From positions 10,556 through 74,555 of the forward strand of contig JBGSRW010000007.1 in assembly GCA_041737355.1 (NCBI GenBank): DNA of 64,000 nt, given 5' to 3'. The position numbers and the translations under genes are program-made. The first letter of the stretch is position 1. Each line of letters begins with the position of its first letter. This document shows positions 1-64,000 of the stretch, piece after piece. The notes below the pieces were generated by a model. It was not told where the DNA came from and did not search any database. It saw only the letters and a program-made list of their open reading frames with translations. The stretch is from Patescibacteria group bacterium. GTDB lineage: Bacteria; Patescibacteriota; Patescibacteriia; XYB2-FULL-38-15.

Positions 1-523
1 CTTGGCTGATTTCTATAAAGATATGAACCGCTGGGCATTTCATTCCCAGTTATTTTTTTTAAGTAAGAGGTTAAAAGACCATTCAAAACTTCTGGAACAA
101 AAAGAAGGCATTCTGATTCAGGACCGCAGTTTGTATGAAAACGCCGAGGTGTTCGCCAAAAATTTATACGAACGTGGATGCATTGCCGAGCGCGACTGGA
201 AAATTTATTGGGAAATTTATCAAACAGCGGTAAAACTTCTTTCCCCGCCTGATTTGATTATTTATCTCGAGGCTTCGGTTCCGTCACTAACAAACCGAAT
301 TAATTCCCGTGGCCGGGACTTTGAACAAAAAATTGATCCGAATTATCTCTCCGACCTGAACCGGCTTTACAACGACTGGGCAAATAATTTTTCCTTGGCT
401 CCGGTTCTTACAATTCCGACAAATGATTTAAACTACATTGACCGCAAAGACAAACGCGAATACATCGTCGAACTAATCTCCAAAAAACTCGGCGGCCTAC
501 CAACCTCGCTTTGGCAAAAATAA
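1..523 (+). CDS. deoxynucleoside kinase (dCK/dGK family), 5'-truncated at window edge
   Basis: ORF runs off the window start. The C-terminal half resembles deoxyadenosine/deoxycytidine kinase ('DRSLYENAEVFAKNLYERG...W.IYWEIY'). Motif-level recognition only. Confidence 0.55.
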   Translation, partial: LADFYKDMNRWAFHSQLFFLSKRLKDHSKLLEQKEGILIQDRSLYENAEVFAKNLYERGCIAERDWKIYWEIYQTAVKLLSPPDLIIYLEASVPSLTNRINSRGRDFEQKIDPNYLSDLNRLYNDWANNFSLAPVLTIPTNDLNYIDRKDKREYIVELISKKLGGLPTSLWQK

Positions 524-538
524 AAATAAAAAAATCAT

Positions 539-561
539 GAGCCCTGCCGGGCTCTTTTTTA
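539..561 (+). terminator. rho-independent terminator
   Basis: GAGCCC-TGCC-GGGCTC hairpin followed by TTTTTTAT, directly after the stop of the first CDS. Confidence 0.6.
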
Positions 562-614
562 TTGCCAAAAAAGTGAAAATAAGTTAAGATTGGGGAATAA
601 ATAATCCCTTCTTT

Positions 615-1637
615 ATGGAAGAAAACCGCCTGATTGAACCAAAAGAACAAAATGAGGACCAAGTGTTTGACATGACGCTCCGGCCTAAGGTTTTGGCTGA
701 ATATATCGGTCAGGAACAGATCAAGGGAAACCTAAAAATTTTTATTGAGGCAGCCAAAAAAAGGAAAGAACCGATTGAACATGTCCTGCTCTATGGCTGT
801 CCGGGTTTAGGAAAAACAACTTTGGCTCATGTGATCTCAAACGAAATGGGCGCCCAGATCCGCATCACCTCCGGTCCGGCTATTGAACGGGCCGGCGACT
901 TGGCGGCGATTTTGACTAACCTTGGCGACGGCGATGTCTTGTTTATCGATGAAATCCACCGGCTAAATAAAGTTATTGAAGAAGTTTTATATCCGGCCAT
1001 GGAAGAATACGCGCTGGACTTGGTAATCGGCAAAGGTCCGGGCGCCAGAACGGTGCGTCTTAATTTACCCCGTTTCACAATCATCGGCGCCACAACCAAG
1101 GTCAGTATGATTTCCTCGCCTCTCCGTGATCGCTTTGGCGCAACATACCACTTGAATTTTTATGAAAACGAAGATATCGGAAAAATTATCGAACGGAGCG
1201 CCAAACTTTTAAATATCAAAATTGACAACGAGGCGGTACAGCTTATCGCCGAACGTGCCCGCTGCACTCCCCGCGTCGCAAACCGCATCTTAAAACGAGT
1301 CCGCGATTATGCCGAAGTCAAAGCCAATGGTATAATTACAAAAGAGCTGGCCGAAGAAGCCCTAAAAAATTTGGGCGTCGGCCAATTCGGCCTGGACCAG
1401 ATCGACCGCCGGATCCTCGAAGCAATCATAAAAAAATTCCAGGGCGGACCGGTCGGCCTGAATACTCTTTCAGCGGCTACCGGCGAAGAAGAAGCGACAA
1501 TCGAGGAAGTTTACGAACCGTATCTTCTCCAGCTCGGATTTCTAAACCGGACTCCCCGAGGCCGGATGGCAACCGAAGCGGCCTATAAACATCTTGGCAT
1601 CGCCGTTCCAAAAAATATCCAGGACAAACTTATCTAA
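615..1637 (+). CDS. ruvB: Holliday junction branch migration DNA helicase RuvB
   Basis: Classic RuvB AAA+ motifs ([17 protein letters not shown] Walker [12 protein letters not shown] Walker B) and length 340 aa. Confidence 0.95.
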
Positions 1638-1640
1638 ACT

Positions 1641-1871
1641 ATGACTCTTTCAATTTTTCTCATCGCCTACTTTGTTTTCGTTTTTCTCTTCGCGGTTTTT
1701 TCCGTATTTTCGATTTATCACCTAGCAAGATTCGTTCCGCCCAGTTCAGTTGCCTTTTTTACGACTTATATTTTTCTAGCCGGCGCGGCGATAATTATTT
1801 TCGCCACCTGGCAGGAACTACAAAACGTTGACTGGACGCAAGCAGTTTTTACTCTTAATGCCGGCTTATGA
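1641..1871 (+). CDS. small hydrophobic membrane protein, hypothetical
   Basis: 76 aa ORF with two predicted TM helices; 3 bp after ruvB; overlaps the next gene by 4 bp. Confidence 0.35.
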   Translation: MTLSIFLIAYFVFVFLFAVFSVFSIYHLARFVPPSSVAFFTTYIFLAGAAIIIFATWQELQNVDWTQAVFTLNAGL

Positions 1872-2434
1872 GCGTTTACTTGCAAAAATTTATCAACCAA
1901 AAACCTTACGAAAAAATTATTTATTTCCTGCGACGCGACACTATTGTTTTTATTCTGCAAGCGCTGCTGTTTATTCTGCTCCTAGCTATTCCTATCGGCC
2001 TTTATTTTTTTCTCGGAACAACTTTCCCTTCGCTTTTTGAAAACACCATTACTTATCCGCTCCTGGTTATTTTGGGAGGTATTTACTACTTAACCGTTTG
2101 GCTTGTTTTTTTCACTTCTTTTATTGATTACTATCTTGATTTCTGGATTGTCACAAACGACCGCATAATAAATGTTGAACAACATCTTTTTGCCCGAACA
2201 ATTTCCGAACTGGATTTATATAAAGTTCAGGATATCACGGGAGAATCCCGCGGCTTTCTCCAGACAATGTTTAATTATGGCCATGTTTTTGTCCAGACAG
2301 CCGGAGAAGTTGGAAGATTTAATTTTGAAGAAGTCCCTAACCCCAGAGAAGTCGCGAGAAAAATTATGGAACTTACCGAAGAAGACAGAAAGTACCACGC
2401 TAACCAGGCAGCTAAGTTGGACCAGACAGTTTAA
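1868..2434 (+). CDS. membrane protein with bacterial PH (YdbS/YdbT-like) domain
   Basis: Two N-terminal TM helices followed by a soluble ~100 aa domain. The architecture is typical of bPH_2/DUF304 proteins. Identified from memory, not searched. Confidence 0.45.
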   Translation: MSVYLQKFINQKPYEKIIYFLRRDTIVFILQALLFILLLAIPIGLYFFLGTTFPSLFENTITYPLLVILGGIYYLTVWLVFFTSFIDYYLDFWIVTNDRIINVEQHLFARTISELDLYKVQDITGESRGFLQTMFNYGHVFVQTAGEVGRFNFEEVPNPREVARKIMELTEEDRKYHANQAAKLDQTV

Positions 2435-2494
2435 TTTTTATTTAAAAAAATATCCCGGCGTTTGGTTATTACCAAGCGCCGGGTTTTGTTTTCT

Positions 2495-3451
2495 CTAAAT
2501 CACGAACGTACTCTGGCCGGGGCGCCTTTCAGCATCCCAAACCTGGTTTCGTCCGTGAGCCTTGGCCTGCAGAGCCGCCCGGCTGGCTTTCCTTACCAAT
2601 CCCTCGACCGTGCCGCCCTGAATGAAGTTAGCGACGCCGATACTCACGGTGACCACGAGCCGCTGGCCGCTGTCGCGAAGAATAATCGGCGCCTTTTCCA
2701 TCGCCGATCTGATTTTCTCCGCCAGAATCATTGCGCCGCTCTTTTCGGTTTCCGGCAAGATAACGGCGAATTCGTCGCCGGCATAACGGGCGAGCAAATC
2801 CGTCTCGCGGGTGTTGGATCCGAAGACGCTGGCCGCGGCCTGGAGAACCCTGTCTCCGACCGTGTGGCCGTGGGGCGTATTGACTCTTTTCTTGAAATCG
2901 TCGACGTCAATGAAAAGAAGCGACAAGGAACGACGAAACCGCTTGGCTCGCTCGACTTCGTCGTTGATCCGTTCATCGAAAGCCCGCCGGTTGGGAATCC
3001 TTGTTACTGGATCGGTCCGGTTTTCCCGTTCGAGTTTGGTAATAATTCTTTTCTTTTCGGCTTCAAGCTCAACTTCGCGGCTCACGTCTTTCCCGACGAA
3101 AATCGCGCCCTGGAAACAGTCCTCGTCGCACACAACCTCGAGAGAAAAAAGCAGAGGCACCGTTCCTCCGCCCTCTCTCGAGAAAATGCGCCGCTCGGAA
3201 ATTTTTTCTTCTCCCGAGAAAAGTCTCTTCTCGGCTGTTTCCCAGAAAACCGCGTCGTCAAAAATCGAAAGAAAATCAAAAAGATTTTTCCCCTCCGCTT
3301 TGTTTGCCGCACAGCCGAACAAACATTCAGCTCCGGAGCTGCAGATCGTTATCCTCTTGTCTTTGCCGGCAACGAGGACGGCATCTGACCTTTGTCTCAC
3401 GATAGTTTCGTAGAAACTTATCCGCTGCCGCAAGCCGACGATATTTCTCAT
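2495..3451 (-). CDS. PAS-domain diguanylate cyclase (GGDEF)
   Basis: C-terminal 'RYAGDEFAVILPE' GGDEF active-site motif, with a PAS-like N-terminal region. GGGAGGA RBS upstream of the start. The gene is about 58-60% GC, clearly above its neighbours. Confidence 0.8.
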   Translation of the reverse strand: MRNIVGLRQRISFYETIVRQRSDAVLVAGKDKRITICSSGAECLFGCAANKAEGKNLFDFLSIFDDAVFWETAEKRLFSGEEKISERRIFSREGGGTVPLLFSLEVVCDEDCFQGAIFVGKDVSREVELEAEKKRIITKLERENRTDPVTRIPNRRAFDERINDEVERAKRFRRSLSLLFIDVDDFKKRVNTPHGHTVGDRVLQAAASVFGSNTRETDLLARYAGDEFAVILPETEKSGAMILAEKIRSAMEKAPIILRDSGQRLVVTVSIGVANFIQGGTVEGLVRKASRAALQAKAHGRNQVWDAERRPGQSTFVI

Positions 3452-3510
3452 GACTAATCCTCCCTTTACTGCGGTATCCTAACACTAAAAATTACTTTGG
3501 TCAAGAATGA

Positions 3511-3540
3511 AACAAAAAATAGCCTCGCGAGAGAGGCTAT
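3511..3540 (-). terminator. rho-independent terminator (minus strand) between SpoIID-like gene and GGDEF gene
   Basis: Perfect 8 bp stem ATAGCCTC-GCGAGA-GAGGCTAT, followed on the minus strand by ATTTTTTG. Confidence 0.5.
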
Positions 3541-3555
3541 CTCCAGCTATTGTGT

Positions 3556-5391
3556 TTAATAGATTGTTTTCAATCCAACTCCCGTATAATAGTGCTTCAA
3601 AATCTGTTCAAAAGTACTGCCAGCGAGAGCCATCCCCCGCGCCCCGCGGGCCGAGAGACCGACTCCATGCCCGAAAAGATTCATCCCGGAACAATTGGGA
3701 TCCGGCCTTGAAACGAGCCACGGTTTTCCCTTCCCAAACCAAACTTCTTCCCAGGCACGGGTTCTTCCGTCACTCTGGGAAAAATAAGGAGTGACAACAA
3801 TATCTCCGTTGTATGTGACTACTATGCCGCGGGTTTCTTCGACCGCTTTTACAAAATTGGGCAGACGTGTTTCGGAATTATAACCGCGATAAACCTGGTC
3901 GTAAGAACTTGCATTCAGATGAAAATAACCGGCTGGATGCTTGCCTCCGATATTGATATTGTATTGAGCAAAGGTTCGGGCGGCAACGGCCAAAGCTTTG
4001 TGATATTCAATCGGATTGTTGTTCGACGATTCGGCTAGGCCTTTCATGTAAGCTTCCAGCGGCACTTCGTTGATCATATAAACTTTGTCCCTGCCCTCGC
4101 TGTAACGGAACTCCAAATTGCCGCGGAATTTATTATCATTCAGAGACGTGTTCCAGGCCGGTGGATTTCTGAAACTCGTAATTTCGAAAATTGAGTTTTT
4201 ATCCTGGGCAATGAAATCTAAATAGGAGAGATTGTCCTTAATCGTCCCATTAAACGATACTGAGTAAGTTTTCGCCGAACTGTTGAAGGTGACTGTCACG
4301 CTTGATCCGGCGGACACAGAGAAGACCAGATTTCCTCCCGAATCCTTAACGTCGAAAACTCCGCTGGCTTTTATTGTTTCTGGTTCGGTCGTAGCGTACA
4401 AACCGATTCTGATGGTTGATTCCTCGGCCAAACTAGGCTCGACGGGAACGACAACTTGTGGCGAACCAAAAATTTTAATAGGAACCGCGGCAAAACCGCC
4501 CGAAACTGATTTGTCGTTGTTCATCAGAATAAAAGCAGCGTTATATTCTCCGGCTGCGTTACCTTGCAAAGAAAAACTGAAATATCCTATCTGGCCAGGT
4601 AAGGTTACCGACGAGACTGAAGCTAAACAATTTGATTCAAGCCAGCCTGGTTCGCGGAAAGCGTCGGTATTTACGTCCGGGGCTGTACAAATTTTAACTG
4701 AATTGACCCCATCCGTTTCCCAGTTAATCTTACCGATATTTTTGAAACCGACGTTAAAATTAATCTTATTGCCGACCAAAAGATCGATGGAGCTGTGGCT
4801 TTGTATCAATTTAAGAGCGCTAAAATTTTCCGCCGAGGCGATAGTTGTATTAACCGGAACCGAGACAACGGCATTCGGGTTGTTGGTAACGTTCACCGGT
4901 ATTTCTAAAACTCCCCCGGGAATCCAAGTCAGGTTTTCCGCGGCCAATTTAAATTTTACTGTCTGCAGACCAAGCAAATCCGGAGCCTGAATGGCAAATC
5001 TGAAATGGGCCGTCTGACCAGGAAGCACTTTTGTTTCAACCATTTTTCCCGGCTGCTCGGCAGTATGCCAATACTTGTGTCTGAATAATTTTCCAGCGCC
5101 ATCAGCATAAAGGGAAATATAGCGGACGTTATTATTGTACCAAGCGACCGTCCCCGTATTTTTGAAACTTGCTTCAAAAGTCAGCGCCTTCCCCGGAGCC
5201 ATTACCAGGCTGCCGGAACTTTGCGTTAGTTTTTCCGCAGTGTAACCGGCCACCGCCGCCTCTGCCCGGCCGGGGTAGAACCCGGACAATAAAATAAAGA
5301 AAACCAGGCCAGCTAAAAAGCCAAGACCCGGCCTTTTTTTATTTTTATCAGAAATTATTCTAATTTTCCAAAATAAATTTTTCCCAAACAT
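3556..5391 (-). CDS. SpoIID/LytB-domain protein with N-terminal TM and Ig-like repeats
   Basis: C-terminal ~250 aa matches the SpoIID/LytB amidase-enhancer domain ('YHKALAVAARTFA...', 'VVTPYFSQSDGRT'). N-terminal signal/TM segment, then a repeated beta-rich region. Confidence 0.75.
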   Translation of the reverse strand: MFGKNLFWKIRIISDKNKKRPGLGFLAGLVFFILLSGFYPGRAEAAVAGYTAEKLTQSSGSLVMAPGKALTFEASFKNTGTVAWYNNNVRYISLYADGAGKLFRHKYWHTAEQPGKMVETKVLPGQTAHFRFAIQAPDLLGLQTVKFKLAAENLTWIPGGVLEIPVNVTNNPNAVVSVPVNTTIASAENFSALKLIQSHSSIDLLVGNKINFNVGFKNIGKINWETDGVNSVKICTAPDVNTDAFREPGWLESNCLASVSSVTLPGQIGYFSFSLQGNAAGEYNAAFILMNNDKSVSGGFAAVPIKIFGSPQVVVPVEPSLAEESTIRIGLYATTEPETIKASGVFDVKDSGGNLVFSVSAGSSVTVTFNSSAKTYSVSFNGTIKDNLSYLDFIAQDKNSIFEITSFRNPPAWNTSLNDNKFRGNLEFRYSEGRDKVYMINEVPLEAYMKGLAESSNNNPIEYHKALAVAARTFAQYNINIGGKHPAGYFHLNASSYDQVYRGYNSETRLPNFVKAVEETRGIVVTYNGDIVVTPYFSQSDGRTRAWEEVWFGKGKPWLVSRPDPNCSGMNLFGHGVGLSARGARGMALAGSTFEQILKHYYTGVGLKTIY

Positions 5392-5568
5392 TTTTCCAAG
5401 AAAATTATTTATCTTTCTACTTTATATATAATACCAAGAAATACCCCTCCGGTCAATTTAATCCCATTAGAAGTAAAACGATATTCCCCAAAACTAATTA
5501 CAGGCGCTATTGCCTCGCGGCTCAAAATGATATAATTGTAATGGAGCAAGGAAACCTACTTCTCTTTT

Positions 5569-6993
5569 ATGTCTTTAACCCGCCAAGTCGCCCATAATAT
5601 GATATACCAGGTAGCCGGCAAATTGCTGTCCACCGTTTTCGGTTTGCTGGCGCTCGGAATAATGACACGGTACTTGGGCCAGGAAGGTTTCGGCGGATAC
5701 ACGACGATCGTCGCTTTTTTACAATTTTTCGGCATTATGGTCGATTTTGGGCTGACGCTTACGACCGTGCAAATGATTTCCGAACCGGGAGCCGACGAAA
5801 ATAAAATTACCGGCAATATTTTTACTTTAAGATTTTTTTCTGCCCTGATTTTTTTGGGGCTGGCCCCGCTCGTCGTCCTATTTTTCCCTTATAGCCACAC
5901 TTTGAAAATCGGCGTGACAATCACTACTTTTTCTTTTCTGTTCATCGCGCTTAACCAGGTTTTGGTCGGTCTTTTCCAAAAACATTTATCCATGTGGAAG
6001 GTAGCTGTTTCGGAAAATGTCGGACGTGTTGTCCTTCTCGCGGGAATAGCCTTGGTTGTATTTTTCAATTTAAACTTGGTCGCGGTTATGGCGGCTGTAG
6101 TCTTGGGAAGCGCGGCTAATTTTATTATAAATTTTATTTTCTCGCTGAAATACGTCCGAATAAAATTCGTTTTCGATTGGCAGGTATGGAAAGAAATTTA
6201 CCGCCGGTCATGGCCGATCGGCCTTTCAATAGCTTTCAATTTAATCTATCTCAAGGCCGACACAATTATTTTATCCCTTTCCCAAAATCAGTCCTCTGTC
6301 GGACTTTACGGCGCCTCCTATCGCGTCTTGGACGTGCTCACGACTTTCCCGATGATGTTTGCCGGGCTGATCCTTCCCGTCCTTACGGCTACCTGGGCGG
6401 AGGGAAATCTCGAGAGATTCAGAAGGATTGCCCAAAAATCATTTGATTTTTTGATTATGATAATCGTGCCGGCTATTTTTGGAACTTTATTTTTAGGAGA
6501 ACGCCTGATGAAGTTAGTTGCCGGAGACGATTTTGCCCTTTCGGGAACTATCTTAAAAATTCTGATACTCGCCGCCGGAGCGATATTCCTCGGGACTCTT
6601 TTTGGCCATATGGTTGTCGCCGTAAAAAAACAACGGGTGATGATTTGGGGATACGCCGTGGTAGCCGTCGTCTCGCTCCTCGGCTACGTTATTCTCATCC
6701 CCCGTTATACTTATTGGGCGGCTTCATGGATAACCGTATTTTCCGAAGGAGCCATCGCCCTTCTGACATTCTTTGTCGTCTGGAAAACGACGGGGATAGT
6801 CCTGTCCGGAAAAATTTTGTTAAAAACGGCAATCGCGAGCCTTGCCATGTCCGCAATTCTTTATTTTCTCGCCGCTGCCAACCTTCTGTTTCTCATAGCT
6901 CTCGGCGCAGCGGTTTATTTTGCCACCCTCTATTTGCTCCGGGGATACAGCAAGGAAACTATTACCGAGATTCTTAAACTAAGCGGGGAATAA
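5569..6993 (+). CDS. oligosaccharide flippase (Wzx/MOP superfamily polysaccharide biosynthesis protein)
   Basis: 474 aa with about 12-14 TM helices. Overall similarity to Wzx/PST-family flippases. Confidence 0.7.
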   Translation: MSLTRQVAHNMIYQVAGKLLSTVFGLLALGIMTRYLGQEGFGGYTTIVAFLQFFGIMVDFGLTLTTVQMISEPGADENKITGNIFTLRFFSALIFLGLAPLVVLFFPYSHTLKIGVTITTFSFLFIALNQVLVGLFQKHLSMWKVAVSENVGRVVLLAGIALVVFFNLNLVAVMAAVVLGSAANFIINFIFSLKYVRIKFVFDWQVWKEIYRRSWPIGLSIAFNLIYLKADTIILSLSQNQSSVGLYGASYRVLDVLTTFPMMFAGLILPVLTATWAEGNLERFRRIAQKSFDFLIMIIVPAIFGTLFLGERLMKLVAGDDFALSGTILKILILAAGAIFLGTLFGHMVVAVKKQRVMIWGYAVVAVVSLLGYVILIPRYTYWAASWITVFSEGAIALLTFFVVWKTTGIVLSGKILLKTAIASLAMSAILYFLAAANLLFLIALGAAVYFATLYLLRGYSKETITEILKLSGE

Positions 6994-6995
6994 AT

Positions 6996-8273
6996 ATGCT
7001 TTACGCTTTTCTGATTATTCTTTTTTCTTGTCTGTTCCTCTTTCTTGCTTGGCGAAATATCGTTTTGGCGACGGCTGTGCTCGTCGCTTTTTTGCCGTCC
7101 TATCTCATACGTACAAACCTCGGGCCATTCCCGATAAACCTGCTCGAAATAATGGTCCTTCTTCTTTTTTTCGCCTGGGCCATAAAACAAAAAGGGGGAA
7201 TTGCCGAAGCTTTAAAAAATTTAAAATCTAACCGCTGGCTTTGGCTCGTCGCCGCCTGGATTTTTTTCGCCACCGTTTCGCTTTTTGTTTCGCCAAATTT
7301 ACGGGCGGCGGCCGGCGCCTGGAAAACTTACTTTATCGAACCCGTCCTTTTCTTGCTGGTTTTTATAAGTGTCATAAAAAATAAAAAGGATTTTGAATTA
7401 ATTTTATACGCCCTCGGTTTTTCCGCTCTTTATATTTCGGCTTTTGCCTTCTACCAAAAAATTACCGGTTTCGCCATCCCCAACCCGATCTGGCAGGCGG
7501 AAGAAACTAGGCGCGTCACAAGTTTTTACGGATATCCGAACGCCGTCGGCTTGTATCTCGCACCGATTGCCACTCTTTGCGCCGGATGGCTTATTGACAC
7601 GCTGCAAACCGCTGGCCACAGATTGCGAAAAATACTTTTTCAGCTTGCCGTATTTTTTTCATCGGCGGCTGCCATAGTCTTCGCCCGTTCAGAAGGAGCC
7701 TATATCGGCGTTCTTTGCGGTTTATTTTTCCTCGGAATTATGACCAAAAAATTGCGCTGGCCGACCGTGATTCTCGCGATAATTTTTATTGCCACCGTCG
7801 TGTTAGTACCCCAATTTAAAAATTATGCCTGGCAGCAAATTGCCTTCCAAAACGATTCGGGAAAAGTAAGAATCAGCCAATGGCAGGAAACTTGGGAAAT
7901 GCTTCGTGACCGACCAATAACCGGAACCGGACTGGCCGGCTATCAGGAAGCTCTCGCCCCATATCACAAGGCAAAACATATTGAAATCTATCTTTACCCT
8001 CACAATTTATTTTTAAATTTCTGGAGTGAAATTGGCTTGGGCGGCCTAATTATTTTTTTGACAGTGGTTGCAAAGTTTTTTAAAGATAACTTAAAAAAAA
8101 TATTTACCGAAAAATCGTCTCTATCTATTATCTTGTCTGCCACGATGATTACGTTGATTATTCATGGCCTGGTTGATGTCCAATATTTGAAAAACGATCT
8201 TTCTCTTTTTTTCTGGCTTTTGATCGGCATCTCTGTTTTGGTTCCAAAAATCTTCCCGAAAAAAACATTCTAA
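6996..8273 (+). CDS. O-antigen ligase/polymerase family (Wzy_C domain) membrane protein
   Basis: Polytopic membrane protein with a Wzy_C-like loop ('YLYPHNLFLNFWSEIGLGGL'). 3 bp after the flippase gene. Confidence 0.7.
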   Translation: MLYAFLIILFSCLFLFLAWRNIVLATAVLVAFLPSYLIRTNLGPFPINLLEIMVLLLFFAWAIKQKGGIAEALKNLKSNRWLWLVAAWIFFATVSLFVSPNLRAAAGAWKTYFIEPVLFLLVFISVIKNKKDFELILYALGFSALYISAFAFYQKITGFAIPNPIWQAEETRRVTSFYGYPNAVGLYLAPIATLCAGWLIDTLQTAGHRLRKILFQLAVFFSSAAAIVFARSEGAYIGVLCGLFFLGIMTKKLRWPTVILAIIFIATVVLVPQFKNYAWQQIAFQNDSGKVRISQWQETWEMLRDRPITGTGLAGYQEALAPYHKAKHIEIYLYPHNLFLNFWSEIGLGGLIIFLTVVAKFFKDNLKKIFTEKSSLSIILSATMITLIIHGLVDVQYLKNDLSLFFWLLIGISVLVPKIFPKKTF

Positions 8274-8297
8274 CAACAAGTAACCAATTTTTTGCAA

Positions 8298-8320
8298 ACT
8301 CCGCCTGGGCGGAGTTTTTT
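8298..8320 (+). terminator. rho-independent terminator
   Basis: CTCCGC-CTGG-GCGGAG hairpin plus TTTTTT, immediately after the Wzy_C gene. Confidence 0.55.
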
Positions 8321-8398
8321 AGCTTGACATTTTCTTGTTTTTATGTAAGAATATAGTGTTTGGAGCGTTTCCAAACATGAGGGATTGCGGAGGAGCAA

Positions 8399-9085
8399 AT
8401 GAAGGTCAAACTGGCAATTTATGCGACCTTTCTTTTCCTTTTCGGCTGCGGTCTAGACACGGCCGGCAGTGGGCCGGACGGTGATGACTACAGCCCGTCC
8501 GATGTTCCGGACCAGGAAGCCGGACCGGACATTGGCGAGGACGAAGTCGCCGAAGTGGTCGAAGACCACTTTGAATTGACCGAAGAGGACGTCTCGCCCG
8601 AGGCGACCGACGAAGCTGCCGACTACGAGGAAACGGAAGCTGCCGACGCCGAGGACGAGGCCAGCGAGGAAGATGGCGAAGGCGAGGACGGTGAAATTAC
8701 CGATCCTTGCGCTCCGCCAGAGATCCCGACAACTGGTCTTTTCCTCTGGTACTGCATCCCCGACCCGCCGGTAAGCATCGGCATGGCCGTCGGGCTCTGG
8801 GTGGAACGGCTTTCCGGACCGCCAATTACCTGGAGGTTTGAACCGAGCTGTGGCGCTCGAGACGCCCGCTCCATCTTCTGCGAGCTGACCGACTACGGTC
8901 CTGGTTCGACCTACTATTTCAACGTAACAACCCCGAGTATTGGGGCGGGCTGGTCTTGCGGGCCTGACCTTGAGGTCACGCACGGCGTACCCCGCATCTG
9001 GCACCATGGATGGGAACTTGAGGTTGGCGTAGTCGACAACGGCTACGGCGGTTGCAACCACACCTTCGAGATTGCTCCGCTCTGA
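8399..9085 (+). CDS. acidic putative lipoprotein, GC-rich (compositionally foreign)
   Basis: Signal peptide ending in an LFGC-G lipobox-like motif. About 100 aa D/E-rich low-complexity linker, then a Cys-containing C-terminal domain. GGAGGAG RBS. The ORF is about 62% GC against ~46% background. Confidence 0.55.
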   Translation: MKVKLAIYATFLFLFGCGLDTAGSGPDGDDYSPSDVPDQEAGPDIGEDEVAEVVEDHFELTEEDVSPEATDEAADYEETEAADAEDEASEEDGEGEDGEITDPCAPPEIPTTGLFLWYCIPDPPVSIGMAVGLWVERLSGPPITWRFEPSCGARDARSIFCELTDYGPGSTYYFNVTTPSIGAGWSCGPDLEVTHGVPRIWHHGWELEVGVVDNGYGGCNHTFEIAPL

Positions 9086-9100
9086 AAAATCTCCTCCAAA

Positions 9101-9135
9101 CCGGCGAAAGCCCTGCTTTCGCCGGACTTTTTTTA
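9101..9135 (+). terminator. rho-independent terminator
   Basis: 10 bp perfect stem CCGGCGAAAG-CCCTG-CTTTCGCCGG followed by ACTTTTTTTAT. Confidence 0.65.
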
Positions 9136-9489
9136 TTATCGATCGAGCGAGAAAAATCAAATTTTAATTTAATTTCCGAGAGAGCGCGGATAACACTAAA
9201 TACTCTAAAAACTGGACAGAATCGTCGGGATATGCTATAATATAATAATGTAAAAGCTAAATCTGGCTTTTTTGTTTTCGCCAAGCTGAAATAACAAAGC
9301 TAACAAAACAAAAAGAGGGGGACCTTTTATAAATTTGCTCTTTCAAAACACAAATTCCCGTTTTTACCACGAGACACGGGAATACAAAACAAAAATAAAA
9401 ACAAAAATAAGGAGCGTAAGGCTCTTTATTTTATTTTAGGGCAACACCAGCCCTTTATTTTATTTCGTGAAAATGTTAAGTTAAGAAAA

Positions 9490-9576
9490 TGGAAGGGTGG
9501 CTGAGTGGCCGAAAGCGCCGCACTCGAAATGCGGTATACCGGAAACGGTATCGTGGGTTCAAATCCCACCCCTTCC
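9490..9576 (+). tRNA. tRNA-Ser (anticodon CGA)
   Basis: Cloverleaf traced by hand. 7 bp acceptor stem GGAAGGG/CCCTTCC. Anticodon stem CCGCA/TGCGG with loop CUCGAAA (U33, anticodon CGA). Long variable arm ATACCG-GAAA-CGGTAT (class II). T-arm GTGGG-TTCAAAT-CCCAC. No encoded CCA. Confidence 0.88.
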
Positions 9577-9599
9577 GTTTCGACAAAAATTTTAATTTC

Positions 9600-19451: not shown

Positions 19452-19480
19452 GGGGCGGGGTTTTCCCGCCCCATTTCTCG
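19452..19480 (+). terminator. GC-rich hairpin inside the pilin array (attenuator or partial terminator)
   Basis: 8 bp G/C stem GGGGCGGG-GTTTT-CCCGCCCC followed by ATTTCT (weak U tract), between pilin genes 5 and 6. Confidence 0.4.
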
Positions 19481-19493
19481 ATTGAACATCGGT

Positions 19494-19862
19494 ATGTTTC
19501 CAAACTTTAAAAAAATTTCTAAACTTTTTTACGGCTTAACACTGCTTGCAATCCTTGCTGCGCCGGCTTTTGTTTCGGCTGTGGATACCGGCCTTGAAAA
19601 TTCGGCTGGGGCGGCCGGCATTGAAAAATTTGATATTGCCACGAAGATCGGAGATATCGTCTCAACCGTTCTGGGTTTTGTCGGGGTTCTCTTTCTAATT
19701 TTAATGATCTATGGCGGCCTTATGTGGATGACGGCCGGCGGAAAAGAAGAACAGCTGGGTAAGGCTAAAAAAACTATCACTGCCGCCGTAGTCGGAATTA
19801 TTATCGTCTTTTCCGCTTACGCCATAACTTTTTTCGTCACCGAAACTTTACTCGGAAGATGA
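19494..19862 (+). CDS. pilin-like protein 6
   Basis: Start placed at the ATG after the hairpin (MFPNFKK...). Module 'IGDIVSTVLGFVGVLFLILMIYGGLMWMTAGGKEEQLGKAKKTITAAVVGIIIVFSAYAITFF'. Confidence 0.5.
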   Translation: MFPNFKKISKLFYGLTLLAILAAPAFVSAVDTGLENSAGAAGIEKFDIATKIGDIVSTVLGFVGVLFLILMIYGGLMWMTAGGKEEQLGKAKKTITAAVVGIIIVFSAYAITFFVTETLLGR

Positions 19863-20683
19863 AACTCCAATATAAAATTTTAAGTTTTTTTCTTTTAACC
19901 CTGGCGGGTTTTTTGTTTCTCAACACCGACTTCGCCGCGGCGGGAAGATGCGAATGCTGTTATAGCAGGATTGGGGAAGCCGCTACCGAATCCGCCTGCT
20001 CGTCAATGTGCCGTGATTTCGGGGACTGGAAATATTTCGCGAGCGGTGATCCCGCGACTACCGGCCGAACAAACTCGACCGCCTGCCTGCCTCCCGAAGG
20101 AATGTGTTTTTGCTGCTGGGCAGACGCGCCAGAATCAGGAACGATGCTCCAGGCGGCCTGTATCGGCGCCTGCACTGACAAAGGCAGCGTGAAATCTTTT
20201 CGCTCAACTGTTACTTCTCTTAATTTAACCCGCGATTGCCTGCCCCGCCCAGTAGACGCCATTGGCTGCACCGGCGACGCCGATTGCCCGACCGGGCAAG
20301 TGTGCGGCGACATAGAAGACGGCGTGGGTTTTTGTTCGTCTCCATCTGAACCAACCTCCGGGGAAACTTCTAATCCGGAACTCGATGCGCCGACCGGAGT
20401 TTTAAGCGGCGGCCTGCAAAAAGCCGCGGGCAAAGCCGGGTTCCAATCTACTTCGGTAGAAAATATCGTAAGTAACATTGTTTATGTAATTCTAAGTTTT
20501 GTTGGTGTAATCTTTTTGGCACTGACAATTTATGCGGGTTTTATTTGGATGACCGCCGGCGGCAATACGGAAGATGTGGAAAAAGCCAAAAAAATCCTTG
20601 AACGGGCCGCTGTTGGTCTCGTCGTCGTCCTTGCCGCTTACGCAATTACCTATTTTGTAACCACCCAAATTATCACTCCATAA
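19859..20683 (+). CDS. pilin-like protein 7 with Cys-rich N-terminal ectodomain
   Basis: ATGA start/stop overlap with gene 6. About 150 aa with 22 Cys ('RCECCYS', 'CFCCW', 'CTGDADCPTGQVCG'). Module 'IVSNIVYVILSFVGVIFLALTIYAGFIWMTAGGNTEDVEKAKKILERAAVGLVVVLAAYAITYF'. Confidence 0.55.
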   Translation: MKLQYKILSFFLLTLAGFLFLNTDFAAAGRCECCYSRIGEAATESACSSMCRDFGDWKYFASGDPATTGRTNSTACLPPEGMCFCCWADAPESGTMLQAACIGACTDKGSVKSFRSTVTSLNLTRDCLPRPVDAIGCTGDADCPTGQVCGDIEDGVGFCSSPSEPTSGETSNPELDAPTGVLSGGLQKAAGKAGFQSTSVENIVSNIVYVILSFVGVIFLALTIYAGFIWMTAGGNTEDVEKAKKILERAAVGLVVVLAAYAITYFVTTQIITP

Positions 20684-20704
20684 AATATCTAAAATAACAA
20701 ATCT

Positions 20705-21139
20705 ATGAAGTCACTCCAAAAAATTTTTATCATCTCTTGCCTAATGTGTTCCCTGGCCGCCTTATCCCTGCCTTTGCTTTCTTCGGCAGCCGGAACGGAT
20801 GACGCACTGGAAAAATTAAAAACCGTCGGCGGAGCGGCTTATGGAACGGAGGAACCGCGGAGTCTCCCTGAAATTGCGGGAAGCGTTATAAAAACAGTCC
20901 TTACTATTCTCGGCGTCCTTGCGGCCCTTTTGATTATTTACAGCGGCTATGTTTGGATGACAGCCCGCGGCAAGGAAGAAAGAGTAACCAAGGCAAAGGA
21001 CACTTTGGAGGCGGCAATTATCGGTCTGATTATTATTATGGCCGCCTACGCGATTACCTATTTCGTGGTTAACGCCATCTCGGGCGCCACGGGGGGTGCT
21101 CCTTCGGGATCTACCACCCCTCCACCCACTACTCCGTAA
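20705..21139 (+). CDS. pilin-like protein 8, Thr/Pro tail
   Basis: Module 'IAGSVIKTVLTILGVLAALLIIYSGYVWMTARGKEERVTKAKDTLEAAIIGLIIIMAAYAITYF'. Tail 'GGAPSGSTTPPPTTP'. Confidence 0.55.
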   Translation: MKSLQKIFIISCLMCSLAALSLPLLSSAAGTDDALEKLKTVGGAAYGTEEPRSLPEIAGSVIKTVLTILGVLAALLIIYSGYVWMTARGKEERVTKAKDTLEAAIIGLIIIMAAYAITYFVVNAISGATGGAPSGSTTPPPTTP

Positions 21140-21163
21140 GCTTTCTAAACCTAATTTAAAAAT

Positions 21164-21580
21164 ATGTCCCTAACACCAAAAAAAATATTCTCATTTTTTC
21201 TCCTTGCTGCTCTTTGTTTCTCTGTTCTTACCATTTTTTCCCCGGCAACAACTTTTGCCCAGATCAATGAATTAAAAAATTTTGGCAACGAGGCCTACGG
21301 AAACTCCTCGGCCACCTACCAAGAACAAGGTCCGGTCTTCATCGCCGGAAAAATTATCAACGCGGCTCTTGGGGTTGTTGGCATTATCATGGTTATTCTT
21401 TTTATTTACGGCGGCTATGTTTGGATGACAGCTGGCGGCAATGAAGAAAAGGTTAAAAAGGCAACGCAAATTCTTTCCCGAGCGGTTATTGGCCTGATTA
21501 TTATCTTATTGGCCTATAGCATTTCCTACTTTGTTATGCAGCAGCTCTTAAGGTCAACCGGAGCGCCGATGGTGCCATAA
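21164..21580 (+). CDS. pilin-like protein 9
   Basis: Module 'IAGKIINAALGVVGIIMVILFIYGGYVWMTAGGNEEKVKKATQILSRAVIGLIIILLAYSISYF'. Confidence 0.55.
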   Translation: MSLTPKKIFSFFLLAALCFSVLTIFSPATTFAQINELKNFGNEAYGNSSATYQEQGPVFIAGKIINAALGVVGIIMVILFIYGGYVWMTAGGNEEKVKKATQILSRAVIGLIIILLAYSISYFVMQQLLRSTGAPMVP

Positions 21581-21604
21581 ATTTTTAAAAAATATTTTTC
21601 TCAA

Positions 21605-21638
21605 AATCCTCTCGAAGAAACGAGAGGATTTTTAATTT
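21605..21638 (+). terminator. rho-independent terminator closing the pilin-like array
   Basis: Perfect 10 bp stem AATCCTCTCG-AAGAAA-CGAGAGGATT followed by TTTAATTT. Confidence 0.65.
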
Positions 21639-21697
21639 AAAAAAAGTGGGCGCCCAAGCTTTCGCTTAAGCGCCCGTCTCCCTGAGTCCCGACCGGC

Positions 21698-22195
21698 CTA
21701 GTAGTGGCCGATCTGAACCCTTTGTTCCTCCCAGCCGGCGCAGAAGGTCGCCTCGCGACCACTACGCACTACCGGACGGGAAAAATCCGGTGGCAAATAC
21801 CCTTCGAACTCGAAGTGGTGCTGTTCGCACCCCGAGTCGAGGTCCGTCTCGTCGAGCGCGGTGTAGAAAACCGCGTCCTGACCCGGCGGGATCAGCGGCA
21901 GGCCGACCGTCTGGTCGGTAAAGCTGATGTCCGCCCCATCCATGCGGACACGGATGTACCAATCCGTGCCGTTGGCGAGACGGACCATGTGCGGTCCTCT
22001 CCAGGCCCCGGGGTAGCCGTGGCCGTTCACGAAGGCCAGGTCGCCCGGAGGCGGCGGCGGAACGAAGTAACCGCCGCCGTAGCCCGCCATCGTGCCATAG
22101 GCCGACGGCGGAATGTAGCTCGGTGGCTGGCTGTAGCCGCCGAAGAGTCCGCAGCCGAAAGTCAAGAACATCGCCAGCGTCAGTGCGTACCTCAT
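21698..22195 (-). CDS. GC-rich putative lipoprotein (Gly/Pro/Tyr-rich)
   Basis: Start placed at the second Met (MRYALTLAMFLTFGCGLFGG), which is preceded by GGAGGAG and shares the FGCGL signal with the 8399 gene. About 63% GC. Overlaps the upstream gene by ATGA. Confidence 0.5.
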   Translation of the reverse strand: MRYALTLAMFLTFGCGLFGGYSQPPSYIPPSAYGTMAGYGGGYFVPPPPPGDLAFVNGHGYPGAWRGPHMVRLANGTDWYIRVRMDGADISFTDQTVGLPLIPPGQDAVFYTALDETDLDSGCEQHHFEFEGYLPPDFSRPVVRSGREATFCAGWEEQRVQIGHY

Positions 22196-22575
22196 CGTTG
22201 CTCCTCCTCGATGTGTTCGCTGCACATTTCCGTGAGCTCCTGCACGTCTCTTTCGAGGCCGGTTGCCCGCGTTTCGAGTGCCGGCGATGGGCCGTACGAC
22301 GACGGGTAGTAGTAGGACGGATCAACCCGCCCATACCCGCCATAACCGTAGCCGCGATAGCCCAGGAAAAGCTCGGGATGAGCTTCCATGGCCCGCGCCT
22401 CGGCCCGCACCCGGTCGGCCTGAGCCGACGTAAGGTCGGCCTGAGCCGCCTCCATGGGCGAAGGGCCCATGAAACCGCTGGCCGAGTACTCTACACCCTG
22501 GCTCCGGAGCCCCATTGAGGCACCGAAGCACCCGGACACCGCGAAAACCGCGAGAACAGCAAAGAAAAACCTCAT
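22192..22575 (-). CDS. GC-rich putative lipoprotein (Gly/Tyr-rich)
   Basis: Start at MRFFFAVLAVFAVSGC (lipobox-like), preceded by GGAGGAG. 'GYRGYGYGGYG' and 'YYYPSSYGPSP' low-complexity stretches. About 62% GC. Confidence 0.5.
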   Translation of the reverse strand: MRFFFAVLAVFAVSGCFGASMGLRSQGVEYSASGFMGPSPMEAAQADLTSAQADRVRAEARAMEAHPELFLGYRGYGYGGYGRVDPSYYYPSSYGPSPALETRATGLERDVQELTEMCSEHIEEEQR

Positions 22576-22795
22576 TTTCTCCTCCTCTAGGGTCACTGAC
22601 CCTTGTTTTAGAAAGAAAAAGAACCTTCCGTACCCCCATTAAGAGGCAGGACATTTTACTTTAACATAAAATCGTATTTTCGTCAAGAGGCAAAGAATCT
22701 TTATTTTTAGCCAAAAAAGAATGGTTTCCTAGCGTTTTTCCCTGTCTTGACCCGGCCTTTTGTGGATAAATTGTTTATAACCCCGGAAAAATCGC

Positions 22796-22824
22796 TTGAC
22801 AGCCTTAAAATACCCTGCTAAATT
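22796..22824 (+). promoter_or_regulatory. candidate sigma70-type promoter upstream of rpoB
   Basis: TTGACA, 17 nt spacer, TAAATT. Implies a 5' leader of about 260 nt before the rpoB ATG. Confidence 0.4.
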
Positions 22825-23095
22825 AAAGATAATAACATAAGTCCTCCACTTTACTTGTTGTAAAATTACGCAAGGAACACCCAGGCGAAACGTCCTGGAA
22901 GTTCACAAAAAGTGAAGGATAAGACTGCCAAAGTCCCTCAATACTGTGGGACGCAAATATTAAATGCATACAAGGCAGCTGGAAAAAATTGATTTTCTTC
23001 ATTAAGCCCCTCTCCCGAAAGAGGAGGGAGGTGCTTTTGTGTTCCTTTGGTAAAGATTAAGAATAAATAAAATATAAAATAATTTTAAAATAACT

Positions 23096-26000
23096 ATGTC
23101 TCCCAAAGCCGCAACGCGCAAACTTTTTACCAACTTGCATGAAGCCATTCCCCTCCCCGACCTCATTGAACTGCAAAAAAAATCCTATGAATGGTTTTTT
23201 AAAAAAGGCCTGTCCGAACTTTTTGAAGAAGTTTCTCCGATCAAGGATATTATGGGCCGCGACCTCGAGCTTTCTTTTCTGAATTATTATCTTGATGAGC
23301 CAAAATTTGACGAGATAACAAGCAAGGCCAAAAATATCAATTTTGAAGCGCCTCTCCGGGTAAAAGCCAGCTTGGCCAACCGAAAAAGCGGCGAACTCAA
23401 AGAGCAGGAAATTTACTTGGGCGATATGCCTCTTATGACCGACCGGGGAACTTTTATTATTAACGGCATTGAACGCGCCGTCGTTTCGCAATTAGTCCGA
23501 TCCGCCGGCGTCTTTTTTACTTCGGAAACCAATCACGGAAAAAGATTCTATGGTGCAAAAATCATTCCGAACCGCGGCGCCTGGCTTGAACTAGAGACGG
23601 ACCAGACCGGAGTAATTTGGGTAAAAATCGACCGCAAAAGAAAAGTCGCCATTACATCGTTGCTCCGGGCTTTTGGTTACGGCATCGACGAAGAAATTAT
23701 TTCCCTTTTCAAAGATGTTGATACTCATCCGGAAACCAGTTATATAAAAAATACCCTGGAAAAAGATATTGCTCATTCGGAAGAAGAAGGTTTAAAAGAG
23801 GTTTATAAAAGAATCAGGCCGGGAGATCTGGCTACTCCGGACAATGCCCGCTCGTTGATCTATGCCATGTTTTTCCGATTTGACCGCTATGACTTCAGCA
23901 TGGTCGGCCGGTATAAATTCAACCAACGTTTCGGCATCAAGGAAGAAGCGAAAGACACAAAAGAAAACAGAATTTTCCACCGCGAAGATCTGGTTACAAT
24001 TATCAAGGAAATTATCAGATTAAATATTACTCAGGATCCGGCCGACGATATTGATCATCTTGGCAACCGCCGCATCAGAGCCGTCGGCGAGTTGGTCCAG
24101 AACCGTTTCAGAATCGGTCTCGCCCGCATGGAACGCATTGTCAAAGACCGGATGAGTACGATCGATGTTACCGCCCTTACCCCGAACAAACTTATAAACG
24201 CCAAACCGGTCATCGGCGCGGTCAAAGAATTTTTCATGTCCTCGCAGCTCTCCCAGTTCATGGACCAGACCAACCCTTTGGCCGAGCTCGAACATAAAAG
24301 ACGTCTTTCCTCTATGGGGCCTGGCGGCCTTTCCCGCGAACGGGCCGGCTTCGAAGTCCGCGACGTCCATCCGACCCACTACAGCCGCATCTGTCCTATT
24401 GCTACTCCGGAAGGCCCGAACATCGGCTTGGTCGGCCATCTCTCGTCCTATGCCAGAGTAAATGAATACGGTTTTATTGAAGCGCCATACAGGAAAATAA
24501 TCCGCGAAGTTCCGAACGACGGAAAGTCGGCAGTCGGAGAAATTTTGCGTGAAGATGTTGAAACATCCAAGGGAAAATTTTCCGGCGGAGAAAAAATTAC
24601 TGCCGCCGTTGCTTCTTCTCTGTCGCATGACAAAAATATAAAAACCGTGCTCCTCCGTCCCCGCGTAACCAACGATGTCGTTTATCTTAACGCCTTTGCG
24701 GAAGAAAAATCCGTTACCACCCCGGCTACAACCCCGATCGACGAAAACGGATATTTTCTGGTTGAAAAAATCGGCGTTAGAAAATACGGAAACCCAAGCG
24801 TTGATTATGTCTGGAACATTGATTACATGGATGTTTCTCCGAAACAAATTGTCAGTATCGGTACCGCCCTTATTCCTTTCCTGGAACACGACGACGCTAT
24901 CCGGGCGCTCATGGGAACCAACATGCAACGGCAGGCAGTACCGGTTATTAACCCCCAGTCACCAATCGTCGGAACCGGCGTTGAAGGCAGAGCCGCCAAA
25001 GATTCAGGCCATCTGAAAATCGCCGAAGGCGCGGGCAAAATAGTCGAGGTTGAGGGCGATAAGGTTCACGTCATGGAAAAAAATGATAAATTCAAAATTT
25101 ATCGGCTGAACAAGTTTGCCAGATCTAACGCGTCAACCTGTATCAACCAACGGCCAATCGTAGAAAAAGGACAGACGATAGAAAAGGGCGATGTCCTGGC
25201 AGACGGTCCGGCGACCGAGGGCGGCGAATTGGCCTTGGGGCAAAACATGCTTGTCGCTTTCATGGCGTGGGAAGGATACAACTATGAAGACGCCGTCATT
25301 ATCTCGGAAAAAGTTGTACGCGACGACCGCTTTACTTCAATCCATATTGAAAACTACCAAATTGATGTCCGCGATACGAAACTAGGCCCGGAGGTTGTAA
25401 CTAACGATATTCCGAACGTCAGCGAGGAAAAACTAAAAAATTTAGACGAAAATGGAATTATAAGAATCGGCGCCAAGGTTTCTTCCGGAGATATTTTAGT
25501 TGGTAAAATTACCCCAAAAGGAGAAACCGAACTTTCCGCCGAAGAAAAATTGCTTCGGGCTATTTTCGGCGAGAAAGCAAGAGATGTTCGCGACACATCT
25601 CTCTATCTGGAGCACGGCGAACACGGCAAGGTTGTTGATATAAAAACCTTTTCCCAGGAAACCGGAGACAAGCTGCCCCCGGGAGTTATAAAATCAATCC
25701 AGGTTTCGGTCGCCGATCTCCGCAAACTTCAAGTCGGAGACAAACTCGCTGGCCGGCATGGGAACAAGGGCGTTGTTTCAAAAATCGTTCCGATTGAAGA
25801 TATGCCTTTCATGCCGGACGGAACACCGATTGACGTTATACTTTCCCCTCTCGGCGTGGTTTCCCGTATGAACATCGGACAAATTCTTGAGACACACCTT
25901 GGCATGGCTGCAAAAATTTTAGGTTATAAAGTTATGACTCCGGTCCTTGCCGGCATAGAAGAACAAACCATCAAGGAAGAGCTCGAAAAAGCTGGTTTTC

Positions 26001-26461
26001 CGGGAGACGGAAAAATTCTTCTTCAAGACGGTAAAACCGGTGAATCTTTTGACCACAAAACCACAGTTGGCCAGATTTACATATTGAAATTAAATCATAT
26101 GGTCGAAGACAAGATTCACCAAAGATCGATTGGCCCGTACTCGCTTATCACCCAGCAACCGCTGGGCGGCAAAGCCCAGTTCGGCGGCCAACGGTTTGGA
26201 GAGATGGAAGTTTGGGCCCTTGAAGGATATGGCGCCGCGCACACCCTTCAGGAAATTCTGACCATTAAATCCGACGATGTGCCCGGACGATCAAAAGCTT
26301 ACGAATCGATTGTGAAGGGAGAAACAATTAAAAATCTCAATATCCCGGAATCGTTTAATGTTTTGGTCCGAGAACTTAAGGGGCTTTGCCTTGACGTAGA
26401 ACTCTTGCGGACTAAGGGGGGCTCGGAAGAACCAGTCCCGGGAAAGGAAGAGAATAAATAA
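23096..26461 (+). CDS. rpoB: DNA-directed RNA polymerase subunit beta
   Basis: 1121 aa with hallmark rpoB blocks ('[15 protein letters not shown]', '[11 protein letters not shown]'). Confidence 0.97.
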
Positions 26462-26484
26462 TTTTTAATAAGATATTTCCATAT

Positions 26485-29400
26485 ATGACATACACTCCTC
26501 CCAAGCCAATCGAATTCGACGCCATTAAACTCAAGCTCGCCTCGCCGGAAGAAATCCGCGCCTGGTCGTATGGCGAAGTTACCAAGCCGGAAACCATTAA
26601 TTACCGAACCCAAAAACCTGAAAAGGATGGTTTGTTTTCGGAAAAAATATTCGGCCCGACCAGAGATTGGGAATGCTATTGCGGCAAATATAAAAAAATC
26701 CGCTATAAGGGGATTATTTGCGACAAGTGCGGCGTTGAAGTGACGCACTCCCTCGTGCGCCGGGAAAGAATGGGTCACATAGAACTCGCTGTCCCGATTT
26801 CCCACATTTGGTTTTTACGGGGAGTCCCCTCGAAGATAGGGCTGATACTTGATCTATCCGTGCAAAATCTGGAAAAAGTTATTTACTTCGCCAATTTCAT
26901 CATCACGGAAGTAAAGGAGGAAATGAAAGAAACCGTTCTCGCCAACTTGCGGCAAGAATTTAAAAATAAGAAAAAAAATATTGCCTCCGAAGCGGAAAGA
27001 CAGGTTTCCCAGTTGCGCAATCAAAAAAATGAAAACAGCAACGCCGATAAGATTGAAACCCGCGTTGTCCAGATGACTTTGGACCGCGACGATCAGCTCC
27101 AAGAACTGGAACAGGAGTTCGCTTTGGCCGAAAAAGAATTGAAGGAACTGAAACCTCTAAAAATTATTTCCGAGATGACTTACCACGATCTCTCGTTGAA
27201 GTATGGCCATCTTTTCGAGGCCGGCATCGGGGCCGAGGCCATCAGGATGCTCCTCGGAAAAATAGATTCGGAAAAAATTATCAAAGATCTCGAGGCGGAA
27301 CTTTTAGCCGCCGTCGGCCTCAAAAAAGACAAGTTAATCAGGCGCCTCAAATTATTTAAAAGTTTAAAAGTCAACAAAATAAAACCGGACTGGATGATTC
27401 TGAAAAACGTTCCGATCATTCCTCCAGACCTCCGGCCTATGGTACCGCTCGATGGCGGCCGTTTTGCTACTTCCGATCTAAACGACCTTTACCGCCGGGT
27501 TATCAACCGCAATAACCGCCTAAAAAGACTGATCGAATTGAACGCGCCTGAAGTTATTTGCCGCAATGAAAAAAGAATGCTCCAGGAGGCGGTTGACGCG
27601 TTAATCGATAACTCCGCCCGCCACAGTAAAACCGTAGTTGCCTCGACCGGTCAGAAGAGAATGCTAAAATCTATCGCCGATGTTTTGAAAGGAAAACAGG
27701 GCCGCTTCAGACAAAATCTTCTCGGTAAGAGAATCGACTACTCCGGCCGCTCGGTTATCGTTGTCGGCCCGAGCCTGAAACTTCATCAATGCGGTCTTCC
27801 GAAAAGAATGGCCCTGGAACTTTTTAAACCTTTTGTTATTCACCAATTAATCGGCCGGGAACTCGTCCATAATGTCCGCTCCGCCTCACGCTTTATAGAA
27901 TCAGGCCGTCCGGAAGTCTGGGATATTCTTGAAAATATAGTCAAAGATGCCTACGTCCTTTTAAACCGCGCTCCGACCTTGCACCGCCTCGGCATCCAGG
28001 CCTTCCAGCCGATTTTGATCGAAGGTAAGGCAATACAAATCCATCCGCTCGTCTGTACCGCCTTCAATGCTGATTTTGACGGTGACCAGATGGCCGTGCA
28101 CGTCCCGCTGACCGAAGGAGCAAAAGATGAGGCAAAAAATCTCATGCTCTCGACCCATAACTTATTAAAGCCGGCGACGGGAAACCCCATCTCCACCCCG
28201 AACAAGGACATCGCCTGGGGATGTTATTATATGACTTCCGAAGGGGAGGAAAAAGGACCTGTAAAATTTTTCTCTTCGCCAAAGGAAGCCTTCTTGGCTT
28301 ATCAGTTCGGTCTGATTGAGCTCCGCTCAAAAATAAAAGTAAAATGCGATAAGGATCTCGCGACGAAAGCGGCCAAAGAAATTTCTGAAAACAAAATGCT
28401 CGAAACAACAATCGGCCGCCTGGTTTTAAATCAAATCCTGCCTCCGAAAATCCCCTACATCAATGAGGTAACCAATGTTAAAAAGCTGGGTGAGGTAATA
28501 AAACTTTGTCTTGAGTTTTACGGCGAAGCAAAAACTGCCGAACTTCTTGACGAATTCAAGGCGACCGGCTTCAAATATTTGACGAAATCCGGCTACTCTT
28601 GGGGCATGAACGATCTTCCTCATCTCGGAAAAAGAGACAAGCTTATTGAACGCGGCGACGAAGAAGTTGAGACCATTCAGAAACAATTTGAGTCCGGTCT
28701 TCTGACCCAGAATGAGCACCACAATAAAATTATCAGCGTCTGGACTACGATTAAGGACGAAGTTATCAAATTAAGTAAAGAGAGTCTTGATAAAAAAGGC
28801 CCGGTTTTCACCATGATTGATTCCGGAGCCAGAGGTTCATGGGGCCAGGTTACCCAGATGATGGGTATGAAAGGTCTCGTGTCCAACCCGGCTGGTGAAA
28901 TTATCGAATTGCCGGTCAAGGGAAATTTTAAAGCCGGCTTCGATGTTTTGGAATATTTCATTTCTACGCACGGCACCAGAAAAGGTTTGTCCGATACCGC
29001 TCTCCGTACCGCAAATGCCGGTTACCTTACGAGACGCCTTGTCGATGTTGCCCAAGATGTTATCGTTACCGAGGAAGACTGCGGGGACACCGAAGGAGTC
29101 ACCTTCACGCTAGCGCAAAGCAAGGAGATGGGCGAAACCCTGCTTGCCAGAATCCTCGGAAGATTTTCTCTTGAGGATGTTTTGGACCCGAAAACAAAAA
29201 AACCCATTGTTAAAAAAGATGAACTGATCACTGAAGAAATTTCCAGAAAACTGGAAAAAATAAACCTGGAAACAATAAAAGTCAGATCAATTCTTTCTTG
29301 CCGACTAAAAAAAGGCGTCTGTCAAAAATGTTATGGTTATGATCTGGGGTACAACCGCCTCGTAGCCATCGGCTCACCGGTCGGAGTTGTCGCCGCCCAA

Positions 29401-30390
29401 TCAATCGGTGAACCTGGCACCCAGCTCACCATGAGAACTTTCCATACTGGCGGTGTCGCCGGACTTGATATTACCCAAGGCTTGCCCCGCGTGGAAGAAC
29501 TTTTCGAGGCAAGAAGCCCGAAAAGAAAAGCTTTTATCTCCGATGTTTCCGGCGCGGCCCAAGTTGAGGAAGACGCTAAAACTATTGTCGGCCCGACCGG
29601 AGAAATCATTACCAAGGGTATTCCGGGACAACGTAACATCAAAATCCGTTATCTGGATAAGGAAGAAATTTCCTACTCGGTGGCAAAAAATAAAAAAACC
29701 GCCTTTAAGAAGGGTGATAAAATAGCCAAGGGCGAACTTCTCGGTTTGGACAAAGAAAGCAAGGAAGTCAATGCCTCAAAGGATGGAGTTGTCATCTCGG
29801 CCTCGGAAAACAAGATCATTGTTGAAAGCGAAGCGGAAAAAACGAAAGAATATATTATCCCTCCGGGCTACACCCTCTGGATTAAGGATGGCGATTTTGT
29901 AAACCGCGGTGATCAACTCACTGAAGGCGACCTTGATCTCCACGAATTCTTCCAGCTCAAAAATAAGGAAGCGGTGCAACGATACGTCATCAAGGAAATC
30001 CAGCATATTTATTCTTCCCAGGGACAAAAATTGAACGACAAACATATTGAGGTAATGGTCCGGCAAATGTTCTCCAGAGTTTATGTTAAAGATGCTGGCG
30101 ACACCGACCTTCTCCCTGGCGAAATTATAGAAAAATCCCAGCTTGAGGAGGCTAACAAAGTTGCCAAGGAGAAAAAAATGAAACCGGCCGAAGCCGAAGA
30201 GCTTCTCTTGGGCATCAGCAAAGTTTCTCTCTCAACCGAAAGCTTCCTTTCGGCCGCCTCCTTCCAGGAAACAGCCAGAGTCCTTATCAACGCGGCAATT
30301 ACCGGGAAGATTGACCGGCTCGAAGGCCTGAAGGAAAACGTGATCATTGGCCGGTTGATTCCTGCCGGAACCGGTTATAAGAAAAAATAA
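26485..30390 (+). CDS. rpoC: DNA-directed RNA polymerase subunit beta'
   Basis: 1301 aa with the 'NADFDGDQMAVH' catalytic motif and an N-terminal zinc finger (CGKYKKIRYKGIICDKCG). Confidence 0.97.
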   Translation: MTYTPPKPIEFDAIKLKLASPEEIRAWSYGEVTKPETINYRTQKPEKDGLFSEKIFGPTRDWECYCGKYKKIRYKGIICDKCGVEVTHSLVRRERMGHIELAVPISHIWFLRGVPSKIGLILDLSVQNLEKVIYFANFIITEVKEEMKETVLANLRQEFKNKKKNIASEAERQVSQLRNQKNENSNADKIETRVVQMTLDRDDQLQELEQEFALAEKELKELKPLKIISEMTYHDLSLKYGHLFEAGIGAEAIRMLLGKIDSEKIIKDLEAELLAAVGLKKDKLIRRLKLFKSLKVNKIKPDWMILKNVPIIPPDLRPMVPLDGGRFATSDLNDLYRRVINRNNRLKRLIELNAPEVICRNEKRMLQEAVDALIDNSARHSKTVVASTGQKRMLKSIADVLKGKQGRFRQNLLGKRIDYSGRSVIVVGPSLKLHQCGLPKRMALELFKPFVIHQLIGRELVHNVRSASRFIESGRPEVWDILENIVKDAYVLLNRAPTLHRLGIQAFQPILIEGKAIQIHPLVCTAFNADFDGDQMAVHVPLTEGAKDEAKNLMLSTHNLLKPATGNPISTPNKDIAWGCYYMTSEGEEKGPVKFFSSPKEAFLAYQFGLIELRSKIKVKCDKDLATKAAKEISENKMLETTIGRLVLNQILPPKIPYINEVTNVKKLGEVIKLCLEFYGEAKTAELLDEFKATGFKYLTKSGYSWGMNDLPHLGKRDKLIERGDEEVETIQKQFESGLLTQNEHHNKIISVWTTIKDEVIKLSKESLDKKGPVFTMIDSGARGSWGQVTQMMGMKGLVSNPAGEIIELPVKGNFKAGFDVLEYFISTHGTRKGLSDTALRTANAGYLTRRLVDVAQDVIVTEEDCGDTEGVTFTLAQSKEMGETLLARILGRFSLEDVLDPKTKKPIVKKDELITEEISRKLEKINLETIKVRSILSCRLKKGVCQKCYGYDLGYNRLVAIGSPVGVVAAQSIGEPGTQLTMRTFHTGGVAGLDITQGLPRVEELFEARSPKRKAFISDVSGAAQVEEDAKTIVGPTGEIITKGIPGQRNIKIRYLDKEEISYSVAKNKKTAFKKGDKIAKGELLGLDKESKEVNASKDGVVISASENKIIVESEAEKTKEYIIPPGYTLWIKDGDFVNRGDQLTEGDLDLHEFFQLKNKEAVQRYVIKEIQHIYSSQGQKLNDKHIEVMVRQMFSRVYVKDAGDTDLLPGEIIEKSQLEEANKVAKEKKMKPAEAEELLLGISKVSLSTESFLSAASFQETARVLINAAITGKIDRLEGLKENVIIGRLIPAGTGYKKK

Positions 30391-30406
30391 TTGTTATTAG
30401 CCACTT

Positions 30407-31147
30407 ATGTCCAGACATTCAAAGTGGTCAAAAATCAAACACCAAAAGGGCGCCGATGATGTAAAAAGGAGCGCCCTTTTTACGCGTCTCTCCAAAAATA
30501 TTACGCTCGCCGTACGCGAAGGCGGCGGAGGAGATCCAAAGATGAATTTCAAACTGCGGCTTGCCGTCGACCAGGCCAAAGCGGTCAATCTGCCGAAAGA
30601 TACTGTTGACCGGGCGATCCAGAAAGGCCTTGGGGTTTCGGCCGACGGCACGGTTATTGAGCGGGTCCAGTATGAAGGATTTTTGCCCGGCGGCGGCGCG
30701 GTTATCATTGAATCCCTGACCGATAACAAAAACCGAACAAGCGGCGTCGTTAAAAGTCTCCTCGGGAACTATGGCGGAAACTTGGGCCTGCCGAACTCTG
30801 TAGCCTGGATGTTTGACCGAAAAGGCGTAGTGAGAATTTCAAATTATAAAAACTTTATCCAAAATTTTGATGATTTTCAGCTTAAGATGATTGACCTCGG
30901 CGCTGACGATATTCAGACCGAAGAAGAAGACCTAACAATTTATACCGTGCCGGAAAATCTGCAAAAAATCAGGGAAGGGCTGGAAAAAGAAAAAATAAAT
31001 CCGGACTACACTGAGCTGGAATTCGTCCCGAAAGAAAAAATAAATATTTCCGATCCGGCGCAAAAAGAAAAGATCGAAGAATTATTGAATGAACTTGATG
31101 ATAATGAAGAAGTAAATAATTATTACACCAATCTCAACGAATTCTAA
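30407..31147 (+). CDS. YebC/PmpR-family transcriptional regulator
   Basis: '[43 protein letters not shown]' is the canonical YebC N-terminus. Confidence 0.88.
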   Translation: [246 protein letters not shown]

Positions 31148-31207
31148 TCTTCCAGATTAAATATAAAATTCCACCGTCATGGTGGAATTTTTTGTTATTG
31201 CTCTTTT

Positions 31208-31402
31208 TTATTCCAAAATTTCCTGTACCCGGCCGACTTGGCCGTCTTCCAGACGAACCTTGATCCCCCGCGGATGAGTCGGGGAATTCGTCAAAAGATC
31301 TTTCACAATTCCTTCGGTTAATTCTCCCGTCGGCTGATCTTTTTTTAAAACAACTTTCACCCGAAGTCCTGGCTTAATATCGTCTCGGTTGGTTGGGTCC
31401 AT
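31208..31402 (-). CDS. YwbE-family small protein (DUF2196)
   Basis: 64 aa; 'GIVKDLLTNSPTHPRGIKVRLEDGQVGRVQ' resembles YwbE-family proteins. Recalled from memory. Confidence 0.5.
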   Translation of the reverse strand: MDPTNRDDIKPGLRVKVVLKKDQPTGELTEGIVKDLLTNSPTHPRGIKVRLEDGQVGRVQEILE

Positions 31403-31425
31403 ATTATGTTAGGGATATTATCAAT

Positions 31426-33279
31426 TTATAAATTCCAACTCACCGGCAAAGTTCCCGTGAAAGGGAAATCGCCGAATAAAACATCCGCTACTCCGCTCCC
31501 TTCACTGCCCGGAAGCCATGCCGCGATAATTGCGTCCCAATCCTTCGCGTATTCTCCAATATCGAGCGGCCGGCCGGAAATTATAATAACAACAATTTTC
31601 TTACTGACTTTTTTTAGGTTATCAATAGTCTCAAGATCTTGGGCGGATAAACTTGGATTGGCGTTATCTCCCCACCCTTCAGCATAGGGCTTTTCCCCGA
31701 CAACCGCGATACCGAGATCAGCCAAGCCGTTCTGGCCGGGGAAATTACCATTTAAATTATATTCCACTTTAGCGCCGGGGGCCGCCGTTTCCCGTATGCC
31801 CTCCAAAATAGTTGTGCCGGGAATAAAATTACCATCAACACCCTGCCATTCTATCGTCCAGCCGCCCGCTTGCTTGCCAAGATTATCAGCCGCGGAACCG
31901 GCCACTAAAATTTTCTGGATATTTTTAGAAATTGGCAGCGCATCATTATTTTTTAATAATACCTGAGATTCGCGAACCGCTTTCCTGGCTAGCTCGCGGT
32001 GCTCGGCACTACCGATGACAGACAATCCATCTGATTCGGCTTGGGGGCGGTCAAATAATCCTGTTTTAAATTTTACTGTTAAAATCCTTTTCACGGCATC
32101 ATCCAACCGCTCTTTTGTTATGTCGCCATCCGCTATGGCTTTTTGCATATTGGACATAAAATCCTTGTATTCAAACGGAGTCATCACCATATCAATTCCC
32201 GCGTTCACCGCTCTGACCAAAGAATTATATTTGCTTGTTTCAATTTCATAAACCCCGTACCAATCGGAAACAATAAAGCCGGAAAAGCCCAGTTCGTTTT
32301 TCAGTATCTCTGTTAAAAGATGATAATTATCGGAATTTATTTTACCATTCCAACTGGCGGTACCAACCATAATAACCTGCGCTCCGCCAGCTATGGCTTT
32401 TTGAAAAGGAACCAGGTGGATTTCACGCAAAGTTTTTTCATCCAATGTTATATTCCCCTCCTCTACTTTGAATTTTTTGTTGCGGGAAGTCCCATATTCC
32501 ATAGCTCCGCCGCCTATAAAATGTTTGGGATTGGCTAATGCCATGAAATAATTATCCGAAGAATCTTGGGTCCCCTCAAGATAGGCCAGCCCCAATTCCG
32601 CTACGCTTGCGGTGTCCGATCCGAAAGTTTCATATGTTTTACCCCAACGGATATCTTTGGCAACATCAAGGTTGGGAGAAAAATTCCAATAAATTCCGGT
32701 GGCAGCCATCTCTTCGGCAGTTGCCCTTGCAACTTGTTTCACCAAATCCGGGTTTCTGGTTGCGCCTAACCCGATAAAATGAGGAAAAATCGTAGCCCCA
32801 AAAACATTGCCGTGGCCATGATTGGCATCAACCCCATACAAAAGAGGTATCCCCAAGCGAGTATCTTTGGCCGCGGACTGAAATCTATTTACCATTTTAA
32901 GCCACTCCAATGGGGTATTTTCCTTTGGCCCCGCCCCACCGCCGCTTAATAGCGCTCCTAGTCCGTATTTTGCAATATCATTAAAATCTCTGATACTGTT
33001 TTTTTCAATCAAGGCCATTTGCCCAATCTTCTCAGCGGTTGTCATTCTCTTTATCAGGTCGTCTGCCCTTGCTTCGGCTGATAATGCGGAGTTTTGATAA
33101 GGCAGATTTGTTTCGTGGCATTTAAGATCTTTTCCGTTACAAACCTTAACATATTCAATATCCGGACCCGGAGAAAAAAGGGATGGCAGGAAAAAAATAT
33201 AAACTAAAACCGCTGCAGTTAATAGAAGCGAAGCGGTTAAGAATAAAATTAATTTTTTGGAATGAAAGTTAAGATTCAC
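31426..33279 (-). CDS. glycoside hydrolase family 3 (beta-glucosidase-like), membrane-anchored
   Basis: N-terminal TM helix. 'GFSGFIVSDWYGV' GH3 nucleophile region. Two-domain length of 617 aa. Confidence 0.8.
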   Translation of the reverse strand: MNLNFHSKKLILFLTASLLLTAAVLVYIFFLPSLFSPGPDIEYVKVCNGKDLKCHETNLPYQNSALSAEARADDLIKRMTTAEKIGQMALIEKNSIRDFNDIAKYGLGALLSGGGAGPKENTPLEWLKMVNRFQSAAKDTRLGIPLLYGVDANHGHGNVFGATIFPHFIGLGATRNPDLVKQVARATAEEMAATGIYWNFSPNLDVAKDIRWGKTYETFGSDTASVAELGLAYLEGTQDSSDNYFMALANPKHFIGGGAMEYGTSRNKKFKVEEGNITLDEKTLREIHLVPFQKAIAGGAQVIMVGTASWNGKINSDNYHLLTEILKNELGFSGFIVSDWYGVYEIETSKYNSLVRAVNAGIDMVMTPFEYKDFMSNMQKAIADGDITKERLDDAVKRILTVKFKTGLFDRPQAESDGLSVIGSAEHRELARKAVRESQVLLKNNDALPISKNIQKILVAGSAADNLGKQAGGWTIEWQGVDGNFIPGTTILEGIRETAAPGAKVEYNLNGNFPGQNGLADLGIAVVGEKPYAEGWGDNANPSLSAQDLETIDNLKKVSKKIVVIIISGRPLDIGEYAKDWDAIIAAWLPGSEGSGVADVLFGDFPFTGTLPVSWNL

Positions 33280-33366
33280 AATAATTTATTACACGGGATA
33301 TTTTTTTAATTTCAGCTAACGTCAGGGATATGAGAAGTTGCGACCAACGGGAGCGATTTGGGTGAA

Positions 33367-33393
33367 GGGCAGAGGGGTTAGGGGTGAATGCCC
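33367..33393. repeat. 27 bp imperfect-dyad element, copy 1 (GGGCAGAGGGGTTAGGGGTGAATGCCC)
   Basis: Direct repeat of 34122-34148 (25/27 identical). Ends GGGCA...TGCCC are inverted. Followed by a shared CCTTATTKTATTT tail. Confidence 0.6.
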
Positions 33394-33408
33394 AAAATCT
33401 AAAACTCC

Positions 33409-34101
33409 TTATTTTATTTTAAATATGCGAAATAAATTAGTGAGTCTTCTTTCGGCGTTGGGAATATCAACGTCAAAATCCTTTACCCCTTTTTTATATA
33501 ATTCCCTGAGGTAAAGAGAGCACGAAAAAATCCAACAATAATCATAATCAAAATGTTTCTTTTCCATATTGTACCGACTGAAACTAGTAATCTTACTGCT
33601 TGGACATCTAACATCCCAAAATATTAACAATGGCTCTTGCGTATATGGGTCATCGATATCCCTATTGTTTTTTCTCATTTTAATTAGCACTTTATTCAAT
33701 CCGTTTTCGTCGCTATCGTTAAGTTCCAGAACGTCTTTTACCCAGTTTCTATTTGTCTTTTCCAAAAGATCGCGCTCGCTAATATCTACCGGCACATCTA
33801 ACCCTCCCATCGATCTGGAACACCAGCTTTTTATTTCTGTCTGAAAAAGTGTCTGCTTATCCTTAGTTTTCTCTATTATCCATCGATCCAACCGTCTACC
33901 CCTTATTGTGCCAAGTACTGGGATTTCTTTATTGGCATCAATTATTTGAACATTAGAGCCGCGCTCTTTTTCGCAGTAATGCTTGAATAGTGCTGCCCCC
34001 AGATCTTCCCCGACGACAGAAATGGCCGCGGTTGTATCTCCATAGCCAGTCGATTTTTTTATATCGAAGTATTCAAGCAATTCCTTTATATATAACTTCA
34101 T
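33409..34101 (-). CDS. hypothetical protein (possible PD-(D/E)xK-like nuclease) in AT-rich defense island
   Basis: 230 aa, about 30% GC. 'RLDRW...QTEIKSW' could be a D...ExK motif, but this is weak. No family recognised. Confidence 0.35.
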   Translation of the reverse strand: MKLYIKELLEYFDIKKSTGYGDTTAAISVVGEDLGAALFKHYCEKERGSNVQIIDANKEIPVLGTIRGRRLDRWIIEKTKDKQTLFQTEIKSWCSRSMGGLDVPVDISERDLLEKTNRNWVKDVLELNDSDENGLNKVLIKMRKNNRDIDDPYTQEPLLIFWDVRCPSSKITSFSRYNMEKKHFDYDYCWIFSCSLYLRELYKKGVKDFDVDIPNAERRLTNLFRIFKIK

Positions 34102-34121
34102 AAATTTGTTTTTTTGATTTT

Positions 34122-34148
34122 GGGCAGAGGAGTTAGGGGCGAATGCCC
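34122..34148. repeat. 27 bp imperfect-dyad element, copy 2 (GGGCAGAGGAGTTAGGGGCGAATGCCC)
   Basis: See copy 1. Lies 21 nt upstream of the start of the 33409-34101 gene on the minus strand. Confidence 0.6.
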
Positions 34149-34163
34149 TGGAGCCAAGACGCC

Positions 34164-35150
34164 TTATTGTATTTCAAATTCTTGATCAACTTCTAATAAA
34201 TGAGTTTTTAACTCGTTAATTCCAGCGTCAAGAGCGTCAATGTAAACTTCAAGTTCATAATTTTCAAAATTACCTGTATTTTTAAATGTTTCGATTTTGC
34301 TAAATACATAATCTAGTTTTTTGATTACTTCTTCTGTTCCGGGAATCCTCAAAGTTTCGCCAAATTTACCATAACGATTTTCTAAACTTTTTCTTATTTT
34401 TTTATATAATTCGTAATAATGATTAAAACTAGGCCATGCTAAATGGTCATTCCAAGAAACACCATAAATAAGATTTATCTGATACAGAGAAGGTTTGTTT
34501 AATAGATCAGATAATTTTTCATTTTTAAATATTTTTTTATGTTGTTTCTCTTCTTTTTGAATCTCTTTCATAACTATTTCTAATTCATTTCCGAGATGTT
34601 TATCTTGCTGACTAATAATATCCGAAAATTTTATCGTTTTACTTTCTGTTTTTGAATGCATCCACAGCACATATCGGAAACCGTCTTTACTCAAAGACGA
34701 ACGGTCAATAGTACAAGAGGTAATTTCATCATTTTCAAATTTTGATTTTTTGCCTTTGTTTTCTTTTTTAACAGGGTGCCCTATGGTTTCGTTTCTGACT
34801 TGTCTAATTTTAAATAGTTCAAAATATTTTTTGTCTTTCCAATCAATTTTATTACTTATACCAAATAAGGATATTTTTAAAAAGTTTACGGCGTCTTGTT
34901 GAATAAAAAGAGCTTGTAAAAGTCCGTAAGTCGCTAGATATGGATTTTTTATAAATAAATCATTTGGATCTTTTTGGAAATTTTCGATTGCTAAGCAGGT
35001 ATCCTCAAGCGTATCTAATGCCGCACAAAATTGATTCCAGTCTCCGCTCTGTTTTCTAGAATAAACTTGTGTCTTTTTTATTGTTGAATTATTAAAAAGC
35101 TCTCTAATCTGATGACTAACTTCCAAAATTTTAAATTTATTATCAACCAT
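34164..35150 (-). CDS. hypothetical protein with HEPN-like Rx5H motif (Abi-like candidate)
   Basis: 328 aa, AT-rich. 'KIRQVRNETIGHPV' fits the HEPN R-x(4-6)-H motif. Size and motif position are reminiscent of AbiD/AbiF (Abi_2) proteins. This is inference only. Confidence 0.35.
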   Translation of the reverse strand: MVDNKFKILEVSHQIRELFNNSTIKKTQVYSRKQSGDWNQFCAALDTLEDTCLAIENFQKDPNDLFIKNPYLATYGLLQALFIQQDAVNFLKISLFGISNKIDWKDKKYFELFKIRQVRNETIGHPVKKENKGKKSKFENDEITSCTIDRSSLSKDGFRYVLWMHSKTESKTIKFSDIISQQDKHLGNELEIVMKEIQKEEKQHKKIFKNEKLSDLLNKPSLYQINLIYGVSWNDHLAWPSFNHYYELYKKIRKSLENRYGKFGETLRIPGTEEVIKKLDYVFSKIETFKNTGNFENYELEVYIDALDAGINELKTHLLEVDQEFEIQ

Positions 35151-35169
35151 AGCCGAGACTCCTTAATAT

Positions 35170-36420
35170 TTATGCAGCGAGCGCAAATAATTGTTGCTGA
35201 GCACATGTAGGTGCTTCGATTTCTTCTTTAACTTCACCGTTAAGCATTTTTATTATCATATCTCCAATATAATATCCAAGATTTACAGGCACAGCATTTC
35301 CTATTTGCTTGTACTGCTGGGAAACAGAACCGGAAAATTTCCAATTATCTGGAAACGTCTGAATTCGTGCATATTCGCGTACTGTTAAAGGGCGTGTTTC
35401 TTCCGGATGACAACGTTCAGTCTGTTTTTGGGCTGGGCTGCAAGTTAAAGTTAAAGAAGGTTCATCCCATGATAATCGCCTCGCCATACCAGTTTTACCG
35501 CCACCCATAAAATAACTAGCCCCCATATATTCTTTTTGAAGATTTTCTGGGAGATCTCTCCAATATCCACCCGGAGGAATTAATTCCAATATTTTTTTCT
35601 TTTTTGGGGGGTACTCTTGACCCTCAGATTTTGGACATTTATAGAATGCTTCGCGCAAGGGGATTATGTAGTCTTTTTCTTTGGGGAATGAAATAGGGAT
35701 ATCTAGATCTTTTCTAACTCCAATAATTATTAAGCGCTCTCTTTTTTGTGGGATATCTAAATATTGAGATCGTAAAATTTTGTATTTGACTCTATATCCG
35801 AGTTCTTCCAAAACACTAACCATCGTTTTAATCGTTCTTCCGTCATCATGGTTTAATAAACCTTTAACATTTTCGCCGATCGCAATTTTTGGCTTAACTT
35901 CCTTGACGCATCTGGCAAATTCAAAAAACAAAGTCCCCCTTATATCTTCAAACCCCATTTTGTTTCCAGCACAAGAAAAAGCCTGACAAGGAAAACCGCC
36001 TTGAACTATATCAGCTTGTCCTTCAAAAAATTTAAGTTCCCTAATATCACCTTCGACCACGTTCCAGTTTGGTTTATTTGTTCGAAGTGTTTCGCAGGCA
36101 TGCTTGTCATATTCGTTTAGTAGAACATGATCAATTCCTGCATTTTCCATTCCTAAGGCAGTACCACCAGCGCCGGCAAATAGCTCAATCGCTGTATACG
36201 GAGACATTTTATGATTTTTTAAAATTTTAAATTTACTTTTTTTATCTCCGCTTGTCCTATTTTGAATCCTTTCTATTTCATCTAAGCAAAATATGCGATC
36301 ATTCCTCTCATTCCGAAAAGCTTTTATCAGTCCTTTTTTATCCCATCTTCTAATGGTATCTATGGAAGTACCTAATTTTAAAGCCACTTCTCCAGCAGTA
36401 AAAAATTTATCGTTTTTCAT
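35170..36420 (-). CDS. DNA (cytosine-5)-methyltransferase with N-terminal MerR-type HTH
   Basis: C5-MTase motifs: I 'ELFAGAGGTALGMENAG', IV 'GGFPCQAFSCAGN', VI 'ENVKGL', X 'QIGNAVPV'. The first ~60 aa form a MerR-like HTH ('FTAGEVALKLGTSIDTIRRWDKKGLI'). Confidence 0.9.
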   Translation of the reverse strand: MKNDKFFTAGEVALKLGTSIDTIRRWDKKGLIKAFRNERNDRIFCLDEIERIQNRTSGDKKSKFKILKNHKMSPYTAIELFAGAGGTALGMENAGIDHVLLNEYDKHACETLRTNKPNWNVVEGDIRELKFFEGQADIVQGGFPCQAFSCAGNKMGFEDIRGTLFFEFARCVKEVKPKIAIGENVKGLLNHDDGRTIKTMVSVLEELGYRVKYKILRSQYLDIPQKRERLIIIGVRKDLDIPISFPKEKDYIIPLREAFYKCPKSEGQEYPPKKKKILELIPPGGYWRDLPENLQKEYMGASYFMGGGKTGMARRLSWDEPSLTLTCSPAQKQTERCHPEETRPLTVREYARIQTFPDNWKFSGSVSQQYKQIGNAVPVNLGYYIGDMIIKMLNGEVKEEIEAPTCAQQQLFALAA

Positions 36421-36427
36421 AAAAAAA

Positions 36428-36448
36428 TGATAGATAACTAATCTATCA
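36428..36448. promoter_or_regulatory. palindromic candidate operator TGATAGAT-AACTA-ATCTATCA upstream of the MTase gene
   Basis: Perfect 8 bp inverted repeat, 8 bp upstream of the MTase start. Plausible binding site for the MTase's own HTH (autoregulation, as in SsoII-type systems). Confidence 0.4.
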
Positions 36449-36482
36449 TAATTCTACCATATAACCTTTGCCTAGGCAATGG

Positions 36483-37190
36483 TTATTTTGTGGAAAAAGC
36501 TAATTTAAATAGCTCAAAATACTTTCGAGCTTCCCTTTTGCTTAATTTAAACTTATATTTATCCACCAAAATATGGGACAGCGCCTCAAATAGCTCCTGC
36601 AGAGCATACTTTCGGCCAGTAGCTAGGGCATAAAAGCTTATGCCATCAATTACCCTGATATTTTTAACCCTCGGCCGTCGTTTTTTAGTCTTGTTGTCTG
36701 AGGGCGTAAAAGGTTTATCATACTTATGTTTTCCCTGTGGTATAACTTCCACATAATATCCAATAAAGTCTTTGTATTTTACATTTTTAAGTTTAGATTT
36801 TATGGCGTCATAGATTTCAACCTTATGATTGCCCTTTGTTGTATTAAATTTATTTTTTACTTCAACAATAATTTTCATATTATCACTTGCGACATCTAAC
36901 ACTCCACCCACGCCGAGGTTTTTCCAACCCGGAACAGCTCCTAAAATTTCTTGATGAAAATCACCAATAGCATTTTGCATTGTTTTTTGAGATTGCCTGG
37001 CTTTTTCTTGTTCGATCCATTCTTTATAAGTTATGGCATGTGTTACACCATGAAATAAGGCAGAAAAAGGGTCAATAACATTTTTATGCAGATTATTGCC
37101 CGCTTCATGTTCCGCTGTTTCTATTATTTTAACAACCTTTCCTACGGCGGAAATCAAGTTTTTGTCGGATATAAATTTTAGGTAGGGCAT
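36483..37190 (-). CDS. Type II restriction endonuclease (PD-(D/E)xK; Eco47II-like?)
   Basis: 235 aa immediately upstream of, and co-oriented with, the C5-MTase. 'LDVASDNMKIIVEVK' is a D-x11-E-x-K catalytic signature. The family assignment (Eco47II/Sau96I-like) is from memory only. Confidence 0.5.
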   Translation of the reverse strand: MPYLKFISDKNLISAVGKVVKIIETAEHEAGNNLHKNVIDPFSALFHGVTHAITYKEWIEQEKARQSQKTMQNAIGDFHQEILGAVPGWKNLGVGGVLDVASDNMKIIVEVKNKFNTTKGNHKVEIYDAIKSKLKNVKYKDFIGYYVEVIPQGKHKYDKPFTPSDNKTKKRRPRVKNIRVIDGISFYALATGRKYALQELFEALSHILVDKYKFKLSKREARKYFELFKLAFSTK

Positions 37191-37345
37191 AAATAATGAT
37201 TAAAGTTAATAAAATTGTTTTATACGTGCCTCTATTGTCCTTCGGCTTAACTTGAATATTGTGCTAATTTTCTGTATAATTTAAATAAGTTTATGTTATT
37301 AGAGCATAGCAACAAATACGCCCTAATGCAACGATATTTTACCTT

Positions 37346-37828
37346 ATGATAATCTTAGGAATTGACCCGGGATTTGCGAGAACCGGCTGGGGGCTGGTCG
37401 CCGAAGAAAACAAAAATCTGCGCCTGCTCGGCTACGGCTGCATTGAGACAACTGCCAAAACGCCTTTCCCGATGAGATTAAAAAAAATCTACCGGGAACT
37501 CGGCAAAATTATTACCGACTTCGGACCGACGGCCGTCGCGGTTGAAAAAATATTTTTCTGCAAGAATGTCAAAACCGCGGTTGATGTCGGCCAGGCCAGA
37601 GGCGTTATTGTGCTCGCGGCCGCGGAAAACAATCTGAAAATCCACGAATTCACTCCGCTTGAAGTCAAGCAGACAATCACCGGATTCGGAAAAGCGGACA
37701 AATCACAGATGCAAAAAATGGTAAAAATTCTCCTGAATCTTAAAGATATTCCAAAACCGGATGATGCGGCCGACGCCTTGGCTCTCGCGATTGCCGGAAT
37801 TGGGGCGCACCGCCTTTCTAAAATTTAA
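37346..37828 (+). CDS. ruvC: crossover junction endodeoxyribonuclease RuvC
   Basis: 'IILGIDPGFARTGWGLV' N-terminus and RNase H-fold catalytic residues. Confidence 0.9.
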   Translation: MIILGIDPGFARTGWGLVAEENKNLRLLGYGCIETTAKTPFPMRLKKIYRELGKIITDFGPTAVAVEKIFFCKNVKTAVDVGQARGVIVLAAAENNLKIHEFTPLEVKQTITGFGKADKSQMQKMVKILLNLKDIPKPDDAADALALAIAGIGAHRLSKI

Positions 37829-37870
37829 AGATTAAAACAGCCCGCTTTTATTTTGCGGGGCTAATATTAT

Positions 37871-38950
37871 ATGGATAAAAAAATTCAAAAACTGATTGAA
37901 ATCTCCCGCGAGGTTATCCGCGATTCGGCTCTCGAGAACGGAGCGATTGTCGCGACTAATACCGACAAAGCTTATTACCCTCGTGAGGCGGCAAATTACC
38001 GCTGGGTCTGGCCGCGCGACGCGAGCTATATCTGCGTTGCGGCGGAAGTTTTAAAACTCCCGATCCAGGAACCTTTTTTCGACTGGCTCTATCACCGCCC
38101 TAAAGATTTCAAAAAAGATAAGGTTCTTTTCGCCAACTATTCGACGAATGGCCAATATGGCAGCATGGGCAGATTGTTGCAGATAGACCAGGCCGGCTCG
38201 GTCCTTTGGGCGATTTACGAACATTATAAAAAAAATCCCAAAAAAGCCGTGAAGCACCGCGACCTGATCGAGCGGCTGGCTAATGGCATCACCTCAAACT
38301 GGGACAAGACGCATTTTCTGCCTCATACCGTCGATCTTTGGGAAGAACCGCACCGGCAAACCACGACAACCATGGAGAATAATTTTACCTACTCGCTTTC
38401 CGCCTGCGCCAGAGGCCTGCTTTCCGCTTCGGAACTGCTTTCAAACCAAATTTGGAAAGAGGTTGCCATGCAGATGCTCAACGAGATAAACGAGGCCTAC
38501 AGTAAAAAGGACGGTTATTTTTTCCGCAACAAAGGAAAGGTTTCCGACACAAATGTTGACGCCTCTCTTCTGGGCATTGTCTGGCCGTTTGAAATTTGCG
38601 CTCCGGATGACGAAAGAATGATAAATACCGTCAAAAAAATTGAAGAAAGAATTGTTTTTGACGGAGGAGTCCATCGCTATGAGAATGATTATTTTGACGG
38701 GGAAGGTTCGGCCCAGGAGGGCGGCGGCTCCTGGCCTCTCTTAAATTTTTGGCTGGCGATTTACTGGGCAAAAAAGGGCGACCAAAAAAAGGCCCTAACT
38801 TATTACAATTGGGTAATCGACCGGATTGATAAATTTGGCGGCTATATACCGGAACAGGTTTTCGAAGATTTCCGTATCGGCGTCTACCCACTGGTTTGGG
38901 CGCACGCCATGTTTATTCTGGCATCAGAATCCCTTGGATACATCAAATAA
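37871..38950 (+). CDS. glycoside hydrolase family 15 (glucoamylase-like) protein
   Basis: 'YRWVWPRDASYI' and (alpha/alpha)6-barrel-type composition. 359 aa. Confidence 0.65.
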   Translation: MDKKIQKLIEISREVIRDSALENGAIVATNTDKAYYPREAANYRWVWPRDASYICVAAEVLKLPIQEPFFDWLYHRPKDFKKDKVLFANYSTNGQYGSMGRLLQIDQAGSVLWAIYEHYKKNPKKAVKHRDLIERLANGITSNWDKTHFLPHTVDLWEEPHRQTTTTMENNFTYSLSACARGLLSASELLSNQIWKEVAMQMLNEINEAYSKKDGYFFRNKGKVSDTNVDASLLGIVWPFEICAPDDERMINTVKKIEERIVFDGGVHRYENDYFDGEGSAQEGGGSWPLLNFWLAIYWAKKGDQKKALTYYNWVIDRIDKFGGYIPEQVFEDFRIGVYPLVWAHAMFILASESLGYIK

Positions 38951-38961
38951 ACTAAAAGCTT

Positions 38962-40452
38962 ATGAAGAAAAAATTAAAGATTGCCATAGTCGCTTCGGAG
39001 GTTTCTCCCTTCTCAAAAACCGGCGGGCTAGCCGACGTTACCGGTTCTCTGCCGAAAGTTTTTTCCGGAATGGGCCATGAAGTTGTCGTTCTCACTCCGT
39101 TTTACGAAAAAGCGATCGACACAAACGCCTTCCGTCTGAAACCGGCATCCGAAGACTTCGCTATCCAGGTTGGCAAAAAATCAAAGACAAAAATATCTCT
39201 CTGGCAGGGCTCCATAGAGCAGGGTCCGCCGGTTTATTTTATTGGGAACAAAAAATATTTTTCCAAACACCAGCGCCTTTACGGATCAACGCACGAGAAT
39301 TCACGCTTCGCTTTTTTCGATTTTGCCGTCCTTGAAACATTGAAAAAAATAAATTTCCAGCCGGATATAATCCATTGCCACGATTGGCATACCGGCCTTA
39401 TCCCTTTTCTTCTGAAAAAGGATCCCGTTTACTCCGCCGAAGATTTTTTTAAAAACACGGCCACCGTTTTCACTATCCACAATCTCGCTTTCCAGATGGG
39501 AAGCAACTGGTGGGACGTCCCGGCCGAGCGCAGGGATCCCGGAGACACAAATTTACCGCCCCTCCACTCCAAATCCTTGGAAAAAATAAATTTTGCCAAA
39601 CGGGGGATTATTTTCGCCGATTCGCTTAACACCGTTTCGGAAAAATACGCCGAGGAGCTTTTGACTCCGGAATTCGGGCAAGGCCTGGAAAAAATTATTC
39701 AAAAAAGACAAAAAGATTTTTTTGGGATTATCAACGGAATTGACTACTCGGTCTTCAACCCGAAATTAGACAAGAACATTCATGTAAATTACGACTGGGA
39801 CTCCCTGCACCGGAAAAAAAGAAATAAGCTTTCCCTGCAAAAAGAACTCGGCCTCGAGGAAAAAGCCGAAATCCCGCTTGTTGGCCTGGCTAGCCGGCTT
39901 GCTGAACAGAAAGGATATAATCTGGTCATTGAGAGTCTTGATATTCTTCTGAGGTTGTCGCTCCAAATTGTCGTTATCGCGAGCGGCGGGAAGGATGGCA
40001 AGGAGTATTCCGACGCATTCAAAAAAATTGCTTCAAAATATCCTAAAAAATTTGCCTTCATCACTCCATACACCGAAGAACAGGCTTCAAGGGTTTATGC
40101 CGGCTCGGATATGCTTCTCATGCCTTCGCGCTTTGAGCCTTGCGGCCTCTCTCCGCTAATTTCTCTCCGCTACGGATCAATTCCTATCGTCCATGAAACC
40201 GGGGGGCTGGCTGAAACAATCAGAAATTTCAACCCCGCGAACGACCAGGGCAACGGTTTTGTTTTCAAGTCTTATACCAAGGAAGATTTCCTGGTCGCTC
40301 TTGCGAGGGCCGTGGAAAACTATAAATACGAAAAAGTCTGGGAACACCTTGTTTGGCGCTCAATGAAACAATCTTTTTCCTGGGAAATCCCGGCGGAAAA
40401 ATATTTGGCGCTCTTCCGCCTCGCTCTCCGGAACCGAAAAAATAAAAAATAA
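38962..40452 (+). CDS. glgA: glycogen synthase (GT5)
   Basis: 'KIAIVASEVSPFSKTGGLADVTGSLPK' is the canonical GlgA N-terminus. 496 aa. Confidence 0.9.
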   Translation: MKKKLKIAIVASEVSPFSKTGGLADVTGSLPKVFSGMGHEVVVLTPFYEKAIDTNAFRLKPASEDFAIQVGKKSKTKISLWQGSIEQGPPVYFIGNKKYFSKHQRLYGSTHENSRFAFFDFAVLETLKKINFQPDIIHCHDWHTGLIPFLLKKDPVYSAEDFFKNTATVFTIHNLAFQMGSNWWDVPAERRDPGDTNLPPLHSKSLEKINFAKRGIIFADSLNTVSEKYAEELLTPEFGQGLEKIIQKRQKDFFGIINGIDYSVFNPKLDKNIHVNYDWDSLHRKKRNKLSLQKELGLEEKAEIPLVGLASRLAEQKGYNLVIESLDILLRLSLQIVVIASGGKDGKEYSDAFKKIASKYPKKFAFITPYTEEQASRVYAGSDMLLMPSRFEPCGLSPLISLRYGSIPIVHETGGLAETIRNFNPANDQGNGFVFKSYTKEDFLVALARAVENYKYEKVWEHLVWRSMKQSFSWEIPAEKYLALFRLALRNRKNKK

Positions 40453-40462
40453 ATTGGATCCT

Positions 40463-41686
40463 ATGTATTGGGCCAATCTTCTTCATATTTACCAACCGCC
40501 CGGCCAAAAAAAAGAAATTACAAAAAGGGTCGCGGCGGAAAGCTACTTACCCATTATTGAAATTCTGAAAAACCGGCCCGGGGTAAAAATAAATCTGAAT
40601 ATCAACGCCTCTCTAACCGAACAGCTGCCTCCGGCTGGCCTGTCTTCGATTATTCGGGAAATAAAATTTTTAGCTGAACGGGGACAAATTGAATTTACCG
40701 GAAGCGCAAAATATCATGTTATTCTCGCCCTGCTTCCGGAAAAAGAAATTATCCGCCAGATCGAATTGAACAATGAAACAAACAAAAAATTCTTCGGCGA
40801 TCTTTGGAAGCCGGCAGGATTTTTCATCCCCGAATTGTGCTACAGCGATAAAGTCGCCCGCGTCGTAAAAAAAATTGGGTTCAAGTGGATTGTCCTGGAT
40901 GAAATCGCTCACAAGGGAAATTTTGGCAAAATGAATTTTGATAAAAAATACGTTATTAAAGGCGTCGGCCTCCCGGTTTTTTTCCGCAATACTAAAATCT
41001 CAAATCTTTTTTTCACCGCCGAGGCCAAAACTCCCGCGGATTTTTTTAGGATACTCAAGGAAGACGGCCGCTCGGAAGAATACCTGCTGACGGCGCTCGA
41101 CGGAGAAAATCTCGGACACCACCAAAAAAATATGGACAAACTCTACGCGGATTTGCTTGATACTAAAAAATTTAAAACTGTCACCTTTACCGATCTTCTC
41201 GGACTTTATGAGAAAAGCTTGGAAATAAAACCTCTCCCCTCGAGCTGGTCTTCGCGGGAATCGGAGTTAAAAAATAAAATGCCCTACCCTCTTTGGAAAA
41301 ATCCCCAAAATGCCATCCACAAAAAACAGTGGCAACTCACCAACCTGGCGATAAAAACAATAAACGCGAACAGAAAAAAACCTGGTTACGGTTTGGCCAG
41401 AAAAAAATTAGACAAAGCGCTTCACTCCGATCAATATTGGTGGGCATCCGCCAATCCGTGGTGGTCGGTAGAAATTATAGAAAATGGGGCGAGAATGCTG
41501 AACGAAGCAATCTGTTCGCTAAAAAATACTCCCTCCGCAACAACGGAAAAGTCGGAAAATATCTATAGAAATATCTCCGCCATGGCGCGTAATTGGCAAA
41601 ATAGCGGCAGGGCTAAAAAAATACGAGAAGCCTATCTTGCGGGCGAACCGTACGAGCGTTACTTCGCTGGAAAAATTATTAAATAA
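40463..41686 (+). CDS. GH57-family alpha-glucan-active protein, paralog 1
   Basis: 'HIYQPP' matches GH57 region I (HQP-like) and 'TALDGENLGHH' matches region IV (DGE-x-FG). Start moved to the ATG at 40463 to match paralog 2. Confidence 0.5.
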   Translation: MYWANLLHIYQPPGQKKEITKRVAAESYLPIIEILKNRPGVKINLNINASLTEQLPPAGLSSIIREIKFLAERGQIEFTGSAKYHVILALLPEKEIIRQIELNNETNKKFFGDLWKPAGFFIPELCYSDKVARVVKKIGFKWIVLDEIAHKGNFGKMNFDKKYVIKGVGLPVFFRNTKISNLFFTAEAKTPADFFRILKEDGRSEEYLLTALDGENLGHHQKNMDKLYADLLDTKKFKTVTFTDLLGLYEKSLEIKPLPSSWSSRESELKNKMPYPLWKNPQNAIHKKQWQLTNLAIKTINANRKKPGYGLARKKLDKALHSDQYWWASANPWWSVEIIENGARMLNEAICSLKNTPSATTEKSENIYRNISAMARNWQNSGRAKKIREAYLAGEPYERYFAGKIIK

Positions 41687-41728
41687 TATTTCAGATATTA
41701 GAAATTAAAATTTATAAATTATCCTTAT

Positions 41729-43216
41729 ATGTATTGGGCAAACTTTTTACATATTTATCAGCCGCCGAATCAAATGCCGGATATCCTGGAAAGGATCGTC
41801 AACGAAAGCTACAGAAAAATAATTGCCGGACTTTTAAAAAATCCGAAAGCGAAAATGACCCTGAATATCAACGCCGGACTGACTGAACAGTTAGATCAGT
41901 ACGGTTATCACGACATTATTGACGGGATAAAAAAGCTCGCCGCGGACGGTCAAATTGAATTTACCGAAAGCGCGAAGTACCATCCCTTCCTTCCCCTCAC
42001 TCCCTGGGAGGAGGCTATCCGCCAGATAAAACTTAATCAGGAAACCAATAAATTCTTTTTTGGCAAAATCTACAAACCCGTGGGTTTCTTCCCGCCCGAA
42101 ATGGCTTATGACAGAAAGGTGGCTGACATTGTTTCGTCCCTAGGATATAAATGGATGATTATTGATGAAATCGCCTATAATGGAAGAACCGATGTTGTTG
42201 ATTACTCAAAAACTTATTCAATTAAGGGCTTGAAGGATTTTAAAATATTTTTCAGAGACAGGCGGGTCAGCAATCTAATTATGTCGGCCGTGGTCCGCTC
42301 CGGAGCGACTCTCCTTGATGCGCTGGGTGAAGAAAAAAATAAAAACCGCTATTTGCTTACGGCTATGGACGGGGAAACCTTTGGTCATCACAGACCGGGG
42401 CTTGAAAAACTTCTCTTTGAAGTTTTGTCTTCCCCTAAGTTTAAAAAAATATTCATTTCGGAAATAATAAAATATTTTCCCGAAGGAGAAGCGATCGATC
42501 CGATCCCCTCTACCTGGGCAAGTTCCGAGGAAAATATCCAGAACGGCACGCAGTTCCTCTCTTGGAACGATCCGGAAAATCCAATTCATTCCTGGCAATG
42601 GGAATTCACGAGTTTCGCCCTGAAAATTGTAGAAAAAATAAACCCCAAAAAATCTTATTACAAAATTGTCCGCGATAAAATGGACCGGGCTCTCCACTCC
42701 TGCCAGTATTGGTGGGCAAGCGGTAAGCCGTGGTGGTCGCTCGAAATGATTGAAGGCGGAGCCTGGAGATTGCTCGACGTGCTGCGCTCGATTCCCGATT
42801 TACCGAAAGAAAAAGTAGAAAACGGAGAACGGATGTACCAAAGAATTGTTCTTAAAGCTTTTGAGTGGCAAAGGACCGGTTATATCCGCCAATTAAACCA
42901 GGCCAACCAGTCGCAAATTCGTATTCCCTTTAAGAAACGAACTATCATGGCGGGCAAACCCGAGGTCTACCGGGCATTTGTTGATACAATGAAAAAAGAG
43001 GTGCAAAGAGCCGCGAGAAATAATGAATTTGAAAAAGCCATTCTTTGGCGTGACGCTATTTCAAAGATAGAAAACCAGGACGATATTTACGATGCCGTCC
43101 ACGCGATCGATCTGCTCCGGACGGTCGTACCATCCGGCAATTTGGAGAAACTCATGGATAAATATAAAAAACAGTACAAAAAAATGCGCGGCGGACAGCC
43201 CGAACAGCGGGGCTAA
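41729..43216 (+). CDS. GH57-family alpha-glucan-active protein, paralog 2, with C-terminal UVR-like extension
   Basis: 'HIYQPP' and 'TAMDGETFGHH' match the same GH57 regions. About 90 aa extra C-terminal region containing 'EFEKAILWRDAISKIE' (UVR-like). Confidence 0.5.
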   Translation: MYWANFLHIYQPPNQMPDILERIVNESYRKIIAGLLKNPKAKMTLNINAGLTEQLDQYGYHDIIDGIKKLAADGQIEFTESAKYHPFLPLTPWEEAIRQIKLNQETNKFFFGKIYKPVGFFPPEMAYDRKVADIVSSLGYKWMIIDEIAYNGRTDVVDYSKTYSIKGLKDFKIFFRDRRVSNLIMSAVVRSGATLLDALGEEKNKNRYLLTAMDGETFGHHRPGLEKLLFEVLSSPKFKKIFISEIIKYFPEGEAIDPIPSTWASSEENIQNGTQFLSWNDPENPIHSWQWEFTSFALKIVEKINPKKSYYKIVRDKMDRALHSCQYWWASGKPWWSLEMIEGGAWRLLDVLRSIPDLPKEKVENGERMYQRIVLKAFEWQRTGYIRQLNQANQSQIRIPFKKRTIMAGKPEVYRAFVDTMKKEVQRAARNNEFEKAILWRDAISKIENQDDIYDAVHAIDLLRTVVPSGNLEKLMDKYKKQYKKMRGGQPEQRG

Positions 43217-43236
43217 GCCATGCTAATCAGATAGCC

Positions 43237-44313
43237 ATGCAAACAAAAAATAATAAACTTTTTCTAAAACAAGTCTGGGCGGAAAAATTTTTTGATAAAC
43301 ACCTAAAAAAATACTGGCCTGACGCAAAAAAAATTGTTTCTCTGAAAATAGAACTTCTTAAAGTTTTTCTTAATTATCTGCGCTTCACGGTGCGCTACCG
43401 CGTTTCAATCGAAACTAAAAATGGCAAAATAGAGAATCGGACGGTCATTATCAAAACGGAACGGGCAAAAAAATTTGATTGGCCGCCGAGAATCGGCAAG
43501 GTGCAACGCGATTTTCTGGCCACGAGTTTCCTTGGGCGTCACGGCCTCAAGGGCTCTCTCCCCCGCCCGCTGGAGTTTCAGAAACCACTTAGGGCTTATC
43601 TTTATGAAGAGGCTCCCGGCGAACCCTTAAAAAATCTTATACAGCCAAAAAATTGGCGGGCTAATCTTTTCTATAAAAAAATTCCCAATGTTGCGAAAAT
43701 TCTAAAAAAACTTCACTCCATCAGGCGCCGTCCTTCTTTTGTCCCAGCCAATCCTAAAAAATTGATTGAGGACGGTCTTCAAAAATGGTTTGATATAATC
43801 GGCAAATACTATCCGGCAGGAGAAAAGCGCGCCGAAAAAATTGTTGCCATCTTAAAACAGATGGAAAAAAAATATAATAATATTATTTTTCACAAAAAAG
43901 CTTACCGCGTGACGCACGGTGATTTCCAAAATGACAATATTCTCGTAGGCGCGGGCGGTAAAATATTTCTGATTGATTTCGCCGACTGCAAATATTTTAA
44001 TCCCCTTGATGACCTGGCTTCCTTTTTGATCCAGTCCGAGTCGCACTTCAAATACGTTCGGCCAAAAATCTACAAAGAATTAACAAAAAAACTAAAAAAG
44101 ACAATTTATTTATCATACTTTGGGCGGAAAATAAAACCGACGGAAGAGATGCAAATAGAATTTTTTTCCGCCAAAGATATTCTCCGCATTATTACTTTTG
44201 TTTCTTTCACCCAAAAAAGCTGGCAAACCATCAACGATCACAGCCAGATGATGGACAATCTCCTGACCTTTGCCGAAGAGAAAGTTAAAATTTTAGAAGC
44301 CAAATATTTATGA
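43237..44313 (+). CDS. phosphotransferase-family kinase (APH/maltokinase-like)
   Basis: 'HGDFQNDNIL' catalytic loop and 'IDFADC' DFG-equivalent motif. Confidence 0.5.
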   Translation: MQTKNNKLFLKQVWAEKFFDKHLKKYWPDAKKIVSLKIELLKVFLNYLRFTVRYRVSIETKNGKIENRTVIIKTERAKKFDWPPRIGKVQRDFLATSFLGRHGLKGSLPRPLEFQKPLRAYLYEEAPGEPLKNLIQPKNWRANLFYKKIPNVAKILKKLHSIRRRPSFVPANPKKLIEDGLQKWFDIIGKYYPAGEKRAEKIVAILKQMEKKYNNIIFHKKAYRVTHGDFQNDNILVGAGGKIFLIDFADCKYFNPLDDLASFLIQSESHFKYVRPKIYKELTKKLKKTIYLSYFGRKIKPTEEMQIEFFSAKDILRIITFVSFTQKSWQTINDHSQMMDNLLTFAEEKVKILEAKYL

Positions 44314-45203
44314 AAACCATCGACCTTCACCTTCACTCAACCTACAGCGAGGGAGACCTATCCCCGGGACAAATTATCAAGCGGGCAAAAAAAGAAGGGT
44401 TCGCGGTTGTCGCCATAGCCGATCACAACACGATCGACGGAGTAACTGAGGCGATAAAACTCGGGAAAAAAGAAAAAATTGTCGTTATCCCCGGAGTTGA
44501 AGTTTATACGGAGTTTTCCGGAAAGCGGCTCCATCTTTTGGGTTATAATTTTGATATCAAAAATCAAAACCTTAACGAACTTCTCTGGCAATCGCAGGTT
44601 CATCACCTTGAATGGGCCAAAAGATCATTAAAGAAAATGGCCGATCTGGATTTTAAGATTGATTTTGCCGACCTGGATAATCTCAAGACAAAATATCTTG
44701 GCTTCCGGCATCTGAAGACAATCGTAGAAAAATATCCGGCTAACCTTAAAAAAATGTCTGCGGAAATAAAACCGCAATTTGGCGAGCCAACCTTGTTTGA
44801 ATTTATAAACTTCTACTTCGCCGAAGGAAAACCGGCCCATGTCCCGCAAACGAACATGAAGATTGATACGGCCGAAGCCATTGCCATCGTCACAACCGCT
44901 GGCGGACTTCCGGTTTTAGCCCATCCCGGCCAGCAACTTTCCTGGCAAGATGACGGATTAATTTCCGAACTAAAAGAAGCTGGACTCCGCGGCCTTGAAG
45001 TTTTTTCGCCTTACCACAACTGGCACCAAGCAGAGCATTATCAAAAGCTGGCTAATGATCTGGATTTAACTATCACTGGCGGAACAGACTTTCACGGGGA
45101 TCTTGTTGATCCGACCCTCAAAACCCAACTCATCCACAGCGCCTGGGATTATTTCAAAATTCCCTACGCCGTTTACAAAAATTTAAAAGAATTTCTTAAA
45201 TAG
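44310..45203 (+). CDS. PHP-domain phosphoesterase
   Basis: 'IDLHLHSTYSEGD...VAIADHNT' PHP metal-binding motifs. Confidence 0.7.
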   Translation: MKTIDLHLHSTYSEGDLSPGQIIKRAKKEGFAVVAIADHNTIDGVTEAIKLGKKEKIVVIPGVEVYTEFSGKRLHLLGYNFDIKNQNLNELLWQSQVHHLEWAKRSLKKMADLDFKIDFADLDNLKTKYLGFRHLKTIVEKYPANLKKMSAEIKPQFGEPTLFEFINFYFAEGKPAHVPQTNMKIDTAEAIAIVTTAGGLPVLAHPGQQLSWQDDGLISELKEAGLRGLEVFSPYHNWHQAEHYQKLANDLDLTITGGTDFHGDLVDPTLKTQLIHSAWDYFKIPYAVYKNLKEFLK

Positions 45204-45285
45204 ACCCCTCTCCCTCAAAATTAAGCCGGCTTTTGCCAAAAAGGCGGCTTTTTGTTATAATTTAAGCAAAATTAAGCTTATTTCT

Positions 45286-46185
45286 ATGTCAAAATACATT
45301 ATTGGTTTGGATATCGGCGGGACGAAAATCGCCGCCGGAACAGTTGATTCCAGCGGGAAAATCGTAAAAAAAATTACTATTCCTACCGAAGCCGGGCGGG
45401 GCAAGAAGATTATTCTAAAAAATATTCTCACGGCGGCGAGCAAAGTCTGGCTGCCGGGAGTTTCCGCAATTGGCGTAGCCATAGCCGGACAGTGTGATTT
45501 TCGCCGAGGTGTTTTTCTTTTCGGACCAAATTTCCAGAAAAATTTTAAAAATATAAATATCGGAAAATTTTTAAGCAAGGAGTTCCGGGTTCCGGTCTGT
45601 CTCGATAATGACGCCCGGGCTTTTACTCTGGCAGAAAGTATTTACGGCGCCGGACGAGGATATAAAAATATTGTCGGGTTGACGCTTGGAACCGGCATCG
45701 GCGGCGGAATAGTAATCAACGGAAATATTTTAAGAGGCAAAAATAATACGGCTGGAGAATTTGGTCATATGACCATTGATGCCGCTTCGCCTTATCGCTG
45801 CAGCTGCGGAAAGGCCGGCCACTTCGAGGCCCTGGCTTCAGGTACGGCTCTGGTTAATTTTTACAAAAAACTTTCCGGAAAAAATCTGGATGCGATAAAA
45901 ATAGAGAAAAAGCTTATCGCCGGCGACGGACGGGCCAAAAAGGCCTTTTCTTTATTGTCTAAATATTTAGGCCTTGGTTTAGCCAGCCTTACTCAACTTC
46001 TTGACCCCGAAATCATTGTTTTAGGCGGCGGATTCAGCAACGCCCCTGGGCTTCTCTCAGCCACCTTACGTGAATTCAAAAAAGCGGTAATCTATAAATC
46101 GCTTAAAAAGACTAAAATTATAAAGGCAAAACTCGGGCGGAATGCCGGAATTGTCGGGGCCGCCCTGGTTGCCAGAAAAAAATAA
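45286..46185 (+). CDS. ROK-family sugar kinase (glucokinase-like)
   Basis: 'IIGLDIGGTKIAAG' N-terminus and 'CSCGKAGHFEA' ROK zinc motif. Confidence 0.8.
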   Translation: MSKYIIGLDIGGTKIAAGTVDSSGKIVKKITIPTEAGRGKKIILKNILTAASKVWLPGVSAIGVAIAGQCDFRRGVFLFGPNFQKNFKNINIGKFLSKEFRVPVCLDNDARAFTLAESIYGAGRGYKNIVGLTLGTGIGGGIVINGNILRGKNNTAGEFGHMTIDAASPYRCSCGKAGHFEALASGTALVNFYKKLSGKNLDAIKIEKKLIAGDGRAKKAFSLLSKYLGLGLASLTQLLDPEIIVLGGGFSNAPGLLSATLREFKKAVIYKSLKKTKIIKAKLGRNAGIVGAALVARKK

Positions 46186-46186
46186 T

Positions 46187-49100
46187 ATGAGCTATCTGCC
46201 CGGTAAAATCCAATCGCCTAAAAATTGGAAAGAGAAGCCTCTTCGCCGACTTTTTAAGGCTGGCCGGAATGAAGAAAAAAATCTCGCAGCAGAAGGTAGC
46301 TCTGAAAGGGTGGACCAAAAGATAGAAATCTCCCGTGCTAAAAGTCTGGCGGAGGCCGCGCCGCGGCAAGAAAATTATATCCCGCCCGGCATTCGTTTTA
46401 AAAAACTTTCTTTTAACATATTTCAAAAAATTATTTCTATGGCAAAAAATCTCCGCTACAGAATAAGGAGCCGCTCCCGCGGACAAAAAATTAATTATAA
46501 TAAAATTATTGGGTACGGTTTTGCTATATTTCTGTCGCTAACTCTTGTTTTTGGTATTATCGGGGTAGCCGCCCTGGCCTGGTTTTCCCGCGATCTCCCG
46601 AACCCGGATAAACTGCTCGAACGCCAGGTTGCCCAAAGCACAAAAATTTATGACCGAGCCGGTGAGCACGTCCTTTACGAAATTTACAGCGACCAAAAAC
46701 GCACCCTGGTTGAACTATCCGATATCCCTGACTTTATGAAACAGGCGGTAATTGTTGCTGAAGACCGAACTTTTTACACTCATCATGGTTTTGATCTCAA
46801 GGGCATCCTCCGATCGGTCTGGCTGGATATCTTCCACGGCCAGAAAGTTGGGGGCTCGACCATTACCCAGCAACTCGTTAAAAATGCGATTTTGTCACCC
46901 GAAAAAACCTTTACAAGAAAATTTAAAGAACTGGCTCTTTCCATACAGCTCGAAAGAAAATTCAGCAAAGACCAGATTCTGAAAATGTATTTCAACGAAA
47001 TCCCCTACGGCTCAACCGCTTACGGGATCTCTTCAGCTGCCCAATCTTACTTCGGGAAAAACGTAAAAGATCTCGATCTGGCTGAGGCCGCGCTGCTCGC
47101 CGCTTTGCCACAGGCCCCGACGTATTATTCCCCATACGGAAGCCACACCGACGCCCTCCTCGCTAGACAAAAATATATTTTAGACGGCATGGTTGAAGAA
47201 GGATATATCAAGAAAGACGAAGCGGAGGCGGCAAAACAAATTGACGTGCTGACGAAAATTGTTCCCAAAAAAGAATCGATTACCGCGCCGCACTTTGTAA
47301 TGTATGTCAAAGAAATGCTCACGGAAAAATACGGAGAAAAAGAAGTTGACCAGGGAGGGCTGAGGGTTTATACCACTCTTGATTTTGATAAACAAAAATT
47401 TGCCGAAGAGGCTATCTCGGAAAACGCCGAAAAAAATGCGACTAAATATAATGCCAACAACTCCGCCCTGGTTTCCATTGATCCAAAAACCGGACAAATC
47501 CTGGCCATGGTCGGATCAAAAAATTATTTCGGGGAATCAGAACCGGAAAATTGTATCCCTGGATCAAACTGTCTTTTTGAGCCGAACGTCAACGTCGCCC
47601 TCCGTCCCCGTCAGCCTGGCTCATCTTTCAAGCCGATCGGTTACGCCACAGCTTTTCAAAAAGGATTTTCTCCGGAAACAATGCTCTTTGATCTTGTAAC
47701 TACTTTTAAAACGGATACCAAGGATTATATTCCACATAACTACGACGGAAAAGAACACGGCCCTGTTTCCATGCGTCAGGCTTTGGCCGGATCCTTAAAT
47801 ATTCCGGCCGTTAAAACAATGTATTTGGCCGGAATTGATAATGTTTTAAACTTGGCCCAAGCTATGGGCTATACCACTCTTTCCGACCGCTCCCGTTTTG
47901 GCCTTTCTCTCGTTTTGGGCGGCGGAGAAGTAAAACTCCTGGAACATACGGCTGCTTTCGGCGTTTTTGCTACCGAAGGAAAGCTTTTTCCGACAACCGC
48001 CATTTTGAAAGTCGAGGACGCCAAGGGCCAGATTCTTGAAGAATGGAAAGAGGAGGAGGGTAAGGAGGTAATGTCGGCGCAAACCGCCCGGCAAATTGAA
48101 AGCATCATGTCGGACGACGCGGCCCGAGCTTATGTTTTCGGCGCAGGCGGCCCCTTAACCTTGCCCGGCCGGCCGGTAGGGGCAAAAACCGGGACAACGA
48201 ATGACTGGCGCGATGGCTGGACAATAGGCTATACGCCATCGCTTGTTACGGGGGTATGGTCCGGAAACAACAACAACTCAGAGATGAAACGCGGCTCGGA
48301 TGGCGTTTTTGTTGCCGCGCCAATCTGGAATGCCTATATGAAAAAAGCTCTTGAGGGAACACCCGTGGAAAGATTTACCGCTCCGGCGCCGATCACAACC
48401 GATAAGCCTGTCTTGAAGGGAGAAATCGGCCCGGAAACGGTCGTGAAAATCGATAAACTTTCCGGAAAACTGGCGACCGAGTTCACGCCGCCGACCTATA
48501 TTGAAGAAAAAAAGTTCCGTGAAGTCCACACTATTCTTTTTTACGTCAACAAAAACGATCCCAATGGCCCGCCTCCGGAAAAACCGGAAGCCGATCCGCA
48601 ATTTGCCGGATGGGAGGCGCCAATCCAGAAATGGGCCGAGGAACAGGGATATGCAATGGATAAGCAGGTGCCAACTGATTACGATGATATTCATTTAGCT
48701 GAACACAAACCGGCAATTTCCCTTACCTCGCCGGAGAATAATGTTACCTGGAACGTCCGCCAAGCCCTTGCTTCGGTTTCCGTTTTCGCCCCTCGCGGCC
48801 CGATTTCCCGGGTTGAATATTTTGTTGACGGAGCACTCTTAAAAACGGTTTTTGCTTCCCCATACTCTTTGGACGCCGTAATTCCAAACGCAATTTCGAA
48901 CGGTTTCCATACCCTGCGGGCCACCGTCTACGACGATATTGATAATTTCAATTTCTCGGAAATTACTTTTAATCTTTTGGCACCGAAACTTCCGCCACAA
49001 ATCAACTGGCTTGGTCCGAGAAACGGGGCAAGGTTTTATTCAACGAACTTCCCTCTTACCGTCACGGCCGATACGCCGGACTTTGCCGACATCGCCGAAA

Positions 49101-49288
49101 TTTCTTTCTACCTGAAAAGCGCCGACGAGACCGAACTTCTTAAAACTTTTTCTACCCCGACCGAATCTTCTTTCGTCTTCAAGTGGCAGACGGCTCCTCC
49201 GACCGGCGATTATGAAATATACGCCCAGTCAACCGACAAGGATGGCAACACGAGCAAAAGCTCCTCGATTTCCGTAACGGTGATGTAA
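46187..49288 (+). CDS. class A penicillin-binding protein (transglycosylase/transpeptidase) with long N- and C-terminal extensions
   Basis: GT51 motifs ('EDRTFYTHHGFD', 'GGSTITQQLVKN') and a transpeptidase SxxK/KTG region ('KTGTTND'). Start moved to the ATG at 46187. The C-terminal ~300 aa has Ig-like repeats. Confidence 0.85.
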   Translation: MSYLPGKIQSPKNWKEKPLRRLFKAGRNEEKNLAAEGSSERVDQKIEISRAKSLAEAAPRQENYIPPGIRFKKLSFNIFQKIISMAKNLRYRIRSRSRGQKINYNKIIGYGFAIFLSLTLVFGIIGVAALAWFSRDLPNPDKLLERQVAQSTKIYDRAGEHVLYEIYSDQKRTLVELSDIPDFMKQAVIVAEDRTFYTHHGFDLKGILRSVWLDIFHGQKVGGSTITQQLVKNAILSPEKTFTRKFKELALSIQLERKFSKDQILKMYFNEIPYGSTAYGISSAAQSYFGKNVKDLDLAEAALLAALPQAPTYYSPYGSHTDALLARQKYILDGMVEEGYIKKDEAEAAKQIDVLTKIVPKKESITAPHFVMYVKEMLTEKYGEKEVDQGGLRVYTTLDFDKQKFAEEAISENAEKNATKYNANNSALVSIDPKTGQILAMVGSKNYFGESEPENCIPGSNCLFEPNVNVALRPRQPGSSFKPIGYATAFQKGFSPETMLFDLVTTFKTDTKDYIPHNYDGKEHGPVSMRQALAGSLNIPAVKTMYLAGIDNVLNLAQAMGYTTLSDRSRFGLSLVLGGGEVKLLEHTAAFGVFATEGKLFPTTAILKVEDAKGQILEEWKEEEGKEVMSAQTARQIESIMSDDAARAYVFGAGGPLTLPGRPVGAKTGTTNDWRDGWTIGYTPSLVTGVWSGNNNNSEMKRGSDGVFVAAPIWNAYMKKALEGTPVERFTAPAPITTDKPVLKGEIGPETVVKIDKLSGKLATEFTPPTYIEEKKFREVHTILFYVNKNDPNGPPPEKPEADPQFAGWEAPIQKWAEEQGYAMDKQVPTDYDDIHLAEHKPAISLTSPENNVTWNVRQALASVSVFAPRGPISRVEYFVDGALLKTVFASPYSLDAVIPNAISNGFHTLRATVYDDIDNFNFSEITFNLLAPKLPPQINWLGPRNGARFYSTNFPLTVTADTPDFADIAEISFYLKSADETELLKTFSTPTESSFVFKWQTAPPTGDYEIYAQSTDKDGNTSKSSSISVTVM

Positions 49289-49300
49289 AATATCATAAAA

Positions 49301-50146
49301 ATGGAAAATTCTGTTTTAATTTATAGTCAAGAAAAACTAGAAAAAATAAAATTGGCCATTGCGAAAGACGGGCCGGAGAAATTTCACGTGCTTTCGGATT
49401 TCGATCGGACACTTTTGAAATCGTTTGTGGACGGACAAAAATCTCCGTCGGTGATTGCCCAAATCAGAAACGGAAAATTTTTAACGCCTGATTACGCGCC
49501 ACGAGCCCACGCTCTTTCTGATAAATATCGCCCGATGGAGCTTGACCCGATTTTGAACCGCGCAGAGAAATCCGCGGCTATGCACGAGTGGTGGAGCAAA
49601 CACTTTAATCTTTTAATTGAGTGCGGCCTCTCACGGCAGGTGATGCAAGAAATCGTGGCTACTAAAACTCTGCACTTCTGCGACGGCGCTCTGGAATTTA
49701 TTGATTTTTTGCACGAACATGAAATCCCGCTTATCATAATGAGCGGCGCACCGGGCGATATGATTGCTATGTATCTAGAGCAAGAAGGCCGGCTTTATGA
49801 CAACATTCATATCATCGCAAACTTTTTGGATTTCGATGCCACTGGGAAAATGCTTGGGGTAAAAGAACCGATTATCCATTCTCTGAACAAATATGAGATT
49901 ATTTTAAAAAATTTCCCGGTTTTTGAAACAATAAAAAATCGACACAACGTGCTTCTCTTGGGCGACAGCCTGGACGATGTCGGCATGGTAGAAGGGTTTG
50001 ATTATAAAAATTTATTAAAAATTGGTTTTTTGAATGAGGCGGTGAAAGAAAATTTGGAAAACTTTAAAAAAGCTTTTGACGTCGTCCTACTCGGTGATCC
50101 GGGGATGGACCACGCAAATACTTTGCTGCGCGAAATATTTATCTAA
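49301..50146 (+). CDS. HAD-superfamily hydrolase, pyrimidine 5'-nucleotidase (UMPH-1/cN-III)-like
   Basis: 'VLSDFDRTL' HAD motif I in a context that resembles cytosolic 5'-nucleotidase III. Recalled from memory. Confidence 0.45.
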   Translation: MENSVLIYSQEKLEKIKLAIAKDGPEKFHVLSDFDRTLLKSFVDGQKSPSVIAQIRNGKFLTPDYAPRAHALSDKYRPMELDPILNRAEKSAAMHEWWSKHFNLLIECGLSRQVMQEIVATKTLHFCDGALEFIDFLHEHEIPLIIMSGAPGDMIAMYLEQEGRLYDNIHIIANFLDFDATGKMLGVKEPIIHSLNKYEIILKNFPVFETIKNRHNVLLLGDSLDDVGMVEGFDYKNLLKIGFLNEAVKENLENFKKAFDVVLLGDPGMDHANTLLREIFI

Positions 50147-50155
50147 AAGCTGTTA

Positions 50156-50191
50156 TAAAAAAACACCCGGTGTGCGCCGGGTGTTTTTTTA
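50156..50191. terminator. bidirectional rho-independent terminator between convergent genes
   Basis: ACACCCGG-TGTGCG-CCGGGTGT hairpin flanked by an A-run and a T-run. Confidence 0.65.
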
Positions 50192-50205
50192 TAATATCCG
50201 TCTTC

Positions 50206-51354
50206 TTATTTTTTAATTGGCATGACGATGTAGAGGTAGTTTGCGCCTTCGGCTTTTGGCCGTAAGAGGCAGGGGCTTTCGCCCGAAGTGAGTTCAAGAG
50301 AAACCTCTTCTGTTTCCATCGCCCCTAGCCCGTCCAACAAATATCGGTAATTCAAAGTAATTTCATTGTTTTCTCCCTCAATTTCCGCTTCAAGTTTAAC
50401 TGTGTTTTCTCCAAACTGGGAATTGGCCGAAGAAAGAACGAGCTCGCCGCCCTTTTCTTTGCCTGGCTTAAAATCAAAAGCTACGTCAAAAATTCCCGGC
50501 TTGGCAAACAGACTTGCTGTTTTTATAACCCTAACCAAATCGTTGCGGTTAAAGGTCGCCCGGGTTTTCCAGCTTGAAGGAATAATTTGTTTGTAATCCG
50601 GATACTGGCCGTCGATAACCCTTGAGATCAAATCAACGCTGTTTAAGGAAAACAAGACCTGATTTTCGGCGAGATAGACTTTGAGAATATTCGGCGCTTC
50701 GGGATCTTCCGTGTCCCGGAAAACGGAAAGAATTCTTAGAACCTCCTGCATGGTGCGGGCCGGCACGATTACTTCACGGGTATTTTCGTTTTCCCCGCCG
50801 GCAAGCTCTACGCTCTTCTCTGCCAGTCTGTAGCTGTCGGTTGCCGCCACGGTAACCCGCTTCTTTGTTCCGTCAAAACGCAGAAGTATCCCGCTTATCT
50901 CCGGCCTGATTTCGTTAGTCGAAGTGGCAAAAATAACCTGGTTGATCGCCTCCCTGAATTTTCCAACATCAACACCGTAGGCCGAGTCTTTACTAATCTC
51001 CGGAATTAAAGGAAACTCCGCGGTGGCAGCGCCCCTTATTTTTGTTTCAAAATTTTTACATTTTATTTCCAACGTCTGGTCTTTTAACTCAAGGTCGATT
51101 TTTTCGTTTGGCAAAGACCCGACGTAATCGGCAAAAAGTTTAGCCGGCAAAGTAATCGCCCCATCCCCGTCTATTTTTCCCCGGACTCCGCATTTTATAC
51201 CGATTTCAAGGTTTGTGGCGAGAAGAGTAATTACTCCGCCCTCTGCCCTAAAAAGAACGTTGTTTAAAATTGGTAAATTAACATTCTTGCTCGCGATATG
51301 GCTGGAAATTAAAAGTCCGCGGTTTAGGTTTTCTTGGGTGCAAGAAAGTTTCAT
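50206..51354 (-). CDS. dnaN: DNA polymerase III subunit beta (sliding clamp)
   Basis: 382 aa. 'ENLNRGLLISSHIASKNVNLPILNNVLF' is the typical DnaN N-terminus. Confidence 0.9.
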   Translation of the reverse strand: MKLSCTQENLNRGLLISSHIASKNVNLPILNNVLFRAEGGVITLLATNLEIGIKCGVRGKIDGDGAITLPAKLFADYVGSLPNEKIDLELKDQTLEIKCKNFETKIRGAATAEFPLIPEISKDSAYGVDVGKFREAINQVIFATSTNEIRPEISGILLRFDGTKKRVTVAATDSYRLAEKSVELAGGENENTREVIVPARTMQEVLRILSVFRDTEDPEAPNILKVYLAENQVLFSLNSVDLISRVIDGQYPDYKQIIPSSWKTRATFNRNDLVRVIKTASLFAKPGIFDVAFDFKPGKEKGGELVLSSANSQFGENTVKLEAEIEGENNEITLNYRYLLDGLGAMETEEVSLELTSGESPCLLRPKAEGANYLYIVMPIKK

Positions 51355-51593
51355 ATCAATACAATTTTATTTTTTAATTTTATATACTTAGTAATAATAA
51401 GCTTTTGTTTTTTTGTGGATAAGGGGTAAAAAGCTTTTAACAGAAAGAAATTTTGAAACCGCAACCTGTGGAAAATTTTTTGCAACCTGTGTATGGTTTT
51501 GGGGAGAGGGAGATTTAAAGGAATTTTATCCCCTGTTTAGAGATTTTTCTTCACAACCTTATCCACCCCCTTTTCCCCTTTTTGTCCGGAATT
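51355..51593. promoter_or_regulatory. candidate oriC (DnaA boxes + AT-rich DUE) in dnaA-dnaN intergenic region
   Basis: Perfect DnaA box TGTGGATAA at 51414-51422. 8/9 boxes at 51467-51475 and 51559-51567. 55 bp AT-rich stretch at 51355-51410. Direct repeat GCAACCTGTG twice, 21 bp apart. Confidence 0.5.
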
Positions 51594-52967
51594 TTAATTG
51601 CTGTAAAGACGTTGTTTGATTTGCTCGATTTCTTGTTTCAGGCGATCACTGGTTTCTATTTCGTTGGAGATTTTTTCGAAAGCATGCATCGCCGTTGTGT
51701 GGTCACGCCCGCCGAGCTCCTGGCCGATCGCCGGATAAGAACTTTGCAGTTCCTTGCGCATCAGATACATTATTATCTGGCGCGGGAAAGCGAGTCTTTT
51801 TTCCCGGCTCTGCCCGAGAAGTTCTTCAAGCTTCAGGTCGTAGAATTCGGCCACAAAATTGATAAGTTGTTTTGGGGTTGCGGATTTTCTTCCCAGGGCG
51901 ACCTGGGGAAGCAGGATGTTCTTGATAAGGTCAAGGCCGAGAGTAACATGCTGAAATTGCTGGTGGGCGATAATTTTATTTAAAGCTCCCTCAAGTTCGC
52001 GGATATTATTTTGGATGGCGGAGGCAATATAGTTGATAATATCCGAATCGAGGACGAGTTCTTTTTCAACGCATTTTGCTTTTAAAATGGCGATTCTTGT
52101 TTCATAATCCGGTTGGGAAATATCGGCGATCATTCCCCATTCAAAGCGGGAGATAAGCCTTTGTTCAAGGGCGGGAATGGCTTTGGGGGGCCGGTCTGAG
52201 GTCATGACAATTTGTTTGTCCGACTGATGAAGATCGTTGAAGGTATGGAAAAATTCCTGCTGGGTTCCGTCTTTCGCGGCCATAAATTGTACGTCGTCAA
52301 TTAAAAGGAGATCGGCGGAACGGTAATTCTGTTTGAATCTTTCCATGGTTCGGCCCTTGATTGCCTGGACATAATCGTTGGTAAACTTTTCGCTGGTTAT
52401 ATAAATAATTTTTTTGTTGGAGTCGGCGGCGAGAAGAGAATGGCCGATGGCCTGAAGAAGGTGGGTTTTCCCCAAGCCCACTCCCCCATAAATAAAAAGC
52501 GGGTTATAAGTGCTTTTACCCGGGTTATTTGCCACGGCTTGAGCCGCGGCATGCGCCAATTCGTTGTTTTTTCCGATGATAAAATTGGCGAAAGTATATT
52601 TAGGATTTAAACCGAATTTATTTTGAACCGATTCTTTTTTACACTCTTCGTTTCTCGGTTCAGCAACGCGAGAAGACGAGGAAACGGTCGCCGTTTCCAT
52701 TTTTTGGGTCTGGGGTTTTACCATTTCTACCCGATAAACAACTTCTTTGATTTGCGGCCCGACAAAATTTTGCAGGGATTTTAAGATTGATTGGTGATAC
52801 TTTTTTTCAAGCCACGCTTTGGTAAAAGTATTTGGGACGCTAATTAAAACCTTTGCTTCCTCGATACAAGAAACCGCGGTATTTTTAAACCAAGTCGTAA
52901 AATTGGCTTTACTCAAGTTTAGTTCCAGCTCGCCGAGCACTGCCTGCCAAAGTTGTTGGTTAGTCAT
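51594..52967 (-). CDS. dnaA: chromosomal replication initiator DnaA
   Basis: AAA+ 'GGVGLGKTHLLQAIG' motif and C-terminal DNA-binding domain 'IMYLMRKELQSSYPAIGQELGGRDHTT'. Confidence 0.95.
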   Translation of the reverse strand: MTNQQLWQAVLGELELNLSKANFTTWFKNTAVSCIEEAKVLISVPNTFTKAWLEKKYHQSILKSLQNFVGPQIKEVVYRVEMVKPQTQKMETATVSSSSRVAEPRNEECKKESVQNKFGLNPKYTFANFIIGKNNELAHAAAQAVANNPGKSTYNPLFIYGGVGLGKTHLLQAIGHSLLAADSNKKIIYITSEKFTNDYVQAIKGRTMERFKQNYRSADLLLIDDVQFMAAKDGTQQEFFHTFNDLHQSDKQIVMTSDRPPKAIPALEQRLISRFEWGMIADISQPDYETRIAILKAKCVEKELVLDSDIINYIASAIQNNIRELEGALNKIIAHQQFQHVTLGLDLIKNILLPQVALGRKSATPKQLINFVAEFYDLKLEELLGQSREKRLAFPRQIIMYLMRKELQSSYPAIGQELGGRDHTTAMHAFEKISNEIETSDRLKQEIEQIKQRLYSN

Positions 52968-53086
52968 ACGAGGAAGAGTTATGGTGGATTTGGATCACCT
53001 TTTCTAATATACCACAGAAACAGAGTCGATAAAATGGTCTGTAAAGAGGCAAAAAGTGAATAAGGTGTTGATGAGTTGGGGAAAAC

Positions 53087-53341
53087 TTATTTTAACGGGT
53101 CAAAGCCGCCTTTAGAAAAAGGATTACAGCGTAAAACCCGCCAAAAAGCCTTTATTCCCCCCACCCAAATACCGTATTTTTCGATTGCTGCGTAGCCATA
53201 TTCCGAACAAGTTGGGTGAAAACGGCAGAAACCATTGGGGAAAAGAAAGGAAAAGAAGCCGTGGTCAAAAGAAAGAGTTTTTTGGTAAAATTTGACGGTT
53301 TTGAGTACCGTCTTCCTGGCAATAACGGTGAAAATAGTCAT
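53087..53341 (-). CDS. yidD: membrane protein insertion efficiency factor YidD
   Basis: 'CRFHPTCSEYGYAAIEKYG' is the conserved YidD motif. Confidence 0.85.
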   Translation of the reverse strand: MTIFTVIARKTVLKTVKFYQKTLSFDHGFFSFLFPNGFCRFHPTCSEYGYAAIEKYGIWVGGIKAFWRVLRCNPFSKGGFDPLK

Positions 53342-53682
53342 TTACAAAGTATTTTGAAATAAGAAAGGCCGGCTAAAAGGTCTTTTTCCAGCGTTTGGTA
53401 TGTTTTTTCGGTTGCTCCCGGCAGGGCGGAAATGATCAGGTCATATCCGGGAGATATTTTTTTAAGATTTATCCCAACAATTTCCCGCAATTGCCTTTTT
53501 ATTTTATTCCGTTCAGTCGCTTTTTTGGAAATTTTGTTTCCTACCACGAAGCCAAAACGGGAAAGCTGCTTGCCGTTATTTAACAATTTAAATCCAAGTA
53601 TTTTTGTATAAAAAGACCGCCCAGATTTCCAGATTTTTTGGAAATCTTTGTCGCTTTGGAGGCGGTGCTGTTTGGGCAGCAT
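53338..53682 (-). CDS. rnpA: ribonuclease P protein component
   Basis: 114 aa basic protein beginning 'LPKQHRLQSDKDFQKIWKSG' with the 'KATERNKIKRQLRE' RNR-like motif. Overlaps yidD by 4 bp. Confidence 0.85.
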   Translation of the reverse strand: MLPKQHRLQSDKDFQKIWKSGRSFYTKILGFKLLNNGKQLSRFGFVVGNKISKKATERNKIKRQLREIVGINLKKISPGYDLIISALPGATEKTYQTLEKDLLAGLSYFKILCK

Positions 53683-53686
53683 AGAA

Positions 53687-53827
53687 CTAAACGGTCAGTT
53701 TTTTTCGGCCCTTGGCTCTTCTTCTTCTTAAGACGTTTCTGCCGCCCGGTTTTGCCATTCTTTTCAAAAATCCGTGCACTTTTTTGCGGCGAAGTTTTTT
53801 TGGCTGATAAGTTCTTTTGGTTGACAT
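53687..53827 (-). CDS. rpmH: 50S ribosomal protein L34
   Basis: Hand-translated 46 aa ORF that is absent from the supplied track: [46 protein letters not shown]. Confidence 0.85.
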
Positions 53828-53851
53828 AGCAGAGTTAATTATTTACATGGT

Positions 53852-54337
53852 TTAATTAAGTTTTTCTAAAATTTTTAATTCCAATTTGTCGGAAGATGTA
53901 TTATAGACCGCGAAAGTCGCCTTGAAAAACAATCCGGCTAGAGTTCCCGGGTTGGCAAGCCGTGTAACGCCGATTTTTTCTTCCCAGGGTTTATGGGTAT
54001 GGCCGTAAAACACGAGATTATAGTAGTTTTTTTTAGCTAATTCAAGAGCTTTTTCCGGAAAATGAGTAAAGGCAATTTTTTTGCCGTCGGCCACGATTTC
54101 TCCGTATTCCCCGCAGCATGTTGCCCGGGTTTTTCCAGCCAGTTCGGGGCCATCCGCGTTGCCCAGCGCGAAATTTATCTGTCCGGAAAAATTTTCCAGA
54201 ATAAAATCGAGCGTTTCGGGGCTTGCCATATCCCCGCAATGAATAATTTTTTTTATTTTTTCTTTGGCCAGCCAATCCAGCGCCTGTTTTAAGGTGGCAA
54301 GATTGTCGTGGGTGTCGGAAAAAATTGCTATTTTCAT
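53852..54337 (-). CDS. metallophosphoesterase (YfcE/MJ0936-like)
   Basis: 'IAIFSDTHDN...HCGDM...GHTH' calcineurin-like phosphoesterase motifs. Confidence 0.75.
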   Translation of the reverse strand: MKIAIFSDTHDNLATLKQALDWLAKEKIKKIIHCGDMASPETLDFILENFSGQINFALGNADGPELAGKTRATCCGEYGEIVADGKKIAFTHFPEKALELAKKNYYNLVFYGHTHKPWEEKIGVTRLANPGTLAGLFFKATFAVYNTSSDKLELKILEKLN

Positions 54338-54343
54338 CTTATT

Positions 54344-55624
54344 CTATTTTACGGCAAGTTCTTTCAGCAATTTAATGGTTTTTCTGTTTTTTATAACATT
54401 TTCCAGATACTGTTTTGATTCTTCGGAGCGGACTCTCTCGAGGAGGTCGGGTTCGTTTTTGTAAGCTTCGGCGAGATGCTCTACCTCGTGGTTTATTTCT
54501 TCTGTCGTCGCGGCAATTTTTTCGGTTAAGGCGACTTCCTTCACGACCAGAGCGGTCTTGATTCGTTCAACCGCCCGCGGCGCAAAATCAAGCATCAATT
54601 CTTTTTCGGTTTTTTTAATATTTTTCAGGTAGTCGGCGAAAGTAACCCCCTTTTCCGCCAGCCCGTCCTCAAGTTCGTGGACCATTTTATGAGCTTCGGA
54701 ATTGACCAGGGTTTCGGGGATATCGTCAAAGCGCGATTCGGCCACAATTTGCCTTAAAATCTCTCCTTCCAGGCGGAGATCTTCTTTGTTTTCCATTTCG
54801 GCGAGCAGATTTTCCCGGATAAGATTTTTAAGCTTGTCCAAAGATTCCTGGCCAAGAGTTTTGGCAAAAGCATCGTCAAGAGCCGGCGGCTGAAGTTCAA
54901 AAACGGAGGTAATTTTTATCTTAAAATCAACATTTTTTCCCGCGAGGTTTTTTTGGTAGTGTTCTTTGGGAAAAGGCAGGCAGAATTCCTTGCAGTCTCC
55001 AGCAGAAAGGCCGATAAGTTGTTCGGTAAGACCCGGGATATAATAGGTTTCGCTAAGATAAACTTCGTGATTTTTGGCCTGGCCTCCTTCGAGAGGAACT
55101 TTGTCGAGAAGCATGTCCATATCGAGGACAATTTTGTCTTCTTTTCTCGCCGGGCGGGATGCCAAAACTTCCTTGGTTTGCATTTTTTGTATTTCCTGCA
55201 AGGCTTGATCGACTTTTTTGTCTTCTACAGTGTTTTTTATTCTTGATACCTTTATTTTCCGGTAATCGCCGAGTTTTACCGAAGGGATAAGGGCTACCGA
55301 GGCCTTATAAACAAAGGCGTTTCCCGGAGCGAGTTTGACGACGGAAATTTCCGGTCCGCCGATTGTTTCGGCGTGTTCTTCTTTTATGAATTTAGGATAA
55401 GTTTTTTCAATCGCCAGTTCGGCCGCTTTTTCATAAATTGTCATTTCGCCGACTTTTTGTTTTAGAATTTCAAAAGGAACTTTTTCCGGGCGGAAACCGT
55501 CTATTTTCACTTCCTGAGCCAAAAACAGGGTGGCTTTTTCAAGATACGGCTTCATTTCTTCAACGGGAACCTCAACCTCAAGGATCAGGATATTTTTCTG
55601 TAGGGTTTTTGAATTTAACTGCAT
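54344..55624 (-). CDS. tig: trigger factor
   Basis: 426 aa with N-terminal ribosome-binding domain, central PPIase-like region and C-terminal domain organisation. Confidence 0.85.
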   Translation of the reverse strand: MQLNSKTLQKNILILEVEVPVEEMKPYLEKATLFLAQEVKIDGFRPEKVPFEILKQKVGEMTIYEKAAELAIEKTYPKFIKEEHAETIGGPEISVVKLAPGNAFVYKASVALIPSVKLGDYRKIKVSRIKNTVEDKKVDQALQEIQKMQTKEVLASRPARKEDKIVLDMDMLLDKVPLEGGQAKNHEVYLSETYYIPGLTEQLIGLSAGDCKEFCLPFPKEHYQKNLAGKNVDFKIKITSVFELQPPALDDAFAKTLGQESLDKLKNLIRENLLAEMENKEDLRLEGEILRQIVAESRFDDIPETLVNSEAHKMVHELEDGLAEKGVTFADYLKNIKKTEKELMLDFAPRAVERIKTALVVKEVALTEKIAATTEEINHEVEHLAEAYKNEPDLLERVRSEESKQYLENVIKNRKTIKLLKELAVK

Positions 55625-55766
55625 GATAAAAAATTACAAATTATTTGATAATTTTAGACTAAATACCTTTTTTTGTCAAAGGAAAAAGGGGAAATCCACA
55701 AAATATCCACAGGTGAGGAAAAATCCGAAAAAAAGACCCGCGATTTGGAGTCGCGGGGCCGGGTTT

Positions 55767-56093
55767 TTAGTCCGGATTTTCAGAGTAGGGGGTCTCGCAG
55801 TTAGGGCAATTACCCGCCCCGGGCGATGGGTCAGGGTAGCCGCAGCCGGGACAAAGCGTTGTTCCGGGAGAAACGGCGTCGAGCTCGGCCAGAGCTTCAG
55901 AAACCTCAAGGGTCAAACTGCTCTGGTGGGCCGTCCATCCATCGTAACAGACAATGCCGGTTTGTCGGTTGCGCTTGATGTGGATTGCCTGCTTGGCGCT
56001 TACGGCCAAGACGCGGCTGCCAACCGGCGTTCCCCCGCAATATACCTGCCACCTTGACCAGTTGGGATCTTCGAGCTTCCGTCTTTTGGCCAA
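55767..56093 (-). CDS. GC-rich hypothetical protein with C-terminal zinc-ribbon (CPGCG...CPNC)
   Basis: Only non-ATG (TTG) start is available, immediately after the upstream stop. About 63% GC. C4 zinc ribbon at the C-terminus. Confidence 0.3.
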   Translation of the reverse strand: MAKRRKLEDPNWSRWQVYCGGTPVGSRVLAVSAKQAIHIKRNRQTGIVCYDGWTAHQSSLTLEVSEALAELDAVSPGTTLCPGCGYPDPSPGAGNCPNCETPYSENPD

Positions 56094-56094
56094 A

Positions 56095-56364
56095 TCAGTC
56101 CGCCTTCTTTTCGGCAGGAGTTGCCTTGGTCTCGAACCACCGCTCGAGCTCCTTGAAGTAGGCCTCGGCCTTCCTGCCGATCGGCTTGTCCGGCGGCAGG
56201 TGCCTCGCTTCGCTCACCTGGCAAAGGCCATGCTCTTCGGCGATCATGCGGCCGAGAATTCCCAGCCGCGCCTTGAATTCCTTGTGGCATTCGAAGGTTT
56301 CGCCGAAAAGCTCGGCAATCACTCTCATTCGGGCGATTTTTTCGTAGAGTTTCCCTAGTTTCAT
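56095..56364 (-). CDS. GC-rich hypothetical protein (90 aa)
   Basis: ATG preceded by GGAGGAGG. Balanced composition compared with the junk-like antisense frames. Confidence 0.4.
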   Translation of the reverse strand: MKLGKLYEKIARMRVIAELFGETFECHKEFKARLGILGRMIAEEHGLCQVSEARHLPPDKPIGRKAEAYFKELERWFETKATPAEKKAD

Positions 56365-56513
56365 TTTCCTCCTCCCTCTGACGCACCCTTTTTGTGCCCA
56401 CATTTCAAGATAAGATATTTTTGTTTTTTTGTCAAGATTTAAAGAAAAAAAGAGGGGCGGACAATGCTTGGCTTGGTGCCTTACATCGCCCGCCCCGAAG
56501 GTCTGATTGGCCG

Positions 56514-56942
56514 CTAGCCGGTTTCGGCCAGACGGACCGTCGCGCGAAATGCGGCGGCGTCGAGGATGAAACCAAGCGCGCTAATCTTGCGCTCAGTTTC
56601 CCTGACATGCACGCGCTCCGTCTCGTTCCATTCCTCCTCGTCGGCCGAGAGGAGGTGGACGAGGTCCTCGGTGAGACCGCTGGTGAGCGCTTTGCGCTCG
56701 GTCTCGACCGAGACGAGATCCTCTTCGCTCATGGAGGAGCGGATCCAGGTCCGGGCCTCCTCGACCGGGTTCGTGCCGAGCATGGCCCGGACGGCGTCCT
56801 CGATCCAGGTCGGTCGCCAGTAGGCGCCGACCAGGCCGACCGCCATTGCCCGCTCGGTCGTGAAGGTCGACTTGGCCAGCTTTTCGGCCTCGGCCTTGAG
56901 CGCCTCATCACAACGGAATCCACCCAGAATCTCCTTGATCAT
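56514..56942 (-). CDS. GC-rich hypothetical protein (142 aa)
   Basis: ATG (MIKEILGG...) preceded by AGGAGGAG. About 62% GC. Confidence 0.4.
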   Translation of the reverse strand: MIKEILGGFRCDEALKAEAEKLAKSTFTTERAMAVGLVGAYWRPTWIEDAVRAMLGTNPVEEARTWIRSSMSEEDLVSVETERKALTSGLTEDLVHLLSADEEEWNETERVHVRETERKISALGFILDAAAFRATVRLAETG

Positions 56943-57143
56943 CCCTCTCCTCCTTGTTGAAATTATTATTGTTTTACCGCACAATATTCCGATTATGCAG
57001 CCTTTTAGTATATCTTAAGTCTGAGATTTTGTCAAGAGTTATTGACAGAATATAGTAAAATGACAAAAATAGCTATATATATGACGTTTTCGAATAATAA
57101 CAAAAAACGGCCCTTCCGGCCGTTTTTGATCTAGTTTTTAACC

Positions 57144-57752
57144 TTATTTCTTTATAATTTTATCGACAATTCCATACCTTAAAGCCTCTTCTGCGGTCAT
57201 AAAATAGTCGCGGTCAGTATCTTTTTCAATTTTTTCCCGCGGCTGGCCGGTATGTTTGGACAAAATTTCATTTAAGCGATCCCTGATCCGCAAAATGCGT
57301 TCCGCCCGGATTTTGATATCAACCGCCTGGCCTTCGGCGCCGCCCATAACTTGATGGATCAAAATTTCCGAGTTGGGCAGAGCGAATCTTTTGCCTTTTG
57401 CCCCGGCCGCTAAAAGCGTGGCCGACATGCTCGCGGCCAAACCAACGCAAATTGTGGAGACATCAGGTTCAATGTATTGGATGGTGTCGTAAATTGCGAG
57501 GCCTGCCGTCACCGAACCGCCCGGGCTGTTGATATATAATTTGATATCTTTTTCTTTGTCCTGGCTCGCTAAAAACAAAAGCTGGGCAATAACCGTGTTG
57601 GCTACCGCGTCGTCAACCGTGTCGCCCAAAAAGATAATCCGGTCCTTCAAGAGACGGGAATAAATATCGTAAGCCCGTTCCCCGTAAGTTGATTTTTCAA
57701 TTACGGTCGGGATTAAATGCTGGGAAGTTATCTCGTTATTTTTTATTGTCAT
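57144..57752 (-). CDS. clpP: ATP-dependent Clp protease proteolytic subunit
   Basis: '[18 protein letters not shown]' (Ser active site) and '[14 protein letters not shown]' (His). 202 aa. Confidence 0.92.
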
Positions 57753-57779
57753 AATGTATTTTTTTCAGCGATTTAAAAT

Positions 57780-58142
57780 TTACGCCGCTTTTTTCTCGCG
57801 GATAGTTTCTCCGCCTTTCGGCCTTTCTTTTTTGATCCCCTTGGCCCTTTGCTTGTCTCTCGCCGCAGAGAGTCTATTATATTTTGTTTCTTTTAACAAT
57901 CTTTTTTCTTTTTCCGCCGCCGCATCCAGATCATCTTCAACGGCATGGGGCGGATTTTTTATCCCAGTTTCGTATCGGGCCGCGGCCTCATCGTGCAATT
58001 TCTTCCGGGCCTCTTCCTCTTCAGACAATTCCTCAGTGGGTTCTTCATCTATTTCGGGCGGCTCATTTTTATCTTCTCCACGTTTTCCTTCATAAAGTTT
58101 TCTCAGAAACTCTCCCTCCGGATTAAAAATTCCTCGCGGCAT
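57780..58142 (-). CDS. hypothetical highly charged protein
   Basis: 120 aa rich in K/E. Chosen over the overlapping plus-strand ORF because it shares the operon orientation and has protein-like composition. Confidence 0.3.
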   Translation of the reverse strand: MPRGIFNPEGEFLRKLYEGKRGEDKNEPPEIDEEPTEELSEEEEARKKLHDEAAARYETGIKNPPHAVEDDLDAAAEKEKRLLKETKYNRLSAARDKQRAKGIKKERPKGGETIREKKAA

Positions 58143-58172
58143 AAATTTAGGAATTAAGGTTTAGAAACTTGT

Positions 58173-64000: not shown

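Follow-up and report, generated by a model that had tools for sequence, protein, structure and literature searches.

We identified an operon-like tandem array of nine VirB2-like genes in the window, by which we mean the whole 64-kb stretch of DNA that was analysed; the host genome is that of an ultrasmall bacterium, a Falkowbacteria-like member of the Patescibacteria. All nine tandem ORFs between positions 16340 and 21580 exceed the gathering score of PF18895 (T4SS_pilin), and successive genes are separated by 7, 3, 1, 56, 57, -4, 21, and 24 nt. The array is kept in at least eight related contigs, and in relatives too it is flanked by an SBP gene and rpoB. With nine contiguous genes it falls within the published definition of a CPR VirB2 array (2-11 pilin genes, in tandem or one gene apart; 10.1101/2025.01.22.634366). 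A promoter and terminator consensus scan returned nothing above shuffled sequences. A hairpin with a T-run, unlisted by that scan and seen in the sequence 3' of paralog 9, is the probable array terminator. The gene studied here, paralog 7, occupies slot 7, and the features to which we refer are as follows:

16340..21580, forward strand: operon-like tandem array of nine VirB2-like (PF18895 T4SS_pilin) genes
18127..19011 (alternative start 18115), forward strand: paralog 4, whose head served for comparison; 294 aa from the ATG at 18127
19859..20683, forward strand: paralog 7 ORF, ATG to TAA, 274 aa with 16 Cys
19859..19862, forward strand: ATGA overlap between the stop of paralog 6 and the start of paralog 7, kept in six relatives
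19859..19942, forward strand: predicted Sec-type signal peptide (residues 1-28; MKLQYK, a hydrophobic core, then FAAA followed by G), read by eye
19920..20149, forward strand: divergence island relative to strain L005, putatively recombinational, 230 bp inside the paralog 7 head
19943..20086, forward strand: module A, residues 29-76, six Cys, CxCC-x12-C-x3-C-x24-C
20096..20239, forward strand: module A', residues 80-127, the second copy, CxCC-x14-C-x3-C-x21-C
20264..20335, forward strand: four-Cys knot, residues 136-159, GCTGDADCPTGQVCGDIEDGVGFC
20336..20455, forward strand: acidic Ser/Pro/Thr/Glu linker (residues 160-176), then the pre-anchor motif APTGVLSGGLQKAAGKAGFQSTS (residues 177-199), with columns invariant among orthologues
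20447..20659, forward strand: PF18895 T4SS_pilin anchor, residues 197-267, two hydrophobic helices and the loop GGNTEDVEKAKK
21607..21637, forward strand: hairpin and T-run 3' of paralog 9, probable array terminator

The ORF at 19859-20683 is a genuine and conserved gene under purifying selection, and one database record (P0001) is identical to its product. The first-pass annotation had credited the protein with 22 cysteines; it has 16, at residues 31, 33, 34, 47, 51, 76, 83, 85, 86, 101, 105, 127, 137, 143, 149, and 159. The five motifs that had been quoted from it (RCECCYS, CSSMCRDF, CFCCWAD, CIGACTD, and CTGDADCPTGQVCG) are all present, and so is the ATGA by which its start codon had been said to overlap the TGA stop of paralog 6 (context ...GGAAGATGAAAC...). 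The same 4-nt overlap is found in relatives L001, L004, L005, L006, L011, and L013. With 16 Cys in a head of 134 residues, the cysteine density is 11.9%, whereas the window's other 39 genes give a background of 0.62% (binomial P about 5e-16). Pairwise dN/dS ranges from 0.03 to 0.2 along the gene and from 0.08 to 0.22 in the head, dS being saturated for all pairs but one among the five orthologues. An antisense ORF at 19960-20478 (172 aa) was regarded as a shadow ORF of the GC-rich region that encodes the head.

Paralog 7 had been described as a Cys-rich ectodomain on a pilin module. The shared C-terminal module is indeed present in all nine ORFs, but it is that of a VirB2-like T4SS pilin and not of a type IV pilin, so that the label "pilin" should here be read as a T4SS pilin rather than a type IV pilus subunit. 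PF18895 matches paralog 7 with 38.5 bits (cut-off 26.6) over profile positions 2-71 of 71. The layout of this family, with a leader, two hydrophobic helices, and a short polar loop, can be recognised both by eye and in the AlphaFold2 (AF2) model, in which one helix (residues 3-23) lies within the predicted signal peptide and two (residues 200-232 and 237-272) form the anchor. A type IV pilin was rejected, as the N-terminus (MKLQYKILSFFLLTLAGFLFLNTDFAAAG) lacks the prepilin-peptidase motif (G followed by F/M-x-x-x-E), the conserved module stands at the C-terminus, and no T4P Pfam family matches. PF04956 (TrbC/VirB2) did not match paralog 7 and gave sub-threshold matches to paralogs 3 and 6 (22.0 and 22.6 bits, cut-off 27.9), and a PDB sequence search with the anchor gave no real match. 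In slot-7 orthologues that carry no head, a motif equivalent to the pre-anchor motif follows directly after the signal peptide.

The order of elements in paralog 7 is a predicted Sec signal peptide, two 48-residue modules with six cysteines each, a four-Cys knot, an acidic linker, and the two-helix anchor. Modules A and A', each directly followed by CLP, are a tandem duplication that the first-pass annotation had missed (hhalign probability 89.6%, E=1.9e-6, z=7.5, 0/100 shuffles as good). Module A occurs as two allelic types across the orthologues, and module A' is the best-conserved part of the head and is present in all seven family members. The four-Cys knot is confined to the window and L005, the other orthologues bearing a C-terminal tail with six cysteines instead. 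The number of cysteines is even in every unit (6+6+4), each head cysteine is retained in every orthologue that possesses the corresponding module, and no conserved His or Asp partners beside the cysteines were found in the orthologue alignment.

Heads of this type are very rare: in an exhaustive profile scan, 1.84 billion representative proteins yielded five matches, four of which are real and one of which, a repeat protein of 1062 aa (P0012), is spurious. Searching genome contigs with the head profile added no further genome, and searching metagenomes returned solely a 168-kb contig that was already known. Searches of Pfam, NCBIfam, and PDB sequences revealed no relative of the head, and therefore no function can be transferred by homology; the six-Cys module is a new small domain that is absent from current domain libraries. 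The AF2 models of both headed pilins are of low confidence (mean pLDDT 56.6 and 47.7) and for this reason were used for secondary structure alone, the fold of the modules and the pairing of possible disulfides not being established by them. In module A the predicted secondary structure is a strand carrying CxCC, a helix carrying Cx3C, and a second strand. The highest confidence within the head is reached in the four-Cys knot (pLDDT about 67-72), and a Foldseek search of the PDB gave no match.

Paralog 4 is Cys-rich as had been claimed (20 Cys), and its head had been called unrelated to that of paralog 7, with independent acquisition or rapid divergence on a constant anchor offered as explanations. 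In its plain form the claim of unrelated heads is only partly borne out. The whole heads are not significantly similar: BLASTP between them was not significant, pairwise and profile alignments gave no clear homology of the kind that would indicate a simple duplication, and most tests of HMMs against sequences stayed at background (25-418/500 shuffles as good). The paralog 4 family was not recovered by the exhaustive paralog 7 profile search of 1.84e9 proteins, and none of the module pairs 7A-4A, 7A-4B, 7B-4A, or even 4A-4B was significant. An iterative HMM of the paralog 4 knot failed to recognise the paralog 7 knot (this HMM drifts from iteration 3, and iterations 1-2 alone count as evidence), and an iterative module HMM, run on 21 heads and 630 decoys, brought in no further family that scored better than the best decoy. 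The anchors also belong to different sub-clades, paralog 4 being 74% identical to paralog 3 and paralog 7 48% identical to paralog 6. Such comparisons support the assignment of the two heads to different sequence families. However, both heads share a collinear plan of two CxC(C)...Cx3C...C modules followed by one or more Cx5Cx5C knots, and their second modules align weakly. Module A' and the second module of paralog 4 align in register (hhalign E=8.7e-4, 1/100 column shuffles as good), with M-x3-[AE]-C-I-x2-C-x3-G in common, and whole-head hhalign gave E=0.01 with 3/300 shuffles as good. The one test of HMM against sequence that stood out was that of the paralog 4 HMM with the single-module orthologue P0005 (9 bits, 0/500 shuffles as good). 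In a decoy-calibrated search the best non-self match of the paralog 7 module HMM was an A' module of the paralog 4 family (1/1411 decoy domains as good), and in relatives the pilins of slots 2 and 3 carry CxCC...Cx3C modules as well (E=0.0024, 0/100 shuffles as good). In view of the shared plan "independent acquisition" is too strong a term, and heads of separate origin whose cysteine patterns converged on a Cys-stabilised helix/strand motif are a possibility to which we give limited credence.

Comparison with related genomes bore out the proposal that heads diverge rapidly while the anchor stays constant. The head of paralog 7 is conserved in at least five of them. Across genomes with RpoB sequences that are 89-95% identical, slots 2, 3, 4, and 7 carry very different heads with 0-30 cysteines, whereas slots 1, 5, 6, 8, and 9 are short in the same relatives. 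Certain module types recur in different slots. The Cys-rich decorations of the orthologues lie N-terminally, C-terminally behind TM2, or in both places, which fits an extracytoplasmic placement of both termini. Within slot 7, comparison with L005, a strain that is about 95% identical, revealed a sharp island of 230 bp in the head with an identity of about 58%. This island holds 97 of the 206 differences within 230 of the 1828 aligned columns (maximum chi-square 223, 0/200 permutations as high), sliding identity being 55-67% inside it and 90-100% beyond. Third codon positions differ from L005 at 54 of 103 sites in the head and at 30 of 172 elsewhere in the gene (P=2.7e-9), and since synonymous sites in the island are divergent too (pS 0.70), different ancestry is the likely cause, not merely fast amino-acid change. 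The module A alleles group the window with L004 and L005 with L006, whereas the anchors group the window with L005 and L006 with L001. As judged from these patterns, the island points to recombinational replacement within the paralog 7 head.

We consider paralog 7 to be probably a T4SS-family pilin that carries a surface-exposed, disulfide-stabilised head for host contact or adhesion, diversified between strains, and assign this reading a probability of about 0.55. The protein would be exported via Sec and its signal peptide cleaved after FAAA, upon which the C-terminal two-helix hairpin would sit in the membrane with both ends outside, the usual VirB2 topology. The hairpin could then remain membrane-bound or be polymerised by a T4SS whose genes lie in another part of the genome, and the N-terminal head would be held on the surface of the cell or the pilus via the acidic linker. 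Within each module the CxCC strand would be cross-linked to the Cx3C helix, giving a disulfide-stabilised domain for contact with or adhesion to the host cell, and the heads may decide which host cell is attached to. Diversification of the head is envisaged to proceed by gain and loss of modules and by homologous recombination, in which segments of the head are replaced and the anchor is left unchanged.

An alternative to the pilus part of this reading is that the VirB2-like hairpin has been co-opted as a simple two-pass membrane anchor, with headed paralogs that never enter a pilus and act as receptor, adhesin, or wall-associated protein. No VirB4, VirD4, VirB6, VirB3, TrsD, or other T4SS gene was found among the scanned ORFs of the 64-kb window, and in all relatives the array lies among housekeeping genes (SBP, rpoB/C). 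Long heads are also atypical of pilus subunits, given that the nearest 120 anchor relatives are all only 73-166 aa long, and a head of 15 kDa on each subunit might clash sterically with a VirB2-type helical lattice. Pilus polymerisation has not yet been demonstrated for any CPR pilin (PMC12857230). Against a purely anchoring role, headed and headless paralogs stand in one operon with near-identical anchor motifs, and the pilin array of Southlakia epibionticum, situated within a T4SS cluster, is indispensable to epibiotic growth (PMC10633639, PMC12857230). The missing virB4 linkage is weak evidence, because a pilin gene lies near virB4 in 1,135 of 1,948 CPR assemblies and the remaining roughly 40% of pilin-bearing assemblies are unlinked as well (10.1101/2025.01.22.634366). 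All in all we regard a headed protein that serves as membrane anchor only as doubtful. Release of the head at the conserved APTGVLSGGL junction, which would leave a short pilin and a free disulfide-rich effector, toxin, or signal, is improbable in our judgement. The motif after the linker does match the mature N-terminus of the headless slot-7 orthologues, and the combination of a CxC strand with a Cx3C helix recalls defensin-like peptides; yet no protease gene and no recognised cleavage motif turned up, the head matched no family of toxins, bacteriocins, or defensins, and the C-terminal Cys-rich tails of orthologues would be left unexplained.

The cysteines themselves might hold Zn, Fe, or Cu, or shuttle electrons, instead of forming structural disulfides. 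Some metal-binding motifs look similar to the CxCC and Cx3C clusters, the 64-kb window contains neither a Dsb nor a VKOR gene, and many Patescibacteria inhabit anoxic groundwater. Metal binding or redox activity is nevertheless a poor prospect, for the head follows a predicted Sec signal peptide and would thus be extracytoplasmic, each module has an even number of cysteines, they are not accompanied by conserved His or Asp residues, and no metal-binding family matched. As regards the variation between strains, a sharp hypervariable island within a surface protein gene could also suggest programmed variation by a diversity-generating retroelement (DGR), an element that is common in Patescibacteria, or by silent cassettes as in pilE/pilS. 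This is very improbable, since BLASTN, TBLASTN, and repeat searches of the 64-kb window detected neither the island nor the head a second time, no reverse transcriptase was present among its scanned ORFs, and the segment is divergent as a whole, synonymous sites included, rather than in a few adenine-templated codons.

A more far-reaching and clearly tentative extension of the reading as a host-contact pilin is that in this Patescibacteria genus the four array slots with heads, in an operon that is otherwise conserved, form a display platform, on which pooled disulfide modules are duplicated, lost, moved between slots, and recombined between strains and thereby set the host range. If true, strain-specific sets of heads exposed on the pilus or the cell surface would determine the host cells that can be attached to, the CPR type IV secretion system would have its missing "adhesin", and the array would correspond, in a monoderm, to antigenic or host-range variation. 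Few gene sets have been shown to be indispensable to the epibiotic life of a cultivated Patescibacteria bacterium, and VirB2-like arrays are one of them. The headed pilins are candidate host-recognition determinants for the CPR T4SS, for which no adhesin has been found so far, PrgB-type adhesins included (10.1101/2025.01.22.634366). Their presumably exposed and disulfide-rich domains are restricted to one clade, are under purifying selection within each allele, and appear to be replaced between near-identical strains.

Patescibacteria VirB2-like pilin arrays as such are already known, with 2-11 genes in 383 CPR assemblies (10.1101/2025.01.22.634366). The array described here resembles two known ones, that of Southlakia epibionticum ML1 (six pilins, essential, within the T4SS cluster) and the "Sec-secreted array" of Nanosynbacter lyticus TM7x, in the Pfam family, the tandem arrangement of divergent paralogs (anchor identity to paralog 7 28-46%, compared to a reported average of about 25%), the predicted Sec signal peptide with a two-helix hairpin, and the monoderm Patescibacteria host. 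It differs from virB4-linked CPR arrays in having no virB4 inside the 64-kb window, and from the described arrays in that large N-terminal heads (up to about 240 aa and 30 Cys), C-terminal Cys tails, or both are present in four of its nine slots. Cys-rich heads and head-specific recombination were not found described in the literature on CPR VirB2-like arrays, and these heads and their replacement at strain level are what appears to be new.

Among more distant systems, the VirB2/TrbC/TraA pilins (PF04956) are likewise small hairpins of two hydrophobic helices behind a cleaved leader, but the classical pilins have no folded extra domain as in paralog 7. Of the 80 positions in the profile of the Mbov_0395 family of Mycoplasma ICEs (NF045849, pilin-like conjugal transfer protein), the anchor covers 70 (E=4.9e-7), although the score is below the family cut-off (29.3 versus 40 bits) and there is no ICE context here; the alignment is in keeping with the relationship that has been reported between CPR T4SS and monoderm conjugation systems. 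The six-Cys units of about 45 residues resemble the cysteine-stabilised alpha/beta (CSαβ) motif of defensins and scorpion toxins in spacing and in predicted secondary structure, with Cx3C in a helix and CxC in a strand. In paralog 7, however, the CxC strand precedes the helix, the reverse of the CSαβ order, Pfam contains no defensin or toxin family that matched, and the likeness rests on low-confidence AF2 models. Neisseria pilE and other recombining adhesins combine a constant assembly part with an exposed, disulfide-containing part that is exchanged by homologous recombination. The likeness to paralog 7 lies in the constant anchor and the apparently exchanged, presumably exposed part, as seen in the island; pilE, however, is a type IV pilin of another family, and at the present locus, with no silent cassettes in the window, exchange apparently takes place between lineages and is not programmed. 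Tandem variant pilin genes as in our array are also found in the T4SS loci of Bartonella and Anaplasma, where they are thought to broaden interaction with host surfaces or to serve antigenic variation (10.1101/2025.01.22.634366). In these diderm intracellular pathogens the VirB2 variants differ in the pilin body, whereas in the array described here Cys-rich domains are appended to it.

The C-termini of nine consecutive ORFs (16340-21580) match the Pfam family PF18895 (T4SS_pilin), all above the gathering score. Some of these ORFs show additional sub-threshold matches to TrbC/VirB2 (PF04956), and the seventh, paralog 7, has a sub-threshold NCBIfam match to a pilin-like conjugal transfer protein of Mycoplasma ICEs. 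These matches identify the array as encoding VirB2-like pilins of a type IV secretion system (T4SS) and not type IV pilus subunits, so the kind of pilin assumed in the first-pass annotation needs correction; a prepilin-peptidase motif is absent from the array pilins and their conserved module is C-terminal. The intergenic gaps are 7, 3, 1, 56, 57, -4, 21 and 24 nt, and a hairpin with a T-run lies 3' of the last gene. A further GC-rich hairpin with an 11-bp stem is located between paralogs 5 and 6 (19449-19475). Paralog 6 probably starts at ATG 19494 rather than at GTG 19446, and paralog 4 probably at ATG 18127 and not at TTG 18115, because its database protein is 294 aa long. Elsewhere in the database, the 120 closest relatives of the anchor (the C-terminal PF18895 part) range in length from 73 to 166 aa, and long N-terminal heads are therefore unusual for this pilin family.

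The ATG of paralog 7 overlaps the TGA stop of paralog 6 (…GGAAGATGAAAC…), as had been noted from the sequence, and all five peptide motifs quoted for the protein were found in it. The number of cysteines was overstated, being 16 (residues 31 to 159) and not 22. At 11.9% of the 134-residue head, cysteine is still extremely frequent; its share across 39 other genes in the window is 0.62% (P about 5e-16, binomial test). The gene is organized as follows, with the signal peptide and the hairpin assigned by inspection:

19859-20683, + strand: paralog 7 ORF, ATG to TAA, 274 codons
Residues 1-28: Sec-type signal peptide, ending in FAAA
Residues 29-76: module A, GRCECCYSRIGEAATESACSSMCRDFG…STAC
Residues 80-127: module A', EGMCFCCWADAPESGTMLQAACIGACTDKG…RDC
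Residues 136-159: four-Cys knot, GCTGDADCPTGQVCGDIEDGVGFC
Residues 160-176: acidic S/P/T/E linker
Residues 177-199: conserved motif APTGVLSGGLQKAAGKAGFQSTS
Residues 197-267: PF18895 hairpin

The head-coding part (19943-20344) has a GC content of 58% and the anchor-coding part (20445-20683) of 41%; an antisense ORF of 172 aa (19960-20478) is probably a by-product of the GC-rich head-coding stretch.

Modules A and A' contain six cysteines each, spaced CxCC-x12/14-C-x3-C-x21/24-C, and each is followed by CLP. A profile-profile comparison of the two module families (probability 89.6%, E=1.9e-6, z=7.5, none of 100 column shuffles as good) points to an internal tandem duplication within the head, which the first-pass annotation missed. 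In the AlphaFold2 model of paralog 7 (mean pLDDT 56.6), each module has its CxCC in a strand and its Cx3C in a helix, and the still poorer model of paralog 4, whose head is also Cys-rich, gives the same assignment. This geometry, read from low-confidence models, may recall a cysteine-stabilised helix/strand motif with the order reversed, and serves as a lead.

When 5.8e9 proteins were searched by word index, the paralog 7 head gave six matches, the protein itself and five others with 50-78% head identity, and all six proteins carry PF18895. An exhaustive scan of 1.84e9 cluster representatives with a head-profile HMM yielded four true members and no more; a fifth match, to a repeat protein, was spurious. 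Pattern scans of genomes and metagenomes added nothing new, and no relative of the head was found in Pfam, NCBIfam or PDB. The cysteines are invariant in every orthologue having the module. Pairwise dN/dS across related genomes was 0.08-0.22 for the head versus 0.03-0.17 for the anchor. The head is a genuine protein domain under constraint and is confined to a single small clade.

Slots (gene positions) 1, 5, 6, 8 and 9 of the array hold short pilins in all related contigs, whereas the heads in slots 2, 3, 4 and 7 differ wildly among genomes whose RpoB N-termini are 89-95% identical. Examples from the window and the related contigs (L-numbers) are:

Slot 2: Cys-free, Ala-rich head in the window; 28-30-Cys head in L001 (7753-8703) and L006 (549-1508)
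Slot 4: absent in L001 and L006
Slot 7: two CxCC modules and knot in the window and L005
Slot 7: two CxCC modules and 6-Cys C-terminal tail in L004 (7846-8721) and L006 (2777-3679)
Slot 7: one CxCC module and 6-Cys tail in L001 (10001-10714)
Slot 7: 6-Cys tail only in L008 (7325-7813), L011 (7055-7558) and L013 (7031-7522)

The difference in slot 2 implies replacement of an entire head between closely related genomes. Paralog 2 of the window (16836-17711), with a head of about 200 aa, contains a perfect 18-nt tandem repeat at 17202-17240. The 6-Cys tail of the slot 7 orthologues follows the second membrane helix and occurs in two sequence types; paralog 7 and its L005 orthologue have the 4-Cys knot inside the head instead.

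L005, a strain about 95% identical, shares 90-100% identity with the window in paralogs 6 and 8 and in the 3' two-thirds of paralog 7, but identity drops to 55-67% over 19900-20140 and recovers gradually by about 20260. A maximum chi-square scan placed 97 of the 206 differences in 230 of the 1828 columns (19920-20149), with none of 200 permutations as extreme. Third codon positions differ at 54 of 103 sites in the head and at 30 of 172 in the remaining gene (P=2.7e-9), and dS is about 2.0 for module A versus 0.19 for the anchor. Because synonymous divergence is also raised, we read this stretch of the head as a recombination-like island of different ancestry and not merely as faster evolution. 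The window and L004 have module A of type 1, L005 and L006 that of type 2, a distribution that cuts across the pairing of the anchors (window with L005, L006 with L001). Programmed cassette or DGR variation of the head is unlikely, since searches of the 64-kb window turned up neither a silent copy or template repeat nor a reverse transcriptase.

The heads of paralogs 7 and 4 had been called unrelated, with independent acquisition or rapid divergence suggested. BLASTP between them gave nothing significant, most HMM-versus-sequence tests stayed at the level of shuffled controls, the exhaustive search of 1.84e9 representatives with the paralog 7 head did not retrieve the paralog 4 family, and the two anchors belong to different sub-clades. 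As sequences, the heads are best regarded as different families today. Their second modules, however, align in register (hhalign, E=8.7e-4, 1 of 100 shuffles as good) and have the motif M-x3-[AE]-C-I-x2-C-x3-G in common, which speaks against unrelatedness. Both heads follow one collinear plan, with CxC(C)…Cx3C…C repeated before one or more Cx5Cx5C knots, and hhalign of the whole heads gave a collinear local alignment with 3 of 300 column shuffles as good. The paralog 4 HMM scored a single-module orthologue of paralog 7 at 9 bits (0 of 500 shuffles as good), and the paralog 7 module HMM, searched with decoy calibration, had a second module of the paralog 4 family as its top non-self match. Overall, the odds of a distant common origin of the CxC/Cx3C modules seem about even, the alternative being convergence on a common structural motif. 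Also in favour of a distant relationship, head ends of slots 2 and 3 in relatives contain CxCC…Cx3C modules that can be aligned with module A (E=0.0024, none of 100 shuffles as good), and the paralog 4 knot type recurs above all decoys in the slot 2 heads of L004, L001 and L006 (HMM search iterations 1-2 only). In our own reading, the heads are built by combining small disulfide modules drawn from a pool shared across the genus. Distinct heads in rapid turnover on a conserved anchor stand from the first-pass annotation; that the two heads are unrelated or independently acquired is not established.

The window comes from the chromosome of a Patescibacteria bacterium. By RpoB, its nearest species-representative genomes (89%, 89% and 85% identity) comprise two MAGs of Candidatus Falkowbacteria and a complete chromosome of 886 kb. 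All related contigs share the gene order BipA-EamA-MamF-like-NTP transferase-SBP-[8-9 pilins]-two small reverse ORFs-rpoB-rpoC-YebC; in the window, rpoB/rpoC lie just downstream of the array. The two adjoining small ORFs (21698-22596, - strand; 175 and 134 aa), kept between array and rpoB in all relatives, have 64% GC versus 45% for the window, lipoprotein-like N-termini (…AVSGC, …LTFGC) and a sequence rich in Gly/Tyr/Pro, and gave no Pfam or NCBIfam match. Three MAG records titled 'uncultured Gammaproteobacteria bacterium' (CAYZNO010000081.1, OZ246416.1 and CAZBLW010000001.1) look mislabelled: their RpoB is 69-94% identical to that of the window, and the same pilin array is present in OZ246416.1 (L013). 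The dnaN and dnaA genes (50206-52967, - strand) are about 31 kb away from the array, with a change of GC-skew sign at about 52000-53500, likely the replication origin; CPR T4SS genes are often near dnaA (10.1101/2025.01.22.634366). A PAS-GGDEF diguanylate cyclase gene (2495-3451, - strand) is present in this small-genome organism. A low-GC island (33400-37200, 34-38% versus 45%) is probably a horizontally acquired R-M system, with two further ORFs without family matches and:

35170-36420, - strand: C5 cytosine methyltransferase with MerR HTH
36483-37190, - strand: Eco47II-like restriction endonuclease

VirB2-type pilins have their termini on the outer side of the membrane and the pilus. Cys-rich decorations occur at both the N-terminus and the C-terminus of array pilins, which fits this topology. 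The paralog 7 head would accordingly be exposed at the cell exterior, carried either by the membrane or by a T4SS pilus, with the acidic linker keeping it away from the anchor and eight disulfides stabilising it. Our best guess is a role in host contact or host specificity, because no PrgB-type adhesins were found in CPR T4SS loci (10.1101/2025.01.22.634366) and epibiosis can depend on pilin arrays, one of which is essential in Southlakia epibionticum (PMC10633639, PMC12857230). Caveats are that neither T4SS machinery nor a disulfide oxidoreductase was found within the 64-kb window and that the structure models are of low confidence; a fully headed filament could also meet steric problems. In the literature searched we found no description of modular cysteine-rich heads or of their strain-level recombinational replacement. 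Paralog 7 itself belongs to an already known kind of array, the VirB2-like pilin arrays of CPR, tandem arrays of 2-11 such pilins having been documented in 383 CPR assemblies (10.1101/2025.01.22.634366).

Follow-up and report, generated by a model that had tools for sequence, protein, structure and literature searches.

A probable mini defence island of three separately mobile modules in a Falkowbacteria-like Patescibacterium

Restriction endonucleases of the Eco47II family favour the sequence GGNCC, and in the Eco47I/Eco47II system two endonucleases are accompanied by one methylase. The Eco47II family (PF09553) has been assigned to the PD-(D/E)xK fold (PMC3424549). The C5 methyltransferases M.SsoII and M.Ecl18kI carry an N-terminal regulatory HTH of ~70 aa (PMC3978073, PMC2760811). 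Sixteen HEPN clades are linked to restriction-modification (R-M) systems (PMC3710099). The foreign AT-rich stretch of 3.9 kb described here, found in an ultra-small (CPR) bacterium, holds an R-M pair and two further genes, referred to as C and D.

Gene content, composition and acquisition

The window, that is, the whole stretch of 64,000 nucleotides that was analysed, contains the island from about 33,310 to about 37,255, in the yebC-ruvC gap of a Falkowbacteria-like Patescibacterium. Its four ORFs (33409-37190, minus strand) all share one orientation, as an earlier sequence-only reading had reported. The genes and their flanks are:

31426-33279, GH3 flank, Pfam Glyco_hydro_3 match
33409-34101, minus strand, ORF of D, 230 aa
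34164-35150, minus strand, ORF of C, 328 aa
35170-36420, minus strand, ORF of M (methyltransferase), 416 aa
36483-37190, minus strand, ORF of R (restriction endonuclease), 235 aa
37346-37828, RuvC flank, labelled in the sequence-only reading; homologous loci were retrieved with RuvC as query

The GC content of the island is 34.5%, compared with 45.9% in the remaining window. Sliding windows of the same size outside the island average 46.0% (sd 1.9%, minimum 41.9%), which places the island about 6 sd below its surroundings. Among the 55 ORFs in the window that reach 120 aa, the four island genes have the lowest GC content (C 28.3%, R 35.0%, D 37.2%, M 37.2%), and their GC3 ranges from 20% to 38% (mean for comparison, 48%). 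The low GC content noted from the letters is confirmed, but the figure of ~30% given with it fits only gene C.

The closest genomes are Ca. Falkowbacteria / Patescibacteria, with RpoC 85% identical. The rpoC-yebC and ruvC-GH15-glgA-GH57 flanks are syntenic in them, and none of the four island genes occurs at the yebC-ruvC locus in any related genome compared. The gap is empty in L030, L032 and L034 and occupied by other cargo in L024, L025 and L027; the match to the L025 GH3 upstream region stops at ~33305. Horizontal acquisition, previously proposed, is supported by the composition and by the state of the site in these relatives, where it is either vacant or occupied otherwise. An assembly or binning chimera could mimic such a block with no true insertion, given that the source contig is metagenome-assembled and the composition shifts abruptly at the block. 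This is extremely improbable, however: host-syntenic genes lie on both sides of the block on one contig, the arrangement of C, a hairpin and D was independently assembled from another sample (L125), and homologues of the R-M pair, C and D are themselves typical of Patescibacteria contigs.

The R-M pair, its specificity and its spacer

R matches the Pfam family RE_Eco47II (PF09553; E=2.8e-49, aa 4-208) and PADLOC REase_II (E=4.9e-53), and it falls in a public cluster called 'Eco47II family restriction endonuclease'. Candidate catalytic residues lie within GVLDVASDNMKIIVEVKNK, and a D...ExK motif was read by eye. By these matches, R is an Eco47II-family Type II restriction endonuclease of the PD-(D/E)xK fold, in agreement with the earlier assignment of 36483-37190. 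The catalytic domain of M is matched by Pfam DNA_methylase (E=5.1e-84, aa 76-391) and the N-terminus (aa 7-53) by MerR (E=4.8e-9) and MerR_1 (E=2.4e-7). M also matches TIGR00675 dcm of NCBIfam (E=9e-80), the structure chains of M.HhaI (E=7.5e-48) and M.HaeIII (E=1.9e-39), and PADLOC MTase_II, with PDLC03272 covering aa 8-402 and hence the whole fusion. Motifs I (ELFAGAGG), IV (GFPCQAFS), VI (GENV), VIII (QKRER) and X (GNAVP) can be read in the protein. Judged by profiles and motifs, M is a C5-cytosine DNA methyltransferase fused to an N-terminal MerR-type HTH, as had been read at 35170-36420.

The two proteins, recognised by Pfam and PADLOC, form the R-M pair that the sequence-only reading had seen. 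The pair is ordinary and already in public annotation. Of 21 metagenome loci, at least 17 have M next to R in this fixed order; neither C nor D occurs in any of the 21. Of the earlier view of a single four-gene island, the block of genes stands; it is not one unit, but is composed of three independently mobile modules, namely R-M, C and D.

Regarding specificity, GGNCC and CCNGG had both been thought plausible. GGNCC is rare in the window (O/E 0.75, z=-3.6; 0 sites inside the island vs 3.1 expected), while CCNGG shows no under-representation (O/E 1.07). As GGNCC is equally depleted in relatives without the island at this locus (O/E 0.66), its depletion supports the specificity only weakly. GGNCC is a putative recognition sequence, which family membership cannot by itself give.

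The spacer between R and M contains the following elements:

36421-36486, minus strand, R-M spacer with regulatory elements, 62 nt between the genes
36461-36486, minus strand, 26-bp palindrome ATAACCATTGCCTAGGCAAAGGTTAT, overlapping the R stop codon
36479-36474, minus strand, called promoter, -35 element TTGCCT, followed by a 17-nt spacer and the -10 element
36456-36451, minus strand, called promoter, extended -10 element TG-n-TAGAAT
36449-36427, minus strand, second dyad ATGATAGA-N7-TCTATCAT, followed by a T-run and the M ATG

All of these elements are kept in 16 loci whose R proteins are just 67-91% identical (alignment A4). The -10 element is TATAAT in most of them, so that a promoter TTGCCT-N17-TATAAT is conserved. 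Both sides of the palindrome are invariant across the 16 loci, with zero covariation, which is the pattern of a protein operator. No promoter of R was identified by promoter calling. M has its own predicted near-consensus promoter within the 62-nt spacer, and the position of a conserved palindrome over a sigma-70-like promoter suggests that M represses its own gene. Its MerR-type HTH probably binds the palindrome over the -35 element and the promoter spacer, and the promoter would be shut off once the level of M is sufficient. Such autoregulation via a predicted operator resembles that of SsoII and Ecl18kI, although the genes are arranged in tandem here and divergently there.

Genes C and D

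Both genes had been left uncharacterised in the sequence-only reading. C has no match in Pfam, PADLOC, NCBIfam, PHROGs or PDB. It has 77 close homologues and belongs to a large uncharacterised family, of which a profile search retrieves 2,145 clusters at 50% identity (E<=1e-3). The protein contains a motif R119-N120-x4-H125, with G124 and P126; an alignment of 51 sequences with 23-59% identity to C shows no variation at R119, G124, H125 and P126. In the AF2 model (pLDDT 89), the motif extends from the last residues of helix 107-122 into the loop that follows, and a conserved D86 lies on the preceding helix. HEPN proteins have been described with exactly this layout, in which a polar residue follows R (PMC3710099). 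Members of the C family give sub-threshold Pfam matches to HEPN_AbiU2 (E=0.007, two members), HEPN_DZIP3 and HEPN-like_int (E=7e-4). Foldseek searches of PDB and BFVD returned nothing under E=0.1, with a HEPN toxin at rank 44 (E=2.9), and profile searches of PDB sequences gave no relevant match. From its motif and the helix layout around it, C is a probable HEPN-type, metal-independent RNase.

Of 8 distinct contexts of C homologues, 5-6 have the gene on the same strand as R-M or nuclease genes and downstream of them. Typically, C ends the gene run, with one further gene in L006 and L021. The preceding operons are unrelated to each other and separated from C by gaps of 3-19 nt; they comprise MvaI/BcnI with an N4/N6 MTase, a type III-like MTase with a helicase and a Shedu-type nuclease, an EcoRI-like MTase with GmrSD_N-HNH, and also GIY-YIG. 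One homologue is solitary and adjoins a recombinase.

D, with at least 127 homologues, matched no known family in family-database searches. Residues E32, D72 and E89-x-K91 are invariant (alignment A2). The AF2 model (pLDDT 92, pTM 0.91) has the order alpha-beta-beta-beta-alpha-beta, in which D72 opens strand 73-78 and ExK closes strand 83-91. The top Foldseek matches are all PD-(D/E)xK nucleases (McrC, probability 0.89-0.92; R2 endonuclease, AF1548, Bax1 and RecU), and are weak as structural matches (best E=1.8e-3, TM ~0.2-0.3). From model and alignment, D is predicted to be a PD-(D/E)xK nuclease of a new, uncharacterised family, carried as a single-gene cassette. One context of its homologues is a type I system with OLD/TOPRIM, where the homologue follows HsdR; another is an island that also encodes GmrSD, Shedu and TIR. 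Some homologues belong to elements that contain serine recombinases, PIF1 helicase or HNH.

By analogy with the two endonucleases of Eco47I/Eco47II, D might be a second restriction endonuclease served by M, as it has a PD-(D/E)xK motif and the size of a restriction enzyme, and its gene is co-oriented with M at a distance of 1 kb. This is very unlikely, since no C5 methyltransferase adjoins D in the homologue contexts examined, D is missing from all 21 R-M loci, and it is a separately inserted cassette.

For both C and D, it is genomic context only that suggests a defence role. A different reading would restrict defence to the R-M pair, with C and D as hitch-hikers (regulation, addiction/toxin, element maintenance or recombination) in shared hotspots. 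Neither matches a PADLOC or PHROG defence model, hairpin-bounded cassettes could hold any cargo, and the recombinase next to the solitary C homologue fits this reading, as do the D homologues with recombinases, PIF1 or HNH that lack clear defence genes. It is nevertheless considered unlikely: C occurs repeatedly right behind unrelated R-M or nuclease operons, a pattern documented for the 16 R-M-linked HEPN clades, other D homologues reside in textbook defence islands, and residues of catalytic type are invariant in both proteins.

A hairpin at the module junctions

A hairpin of ~55 nt, not previously described, delimits the modules. It combines a variable, covarying 17-bp stem with a conserved C-rich 17-nt loop and is present as two copies and a remnant:

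33345-33412, minus strand, hairpin after D at the left end of the island, core GGGCATTCACCCCTAACCCCTCTGCCC at 33393-33367 (CM 70.5 bits, E=1e-14)
34100-34167, minus strand, hairpin after C, core GGGCATTCGCCCCTAACTCCTCTGCCC at 34148-34122 (CM R1 68.6 bits, E=3e-14)
35151-35169, minus strand, truncated remnant ATATTAAGGAGTCTCGGCT between M and C, AAGGAG box and 5' arm

The two copies compare with 0 expected by chance in the window, and none was found in its other 60 kb. The known sample amounts to ~9 copies from few related CPR contigs. Among 7 aligned copies, both bases differ in 10 of 17 stem pairs, a count attained by 0 of 500 shuffles, and cassettes unrelated to one another share 15-17 of the 17 loop positions. 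Elsewhere, the hairpin flanks R-M in L119 and MTase-REase-C in L001, on both sides in each case, and follows M in L105. The remnant matches the first 19 nt of the intact L105 hairpin at all but one base and puts AAGGAG 8 nt ahead of the ATG of C; TAAGGAGTCTCGGCT (35165-35151) reappears after C as TAAGGCGTCTTGGCT (34166-34152). The hairpin is missing beside many C and D homologues.

Both intact copies are hybrids. In the hairpin after C, the 5' arm GTCTTGGCTCCA is of type B and the 3' arm AAAATCAAAAA of type A; in the one after D, the 5' arm TTTTAGATTTT is of type A and the 3' arm TTCACCCAAATC resembles type B. The folding energies of -11.9 and -11.8 kcal/mol become more favourable, at -17.0 and -17.8 kcal/mol, when the two copies swap arms, and each arm finds its best partner either across D or in an arm of the same type at another locus. 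Arms exchanged around D are expected if D was inserted by recombination within the hairpin core: D may have entered as a 755-bp unit, leaving the two matching arms of its own hairpin on opposite sides of it. Homologous recombination between (nearly) identical 27-nt cores would yield the same pattern.

The hairpin could also be a terminator-like or mRNA-stabilising 3' element whose arms were swapped by ordinary recombination or gene conversion, with no dedicated capture mechanism, and this account comes close to an even chance. Every copy is on the sense strand, 5-25 nt past a stop codon, and among the loci examined no recombinase is linked to the hairpin. The near-identical core could support RecA-mediated exchange, R-M modules elsewhere close with ordinary terminators or other sequences, and swapping arms in L119 gives no better pairing. 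On the other hand, the stem is followed by an A-rich tail with no U-tract, the sites were missed by a terminator scan, and a terminator needs no conserved loop beside a covarying stem. Its absence from the rest of the host window, the bracketing of whole cassettes in L001 and L119, and an independent contig that breaks exactly within the hairpin likewise speak against a mere 3' element.

Overall, the locus is likely to be a horizontally acquired mini defence island, in which three separately mobile, hairpin-delimited modules stand in one orientation and take the roles proposed here. As a Type IIP pair, R would probably cut unmethylated GGNCC-type sites of incoming DNA, and the downstream M would protect the host DNA by methylation. 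C, attached behind the R-M operon, may provide a second line that takes over by abortive infection or dormancy if restriction fails, a role also suggested for other R-M-linked HEPN genes, and D would be a stand-alone defence effector, probably directed at DNA and independent of any cognate methylase.

Composition and genomic site of the island

The four genes of the island are encoded on the minus strand and are flanked by a GH3 glycosidase gene and by ruvC:

Island genes and flanking genes (window coordinates)
31426-33279, minus strand: GH3 glycosidase gene (Pfam), flanking the island
33409-34101, minus strand: gene D, 230-aa ORF (predicted nuclease)
34164-35150, minus strand: gene C, 328-aa ORF
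35170-36420, minus strand: gene M, 416-aa ORF (methyltransferase)
36483-37190, minus strand: gene R, 235-aa ORF (endonuclease)
37346-37828, plus strand: ruvC (label of the sequence-only reading, plus homologue retrieval and synteny), flanking the island

The GC content of the island block is 34.5%, compared with 45.9% in the rest of the window, and equal-size windows elsewhere have a mean of 46.0% (sd 1.9, minimum 41.9). R, M, C and D take the bottom four places in GC among 55 ORFs, and their GC3 of 20-38% compares with a mean of 48%. The low GC content described in an earlier sequence-only reading, which proposed a horizontally acquired island with a Type II restriction-modification (R-M) system, is thus real; the figure of ~30% given there fits gene C only (28%).

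Elsewhere in the window, a single tRNA-Ser(CGA) gene (9490-9578) coincides with a low-GC bin at 9-10 kb, and ~1.2 kb at 55750-56950 have 55-68% GC in a genome of 46% GC. The latter segment contains only overlapping ORFs on both strands without a Pfam match, has neither an Rfam match nor tandem repeats, and may be a second foreign piece from a high-GC donor. The 5' end of a 16S rRNA gene is located at the window edge (63708-64000).

The closest genomes, retrieved with the RuvC protein as query, belong to Ca. Falkowbacteria and further Patescibacteria. Gene order around the site matches the window on both sides, in rpoC-yebC (RpoC 85% identical) and in ruvC-GH15-glgA-GH57, and none of the island genes R, M, C and D is present in these relatives. 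The yebC-ruvC interval (31208-37345 in the window) is variable in the clade, as compared in six loci of relatives: yebC directly adjoins ruvC in L030, L032 and L034, a DUF2196 gene is the sole gene in between in L024, and L025 and L027 carry other cargo, with the GH3 gene among that of L025. Since the gap is empty or differently filled in relatives, it is regarded as a variable hotspot and the island as a lineage-specific acquisition. The GH3 gene of the window is also accessory, because it is absent from L024, L027 and L032. Homology to the relatives picks up again at ~33,305 (left) and ~37,255 (right). Neither a tRNA gene nor a recombinase gene was found adjoining the island, and a tRNA- or integrase-associated island was rejected, as the only tRNA gene (9490-9578) is far off and a tyrosine recombinase query found nothing in the window. 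Overall, the interpretation of the sequence-only reading is supported, with two corrections, namely the GC value and the number of modules: rather than one unit, the island consists of three modules.

The R-M pair and its intergenic region

R matches the Pfam family RE_Eco47II (PF09553) with E=2.8e-49 and 167.9 bits (cut-off 25.9) over model positions 1-197 of 202, and REase_II in PADLOC. Steczkiewicz et al. (PMC3424549) placed the Eco47II family in the PD-(D/E)xK fold, and the D...ExK signature is visible in R (...LDVASDNMKIIVEVK...). C5-methyltransferases are recognized by a full-length profile (PF00145 / TIGR00675) together with the motifs I FxGxG, IV PCQ, VI ENV, VIII QxRxR and X GNAVP. 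In M, this domain is complete at aa 76-391 (PF00145, E=5e-84, 282.9 bits, model positions 2-324 of 324), and all catalytic motifs are present (I ELFAGAGG, IV GFPCQAFS, VI GENV, VIII QKRER, X GNAVP). The N-terminus of M (aa 7-53) matches the MerR and MerR_1 helix-turn-helix (HTH) models above the Pfam cut-offs. Both gene assignments of the sequence-only reading, a PD-(D/E)xK endonuclease and a C5-methyltransferase with a MerR-like HTH N-terminus, are borne out by these matches. The nearest relatives of M with solved structures are M.HhaI and M.HaeIII. Public records already label the clusters 'Eco47II family restriction endonuclease' and 'DNA (cytosine-5-)-methyltransferase', and the pair is routine, a fresh member of an already annotated kind.

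Homologues of R were found in 21 metagenome loci (46-91% identity). M follows R with a gap of 65-80 nt in at least 17 of the 21, and starts 62 nt downstream of R in the window; C and D occur in 0 of the 21. The R-M pair is therefore considered a self-contained module. In one locus, L118 (40-702), no M homologue could be detected within 2.9 kb downstream of an R homologue of 75% identity, which may be an orphan or re-paired endonuclease.

Like Eco47II-family Type II systems, the R-M system of the window comprises two genes without a separate C protein (not to be confused with gene C). The Psychrobacter plasmid pA15P1 carries a pair with the same endonuclease family (R 43% identical) and a methyltransferase that is 53% identical to M over the full length, including the N-terminal extension. 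The pA15P1 genes are divergent, whereas the window and at least 17 CPR loci have R and M in tandem, with a conserved promoter and candidate operator in the spacer.

Membership in the Eco47II family points to GGNCC as the candidate recognition site. The window has fewer GGNCC sites than expected (O/E 0.75, z=-3.6; CCNGG 1.07, not depleted), and the island has none (0 versus 3.1 expected). Relatives without the island at the locus show the same depletion (GGNCC O/E 0.66), so that site avoidance is uninformative on specificity.

In an alignment of the R-M spacer from 16 loci, conservation of the spacer is far above that of the proteins. The following elements were located there:

Elements of the R-M spacer (window coordinates)
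36461-36486, minus strand: 26-bp palindrome ATAACCnTTGCnTAnGCAAnGGTTAT, starting in the R stop codon, invariant on both sides in the 16 loci
36479-36451, minus strand: M promoter (promoter call), TTGCCT-N17-TA(T/G)AAT with TG before the -10
36427-36449, minus strand: second dyad ATGATAGA-N7-TCTATCAT followed by a T-run, between the M -10 and the M ATG

The palindrome overlaps the -35 and the spacer of the M promoter and is without covariation; this behavior is as expected of a protein operator, for which it is a candidate. In M.SsoII and M.Ecl18kI, the N-terminal ~70 aa are described as binding an operator between R and M (PMC3978073, PMC2760811). By analogy, we infer that M would repress its own promoter via its N-terminal HTH on the palindrome. 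As R and M are co-directional, the candidate operator overlaps the M promoter only. Upstream of R, no promoter with a convincing consensus was found, and there is little conservation past ~45 nt. The second dyad is conserved, with a small number of compensatory changes between loci. The dyad could stop transcription that reads through from R, and transcripts from the M promoter, starting within the left arm of the dyad, would escape; it could also be a second operator.

The likeness to SsoII and Ecl18kI extends to the protein architecture, in which the same sources describe a DNA-binding region of ~70 aa followed by a C5-methyltransferase domain (residues 1-71 and 72-379 in M.SsoII; HTH 7-53 and catalytic domain 76-391 in M; PMC3978073, PMC2760811). 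Both systems also have a palindromic operator, in the window a candidate one, in the intergenic promoter region. Unlike these enzymes, M matches MerR-type HTH models, and SsoII and Ecl18kI have divergent R and M genes sharing a regulatory region, whereas the genes of the window are in tandem on the same strand. The systems also differ in endonuclease family and in likely recognition site; SsoII and Ecl18kI cut CCNGG.

The families of genes C and D

Neither C nor D has a significant match in the Pfam, PADLOC, NCBIfam, PHROGs or PDB-sequence libraries, singly or member by member over alignments, and the C family as such is absent from Pfam and PADLOC. A word-indexed search returned 77 homologues of C, nearly all from Patescibacteria. 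An exhaustive profile search gave 2,145 clusters at 50% identity (614 with E<=1e-30), and the C family is therefore large.

Across 51 members that are 23-59% identical to C, residues G76, Q79, R119, G124, H125, P126 and Q182 are invariant, and D46, D50, Q84, Q85, D86 and R116 are near-invariant (D86 at least 90% conserved). In the AF2 model (pLDDT 89, pTM 0.80), R119-N120 end helix 107-122, H125 opens the next loop and the helix before (70-96) bears D86; the motif is followed by an insert of three strands and then a long helix. HEPN domains are defined by Rx4-6H with a polar residue after the arginine (PMC3710099), which is the form of R119-N120-E-T-I-G-H125, and the layout of the modelled C protein, with the motif at a helix end and an acidic residue on the helix before, agrees with that definition (PMC3710099). 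Sub-threshold matches to individual members came from three different HEPN Pfam models, with weak matches of HEPN_AbiU2 in two members. C is probably, though by no means certainly, a HEPN protein.

Eight distinct contexts of the C family were examined:

Genomic contexts of the C family
Window: C behind the Eco47II pair
L001: C behind MvaI/BcnI and an N4/N6 methyltransferase
L006: C behind a type III-like methyltransferase, a helicase and a Shedu-type nuclease
L126: C behind an HTH gene, an EcoRI-like methyltransferase and GmrSD_N-HNH
L128: C behind an HTH gene and a 290-aa protein of no known family
L021: C behind a GIY-YIG gene
L020: C after an 812-aa protein of no known family
L004: C alone, beside a recombinase and a type I system

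One more gene follows C in L006 and L021, and C is therefore not always the last gene of the run. The contexts fit the described pattern in which HEPN genes and R-M systems are coupled into a multi-pronged defence (Anantharaman et al. 2013, PMC3710099). With R-M-linked HEPN genes such as AbiU2, AbiJ and the PrrC/RloC paradigm (PMC3710099), C shares Rx4-6H at a helix end, the conserved acidic residue on the preceding helix and the place downstream of R-M operons. In contrast to described HEPN families, it has no significant match to HEPN in fold or profile searches, carries a large insert of three strands behind the motif, has a C-terminal half that is long and helical, and lacks an ABC ATPase or other sensor domain. 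C may act as an RNase that triggers abortive infection or dormancy once restriction has been bypassed.

D has at least 127 homologues, mostly from CPR with some from DPANN archaea and Chloroflexota; a search of IMG/VR for a phage origin gave none. Among 49 sequences, G31-E32, L71-D72-R73-W74 and Q87-x-E89-x-K91 are invariant. The model (pLDDT 92, pTM 0.91) has the canonical alpha-beta-beta-beta-alpha-beta order, with E32 on helix 20-46, D72 opening the second strand (73-78) and E89-x-K91 ending the third (83-91), and thus shows both the residues (E...D...ExK) and the core that define PD-(D/E)xK nucleases. The best Foldseek matches are all PD-(D/E)xK nucleases (McrC, R2 endonuclease, AF1548, Bax1, RecU) and weak, with McrC in first place at E=1.8e-3 (probability 0.89), none at E<=1e-3 and low TM scores.

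Three kinds of neighborhood were seen for homologues of D: in L018 the gene follows HsdR of a type I system that also has an OLD/TOPRIM gene, in L015 it lies in an island together with GmrSD, a Shedu-type nuclease and a TIR protein, and in L009-L014 it belongs to elements that carry serine recombinases or PIF1/HNH genes. In the contexts examined, D homologues are not accompanied by a cognate methylase, which argues against a classical Type II endonuclease; our best guess is a stand-alone DNA-targeting effector, possibly modification-dependent. A small variable ORF (130-191 aa; one DUF6998) often starts 4 nt after the D homologue, as in L009, L012 and L015, and may be a partner or immunity gene; the window has none. 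E...D...ExK, the core fold order and the defence-island context are shared with McrC-like, Shedu DUF4263 and NERD nucleases, and McrC chains are the closest structural neighbors. D differs from all three in lacking a sequence-profile match to any of them and in being small (230 aa) and single-domain. McrC pairs with the NTPase McrB, whereas D has no partner NTPase.

Hairpin elements at the cassette boundaries

A direct repeat of 58 nt is found on both sides of D (33367-33424 and 34122-34179, 81% identical). Its 27-nt core GGGCATTCACCCCTAACCCCTCTGCCC has two copies in the window, both in the island, with 0 expected by chance. The intact element is a hairpin with a 17-bp stem and a 17-nt loop (-23 and -32 kcal/mol for the two copies in L001, z=-5.6). 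The loop TTCACCCCTAACCCCTC is nearly invariant. In the stem, with arms TTTTTGATTTTGGGCA / TGCCCAAAATCAAAAA and variants, both sides changed in 10 of 17 pairs, which was reached in 0 of 500 shuffles; slid controls are far lower. Further copies were located in other loci:

Hairpin copies outside the window
L001, L002: after the C homologue and before the upstream methyltransferase
L105: after M
L119: on both sides of R-M
L018: degenerate copy between HsdR and the D homologue

An independent assembly (L125, Logan SRR28170473 contig of 30,367 nt, positions 935-1732) has the identical order C-hairpin-D-hairpin and ends inside the second hairpin, a break that is consistent with strain variation or with a repeat at the junction. 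A covariance model of the hairpin (CM R1) found no further copies in ~1.2 Mb (window and loci) except beside related cassettes. No Rfam family matches the island or the hairpin, the exact core is absent from IMG/VR, and no description of such hairpins or of attC-like sites in Patescibacteria was found in the literature.

Several known element types were considered. The 17-nt loop, the A-rich tail and the terminator scan, which made no call at these sites, do not fit an intrinsic terminator, and the hairpin is not a canonical one because it has no U-tract. A dispersed REP or MITE repeat was rejected, as only 2 copies exist in 64 kb, both inside the island. Integron cassettes with attC sites, including defence cassettes (bioRxiv 10.1101/2024.07.02.601719), are likewise co-oriented small units of one gene or operon each. 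As in integrons, an imperfect-palindrome element ends each island unit, the cargo resembles defence genes, and each side of the inserted unit bears one half of its own element, recombined with that of the recipient. However, attC has R''/R' boxes (RYYYAAC / GTTRRRY), which the hairpin lacks: its only AAC is in the loop (CCCTAAC), without a paired GTT box. The conservation pattern is also reversed, with a conserved loop and a variable stem, the apparent crossover lies in the loop or core and not at a stem box, and there are only 2-3 units. Neither intI nor any tyrosine recombinase gene was found in the window, and a tyrosine recombinase query had no match there or in the other hairpin loci. An attC site was therefore rejected. 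L105 encodes a 272-aa tyrosine recombinase of XerC/D size (969-1787) beside ruvC, 3.2 kb upstream of its hairpin-ended R-M cassette; homologues of this protein were found neither in the window nor in the other hairpin loci.

The arms of the two hairpins around D are of mixed type. The hairpin after C combines a type-B 5' arm (as in L105) with a type-A 3' arm, and the hairpin after D a type-A 5' arm (as in L001) with a B-like 3' arm. With the arms swapped, both hairpins fold more stably: -11.9 and -11.8 become -17.0 and -17.8 kcal/mol under RNA parameters, and -4.7 and -5.5 become -11.5 and -8.3 under DNA parameters. In an all-against-all matrix, every arm finds its best pairing partner either across D or in an arm of the same type from another locus. 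This pattern is as expected if a circular D unit recombined inside the core of hairpin B; such a unit (leader-D-hairpin A, 755 bp) would have entered within the conserved core of the resident hairpin. Homologous exchange between the 27-nt cores is expected to leave the same pattern, and the hairpin may simply be a shared 3' element, with the arms around D mixed by homologous recombination; we regard this explanation as plausible, if somewhat short of probable. The R-M cassette of L119 does not show the arm-exchange signature. A dedicated cassette mechanism, which rests on a small sample of hairpin copies, appears rather unlikely.

The M stop codon is followed by the first 19 nt of the hairpin element, one base off the L105 copy, which run into the C ATG. 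Because of this remnant, the array was probably [R-M]-hairpin-[C]-hairpin-[D]-hairpin, with the first hairpin later truncated; the truncation leaves AAGGAG 8 nt before the C ATG. A target-site duplication was considered for a 15-nt repeat around C and rejected, as other C loci have no flanking repeats and a truncated hairpin is simpler.

The conserved-loop hairpin could serve as the site of recombination for a cassette-exchange system of Patescibacteria that has yet to be described, with integron-like logic and a different site and enzyme. Such a system would assemble R-M pairs and single-gene nucleases, the HEPN-like family (more than 2,000 clusters) among them, into small defence arrays placed at the 3' ends of host genes, and D would have been caught just after insertion. 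We offer this joint reading as a speculative one that is doubtful at present.

To our knowledge, the acquisition and shuffling of defence genes by very small CPR genomes is poorly understood. CPR bacteria (Patescibacteria) are described as mostly lacking CRISPR-Cas and are thought to use other defences (PMC4742961, PMC12455944), and genomic islands carrying R-M systems are known from them (PMC12455944). Against this background, new defence candidates in these organisms gain some weight, as does a possible route of cassette exchange. C and D are new families, probably of known superfamilies, in known types of context; the hairpin-bounded cassettes are the unusual part. C, a large R-M-associated family with a HEPN-type motif outside all domain and defence databases, may be useful, as may D, a new PD-(D/E)xK family of defence islands. 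With its conserved promoter and candidate operator between tandem R and M genes, the pair offers a clean case for studying expression timing in an R-M system without a C protein. The hairpin may be useful as a sequence-defined marker of cassette boundaries with a recombination footprint: CM R1 or the core provides a search handle for variable cassettes, and so for candidate defence genes, in CPR metagenomes, and lets dedicated cassette capture outside integrons be tested.

What the first reader, a model, noticed from the sequence alone, without database searches (positions are those of the whole stretch)
33409..35150. Two uncharacterised genes downstream of the R-M pair: candidate novel defense module (HEPN-like Rx5H motif)
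The 328 aa protein carries 'VRNETIGH', which fits the R-x(4-6)-H HEPN RNase signature. Its size resembles AbiD/AbiF (Abi_2) abortive-infection proteins. The adjacent 230 aa protein has a possible D...ExK arrangement. Both lie within the AT-rich island directly 3' of the R-M genes, and one is bracketed by the 27 bp repeats. Together this is the classic context for phage-defense genes, but neither protein matched a family I could name with confidence.
Basis: inference. Interest (0 to 1): 0.65.

Follow-up and report, generated by a model that had tools for sequence, protein, structure and literature searches.

The report
Two separate defence-island gene cassettes
The two unnamed genes behind the restriction-modification pair are real and conserved, one a probable HEPN-type RNase and one a PD-(D/E)xK nuclease, but they are independent mobile genes rather than a two-gene system, and the repeat around the second marks where it was spliced in at a conserved DNA hairpin.

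Summary
Both ORFs sit at the stated coordinates in a low-GC island, 3' of an Eco47II-type REase and a MerR-HTH/C5-MTase.

- **328-aa protein.** It belongs to a large unannotated family (2,152 50%-identity clusters). R119, G124, H125 and P126 are invariant in 63/63 diverse members. The motif RNxxxGHP sits at the end of a helix, where HEPN active sites lie. No significant profile or fold match to any HEPN family was obtained.
- **230-aa protein.** It belongs to a family, mostly from Patescibacteria, with an invariant E32…D72…E89-x-K91 (PD-(D/E)xK nuclease). Its best fold hits are McrC and other nucleases, all weak.
- **Not a pair.** The two never co-occur in 85 + 80 related loci. Each rides alone next to varied defence genes: three different type II R-M systems, Shedu, type I HsdR, GmrSD, TIR.
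- **The "27-bp repeat".** It is the conserved centre of a hairpin element whose outer stems covary between genomes. The two window copies are broken hybrids with swapped arms. The 755-bp segment carrying the 230-aa gene was therefore inserted by recombination inside that centre.

The defence role and the RNase and DNase activities are inferred, not shown.

The parts
36483..37190 (-). Type II restriction endonuclease, Eco47II family (235 aa); first gene of the island
   Evidence: Pfam PF09553 E 2.8e-49, PADLOC REase_II E 4.9e-53
35170..36420 (-). C5 cytosine DNA methyltransferase with an N-terminal MerR-type HTH (416 aa)
   Evidence: PF00145 E 5e-84 over residues 76-391; PF00376 MerR E 5e-9 over residues 8-44
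34164..35150 (-). 328-aa HEPN-like protein. It starts 19 nt after the MTase stop, behind an AAGGAG Shine-Dalgarno. GC is 0.28, the lowest in the island.
   Evidence: Family size: (2,152 clusters). Model pLDDT 88.7: helices 7-122, beta-meander 143-174, long helices 175-324.
34773..34796 (-). Codons R119-N-E-T-I-G-H-P126: the conserved RNxxxGHP (R-x5-H) motif, predicted active site
   Evidence: Invariant or near-invariant in 63 homologues of 24-77% identity. It lies at the C-terminal end of helix 107-122 and the following loop, the position described for HEPN motifs (PMC3710099).
34106..34164 (-). Hairpin-element copy A (core at 34122-34148). It is a hybrid: the left arm is like the L008 element and the right arm like the L002 c2 element. 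It does not fold.
   Evidence: covariance model R1 63 bits; fold z -0.7
33409..34101 (-). 230-aa PD-(D/E)xK nuclease-fold protein; no Shine-Dalgarno before its ATG
   Evidence: Invariant G31-E32, L71-D72-R73-W74, Q87-x-E89-I90-K91. Model pLDDT 91 with a helix-strand-strand-strand core. Foldseek top hits are McrC, Bax1, R2 endonuclease, AF1548, RecU and PaqCI.
33829..33888 (-). Codons D72 to K91: the D...E-x-K catalytic core of the 230-aa protein (E32 is at 34006-34008)
33351..33409 (-). Hairpin-element copy B (core at 33367-33393). It is a hybrid: the left arm is like L002 c2 and the right arm is a degenerate L008-type arm. It does not fold.
   Evidence: R1 66 bits; fold z -0.3. Swapping arms with copy A restores the hairpins.

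Best explanation
The region is a mosaic, horizontally acquired defence island built from independent cassettes.

(1) An Eco47II-type R-M pair is followed, probably in the same transcript, by a solitary 328-aa protein. Its N-terminal helical domain carries an invariant RNxxxGHP motif at a helix end. I infer a HEPN-type, metal-independent RNase. It would act as a second-line (abortive-infection or toxin-like) effector, as proposed for other HEPN genes attached to R-M systems. Its long C-terminal helices are probably for dimerisation or sensing.

(2) A 755-bp segment carrying a solitary 230-aa PD-(D/E)xK nuclease was later inserted. I infer a DNA endonuclease that works without a cognate methylase. 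The insertion happened by recombination inside the conserved centre of a hairpin element that lay just after the 328-aa gene. It left two hybrid, non-folding copies with exchanged arms, like attL and attR.

Shown: gene existence, motif conservation, lack of co-occurrence, hairpin covariation, arm swapping. Inferred: RNase and DNase activity, a defence role, and whether the recombination was site-specific or homologous.
For: 328-aa protein:
- R119, G124, H125 and P126 are 63/63 and N120 is 60/63 in homologues spanning several bacterial phyla and some archaeal MAGs.
- The motif sits at the end of helix 107-122 plus the following loop in a confident model. This matches the published HEPN description, including the polar N after the R.
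- Weak hints point the same way: 2/63 members hit PF18867 HEPN-like_int (E 0.0046) and 2/63 hit PF18734 AbiU2. Foldseek hits a HEPN toxin, 8yuf_B, at rmsd 3.7 A over 101 columns and TM 0.44. UniProt names the Kordia member A9E6J9, 36% identical over 296 aa, 'HEPN domain-containing protein'.
- Context: it lies directly 3' of N4/N6-MTase + MvaI/BcnI REase (gap 3 nt), of an EcoRI-type methylase, and of Shedu SduA twice. It also lies next to type I R-M plus a serine recombinase. About 10 of 61 upstream neighbours are R-M or defence proteins.
- In an Oceanospirillum MAG it sits alone between two copies of a repeat that recurs along an array.

230-aa protein:
- The E...D...ExK residues are invariant and the nuclease-fold hits agree.
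- Relatives lie after EcoEI-type HsdR genes and in an island with GmrSD, Shedu and TIR.
- Only 1 of 70 immediate neighbours is a DNA methylase.

Independence of the two genes:
- 0 co-occurrences in 85 and 80 loci.
- No recurrent neighbour family.
- GC3 is 0.20 for the 328-aa gene and 0.38 for the 230-aa gene.

Insertion:
- Intact hairpins in other genomes fold with z -5.5, -5.4 and -3.8.
- 12 of 17 stem pairs carry compensatory changes, matched by 0/500 shuffles.
- The window copies do not fold.
- Exchanging their arms gives dG -11.5 (z -3.6, 0/200) and dG -8.3 (z -1.8).
Against: - No significant sequence-profile or structural match to any HEPN family. Pfam E>0.004 in single members. PDB profile searches found nothing. 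Foldseek against PDB and BFVD gave E>0.1.
- The spacing is R-x5-H with G before the H, one residue longer than the commonest form.
- PADLOC has no model for either protein, and no experiment links either family to defence.
- Several close relatives of the 328-aa gene sit among housekeeping genes.
- For the 230-aa protein the fold matches are weak (best E 1e-3, poor rmsd).
- The right arm of copy B matches the L008 arm in only 8 of 12 positions. A version of it also lies upstream of a 230-aa homologue in L167. The recombination history is therefore more complex than a single clean event.
Confidence: 0.6

Rival explanations
1. One reading: the 328-aa and 230-aa proteins work together as one two-gene defence system (RNase + DNase).
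For: They are adjacent, co-directional and 62 nt apart in a defence island. Both look like nucleases.
Against: They never co-occur elsewhere: 0 of 85 loci and 0 of 80 loci. The closest homologues of each (86-91% identical) have other neighbours. The 230-aa gene is bracketed by hybrid junction copies that mark a separate insertion. Their codon GC differs.
Confidence: 0.06
2. The 328-aa protein is not an RNase. Its conserved R/N/H residues would serve binding or another chemistry, and it would be a regulatory, sensor or structural accessory, or an addiction toxin of another type.
For: No significant HEPN homology. Two thirds of the protein is long helices plus a beta-meander of unknown role. Other invariant residues (D50, Q85, R259, H204) have no assigned role.
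Against: The invariant RN...H at a helix end is the HEPN hallmark. Weak hits from three independent sources all point to HEPN. Attachment to R-M systems is a typical HEPN context.
Confidence: 0.25
3. The 230-aa nuclease is a selfish mobility (homing-type) endonuclease that moves its own cassette, not a defence effector.
For: It is solitary and has highly varied neighbours, including housekeeping genes. Other family members are flanked by direct repeats or palindromes: L158 by a perfect 30-nt palindrome on both sides, L144 by a 25-nt repeat. In two operons whose HsdR proteins are 84% identical, the slot after hsdR holds members only 36% identical.
Against: The same hairpin element also bounds cassettes with no 230-family gene: in L002 it brackets MTase + REase + 328 homologue. 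The nuclease is therefore not required in cis. The closest relatives sit inside dense defence islands.
Confidence: 0.2
4. The hairpin is only a 3'-UTR stabiliser or terminator that travels with these genes. The hybrid copies would then arise from ordinary homologous recombination between 27-nt identical centres, with no dedicated cassette-exchange machinery.
For: Most copies start 5 nt after a stop codon in the sense orientation. 27 nt of identity is roughly enough for RecA-type exchange (general knowledge). No recombinase gene was seen next to the copies examined.
Against: The loop is 17-21 nt and no T-run follows, so it is unlike an intrinsic terminator. One copy is inverted relative to its gene (L013). 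Two intact copies lie in tandem (L002). In L002 the copies bracket a whole three-gene block.
Confidence: 0.45

Closest known systems
HEPN-superfamily proteins linked to restriction-modification systems (Anantharaman et al. 2013, PMC3710099; e.g. PrrC/RloC, AbiU2, AbiJ, ApeA, DUF4145-type)
   Same: A conserved R-N-x..-H motif at the end of a helix. An all-alpha domain. The gene is appended to diverse R-M operons and defence islands. The proteins are solitary.
   Different: No significant match to any Pfam HEPN model. The motif is R-x5-H with an invariant G-H-P. A three-strand beta-meander lies between the motif helix and the next helix. There is a ~150-residue C-terminal helical extension and no ATPase or anticodon-nuclease partner domain.
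AbiD/AbiF (Pfam Abi_2, PF07751)
   Same: Similar size (~330 aa), a solitary gene and an RN...H motif.
   Different: No Pfam match at E<1 and none among 63 family members at E<0.1. It is not a member.
Integron-cassette HEPN (PF18867, PDB 3jrt)
   Same: Weak hits from two family members (E 0.0046). Single-gene cassette behaviour (L047 array; hairpin-bounded units).
   Different: The hits are below Pfam's threshold. The proteins are about twice as long. The flanking elements are not attC sites.
McrC and solitary (type IV-like) PD-(D/E)xK restriction nucleases
   Same: The E...D...ExK catalytic set, a nuclease-fold model, best fold hit McrC, a defence-island context and no cognate methylase.
   Different: No McrB-like GTPase partner. 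Fold similarity is weak (E 1e-3). Specificity for modified DNA is untested.
Integron attC sites / Xer-dependent pdif modules
   Same: Short hairpin-forming sites at the boundaries of promoterless gene cassettes. Hybrid sites arise after insertion.
   Different: Here the centre (loop) is conserved and the stems vary, the reverse of attC. There are no R''/R' boxes, no 11-6-11 Xer layout, and no integrase seen nearby.

Membership tests
HEPN superfamily | Conserved R-x(4-6)-H motif with a polar residue (N/D/H) right after the R | tested here: met
   R119 63/63, N120 60/63, H125 63/63; spacing x5. Definition taken from PMC3710099.
HEPN superfamily | [quoted passage not shown] | tested here: inconclusive
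HEPN superfamily | Significant profile or structural similarity to an accepted HEPN family | tested here: not met
   Pfam: 0 hits for the window protein; 2/63 members at E 0.0046 (PF18867) and 2/63 at E 0.063 (PF18734). PDB profile searches: none. Foldseek: 8yuf_B E 1.7, TM 0.44. The only positive label is UniProt's automatic name for A9E6J9.
HEPN superfamily | Metal-independent RNase activity dependent on the R and H | not testable with these tools
   Needs biochemistry.
AbiD/AbiF (Abi_2, PF07751) | Match to the Abi_2 profile | tested here: not met
   No match at E<1 and none among 63 relatives. PADLOC Abi models: none.
PD-(D/E)xK nuclease superfamily | Catalytic (E)...D...(D/E)-x-K residues on a helix-strand-strand-strand core | tested here: met
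   E32 lies in helix 22-46, D72 at the start of strand 73-78, and E89 and K91 in strand 83-91. All are invariant in 43 sequences.
PD-(D/E)xK nuclease superfamily | Structural similarity to known members | tested here: inconclusive
   The top Foldseek PDB hits are nearly all PD-(D/E)xK nucleases (McrC E 1.1e-3, Bax1, R2 endonuclease, AF1548, RecU, PaqCI), but none passes E<1e-3 and the rmsd values are high. No Pfam match.
Classical type II restriction endonuclease (for the 230-aa protein) | A cognate DNA methyltransferase encoded next to it across the family | tested here: not met
   Only 1 of 70 immediate same-strand neighbours is a DNA methylase. There is no recurrent neighbour cluster.
Two-gene defence system (328 aa + 230 aa) | Conserved co-occurrence of the two families | tested here: not met
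   0 of 85 and 0 of 80 related loci.
Known anti-phage systems (PADLOC-DB v2) | Match to any system model | tested here: not met
   0 families for either protein at E<1. 63 relatives give only scattered chance-level hits.
Integron attC site (for the repeat) | Conserved R''(RYYYAAC)/R'(GTTRRRY) boxes at the ends of an imperfect hairpin with a variable centre, and an intI gene nearby | tested here: not met
   Here the centre is conserved and the stems vary. There is only one CCTAAC-like word. No integrase appears among the annotated neighbours. intI was not searched for genome-wide.

The most novel reading that the evidence does not exclude
The hairpin consists of a variable, covarying 8-17-bp stem around a conserved C-rich loop, ATTCACCCC-N3-7-CCCCTC. 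It could be the recombination site of an undescribed cassette-exchange system in Patescibacteria that shuffles defence genes between islands. R-M blocks, the HEPN-like gene and the PD-(D/E)xK gene would all be cargo. The window would preserve an attL/attR-like pair from one such insertion. The 328-aa family would then be a widespread, unnamed single-gene HEPN-type defence cassette.
Probability: 0.25. Interest if true: 0.8.

Novelty: new variant of a known kind. Interest (0 to 1): 0.55.

Why it matters
If the inferences hold, three things follow.

1. **A large unnamed family gets a testable active site.** The 328-aa family has at least 2,000 clusters across several bacterial phyla and some archaeal MAGs. 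It would gain a specific active site to test and a defence context. That would add a single-gene HEPN-type effector to the catalogue of systems that back up restriction enzymes.
2. **A solitary nuclease family becomes a candidate.** The 230-aa family, found mostly in Patescibacteria with single hits labelled Nanoarchaeota and Chloroflexota, would be a candidate methylase-independent restriction or mobility nuclease.
3. **The hairpin gives a handle on island assembly.** Patescibacteria have small genomes and few recognised mobile-element systems. The hairpin junction element offers a concrete way to ask how their defence islands are assembled. The swapped arms in this window are the kind of footprint that can be searched for in raw reads.

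Tried and rejected
**Family libraries.** Pfam, NCBIfam, PADLOC and PHROGs gave nothing usable for either protein. The same was true when 63 and 43 relatives were scanned one by one.

**Fold searches.**
- Foldseek of the 328-aa model against PDB and BFVD: nothing with E<0.1.

**Profile searches against PDB sequences.** The full-length 328 family, its N-terminal domain alone and the 230 family returned only coiled-coil or TPR noise.

**Search for a conserved partner gene.**
- Neighbour clustering found no family in more than 4 loci, and most of those were duplicate contigs.
- Pfam on 61 + 62 + 70 neighbours showed varied content.
- Longer family members (487-574 aa) carry no recognisable extra domain.

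**Phage, plasmid and E. coli collections.** Only one plasmid homologue turned up, in Marinobacter pMAQU01, annotated 'hypothetical protein'. There were no phage hits and no E. coli hit.

**The repeat as an RNA element or terminator.** The window copies do not fold better than shuffles, the terminator scan is at background, and Rfam gave nothing.

**The repeat in viral contigs.** None found.

**The core as a coding sequence.** The three differences among the closest copies all fall on third codon positions. However, divergent copies carry 1-4-nt indels in the loop, so I rejected this.

**attC identity.** Rejected for the element, and for the ~180-nt repeats of the Oceanospirillum array, which do not fold as one hairpin.

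**A link between the 230 family and helicase-type upstream genes.** It holds only for one HsdR lineage. The L106 and L108 upstream proteins have no helicase motifs.

**Literature.** Searches for HEPN or integron work in Patescibacteria found nothing specific.
Full report
**1. What is there**

Window 33300-37200 is a low-GC island (GC 0.30-0.38 against about 0.45) with four co-directional genes on the minus strand. It lies between a divergent ruvC and a GH3 glycosidase gene. The genes are:
- an Eco47II-family restriction endonuclease, 36483-37190 (PF09553, E 3e-49);
- a C5 DNA methyltransferase with an N-terminal MerR-type HTH, 35170-36420 (PF00145, E 5e-84);
- the 328-aa ORF, 34164-35150;
- the 230-aa ORF, 33409-34101.

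The 328-aa gene starts 19 nt after the methylase stop, behind an AAGGAG. The 230-aa gene follows after 62 nt and has no Shine-Dalgarno. Gene GC is 0.35, 0.37, 0.28 and 0.37. GC3 is 0.20 for the 328-aa gene and 0.38 for the 230-aa gene, against 0.45 for the window. Neither ORF matches Pfam, NCBIfam, PADLOC or PHROGs.

**2. The 328-aa protein**

*Family size and spread.*
- A word-indexed search found 77 relatives, nearly all in Patescibacteria MAGs.
- An exhaustive profile search found 2,152 clusters at 50% identity with E<=0.001, of which 615 have E<=1e-30. Nearly all are 300-330 aa.
- A genome scan found members in Bacteroidota, Gammaproteobacteria (Shewanella, Vreelandella, Marinobacter, Marinomonas), clostridial Firmicutes (Brassicibacter, Clostridium), Chloroflexota and archaeal MAGs (Methanothrix, Methanophagaceae).
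- RefSeq calls them 'hypothetical protein'.

*Conserved residues.* An alignment of 63 members at 24-77% identity has only eight invariant columns. Four of them are R119, G124, H125 and P126. N120 and R116 are nearly invariant, so the family motif is R-x-x-R-N-[DE]-[ST]-x-G-H-P. On its own an R-x(4-6)-H is meaningless: 47% of shuffles of this sequence contain one. The evidence is its conservation.

*Position of the motif.* The AlphaFold model is confident (pLDDT 88.7). It shows helices 7-122, a three-strand meander at 143-174 and long helices at 175-324. The motif lies at the C-terminal end of helix 107-122 and runs into the next loop. [quoted passage not shown]

*Other support is weak.*
- Two of 63 members touch PF18867 (integron HEPN, E 0.0046) and two touch PF18734 (AbiU2, E 0.063).
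- Foldseek lists a HEPN toxin (8yuf_B, 101 columns, rmsd 3.7 A, TM 0.44) at E 1.7.
- UniProt names the Kordia algicida member A9E6J9, 36% identical over 296 residues, 'HEPN domain-containing protein'.

**3. Context of the 328-aa family**

There is no fixed partner. Among close Patescibacteria relatives the gene lies:
- 3 nt after an N4/N6 methylase + MvaI/BcnI endonuclease pair;
- after an EcoRI-type methylase;
- 10-34 nt after Shedu SduA, twice, once also followed by an AAA_15/AAA_21 ATPase;
- before a HARE-HTH protein;
- beside a serine recombinase and a type I R-M system;
- in other cases among housekeeping genes.

Across 61 upstream and 62 downstream neighbours, roughly one in six is an R-M or other defence or mobile-element protein (Eco57I/MmeI-type, N6_N4 methylases, SduA, AbiEii-type ATPases, GmrSD, RhuM, Fic, transposases). 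Nothing recurs in more than three loci. This pattern fits a self-sufficient gene that is repeatedly deposited at the 3' edge of defence operons. HEPN clades are known to be linked to R-M systems, at least 16 of them.

In an Oceanospirillum MAG the family member sits alone between two copies of a ~180-nt repeat. That repeat recurs five times at 0.75-1.3 kb spacing, so the locus is a cassette-like array. The repeat does not fold like an attC site.

**4. The 230-aa protein**

At least 127 clusters of relatives were found, mostly in Patescibacteria, with single hits labelled Nanoarchaeota and Chloroflexota.

*Catalytic set.* The invariant columns include G31-E32, L71-D72-R73-W74 and Q87-x-E89-I90-K91. 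The model (pLDDT 91) places E32 in a helix, D72 at the start of a strand and E89/K91 in the next strand. This is the PD-(D/E)xK arrangement.

*Fold hits.* The top Foldseek PDB hits are almost all nucleases of that fold: McrC (E 1.1e-3), Bax1, the R2 endonuclease, AF1548, RecU and PaqCI. None is significant.

*Context.*
- It has no recurrent neighbour.
- Only one of 70 immediate neighbours is a DNA methylase, so it is not a classical type II enzyme.
- Its closest relatives are in defence islands. P0079 (86% identical) follows a type I operon with OLD-type ATPase, HsdS, Fic and an EcoEI-type HsdR.
- P0080 (71% identical) lies among GmrSD, Shedu and a TIR protein.
- P0137 (37% identical to the window protein) overlaps by 4 nt the end of an HsdR. 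That HsdR is 84% identical to the one before P0079, although P0079 and P0137 are only 36% identical to each other.

I infer a methylase-independent DNA endonuclease, either defensive or selfish.

**5. Not a module**

tblastn with the 230-aa protein against 85 loci (+/-6 kb) of the 328-aa family finds it only in the window's own organism. The reciprocal search of 80 loci of the 230-aa family finds no 328-aa relative.

**6. The repeat**

*Occurrence.* The 27-nt core also lies 16 nt after the stop of a 77%-identical 328-aa homologue in another genome. There the upstream R-M system is different and no 230-aa gene follows (L002). A variant lies after a 91%-identical homologue (L008).

*Structure in other genomes.* In those genomes the core is the centre of a hairpin. 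It has an inner 5-bp stem GGGCA/TGCCC and a C-rich loop ATTCACCCC-N3-7-CCCCTC. The outer stem is 8-13 bp and differs completely in sequence between copies while staying complementary:
- GTTTGAGGGAGG, GTTTTTGATTTT and GTTTTGGGTGGC (the three L002 copies);
- GTCTTGGC (L008);
- GCGAGGGTGCGGC (L013);
- GCAAGAACACGGCGGAA (L144; here the whole 17-bp stem, whose innermost pairs take the place of the inner GGGCA/TGCCC stem).

*Statistics.* The intact copies fold with z -5.5, -5.4 and -3.8. On the alignment, 12 of 17 pairs carry changes on both sides. That beats all 500 shuffles and all slid controls. In L002 two intact copies in tandem precede, and one follows, the MTase + REase + 328-homologue block. 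A covariance model finds only two copies in the 64-kb window.

*The window copies are hybrids.* They do not fold (z -0.7 and -0.3).
- Copy A has an L008-type left arm and an L002 c2-type right arm.
- Copy B has an L002 c2-type left arm and a degenerate L008-type right arm.
- Joining B-left to A-right restores an 11+4-bp hairpin (dG -11.5, z -3.6, 0/200 shuffles).
- Joining A-left to B-right gives dG -8.3 (z -1.8).

This is what recombination within the conserved centre would produce, between a resident hairpin after the 328-aa gene and the hairpin of an incoming 755-bp unit carrying the 230-aa gene.

*Open points.* Whether a dedicated recombinase or plain homologous exchange did this cannot be told. 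A related core with a copy-B-like right arm lies upstream of the 230-aa homologue P0079. The history is therefore not a single clean event. The element has no Rfam match, is not terminator-like and was not found in viral contigs.

**7. Comparison, novelty and verdict**

HEPN-type genes attached to R-M systems and solitary PD-(D/E)xK nucleases in defence islands are known kinds.

What is new:
- an unnamed, very large HEPN-like family with an R-x5-H 'RNxxxGHP' signature, a beta-meander insert and a long C-terminal helical region;
- an unnamed nuclease family found mostly in Patescibacteria;
- a hairpin junction element with a conserved loop and covarying stems.

The pair as a 'module' is rejected. 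The defence role and the enzymatic activities remain inferences. I score the finding as moderately interesting. The hairpin element, not part of the original claim, is its most promising thread.

Noticed in passing
window 33351-33409 and 34106-34164; L002 5958-6016, 6020-6082, 8987-9045; L008 6987-7046; L013 1513-1571 (-); L144 87-145: A hairpin element with a conserved C-rich loop and covarying stems sits at the boundaries of defence-gene cassettes in at least five Patescibacteria contigs. In L002 it brackets a whole MTase + REase + HEPN-like block, with two copies in tandem on one side. Most copies begin 5 nt after a stop codon, within the word TAAGGAG.
   Followed up: yes
window 36452-36495: A 25-nt overlapping palindrome centred on CCTAGG lies in the spacer between the REase stop and the methylase start. 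It is a candidate operator for the MerR-type HTH fused to the methylase (autoregulation of the R-M pair).
   Followed up: no
window 35170-36420: The C5 methyltransferase carries an N-terminal MerR-family HTH (residues 7-55). There is no separate C (controller) protein gene in the island.
   Followed up: no
L158 5957-5986 and 6714-6743 (also L157); L144 569-593 and 1304-1327: Other 230-family genes are flanked by their own repeats. In L158 a perfect 30-nt palindrome, TATATGCTTATTCGCGCGAATAAGCATATA, lies 15 nt before the start and 15 nt after the stop. In L144 there is a 25-nt direct repeat.
   Followed up: partly
L047 3187-7208: An Oceanospirillum MAG has five copies of a ~180-nt direct repeat (87% identical) at 0.75-1.3 kb spacing, with one short gene between each pair. 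One of those genes is a 328-family member (5986-6942). It looks like a cassette array, but the repeat does not fold like an attC site.
   Followed up: partly
L167 3537-6696 and L177 2632-5687: Two type I R-M operons have EcoEI-type HsdR proteins that are 84% identical. In the same downstream slot they carry 230-family genes that are only 36% identical, one separated by a degenerate hairpin core and the other overlapping hsdR by 4 nt.
   Followed up: partly
L002 1-5957: Upstream of the hairpin-bounded R-M block lie an N6_N4 methylase, a ResIII helicase (757 aa) and a 985-aa RelA/SpoT-domain protein in one direction. This could be another, unclassified defence operon.
   Followed up: no
window 33338-33514 (+): A 58-aa antisense ORF spans hairpin copy B. 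The three differences among the closest core copies are all at third codon positions in one frame on each strand. Indels in divergent copies argue against coding.
   Followed up: partly
window 34164-35150 vs 33409-34101: The last six codons of the two unrelated genes are alike: GAATTTGAAATACAATAA and ATATTTAAAATAAAATAA. Both endings are native to their families. The microhomology extends the apparent repeat to 58 nt and may have helped the recombination.
   Followed up: partly
L170 (Marinobacter nauticus VT8 plasmid pMAQU01, record 12912-13862): The only plasmid-borne homologue of the 328-aa protein (WP_011783375.1, 'hypothetical protein') lies near a SIR2-family protein, IS elements and a PAPS-reductase-family gene.
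   Followed up: no
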